15,711 bases of DNA from Nitrososphaeraceae archaeon (GTDB lineage: Archaea > Thermoproteota > Nitrososphaeria > Nitrososphaerales > Nitrososphaeraceae): NCBI GenBank assembly GCA_035297365.1, contig DATGZA010000059.1, forward strand, positions 1 to 15,711, written 5' to 3'. Below are positions 1 to 15,711 of this stretch, piece by piece. Numbering within the stretch: position 1 is the first letter of the stretch; every line of letters starts with the position of its first letter. The notes beneath the pieces were generated by a model that was not told the DNA's origin, ran no database searches, and was given only the letters and a program-made list of their open reading frames with translations. A program made the position numbers and the translations under genes.

Positions 1-171
1 AACTTTACAAGTTACCTGTTAAATACGAGCAATCTTATAAACAACGCTCTAGCATCAAACATGAGGGTATACAATACAGCATTAGAACAAACACGCGACA
101 ATCTAAAGGATTTGGTAAGAACAAATACCAGTTACATAAAATCAGTAGGACAATCATTTAATAGAGAGTGA
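1..171 (+). CDS. 3' end of a hypothetical protein entering from outside the window (amphipathic helical, Nitrososphaeraceae-type family)
   Basis: Frame 1 is open from base 1 to TGA at 169-171: NFTSYLLNTSNLINNALASNMRVYNTALEQTRDNLKDLVRTNTSYIKSVGQSFNRE*. Resembles from memory a Nitrososphaera family ending '..ANMEAFKT..QQ.RDN.KE..R...N'. Not in the ORF track because it is partial. Confidence 0.7.
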   Translation, partial: NFTSYLLNTSNLINNALASNMRVYNTALEQTRDNLKDLVRTNTSYIKSVGQSFNRE

Positions 172-196
172 TTTAGAGCAGCAGTAACTAAAAATC

Positions 197-228
197 GACT
201 AGGTTTTAATATCTAATTTAACCTAGTC
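197..228. terminator. Inverted repeat downstream of the partial ORF (possible terminator hairpin or operator)
   Basis: GACTAGGTT (197-205), 14-nt spacer, AACCTAGTC (220-228): perfect 9-bp dyad 25 nt after the stop, followed by T-rich tracts. Confidence 0.35.
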
Positions 229-499
229 TAATAACCTCTTTGGTATTTTTTTAAATTATATTATTATTAATATTTAGAGCCTATCAAAAAAAGTATAAGA
301 AATTGTAATAAAAAAATTTATTTATTAAAATAATGATAATTCTTTGAAGATTGCTTCTTAGTAATTATGTTCATCTTCAATCTGAGAAAATTCCCTTCTA
401 TTTCCTGACGCATGAATAAATATTTCATTATTACAAGTAGAGATAATTCGCAGATATGATAACAATAATAATAGCACTACTCTCAAAAAGAGCGTAGTA

Positions 500-1129
500 T
501 TGTTGGATGTTTTATCAGAAATAGAAGAGATGGCAAAAAAGAATTCCCTTCCGTCAATTGGTCCAATAAAAGGAAAAATCATAGGAAAAGTTATCAAGAG
601 GTATAAACCTAAAACGATTCTTGAGATTGGAACTTTGCATGGATATTCAGCTATTTTGATGGCAAATTTTGTATTAAAAATACATGACGATTATTGTCAT
701 TATGATAGCAATGACACCCATCCTAAAGAAGTTATCGTTACGTGTTTGGAAATAGACAAAAATCTTGCAAAGATTGCAAAAAAGAATATTGAGAGAGCAG
801 GATTATCAGATAGAATAGATGTAATTACTGGTGATGCTATAAAGGTCATTCCAACACTTGATAATAATCGTTATAAATTTGACTTTGTCTTTTTAGATGC
901 AGAAAAAAACCAGTATTTTTTATATCTTAAACTTCTAGAAGAAAATAATTTGCTGAAAAAGAAAGCAATAGTAGTTGCAGATAATGTTCTGATATATGAA
1001 AACGAGATGAAAGATTATTTAGACTATGTTAGAAATTCTGGTAGATATAATAGCTATACAACAGAAACTAGTTTAGAATTTAATAAAAATATTAAAGATG
1101 CCCTTGAAATAAGCATAAAACAAGATTGA
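500..1129 (+). CDS. SAM-dependent O-methyltransferase (Methyltransf_3 / caffeoyl-CoA OMT / TrmR-like family)
   Basis: Motif I ILEIGTLHGYSA, acidic motif II (CLEID), GDA, FDFVFLDAEK.QY and IVVADNV are typical of cation-dependent class I OMTs. TTG start is uncertain (frame is open from 416). Confidence 0.9.
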   Translation: MLDVLSEIEEMAKKNSLPSIGPIKGKIIGKVIKRYKPKTILEIGTLHGYSAILMANFVLKIHDDYCHYDSNDTHPKEVIVTCLEIDKNLAKIAKKNIERAGLSDRIDVITGDAIKVIPTLDNNRYKFDFVFLDAEKNQYFLYLKLLEENNLLKKKAIVVADNVLIYENEMKDYLDYVRNSGRYNSYTTETSLEFNKNIKDALEISIKQD

Positions 1130-1278
1130 GACTTGGTGTTATCTGTTTAAGTCATATAAGTACAGGTCGTATATTTAGCTTTTCAGCAACAAAGCTATTT
1201 CATTTAATTAGATGTTGATTTTGTCAACCAGTTATAACCATTTTAAAATATAAAAATTGTTAAAACGAAGAATGGAAA

Positions 1279-1494
1279 TTACTTAGTTGGTTTGTTCATT
1301 TCTTTAATCTTTTTTTCTAAACCTCTTACCTGAATTCCAGCCCCTATGCTAACAAGAAGTATTCCAAAGAAAAATGCCATCCATACAAGATTAGCATACA
1401 AATCCAGTCCGTAAGGTAGAGTTATAGAAGAAGCATAAGACAAAATTAGAAACAATACTGATATTATTGCAAGTATCCAGTAACGCTTAGCCAT
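1279..1494 (-). CDS. Small membrane protein with two predicted TM helices
   Basis: Two hydrophobic stretches (WILAIISVLFLILSYA; LVWMAFFFGILLVSIGAGI) with a Lys-rich C-terminus; ATG start. Confidence 0.6.
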   Translation of the reverse strand: MAKRYWILAIISVLFLILSYASSITLPYGLDLYANLVWMAFFFGILLVSIGAGIQVRGLEKKIKEMNKPTK

Positions 1495-1623
1495 TTTTAT
1501 AATTCCTGATTGTTATTTCTGATTATATTATATGTATATAATTTTCGTTCAGTTCAGAGCTCGAACTTGTCTACATTGGATTTCAGAATTAGTATCTTAC
1601 CTGTTTCAGGTCTTTTAGTAGTA

Positions 1624-1860
1624 TCAGAAGAATTTTTTTAGGATGGTTACTATACAATAACAACCCAATATTTTGATGATTTTTATGGTCTTGTATCTTT
1701 GAGTTTCAGTTTCTCTCCATTTTTGGAATTCTTGTGCATGATTTTTCAATATGGTTATTTCTTTATTCGAGGGTGCATATTGTTCCACAAAAAAATTACT
1801 GTATACTTCTTTCTTTAAATCATATTCTAATTCAAGCCATTTAATTGCTAAACAGGACAT
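1624..1860 (-). CDS. Hypothetical ORF, possibly a gene relic
   Basis: 78-aa ORF with no recognisable motif, in the decayed patch next to the tRNA 3' end. Confidence 0.25.
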   Translation of the reverse strand: MSCLAIKWLELEYDLKKEVYSNFFVEQYAPSNKEITILKNHAQEFQKWRETETQRYKTIKIIKILGCYCIVTILKKFF

Positions 1861-2059
1861 TTGGGGTAAATAATGATATTTATATTCAGATTTTAAAATC
1901 CAAAAAAAATGTAGTAAGGTAATTAATGGTGCTAATCGATTTTAATGAACTTAACATATGATAGTAGATATTAATAGGTATGAAATGGTAATAAAATATA
2001 GATAAATGAAAATATACTACCATACTGTTTATTAACCGATTTTTTAATTGAATCAGCAA

Positions 2060-2311
2060 ATGGAAGTTCCAAGCTTAAATAAATTTGAAAAACGTGATTT
2101 AGTAATAAAGTTACATAAGGAAGGAAAGACATATAGTGAAATAGCCCACATCGCTCATGTATCGATAAGGGATATATAACCTATAATAAAAAAATATGAA
2201 AAATCAACCTTAAAATCAGGTAAAGATAAAAATAAAAAAAGAACGTTATCACCAGGTAGTCAGGCTTTTAAGTTATTTCAAGAAGGCAAATCTGCTATCG
2301 ATGTAGCCATG
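2060..2311 (+). pseudogene. Pseudogene of a tandem helix-turn-helix protein (Nitrososphaeraceae HTH/coiled-coil family)
   Basis: ATG 2060: MEVPSLNKFEKRDLVIKLHKEGKTYSEIAHIAHVSIRDI*PIIKKYEK...LSPGSQAFKLFQEGKSAIDVAM. In-frame TAA at 2177-2179 lies inside the first HTH. The second HTH (AFKLFQEGKSAIDVA) breaks off at about 2311. Confidence 0.8.
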
Positions 2312-2431
2312 ATGATGACGACATTTTTTCTCTACCTCTTTCCCTTCTTCTCTTTGTTGTTTACAACTGCTGTAGTATACCAAAAACGGGTATATGAATT
2401 CCTATGTAGGATGCGGTCACCGGGATTTGAA

Positions 2432-2454
2432 TTCCCGCCTTACTTTAATAAGGT
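2432..2454 (-). other. tRNA intron 2, non-canonical position 53/54 (T arm)
   Basis: ACCTTATTAAAGTAAGGCGGGAA. Central helix C48CCG51/CGGG, bulge GG|A, 6-bp h' helix CCUUAU/GUAAGG with a 4-nt loop, second bulge AA|U54; outer h helix is weak (relaxed HBh'). Confidence 0.88.
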
Positions 2455-2469
2455 CCCGGGTTGCGGGCT

Positions 2470-2490
2470 TGCTTCGCATGATTTGTTGCA
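2470..2490 (-). other. tRNA intron 1, canonical position 37/38
   Basis: TGCAACAAATCATGCGAAGCA. Strict hBHBh': central helix C32UUC35/GAAG, 3-nt bulges CA|U and CA|A, h' helix GCA/UGC. Confidence 0.92.
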
Positions 2491-2556
2491 TGGAAGGCCA
2501 GTGTCCTAACCAAACTAGACGATGACCGCTTGTCACTATAAAAAAATATTAAAGGA

Positions 2557-2570
2557 TATTAAACCTTACC
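2557..2570 (-). promoter_or_regulatory. Candidate BRE/TATA promoter of the tRNA gene
   Basis: Minus strand reads GGTAAGG-TTTAATA about 28-41 nt upstream of tRNA G1: purine-rich element followed by a TATA-like box. AT-richness limits specificity. Confidence 0.4.
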
Positions 2571-2595
2571 GTCAAAAATATAGTTTCTAGAATAT

Positions 2596-3162
2596 CTACG
2601 GGTAATTCAATTGAAACTCGATTTCACCAGCAGTTGCTTGAAAACTTGAGGTTTGTTTATATGCAAAATTACCATTGATTTGAAATTTAGACTTTTCATC
2701 CAAAATTTTATTCCATACTTCAGCAATTCTATTATCTTTTAATATTGTTTTATCATCCTTCAGAATAACAGTACTATTTCCTATGATTGGATAAATATTT
2801 TCCTGAGAAGCTACAAAACCTTCTGGCTTCTGGCCAATATCTCCAGAAGAAATTCGTATGTTGTCTAGTAAAATATTATAATTTATATTTTCAAGAAGCA
2901 ATGTTCCCATATTTGGATTATAAACGTTGAATGCTGGTTTAATATTGATTTCATTATTATTAATACGCGTAAAAGAAAGATTATTTAAGGAGATTTCTAA
3001 TTGCCTCGCCTCACTAAGAGCTCCTTGATTAAATTCAGGTTTAAAATCCAACTTTGGAATACTTGGGAATTCAAATTGTTGCAAGAAGAATAGAGATATT
3101 CCTATTACGACTATGACTCCAATAACTGAATATATGATTTTCTTATTAATTCTATCAATCAA
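2596..3162 (-). CDS. Membrane-anchored protein with LEA_2/WHy-like beta-sandwich domain
   Basis: N-terminal TM (IIYSVIGVIVVIGISLFFL) and the F.VYNPN...L.LENINYNI...N.RI.SG pattern typical of LEA type 2 domains. Confidence 0.65.
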   Translation of the reverse strand: MIDRINKKIIYSVIGVIVVIGISLFFLQQFEFPSIPKLDFKPEFNQGALSEARQLEISLNNLSFTRINNNEINIKPAFNVYNPNMGTLLLENINYNILLDNIRISSGDIGQKPEGFVASQENIYPIIGNSTVILKDDKTILKDNRIAEVWNKILDEKSKFQINGNFAYKQTSSFQATAGEIEFQLNYP

Positions 3163-3188
3163 TAAAAGAATTGTAAGTATAACATAAT

Positions 3189-3476
3189 TTAATAATTATC
3201 ATTTGCTTTCATTGAATTGAAATTATGTTCGTCTTTCGAGCCCAAAAATTCTTTACGATAATTGAATTTCTGATATAGTATTTCATTCCCTTTTCTTATT
3301 TGTACTATTCTAGTTATTGGTATTAATTGTAAATTTTCTGATATTTCCATAAATCTTGGCAAAGTAACAGAAATAATCGCGTTAAAATCTCGATATAAAA
3401 TTATATATAACTCTGGATTATCTGAATAGATTGCTTTGCTAAAAATTTGTTCAATTTTTCCCTTCATTTTTCCCAT
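3189..3476 (-). CDS. MJ1316/DUF504 family protein (predicted RNA cyclic-end recognition, RNA repair-associated)
   Basis: Small size; Y.I.YRD and IPITRIVQIR..NEILYQK match the family pattern Y.I.Y.D...IP.HRI..I....G..LW. Confidence 0.75.
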   Translation of the reverse strand: MGKMKGKIEQIFSKAIYSDNPELYIILYRDFNAIISVTLPRFMEISENLQLIPITRIVQIRKGNEILYQKFNYRKEFLGSKDEHNFNSMKANDNY

Positions 3477-3564
3477 ACCTATTTTATTAAGTAAAACTAA
3501 ATATTTATTCTGTCCATACTTTTATCAATATAATTTTAAATAACTAAGTTTCTATATAATTAAT

Positions 3565-3981
3565 ATGTTCTCTAAGATAATTCGCCCTTTGCTTATATAT
3601 GATGATAGATGTTTCCAATGTTATAAATTTGCAATTTTAATGCATAAACTCTCCAAAGGTTGGATACAAATAGAAGGACATTATTCTTCCGAAGAATTAA
3701 AATCATTAAAGAGAATTATTTTTCCTATTGATTATGATCCAACAATAATGTTCTGGATAGTAAACACCAAAGGAGCATGGGGGGCTAGGTCTGCGATAAT
3801 TCCGTTATTAATGGAAATAATAAAAGGTATATTCAAATTTGACCATTACACAGATGATAAATATTTCAATTATTCACCTTGTAGTTACGATCAAAATTCA
3901 TCATCATGTTTCGGTACAATAACTACTATGAAGAGAATTATAAGCCTTTTTAAGAAGAGTGGAAAATTTCCGTTTAGTTAA
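3565..3981 (+). CDS. DCC1-like / DUF393 thiol-disulfide oxidoreductase family protein
   Basis: N-terminal LLIYDDRCFQC matches the DxxCxxC signature; later G..A element (WGARSAI). Confidence 0.75.
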   Translation: MFSKIIRPLLIYDDRCFQCYKFAILMHKLSKGWIQIEGHYSSEELKSLKRIIFPIDYDPTIMFWIVNTKGAWGARSAIIPLLMEIIKGIFKFDHYTDDKYFNYSPCSYDQNSSSCFGTITTMKRIISLFKKSGKFPFS

Positions 3982-4005
3982 TTTTTTTATTTTTTTATTT
4001 ATTTA
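3982..4005. terminator. T-tract region between convergent genes (archaeal oligo-T terminator candidate for the + gene)
   Basis: Two T7 runs immediately after the 3981 stop. Confidence 0.35.
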
Positions 4006-4347
4006 TTATACTCTATTATAATCATCTTCTATTCTAACAATGTCATTTTCATCAAAATTTCCATATGAAATTTCTAATATTATACAGTCTTCCAATGCCT
4101 TTATTCTGTGCCTTGCTCCTAGAGGAATATTTATAGTCTCATTTTCTTTTAATTTCATCTCTTTTCCATCTATTTCGATCACTGCACTTCCCTTGATGAT
4201 TTTCCAAAATTCCCTTCTATGTTGATGATATTGTAAACTAAGTCTTGAATCGGCATTCACATAAATCAATTTAACAGTACTGATAATGTTTTCATGAAAT
4301 TTTTCAAATTTACCCCAAGGACGATTTTCTGTATATATATCCATCAT
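4006..4347 (-). CDS. Phosphomannose isomerase type II C-terminal cupin domain protein
   Basis: RPWG, LSLQYHQHRREFW, IPLGARHRI, ILEIS.G...ENDIVRIEDDYNR are hallmark MannoseP_isomer motifs. Confidence 0.9.
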   Translation of the reverse strand: MMDIYTENRPWGKFEKFHENIISTVKLIYVNADSRLSLQYHQHRREFWKIIKGSAVIEIDGKEMKLKENETINIPLGARHRIKALEDCIILEISYGNFDENDIVRIEDDYNRV

Positions 4348-4409
4348 CTCACATAATTTATGATCGTAAATAATTTAATAATTACTGAAAAAAGTTTCAA
4401 TGAGATTTA

Positions 4410-5036
4410 TTGTTATTTTTGTATCAATTGGGAATGTATAAAAAGACTTATTTGAAATATGTAATTAAATCATTGTCAGAAACTCGTTTTACAGATGGGA
4501 ATCTCATTATTTTATATTCAATACATCAAAATCCTTCATCATCGGAATTACCCTCTCATGTGCTGGAAAGAATTAATCTTTGTGAAAGGATGTATCATGT
4601 AATTCTACGCTCTAAACCTGACGCCCATAAAACTATTATCCTAGTTGTTGCAGATTCTCTTTATTCAGGATTACTTAAAAATGAATTAATAAATAGAGGA
4701 ATAGGTGAAAAGATAATAAAGATAGATTCAGAACCTAAGAATGTTTCACAGAGTCTTAATAGTCTTGATGAGTTTCTTAAGAAACGTGTGAATCCACCCT
4801 ATGTTTATTTTATTGGTTCTGTCTGGATGAAAGATGTTTTTGATTCGATTGTTAAATCAAATTTTCAACAATATAGAATACAATTTGATGGTGCATTAGA
4901 TCATAGACAAGTTAAAGAAGTTGAAAAAGAAAAATCATTAGAGAAACCCAAAAAAGGAACGGAATATTTTAAAGATAAAATGAAAAATAAAGCTCTTGAC
5001 ATGTTATTAAACTATATTTTTCCAGAGGACAAATGA
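4410..5036 (+). CDS. Conserved hypothetical protein, possibly a divergent DUF218/YdcF/ElyC-like fold; true start probably TTG 4473
   Basis: ERINLCERMY...IILVV...LINRGIGEKIIKIDSEPKNVSQS...FIGS parallels DUF218 R...A..LY / L...GV....I..E..S.NT / VTS but lacks the conserved GG and H residues. Confidence 0.6.
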   Translation: MLFLYQLGMYKKTYLKYVIKSLSETRFTDGNLIILYSIHQNPSSSELPSHVLERINLCERMYHVILRSKPDAHKTIILVVADSLYSGLLKNELINRGIGEKIIKIDSEPKNVSQSLNSLDEFLKKRVNPPYVYFIGSVWMKDVFDSIVKSNFQQYRIQFDGALDHRQVKEVEKEKSLEKPKKGTEYFKDKMKNKALDMLLNYIFPEDK

Positions 5037-5129
5037 CGTTGATTTTTGTATTGTACAGCACCTTCAATTCTTAAAATACATAACATAAAAAATATTTTAG
5101 TCAGTGAAAATAACTTTTTTACTAATTGA

Positions 5130-5852
5130 TTATCTTTGGATTTGTGATTCTTTTTTGAACAAATTTAACACTTCATCGTTTGTAAAAGCAAAATTCCAAA
5201 CTTGAATATCATCCAACTGACCAGTATAATTTCCCGTTATCTTTCCTTTTTCAGACAGAGAATTTGCTCCCAGTCTTATAGGCTGATTTCCGGTAGAATC
5301 TGGTTTCACACCAATCTTTGTAGAATTACTGGCAACTTCTATTCCATCCATATATAGTTTCAATATATGAGATTTTTCATCAAAAGTAAGAATTGTATTA
5401 TGCCATTGTCCGTCATTATATGAAGATTGAGATGTAACAAGATAATCATCGCCTAGTGAGGTTTCAAATCCTCCTCTCACTTTTTCTCTGTTTGTTAGAA
5501 AAATTCCATAATTGAGATTCGATCCGCTCTTATCACTTCCAGTTCCACCTTTGTTTATCAAGAATGTTTCTTTTTCAGTTGCATTCATATTAGTATTAAA
5601 CCAAGTTGAAACCGTAAAACTATTGAGATTTATAGTCTTACTATTTACAACGTCTGCGTAATTTTGCCCAGAAAATTGGAGTATTTTGGAATTCTTAACA
5701 ACTGGTAATTTATCGTCTTGTGCAAATACATCCATAAATCCAATTGAATTACTATTATTATCGTCTACTTGATTTAGATTTAAAGTTAATAAAGTCAGAA
5801 TGATAATGCTACTGGCAATTACAACACTAAGAATTTTAATATCACCATTCAT
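5130..5852 (-). CDS. Secreted/surface LamG (concanavalin A-like) domain protein
   Basis: Hydrophobic N-terminus ending VFAQ; FTVSTWF, NDGQWHN..LTFD, LKLYMDG, IRLG, G.LDDIQVWN.A are Laminin_G_3 motifs. Confidence 0.88.
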   Translation of the reverse strand: MNGDIKILSVVIASSIIILTLLTLNLNQVDDNNSNSIGFMDVFAQDDKLPVVKNSKILQFSGQNYADVVNSKTINLNSFTVSTWFNTNMNATEKETFLINKGGTGSDKSGSNLNYGIFLTNREKVRGGFETSLGDDYLVTSQSSYNDGQWHNTILTFDEKSHILKLYMDGIEVASNSTKIGVKPDSTGNQPIRLGANSLSEKGKITGNYTGQLDDIQVWNFAFTNDEVLNLFKKESQIQR

Positions 5853-5957
5853 TTCTATTATAAATTCTTATACAATTTAAATATCTTTTCATAATTTCTG
5901 TTTTAAGATATTTGAAAATGCTGAATATCTAAAATTTAAATTTAATTTTAAAATTAT

Positions 5958-6284
5958 TTACCAACTAACTTTTTTCGGAGTAGCTAATTGTTTTTCTAAT
6001 TCATCTAATCTTTGAACAGAATCTGGATTTTTAAGTAGTTCAGAGAATGATTCATCCGTTCTAATTTTCTGCATTACAGCCATCACTTCTTCTTTAGTAA
6101 CACCATGTTTTTTATCGTATTCTATTTGTTTTGCACAATTAGACATTGTACTATATTTTTTAAAATTACGTTTTTCAAATGAAGTTGCATTAGGTGATAA
6201 TCCCCTAACATAGCGAACAATTACCTTTTCAACATGTTCTAAATGCCAATCTTTCATAGCAAAACTATTAGGCTTCACAGACAT
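5958..6284 (-). CDS. Conserved thaumarchaeal hypothetical protein
   Basis: Clean 108-aa ORF with GGAGTG SD-like sequence just upstream; DWHLEHVEK / FEKRNFKKY / IEYD.KHGV recalled as an AOA-conserved hypothetical. Confidence 0.75.
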   Translation of the reverse strand: MSVKPNSFAMKDWHLEHVEKVIVRYVRGLSPNATSFEKRNFKKYSTMSNCAKQIEYDKKHGVTKEEVMAVMQKIRTDESFSELLKNPDSVQRLDELEKQLATPKKVSW

Positions 6285-6426
6285 TCACACTCCTTTTTTG
6301 TTGAATTAGGATATTTAAATTAATATACAAAAAATAGAATTAAACCGTTATAATTATAATAAAATGGTTATTTTTTTGAACATGTTGAATGAATATAACC
6401 AATAAGTTGTTTTATTTTCTATAAAC

Positions 6427-7788
6427 TTATTCTCTAAGATAATCAGATAATTTTATGTTCTTTTCTCCTGGAATATGTGCAATTTCAAATCCTTCATTTG
6501 GCTTCAATAAACTAGCAGTAGCATCAATCCCAATCTTAGTTGTTAGTAAATTTTGTTGATCACTTGATGGATCGAGACTAGAGCCTTTCGCATTCTGTAT
6601 AATTAATAACCCTTTATCAGCTTGAAATCTAGTCGATATTGCATATTCCACCTCTGTTGGATTAGACGGATTAATATCATGATCAACTACAATTGCAATT
6701 TTTAGTGATGGGTGGGATGAAAAAGCTGTAATCAAAGCATTTTTTGGTTCTCCTTCTAATCTTTTCCTAATTTGTATGACTGCTGTTAACCAATTACAAC
6801 CACCATCAGTTAAACAGATCTGTAAAGTATTAGGAATTATATTTCTAACTTGATCAAATATCTTTGATTCTATAGGTAAACCCATCAATAGACGATGTTC
6901 CAAAAATCCTGGAAGAATATCGTGAAAGATAGCATTATCTCTAAACCGGATTTTCTCTACTTCAAAGACTGGTTGTTGTCTTTTAAAGTCATATGTTTTC
7001 AACATTTCTACCATCCATTCTTCATGAGTTTTATCTTTTAATATTCTACCTTCTAAAACTATTTCTGACGAAGCTGGAATCAAAAGGTGAGAGTAATTGT
7101 TCATAGCTAAGTGTAGATTACCATTTAGCAAAGTATTTGCTATGAACATTTCATCTATTCCATAAGATGCTTGATAAGCCGCAGCGATATTTACCGCCGG
7201 ATGAACTCCTATCACAATTGCTACTTTCAAATCTTCTCCATGTTCCTTTGCATTTATAAAACATTTATGTAAATGTCTACCTTCTACCATTCTTATTACC
7301 AAATGTTTATCATCTAATTTCAGCAATCTGTGTGTTGATGAATTCTGATTTCCATTTTCCTGATCCTTTGCATAAACTATCGATGAGGTAATATATGGTC
7401 CAGCATCTTTTTCAAAATGAGTAATTATTGGAAGAATTGATAGCTTTGTATTAGAGTTTTGATAATAAGGAACATCACTTGTTATTTTCGTTTTATTGTT
7501 TATTTTATTTATAGATTTATTAATGATATTATGAATCTCTTTTTCATTATTTACACCTAAAGCTAAAGCAAATCTCTTTCTTGTTCCAAGCAGATTACTA
7601 ATTACAGGAATTTTTTTCTCTTCTACATTTTCAAAGATTATGGCCTTCCCGCCATCAACCTTTGAAACTAATGCAGCTAATTCAAATCTCGTATTGACTT
7701 TTTTTCTTATTCGGATAATCTCCTTTTCTTTTTCAAGTATTTTGATAAAATCGTTAAGATCTATATTTTTTTTATTTTTTTTTACCAT
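6427..7788 (-). CDS. ubiD: UbiD-family prFMN-dependent decarboxylase, likely trans-anhydromevalonate 5-phosphate decarboxylase of the archaeal mevalonate pathway
   Basis: DAGPYITS, N.S.HRL, VIGVHPA, SEIVLEG, VVD.DI...NP..VEYAI.TRFQ, GSSLDPS and KIGIDAT are UbiD motifs. The specific substrate is inferred from archaeal context. Confidence 0.9.
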   Translation of the reverse strand: MVKKNKKNIDLNDFIKILEKEKEIIRIRKKVNTRFELAALVSKVDGGKAIIFENVEEKKIPVISNLLGTRKRFALALGVNNEKEIHNIINKSINKINNKTKITSDVPYYQNSNTKLSILPIITHFEKDAGPYITSSIVYAKDQENGNQNSSTHRLLKLDDKHLVIRMVEGRHLHKCFINAKEHGEDLKVAIVIGVHPAVNIAAAYQASYGIDEMFIANTLLNGNLHLAMNNYSHLLIPASSEIVLEGRILKDKTHEEWMVEMLKTYDFKRQQPVFEVEKIRFRDNAIFHDILPGFLEHRLLMGLPIESKIFDQVRNIIPNTLQICLTDGGCNWLTAVIQIRKRLEGEPKNALITAFSSHPSLKIAIVVDHDINPSNPTEVEYAISTRFQADKGLLIIQNAKGSSLDPSSDQQNLLTTKIGIDATASLLKPNEGFEIAHIPGEKNIKLSDYLRE

Positions 7789-8153
7789 TATTCTCCTACA
7801 TCTTCTTTTGTTCTTTCACTTACTATATTTAATATCTCTCCCGTAATTATTTTCATATCCTCAATATTTAATGGATTCTTGGTATGTAATGATACTAGAC
7901 ATATTCCATTTAACATCAATGATATTCTTTGAGCCATTGAATCAATAAACAACGAGTCAAACCTGCTAGGAATAATTTGTGATTTCATTACGTTATTTGC
8001 TAAACTTGATGCAATTGTCATCGAACCTATTCTGTGAGAATTTTCTGATAATATAATAAAACATCCATTATCAAAAAAAAGCATCTTTATATACATTTTT
8101 CTTTTTTCGTCTAATAAAATTGTGTTCGAAACTAATTTTTCTATATTTTTCAT
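7788..8153 (-). CDS. Hypothetical protein, proteasome assembly chaperone 4 (PAC4)-like
   Basis: F.NG.FI.LSE...RIGSM.I, IIPS...SLF...A.RIS....GI.LVS recalled as the thaumarchaeal PAC4-like family; stop overlaps the ubiD start (TAATG). Confidence 0.6.
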   Translation of the reverse strand: MKNIEKLVSNTILLDEKRKMYIKMLFFDNGCFIILSENSHRIGSMTIASSLANNVMKSQIIPSRFDSLFIDSMAQRISLMLNGICLVSLHTKNPLNIEDMKIITGEILNIVSERTKEDVGE

Positions 8154-8451
8154 TTAGATCTGCCTTATTATCCCCTTGTGGTATTGAAATTTTACTTTAA
8201 AAAATAATTAATTTGATTTTCATAGTATTTGATATATGTAAACATAATAAACTTTTTGCAGATACGATAATCACGAAACATCTGTTTTATCATTAATCTT
8301 TTTCTTATTGATAACCACTTTTTAAATGTTATTTAATTTTTAAAACATCTAAATAAGTTTCTTTTTGCTAATTTTTATTAATTTCTAAAGCTACAACCAT
8401 TTTTAATTACTTGATTTTTGAATTTTCGATATTAAATTTATGTTTTACTTT

Positions 8452-9126
8452 TTAATCTTTAACTGGCTTATTATGTTCTTTTTCTAAACTTTTTAATTTA
8501 GGATCAAAAATTTTACCATTACGGAACGCTATTAATCTTGCTGATGATTTATCTTTGATTATTCTTCTATTTCTCTCAGCATTCATGTGAGACGATGTTC
8601 CATGTTCATCAACTATTTCCACATCAACGAAATTAAATTTGGTTTTTATATGAATGGCAATGTTATTTGCCATTGATATGTTACCATCTCCTATTCTTAC
8701 AATTTTTCTCCTTGCAGTAATACCTGCCAAAATTTTGGAGATTAAGTCCAATACACATTCAATACAAGTTAATACAATACTTTCAATTTCATCATATAAA
8801 TAGAAAATTGAAATACCTATTCTCTTACCAGGATCTATCCCTATAATCAACTGGTCGTACATATAAGGTTTCATTAGATTTCTTAAAATTTTGGCTTTTA
8901 TAATGAGAGGATTTTCACTTAATTCTGAATCTATAATTATGTTCTTTTTCTTAAATATGGCTGATTCTTTTTGTGAAGTAATTATTATTTTTGTATTGGA
9001 ATTAATGGCTTCAAGTGGTGATAACTCTTTATAACTTAATCTAAGTGATTTTAAAAACTTGATAATTTTATAATATGATCTTCCGTCAAGAGTTGCAACA
9101 ACAATCTGATTATTCATTTCCCTCAT
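8452..9126 (-). CDS. RNase H-fold YqgF/RuvX-like nuclease domain protein with an N-terminal extension
   Basis: IIGIDPGKRIGIS, VRIGDG, VDEHGTS and D..SA..IA match YqgF-type catalytic motifs. Confidence 0.7.
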   Translation of the reverse strand: MREMNNQIVVATLDGRSYYKIIKFLKSLRLSYKELSPLEAINSNTKIIITSQKESAIFKKKNIIIDSELSENPLIIKAKILRNLMKPYMYDQLIIGIDPGKRIGISIFYLYDEIESIVLTCIECVLDLISKILAGITARRKIVRIGDGNISMANNIAIHIKTKFNFVDVEIVDEHGTSSHMNAERNRRIIKDKSSARLIAFRNGKIFDPKLKSLEKEHNKPVKD

Positions 9127-9259
9127 AAAGGGTTATTCATCATACTTTAATTGTATTAAATACTTAATAAAAGTTATTTAATTTATGATAGATTTTCCTG
9201 TAACTCTAATATATGTAAACATTTAATTAATTCATTTTTTTATAGCGTTCTTACTTACA

Positions 9260-11602
9260 TTGTCAGATTCTCGTGATCGTGAATCACGATCAGAACAGTT
9301 CCCATCAGAACCCCATCTAATCCGTTCTTTGAGTCTTCTTGATGTTATAATGGTTGGAATAGCTGCAATGATAGGCGGATCTATTTTCGTTCTAACAGGA
9401 TCTGCTATCGGATTAGCAGGGAGTGCAGTGATAATTGCTTTCATTGCTAACGCGATAATAACATTATTCACGGCTATGGCTTATGCAGAATTGGGTTCAG
9501 CTATGCCAGAAGCTGGAGGAGGATACCTCTGGGTTAGAGAAGGACTTCCGAGACCCAATGCCTTTATAAGTGGATGGATGGCTTGGTTTGCGCATATAGT
9601 TGCAGGAAGCCTATATGCTGTAAGCTTTGCTTCATTTGTTACAGGGTTATTAAGATCGTCTAATTATGAGATTTATTCTTTATTTGGATTTCTTCCAGTA
9701 GATAAATTAATAGCAGTATTATCTATTGTAGCTTTTATATATGTTAATATTAAGGGAACGTCTGAAACCGGCAAAGTCGGTGTTATAGTCACAATAGTTC
9801 AACTTTGTTTAATATTTGTATTTATAGGATTGGGTATCTGGATCATGTTTAACAATCCTGATTGGACAATTAATTTCGTTGACTTTGTGCCACTAGGGAT
9901 TACTGGTATCATTGCAGCTATGGGATTGACATTTATTGCATTTGAGGGGTATGAAGTCATAGTTCAAACTGGAGAAGAAGTAAAAAATCCAAAGAAAAAT
10001 ATTCCAAGGGCAATATTTATCTCATTAACTGCTGTAGTAGTCCTATACTGTCTTATTGCTTTTGTATCAATAGGATCTATATTTCCAGAAGGGATATCAT
10101 CATGGAAATTCATAGGTGATTATGGAGAACTAGGTATAATGAAAGCTGCCGAACTTATAATACCATACGGAGCATTTATTATTCTGGCAGGAGGAATGAT
10201 ATCTACATTAGCAGCTTTAAATGCGACAACTTTTTCCTCTGCTAGAGTAGCCTTTGCAATGGGACGCCATTATAATTTACCACATAAATTTAGTTCTATA
10301 CATAAAAAAAATAAGACGCCCTATATAGCAATTTTACTTTCAGGTATAATTATGGCCATTATGGCATATGCTTTCCCTTTGGATCAAATTGCAATTGCTG
10401 CTGGTGTAATTTTTCTCCTCTTATTTGTACAGGTTAATATGGCCGTAATCAATATACGTAGAATTTATGGAGATAAATTAAATTATGGCTTTAAGATGCC
10501 TTTTTTTCCATTTTTATCTATCATTGGAATAAGTCTTGACATTGGGTTAGCAATTTATTTATTAATTACTGCTCCGATGAGCTGGATCATAACGTTAATT
10601 TGGGTGGCGTTAGGATTTGGTGTCTATCGTTTATATACATTTAGAAAAGAAATAGATCATTACGCGCCTATAATTACTAGTGAAGGAGATCTAACTAGAA
10701 CTGATTTTAGAATTCTGATACCGTATACACCAGAAAACCCAGATCGATTAATACGTTATGCTATCAATATAGCCAAAGCCAATAATGGAGAAATAAATGT
10801 ATTAAGGACTATAACTGTTCCACACCAGACACCTCTTTCTGCAGGTGTAGCCTTCTCTGAACGAGCAAAGAAATCTTTTGAACCACTAGAAAAAATAATT
10901 GAAGAAGAAAATATAATGAATCATTACTTGGTAAGAATTTCGCATGATACAAATGAATCAATATTAGCTACAATACAAGAACAAAAAATTGATCTTATGA
11001 TAATTGATTATGAAACTCTACGAAGTAGTAAAAAACTTCAAGCTCTGGTGACATGTGATGTATTGGCTATTCAAACTACTGGTAATGATTATTTTCTATT
11101 AGACACTCAGAATATTGACAGAGACTCAAAAATCCAAAAAAAATATAATCTAGTAGTAATAGATGATCATAGACACGATTCGGACGTTATTTTCAAAACA
11201 ATCAGATGGTTAGAAATATCTAAATCTTTTAATATTAATATTTTATCATTACGAAATAAAAAAATCAACTTGGATACTGAAGAAGATCTTCATTTTATAA
11301 AGCCGAAAAAATTGGAATATCTAAACGATGTTAAATTTGAATCAAACGAGATCTATTTATCCGAAGAAGTGGAAGATAATGCAGAAAAATTATCTGATCT
11401 AATTTTATCAGCAATAAATGCCTCTCAACCGGATCTTATTATTACCAGTTCTGTAATTGGAAAATTTAATTTCTTTAATAATTCTCATCTCTTGGTTTTA
11501 CTTGATCAATTAAATTGTCCAGTGATCGTTACTAAAGATTTTACAATTCCTGTAGTTCATAGTGCAAAATTCTGGTTGGGAAAAATTTTTAATAGTAGAT
11601 GA
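9260..11602 (+). CDS. APC-family amino acid permease fused to C-terminal universal stress protein (USP) domains
   Basis: GIAAMIGGSIF, YAELGSAMPEAGGGY, FIAFEGYE, GEEVKNPKKNIPRAI, ARV.FAMGR and about 12 TM segments; C-terminal RILIP...VLR.I.VP.QTPL...DL.II USP-like region. Confidence 0.92.
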   Translation: MSDSRDRESRSEQFPSEPHLIRSLSLLDVIMVGIAAMIGGSIFVLTGSAIGLAGSAVIIAFIANAIITLFTAMAYAELGSAMPEAGGGYLWVREGLPRPNAFISGWMAWFAHIVAGSLYAVSFASFVTGLLRSSNYEIYSLFGFLPVDKLIAVLSIVAFIYVNIKGTSETGKVGVIVTIVQLCLIFVFIGLGIWIMFNNPDWTINFVDFVPLGITGIIAAMGLTFIAFEGYEVIVQTGEEVKNPKKNIPRAIFISLTAVVVLYCLIAFVSIGSIFPEGISSWKFIGDYGELGIMKAAELIIPYGAFIILAGGMISTLAALNATTFSSARVAFAMGRHYNLPHKFSSIHKKNKTPYIAILLSGIIMAIMAYAFPLDQIAIAAGVIFLLLFVQVNMAVINIRRIYGDKLNYGFKMPFFPFLSIIGISLDIGLAIYLLITAPMSWIITLIWVALGFGVYRLYTFRKEIDHYAPIITSEGDLTRTDFRILIPYTPENPDRLIRYAINIAKANNGEINVLRTITVPHQTPLSAGVAFSERAKKSFEPLEKIIEEENIMNHYLVRISHDTNESILATIQEQKIDLMIIDYETLRSSKKLQALVTCDVLAIQTTGNDYFLLDTQNIDRDSKIQKKYNLVVIDDHRHDSDVIFKTIRWLEISKSFNINILSLRNKKINLDTEEDLHFIKPKKLEYLNDVKFESNEIYLSEEVEDNAEKLSDLILSAINASQPDLIITSSVIGKFNFFNNSHLLVLLDQLNCPVIVTKDFTIPVVHSAKFWLGKIFNSR

Positions 11603-12128
11603 AAGTAGATAAAATTGTTTAATATCTAGATATGTTTATAGTAATTCACTTACGTTCTATGAATATAATAGATAAAATGATCATAAATAGAAATTACCCA
11701 AAGAAGGATGTACATTGATAGTATTATAAGATTCTCACGACTGACTAAAGAAGCAGATTTAATAACACTGATCTTGAATAAAATGCTGTTTTACACATAT
11801 ATAGATATGATAACTAATAAAAGATATATTGTTATTCTTTGAGACGACTTTCAAAGACATATACAAACACAATTACAAAATAAAATCAACCATCCTCCTT
11901 CTGAAATAATATATGTTAAAATCATTCGATTGATATATTGATTATCAAGGATACTTCTTTGTTTTGATATTATTTACATCTTTATTATTTAATTTTCATT
12001 CATTTTTAATTTTAGCGATGAAATCATGAAAAATTTCATTAATATAAATAGAAAATCTTTTTTGATAATATACTTTGAAACAACTTATATTTTTGTATGA
12101 TTAAATGGTAATAAGGTAATCTTGATGT

Positions 12129-13106
12129 ATGAAATCACATGAATCCTACGATGATAAATTTACATCTATCCTGAACGATGGTTTATTATGGATAGATGTT
12201 AGAAATCCAACAAGGGAAAAGATGTTTAATCTTGGTAGAAAGTACTCTTTTCATGAATTGAATATAGAAGACTGTCTTTCAAAAATTCAGATACCAAAAA
12301 TTGATAAATATGAGGATCATGTTTTTGTAACTTTGCATTTTCCTGCTGGAAGTAGTAATGGTAGTAAAATTCCTCGAATAAGTCAATTATCCATTTTCAT
12401 TGGTTCAAATTATCTTATAACTGTACATCAAGGGGATCTTAAGCCATTGGCTGAAATGTTTGATTTATGTAAAAAAGAACAAAATAAAGAATATAGACAG
12501 ATAATGATGGGAAGATCATCTGGTTATTTGTTACATACAATAATCGATGCCTTGGTAGATGACCTTTTCCATATTCTGATGAAAGTAATAGGAAATCTTG
12601 ATGACATTGAAGATGCAGTATATGACGAAAAGGCTGCAATTGCAAGAGAAATTTCCCTATTAAGAAGAGAAATTACAACCATGCGAAGAGTTCTGATACC
12701 ATTAAAGAGAATTATTGTAAGCTTGACACGAGACATTCAAAAGTTTTCTGAAGAAGATTTAACTCCATATTTTGATGATATAAAAGATCATATCGATAAA
12801 GTTCTTGATTCCTTAGAAGAATCCAAGGAAACCATAGAAATTTACAAAGATACGGATTTCATGTTGAGTACAGAAAAAACTAACAAGATAATTGCAATTC
12901 TCACTGTCATGTTTACACTCTCTATTCCAATTACCATAATAAGTACAATATATGGAATGAATATTTCTCTTCCAGGTTCGGACTTGAAATTTCTAGGATC
13001 TTACACTACGCTGATTATTTTGCTGATAATTTCGGTAGCTCTAACTATAACAATGTTTCTGTATTTCAGAACATTGGGTTGGATCGGCGGATTTAGTCGT
13101 CTCTGA
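12129..13106 (+). CDS. corA: CorA family magnesium/cobalt transporter
   Basis: WIDV.NP, H.L.IED, PKID.Y, YLITVH, YFDDI.DH and two C-terminal TMs with the YGMN signature. Confidence 0.95.
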   Translation: MKSHESYDDKFTSILNDGLLWIDVRNPTREKMFNLGRKYSFHELNIEDCLSKIQIPKIDKYEDHVFVTLHFPAGSSNGSKIPRISQLSIFIGSNYLITVHQGDLKPLAEMFDLCKKEQNKEYRQIMMGRSSGYLLHTIIDALVDDLFHILMKVIGNLDDIEDAVYDEKAAIAREISLLRREITTMRRVLIPLKRIIVSLTRDIQKFSEEDLTPYFDDIKDHIDKVLDSLEESKETIEIYKDTDFMLSTEKTNKIIAILTVMFTLSIPITIISTIYGMNISLPGSDLKFLGSYTTLIILLIISVALTITMFLYFRTLGWIGGFSRL

Positions 13107-13130
13107 TTTTTATCAATTGTTTGTTTTTAT

Positions 13131-14960
13131 ATGCTCCCTTCAGAATTACTAAGAATAAAAATTACCAATAAAGGTAAGAAGATCATGCCTCTTTTTTGTT
13201 CGATAGAAGATATCGCTATCGCTCAAAAATTAATAAATGAATTTCAAAAATCCTATGATAACAAACATACTAAAGCAATTGTAGAAAAAAACTTATCATC
13301 AATTGAATCAGAATATCGAGATTTCAAATTAATTCGAGGATTAGCTGTTCTTTTGGAGAGAAGAACAGTATTTTCTTTAAATAAAAATTTTCAAAATCCG
13401 GATTCAATTAACCGACAAGGACTTCTAGCTCAACCACAAAAAAGTTCTTTTACGTTGAGAAAAATATTATTTGAAGAATCCGCAAAAGAAGGCTTAGCTT
13501 TAGATTATGACAGAAGGTCCAAAATATTGGAGAGGGCAGCATCCAGATTAGGTATTTCACATAAATATCTTGAAAAAGCCATGTGGATTGATCGAGAAGA
13601 TAACCTTATTGTAGAATCTTTTAAAAAAATATCTCCAGATAAATTATTAGAATTGTATAATCTTTCTCTTTTACAAACATTATTTTTTAATTGTGTAAAT
13701 TTTGAATTTAGTATTCAGGGAGGAAAAGAATGGAAGTATGTATTGAGAAAAATCAAAAGATTTGGATTAATGTATAATTTAAAACTTGTTGAGCAAGCTT
13801 TAGAAAAAGGAAAACATAAATTTACTGATATATTAGATTCTAGTACTAACAACGATTTTATAGACGGGAATAAAATGGTACAAAATACAGCAGATAATTA
13901 CATATTGTGTTCTATAGATGGTCCGTTAAGTATTTTTAGGTTGACTAATAAATATGGAGTATTAATTGCTAAAATAATTCCTGAAATAATTTATTCCTGT
14001 AAATGGAATATTAAAGCATGGATCCTAAAAAATAATCCATCAAACCGAAAAATGTATGAATTTGAGCTTTCTTCCGATAAAAAATATTTTCATAAGGATT
14101 TGAGAGAGAAGGATATTGCTTTTCCTTTTGAATTCTCGAATGTATTTTCTGATTTTGATAGTGAAGTTGAAGAAAAATTTGCTCTGAACTTTAAACAATT
14201 ACGAACAGGCTGGGAGCTAATAAGAGAACCGGACCCCTTAGTTTTACCAAAAGGCAGAGCATTTATAGCGGATTTCATGTTTGAGAGATACGGCAAAAAA
14301 ATATATTTTGAAATCGTTGGTTATTGGACTCCAAATTATCTAGAACGAAAATTTAATAAGATTAATGAATTGCTGTCATCTTCAGAAGGAAAATATGATT
14401 TCTTAATTGCAATAAATGAAAATAATTTGGTTTCAAATGATGAAGACTCTAGAAAAATTTATTCAAATTCCTTTATCCGAGTGATAGATAAAGAGAAGCT
14501 TATTATTTATAAAAGAAATTCTATACCGATTAAACCAATTATTGATTATCTAAAATTAATGGATAAGATAATAACGAAGCAAAATACAGTTATATACCAA
14601 TCTGAAATCAGCGATTTTATAAATAATTTAATGAAACAAAACATTGAGATAATAAATCTTGGAGAAATATCTAAAAAATTCTGTATGTCACTTGAATCAA
14701 TAATTGATATTGTTTCAAATCCATCAGCTTGTTTACTAAAAGATAAATATTCATTGATAAATACTTTTTTTATATTAAATATTAAATTAGACGAAATAAA
14801 AAAACAGATCGCTGATATTAAGAAATTTGTCGAAGCACAAAAGATATTTCAAATGAATAAAATTCCTGATTCATGCCATATTGATTTGATCCAATATTTT
14901 GGATTCGAAATTCTTTGGACAGGTTTTAATCTATCTGATATTTTGTTGGAAAGAAAATAA
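13131..14960 (+). CDS. DUF790 family nuclease (Bax1-like, PD-(D/E)xK)
   Basis: MLPSELLR, KL.RGL..LLER, YNLSLLQTL.F, K.FGLMY, IDGPLSIF....KYG, FDS.VE.KF, W.L.REP.PL, FIADF, EIVGYWT..YL.RK are DUF790/Bax1 motifs. Confidence 0.9.
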   Translation: MLPSELLRIKITNKGKKIMPLFCSIEDIAIAQKLINEFQKSYDNKHTKAIVEKNLSSIESEYRDFKLIRGLAVLLERRTVFSLNKNFQNPDSINRQGLLAQPQKSSFTLRKILFEESAKEGLALDYDRRSKILERAASRLGISHKYLEKAMWIDREDNLIVESFKKISPDKLLELYNLSLLQTLFFNCVNFEFSIQGGKEWKYVLRKIKRFGLMYNLKLVEQALEKGKHKFTDILDSSTNNDFIDGNKMVQNTADNYILCSIDGPLSIFRLTNKYGVLIAKIIPEIIYSCKWNIKAWILKNNPSNRKMYEFELSSDKKYFHKDLREKDIAFPFEFSNVFSDFDSEVEEKFALNFKQLRTGWELIREPDPLVLPKGRAFIADFMFERYGKKIYFEIVGYWTPNYLERKFNKINELLSSSEGKYDFLIAINENNLVSNDEDSRKIYSNSFIRVIDKEKLIIYKRNSIPIKPIIDYLKLMDKIITKQNTVIYQSEISDFINNLMKQNIEIINLGEISKKFCMSLESIIDIVSNPSACLLKDKYSLINTFFILNIKLDEIKKQIADIKKFVEAQKIFQMNKIPDSCHIDLIQYFGFEILWTGFNLSDILLERK

Positions 14961-14985
14961 TTCATATTCTTTGATAAATTTCTCT

Positions 14986-15232
14986 TTATATTTGAAAGGG
15001 TCCAAACCATTGTACGCAATTTCCACAAAGATACGTAACTTGCTTGTTTATCTTTAAAGAATATTAATGCTTTAGATGTATTACGTAAACTGAAACAAAG
15101 AAAATATAGATAAAGAGAGTACATTACAATAAAAGTAAATGCTCTATTTCTTTCAAATAATCTAATTATTGTCATAGATTAGAAATAGAACAATATAGAT
15201 GTATAGATATTACTGCTTAACTTAACAAAGCT
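14986..15232 (-). mobile_element. Truncated IS6-family insertion sequence remnant (left end plus transposase N-terminus, frameshifted)
   Basis: FERNR...VMYSLYLYFLCFSLRNTSKAL..FKD...SYVSLW matches archaeal IS6 transposase N-termini (LYF.GLSLR..S..L...SHV.VW.W.Q.F). Removing one base from the A-run at 15020-15022 restores WNCVQWFGPFQI before TAA at 14986-14988. Candidate IR AGCTTTGTTAAGTTAAG at 15216-15232. No DDE domain remains. Confidence 0.8.
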
Positions 15233-15378
15233 CATAATTGTTCTATTTCTGACAAATTTCTTCATTTATTAGAATATTGTCCTTATCGCTCCTCCTTTAA
15301 ATTAATTGACAAAATCAAAATGCAAGTTCACTGAAATATTTAAATTAATGTTCTGCATAATAAAATAGATCGGATACT

Positions 15379-15705
15379 ATGAAAAATAGCCAAAACATAC
15401 GTTTGAATAATATTTGGTTACAAAATATTTCGGGAAATTGGAGAGATATAGAATGTCCATGTGGTAATTCTTTTCATTTTGATGGTCATGTTGAAAAATT
15501 ATTTGACTGGGAAAAAATTCACATAAGACATATGGCATCAGATTATGGTAATCACTCGATGATTTCTTTCTATCCAGATGATATGATTATTTTTTATCAT
15601 TCGAAAACTGGTTACGTAGTTGAGAGAAGAAGGCACAAATCCTATGAGTTGGATGAAATAAAGAATGCTTGGATTCACGGAAAAATAAAGGTAACGGGAG
15701 CTTAA
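15379..15705 (+). CDS. Hypothetical protein with a possible Zn-binding CxC...HxxH motif
   Basis: 108-aa ORF with ATG start; ECPCG.SF...W..IHIRH. Confidence 0.6.
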   Translation: MKNSQNIRLNNIWLQNISGNWRDIECPCGNSFHFDGHVEKLFDWEKIHIRHMASDYGNHSMISFYPDDMIIFYHSKTGYVVERRRHKSYELDEIKNAWIHGKIKVTGA

Positions 15706-15711
15706 TTTTAG

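Follow-up and report, generated by a model that had tools for sequence, protein, structure and literature searches.

The locus at positions 2412..2529 of the window (the whole stretch of DNA that was analysed, 15,711 nt of a contig from a Nitrososphaeraceae archaeon) raises the question of whether an interrupted cloverleaf that standard tools may overlook is a working tRNA gene, and how its precursor might be spliced. A preliminary description, made from the sequence alone, had read the locus as a tRNA-Gly(UCC) gene with two introns. Further analysis confirms that 2412..2529 encodes a real tRNA-Gly(UCC) with two introns. We consider this very probably a functional, single-copy gene with its own promoter, whose precursor is predicted to lose both short introns by the combined action of the endonuclease EndA and the ligase RtcB. 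The genome in which it lies comprises 2.52 Mb in 110 contigs with 30.5% G+C and is 97% complete.

Anatomy of the gene and its splicing motifs

The gene is on the minus strand, with its 5' end at 2529 and the discriminator base A73 at 2412. Searched in E-value mode, the Rfam tRNA model (RF00005) aligned end to end, with model positions 1-71 on 2529..2412 (26.6 bits, E 0.0015), and placed an insert of 22 nt in the anticodon loop and another of 30 nt, corresponding to the 7-nt loop plus 23 nt, between the halves of the T-stem. The score of the unspliced locus is below the Rfam tRNA gathering score of 29 bits, and no match was found in the window at the Rfam gathering thresholds. ARAGORN called no tRNA on the window or on the raw locus and made no call when intron 1 alone was removed, while removal of intron 2 alone gave a 95-nt Gly(tcc) and removal of both introns gave a clean 74-nt Gly(tcc) cloverleaf. 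Removal of both segments therefore restores the cloverleaf, as is required of spliced tRNA introns. The resulting molecule is a class I cloverleaf with the anticodon loop C-U-UCC-A-A, U33 and a purine at position 37, as in a tRNA-Gly(UCC).

Exon 1 (2491..2529, 39 nt, tRNA positions 1-37) contains the acceptor 5' strand, the D-arm, the anticodon stem 5' strand and the loop up to A37, with the anticodon UCC at 2494..2492. It is followed by intron 1 (2470..2490, 21 nt) at the canonical 37/38 site. Exon 2 (2455..2469, 15 nt, tRNA positions 38-53) carries A38, the anticodon stem 3' strand, a 4-nt variable region and the T-stem 5' strand, and intron 2 (2432..2454, 23 nt) occupies the non-canonical 53/54 site at the border between the T-stem 5' strand and the T-loop. 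The remaining T-loop UUCAAAU, the T-stem 3' strand, the acceptor 3' strand and A73 form exon 3 (2412..2431, 20 nt), which was delimited from the Rfam alignment and the family sequences. The precursor body is thus 118 nt long and the mature tRNA 74 nt, and CCA is not encoded. We also observed a U28.C42 mismatch in the anticodon stem (window 2500 and 2465), which is present in every family orthologue read, intron-free versions included.

Both introns can be folded into bulge-helix-bulge motifs. In intron 1, the central helix is formed between C32UUC35 (positions 32-35) and intron bases 16-19 (GAAG), and it is flanked by two 3-nt bulges, C36-A37|U and C-A|A38. With GCA/UGC as the inner helix and the anticodon stem itself as the outer one, the motif has the strict hBHBh' form. 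In intron 2, the central helix pairs C48CCG51 (positions 48-51) with intron bases 18-21 (CGGG), with G52-G53|A and A-A|U54 as the 3-nt bulges. This motif has an inner hairpin of 5-6 bp and an outer helix of a single pair (A46-U55), which corresponds to the relaxed HBh' form. When the strict form is defined by two flanking helices of at least 2 bp each, intron 1 belongs to it and intron 2 does not. For both introns, cutting each bulge behind its second base would fall exactly at the exon end, as verified by hand and with a script. The isotype and anticodon, the exact coordinates, the two intron positions with lengths of 21 and 23 nt, the distinction between a strict motif at 37/38 and a relaxed one at 53/54, and the expectation that standard tools (here ARAGORN and Rfam at its gathering score) miss the gene all stand as the preliminary description gave them.

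Genome-wide, HBh' or hBH motifs are possible at ~0.3% of the combinations of position and length (1,196,003 of ~4.0e8). Against this background, the occurrence of the motifs at exactly the two sites that restore the cloverleaf is not a matter of chance. In nearest-neighbour folding, the precursor has a minimum free energy of -43.9 kcal/mol, compared with -37.7 kcal/mol when both motifs are enforced. The minimum-energy fold contains a pseudo-T-arm, in which the GGGA of intron 2 pairs with the T-stem 3' strand, and the folding shows no preference for the bulge-helix-bulge conformer. Because the minimum-energy fold differs from that conformer, the folding z-score of -3.8 for the precursor is not counted as support.

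Two other kinds of element were considered for the inserted segments. Self-splicing group I and II introns and C/D box guide RNAs have size limits that far exceed 15-42 nt. A group I or II intron is ruled out by the lengths of 21 and 23 nt (15-42 nt in relatives) and has no Rfam family here, and an intron-borne C/D box guide RNA was likewise rejected, as the segments are far too short and Rfam places no family in them.

The surroundings of the gene were also inspected. A promoter-like box, AAGGTTTAATATCC, lies at 2554..2567 on the minus strand, 25-38 nt before the 5' end of the mature tRNA. The A/T-rich core of this box, TTTAATA, is found again at a similar distance in the upstream flanks displayed (17 of 65 distinct), and the consensus of all 65 upstream flanks retains part of this core. 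By analogy with the known architecture of archaeal promoters, we infer that the box is a putative BRE/TATA element. Three ORFs, which encode 66, 43 and 39 aa, lie across the tRNA region. The longest (2309..2509, plus strand) runs antisense to the tRNA; it has no Pfam family and is judged spurious, as had been proposed. Directly 3' of the tRNA on the minus strand, a near-palindrome around GAATTC (TAGGAATTCATATAC, window 2389-2411) was noticed, which is likewise found in several genera, and 61 of the 72 distinct 3' flanks have no T-run within 25 nt. Rfam C/D box snoRNA matches around ATGATGATGA (window 2300-2375, plus strand) are weak and at chance level (E 4.2, well under the cut-offs); no D box was seen, and they are probably nothing.

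Turning to RNA, three studies provided four soil metatranscriptome runs in the form of assembled contigs, which cannot show the absence of a spliced form. The locus is present in these contigs in its unspliced state. They overrun the gene ends by 20-120 nt, and no spliced joint was found in them. These contigs may represent the precursor, read-through transcripts or carried-over DNA.

The locus appears to be the only Gly(UCC) gene of its genome. ARAGORN -i, the Rfam tRNA search and a DNA search found no second copy in the 97%-complete assembly; another intact Gly(UCC) gene, which the preliminary description had named as part of a possible refutation, did not turn up there. The other Gly tRNA genes called by ARAGORN -i are Gly(ccc) and Gly(gcc). 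The genome-wide Rfam tRNA search gave 36 matches at E <=1, of which 32 are over the cut-off; the locus ranks 33rd with E 0.0025. Elsewhere in the genome, the DNA search returned just a 23-nt T-arm match. One candidate, called 'Gly(tcc)' by ARAGORN -i on another contig (C64:2023-2137 of this genome, G000), was rejected; it reads as a tRNA-Asp(GUC) with a ~40-nt D-loop insert, and Rfam matches it over model positions 10-63 alone.

Conservation, covariation and probable intron loss in the family

In DNA searches, 21 of the 24 other genomes in the genus yielded the locus at full length, and 182 of the 200 other family genomes, from 16 of the 18 genera, yielded a match. Among the high-quality family genomes, with the window's own genome counted in, 111 of 114 have a match; both family tallies include four unpublished genomes. 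The double-intron pattern also occurs in at least 119 stretches of named species-representative genomes. Among the 80 matches listed, the labels are Nitrososphaeraceae, Nitrososphaerales, Nitrosocosmicus, Nitrososphaera, Nitrosopolaris, Thaumarchaeota and Thermoproteota; records of the same architecture thus carry the names of the Nitrososphaeraceae and their relatives, the lineage that had been guessed at the outset.

We parsed 88 loci, which correspond to 65 distinct precursor sequences. Outside genus g30, 66 gene copies from 15 genera were parsed, and each of them has the two introns. The exons are almost unchanged over the 65 distinct sequences, and the introns range in length from 15 to 42 nt (intron 1) and from 19 to 33 nt (intron 2), with insertions and deletions confined to the loops. 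The central helix of intron 1 is fully paired in all 52 distinct variants of the first locus set, which contain 32 different inner helices; in 9 of the 52 the inner helix has just 1-2 bp. Three intron 1 variants from g30 have GTAG in the central-helix strand, which is read as a U.U mismatch. For intron 2, every one of the 61 distinct variants retains the central helix CCCG:CGGG together with the two 3-nt bulges. Among them are 44 different inner helices, and the outer helix is limited to 1 bp in 57 variants and reaches 3 bp in the other 4. One genome (G078:C31, L092) has two double-intron gene copies, one of which has an altered acceptor 3' strand (ending ...GACCAAA) and may therefore be a pseudogene copy.

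Covariation was assessed in an alignment of the 65 distinct sequences over 19 pairs of the two motifs. Here, 96.8% of the cells are paired, compared with 35.6-48.6% when the partners are slid by 1-3 columns, and both sides have changed in 149 cells, compared with 6-32 in the slid controls. Such two-sided changes occur in 10 of the 19 pairs, and none of 500 shuffles reached the observed covariation score. The motif helices in this alignment therefore show compensatory change. The central helix of intron 2 is invariant because its 5' strand is exon sequence, and consequently it is uninformative on covariation.

Genus g30 is where the introns vary. In the 51 published genomes that were fully parsed (3 copies cut by contig ends and 4 unpublished genomes were left out), 37 have intron 1 only, 8 have both introns, 5 have the T-arm intron only and 1 has neither, so that intron 1 is absent in 6 and intron 2 in 38. 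The orthologues without one or both introns read exactly CCTTCCA|AGCCCG and CCGGG|TTC(A/G)AAT, which are the predicted spliced junctions; the junctions that the preliminary description had written down, TTCCA|AGCCCG and CCGGG|TTCAAAT, are thus found ready-made in intron-free genes. The intron-free versions also remove a one-base ambiguity at the 37/38 boundary where intron 1 of the relatives ends in a base other than A.

Outside the family, 29 loci from sister families of the same order were examined with ARAGORN. An uninterrupted Gly(tcc) was called in 24 of them (families f4, f8, f9, f10, f13, f18 and f19), and the others comprise one Gly(tcc) with a 16-nt canonical-type intron, two other Gly isoacceptors and two loci with no call. 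Intron 2 was found in none of the 25 outgroup Gly(tcc) genes examined. The simplest history suggested by these sequences is that the introns were gained near the base of the family and precisely lost within g30 in various combinations. A more specific scenario, which we put forward only tentatively and regard as rather doubtful, is that the 53/54 intron was gained once at the base of the Nitrososphaeraceae, then maintained by selection in 15 of the 16 parsed genera, and deleted repeatedly and precisely in the remaining one. Were it true, a single gene in cultivable mesophilic archaea would be a natural test system for tRNA intron loss, with recombination with a reverse-transcribed spliced tRNA as a candidate route. 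The four-state polymorphism in g30 in itself offers a handle on intron loss.

Predicted splicing and competing readings

The genome encodes candidate components of the expected splicing machinery. The gene for the EndA alpha subunit encodes 184 aa with both Pfam domains, and the best solved relatives of its product are crenarchaeal catalytic subunits from Sulfolobus, Aeropyrum and Pyrobaculum (E 4e-44 to 8e-33; 4e-44 to 4.5e-42 for 2cv8, 3p1z_B and 3ajv_B). The Tyr/His/Lys motifs are kept in the alignment, which is gap-free through the loop region and places Lys40 opposite Aeropyrum Lys44. This loop and lysine have been described as the basis of the broad specificity of EndA, and the loop as conserved throughout TACK archaea (PMC5829648). 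A second, beta-like endonuclease gene is present, whose sequence reads without the catalytic histidine, and Thaumarchaeota are stated to have alpha2-beta2 enzymes (Yoshihisa 2014, PMC4090602). With an alpha subunit nearest to the catalytic subunits of crenarchaeal (alpha-beta)2 enzymes and a beta-like partner, the host EndA is, as judged from its genes, probably of the type that the preliminary description had anticipated. The ligase RtcB is encoded by a 493-aa open frame (G000:C12:28413-29720; PF01139, 583 bits).

The beta-like gene (G000:C75 ~77205-77812; L032 1205..1812) is divided, through a change of frame within an A11 run (A-run at L032 1427-1439), into an N-domain ORF of 81 aa and a C-domain ORF of 113 aa. 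A frame split is also found in six other genomes of the genus, with the same run and split in G014, G017 and G006. Among the 17 genus genomes with a match, the open frame is 124-133 aa long in 7 and 198-208 aa long in 9, and it is fragmentary in 1. Possible causes are slippage during transcription or frameshifting, a homopolymer error, and a subunit that really is encoded in two parts.

Based on these features, we propose the following pathway. EndA, composed of the catalytic alpha and the beta-like structural subunit, would recognise the bulge-helix-bulge motif at each intron and cleave between the second and third bases of every 3-nt bulge. Its substrate at 37/38 would be a strict hBHBh' motif that uses the anticodon stem as its outer helix. 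In the motif at 53/54, the central helix would form between positions 48-51 and the last-but-two four bases of the intron and be flanked by the inner hairpin alone (HBh'). Since the 5' bases of the T-stem would be tied up in this central helix, the real T-stem should be unable to form before the intron is removed. Ligation of the three exons by RtcB would then yield a tRNA of 74 nt for the codons GGA (and GGG). We infer transcription, cleavage at both sites, ligation and the order of the two splicing events.

Could the locus instead be a decaying tRNA pseudogene, with junk insertions and a working Gly(UCC) gene elsewhere? Its position below the Rfam cut-off, the absence of an ARAGORN call, the U.C mismatch in the anticodon stem and the 3% of the genome that is unassembled would all fit such a reading. 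However, the same mismatch is found in intron-free orthologues, no other Gly(UCC) gene was found in the genome, and the promoter-like box is conserved upstream. The exons are near-invariant in the 65 distinct sequences while the inserts are under base-pair constraint, and the presence of the gene in 182 of 200 other family genomes brings the pseudogene close to refutation, so that we find it scarcely credible. The idea of a chance cloverleaf in A/T-rich intergenic DNA, or of a piece of a small protein gene, takes its appeal from the overlapping ORFs of 66, 43 and 39 aa. Yet the 66-aa ORF has no Pfam family, Rfam gives E-values of 0.0015 when the region is searched and 0.0025 when the entire genome is, and the conservation follows RNA helices, not codons; this reading is refuted, and we give it practically no weight.

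A further alternative is a partial version of the pathway, in which only the canonical intron is spliced and the T-arm segment is retained or otherwise removed, for example with its 3' end forming a substitute T-stem, which would give the tRNA an extra arm. It draws on the minimum-energy fold, where a pseudo-T-arm arises from pairing between the intron's GGGA and the T-stem 3' strand, on the 53/54 motif having no outer helix, and on the frame split of the beta-like subunit gene in this genome. Nevertheless, exactly this segment is missing in 38 of the 51 published g30 genomes, which leaves a standard T-arm, and the central helix and bulges are kept in all 61 distinct variants with a covarying inner helix, as expected of an endonuclease substrate. 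Moreover, HBh' introns are cut in vitro by loop-bearing (alpha-beta)2 enzymes (PMC5829648). We therefore judge this reading very unlikely, and favour splicing of both introns by EndA and RtcB.

Relation to known tRNA introns

The double-intron gene turned out to occur in nearly all of the family, a group of soil ammonia-oxidising archaea, which, in line with a reservation in the preliminary description, takes away most of the novelty and leaves the call intact. The paper on tRNAscan-SE 2.0 (PMC8450103) reports tRNA genes with multiple non-canonical introns in Crenarchaeota and Thaumarchaeota, and describes an intron model specific to Thaumarchaeota; its count of non-canonical introns in genomes of this group is 107. 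Our gene resembles these in coming from the same phylum-level lineage and in having bulge-helix-bulge introns at non-canonical sites. The portion of File S1 of PMC8450103 that deals with program-version differences has no Gly-TCC row for Nitrososphaera. In the literature we found no paper on this Gly(UCC) structure in Nitrososphaeraceae, and the supplementary tables of PMC8450103 may list the gene.

Further parallels exist outside this lineage. The multi-intron tRNAs of Thermoproteales (Sugahara et al. 2008, as cited in PMC4033280 and PMC4090602) likewise have several short bulge-helix-bulge introns per gene at non-canonical positions and an (alpha-beta)2 host endonuclease. The Thermoproteales are hyperthermophilic Crenarchaeota, and the number of introns per gene is far higher there, whereas here the lineage is mesophilic and lives in soil, and the intron pair is stable family-wide. 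The pre-tRNA-Glu(UUC) of Methanopyrus kandleri combines a strict canonical intron with a relaxed HBh' intron in one precursor, as our gene does, and efficient cleavage of its relaxed intron is reported to need a loop-bearing (alpha-beta)2 enzyme (PMC5829648). In M. kandleri, however, the relaxed intron is in the D-arm (D-loop) and the enzyme has no specific loop, while in our case the intron is at 53/54 and the loop region and lysine are aligned. Introns in the T-arm or T-loop have been described in Caldiarchaeum subterraneum (PMC3082918), in the tRNA-Cys of ARMAN-2 at 59/60 (PMC5829648), in Asgard archaea (preprint 10.64898/2026.10.13.758758) and in the tRNA-Ile(UAU) of the red alga Cyanidioschyzon merolae (PMC9602550). 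These share with intron 2 a T-arm location, which is a reported preferred site, and a bulge-helix-bulge, but they occur in other lineages and other tRNAs.

Taken with these systems, the gene is a sound call and an ordinary member of the known group of multi-intron, non-canonical thaumarchaeal tRNAs, and it leaves the known picture of archaeal tRNA splicing unchanged. It provides a well-supported case of a strict canonical intron combined with a relaxed T-arm intron in a mesophilic, agriculturally important lineage, and its comparative support is unusually rich, coming from 65 distinct sequences, from helices that covary and from orthologues that have no introns. The parts worth keeping are the family-wide conservation and the four-state polymorphism. 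For annotation, the gene also has a practical side. Under standard wobble rules, decoding of GGA requires the UCC isoacceptor. Since this essential Gly(UCC) is missed both by ARAGORN and at the Rfam gathering threshold, family genomes annotated in this way seem to lack it.

The window's genome probably contains other interrupted tRNA genes. A search in which candidate introns were spliced out before scanning gave 56 junction-spanning matches, the majority of which represent known tRNAs parsed in alternative, wrong ways; in this search, which is blind to genes with two non-canonical introns, Gly(tcc), Trp(cca) and Ser(cga) were the only calls that looked sound. The tRNA-Trp(CCA) gene (G000:C12, plus strand from base 7464, 138 nt), which was missed by ARAGORN and recovered by this search, has a 33-nt canonical intron and a 29-nt T-loop intron after about position 58. 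The same search recovered tRNA-Ser(CGA) (G000:C54, minus strand, reverse-complement offset 7047, 123 nt), which has an 18-nt D-loop intron and a 20-nt canonical intron.
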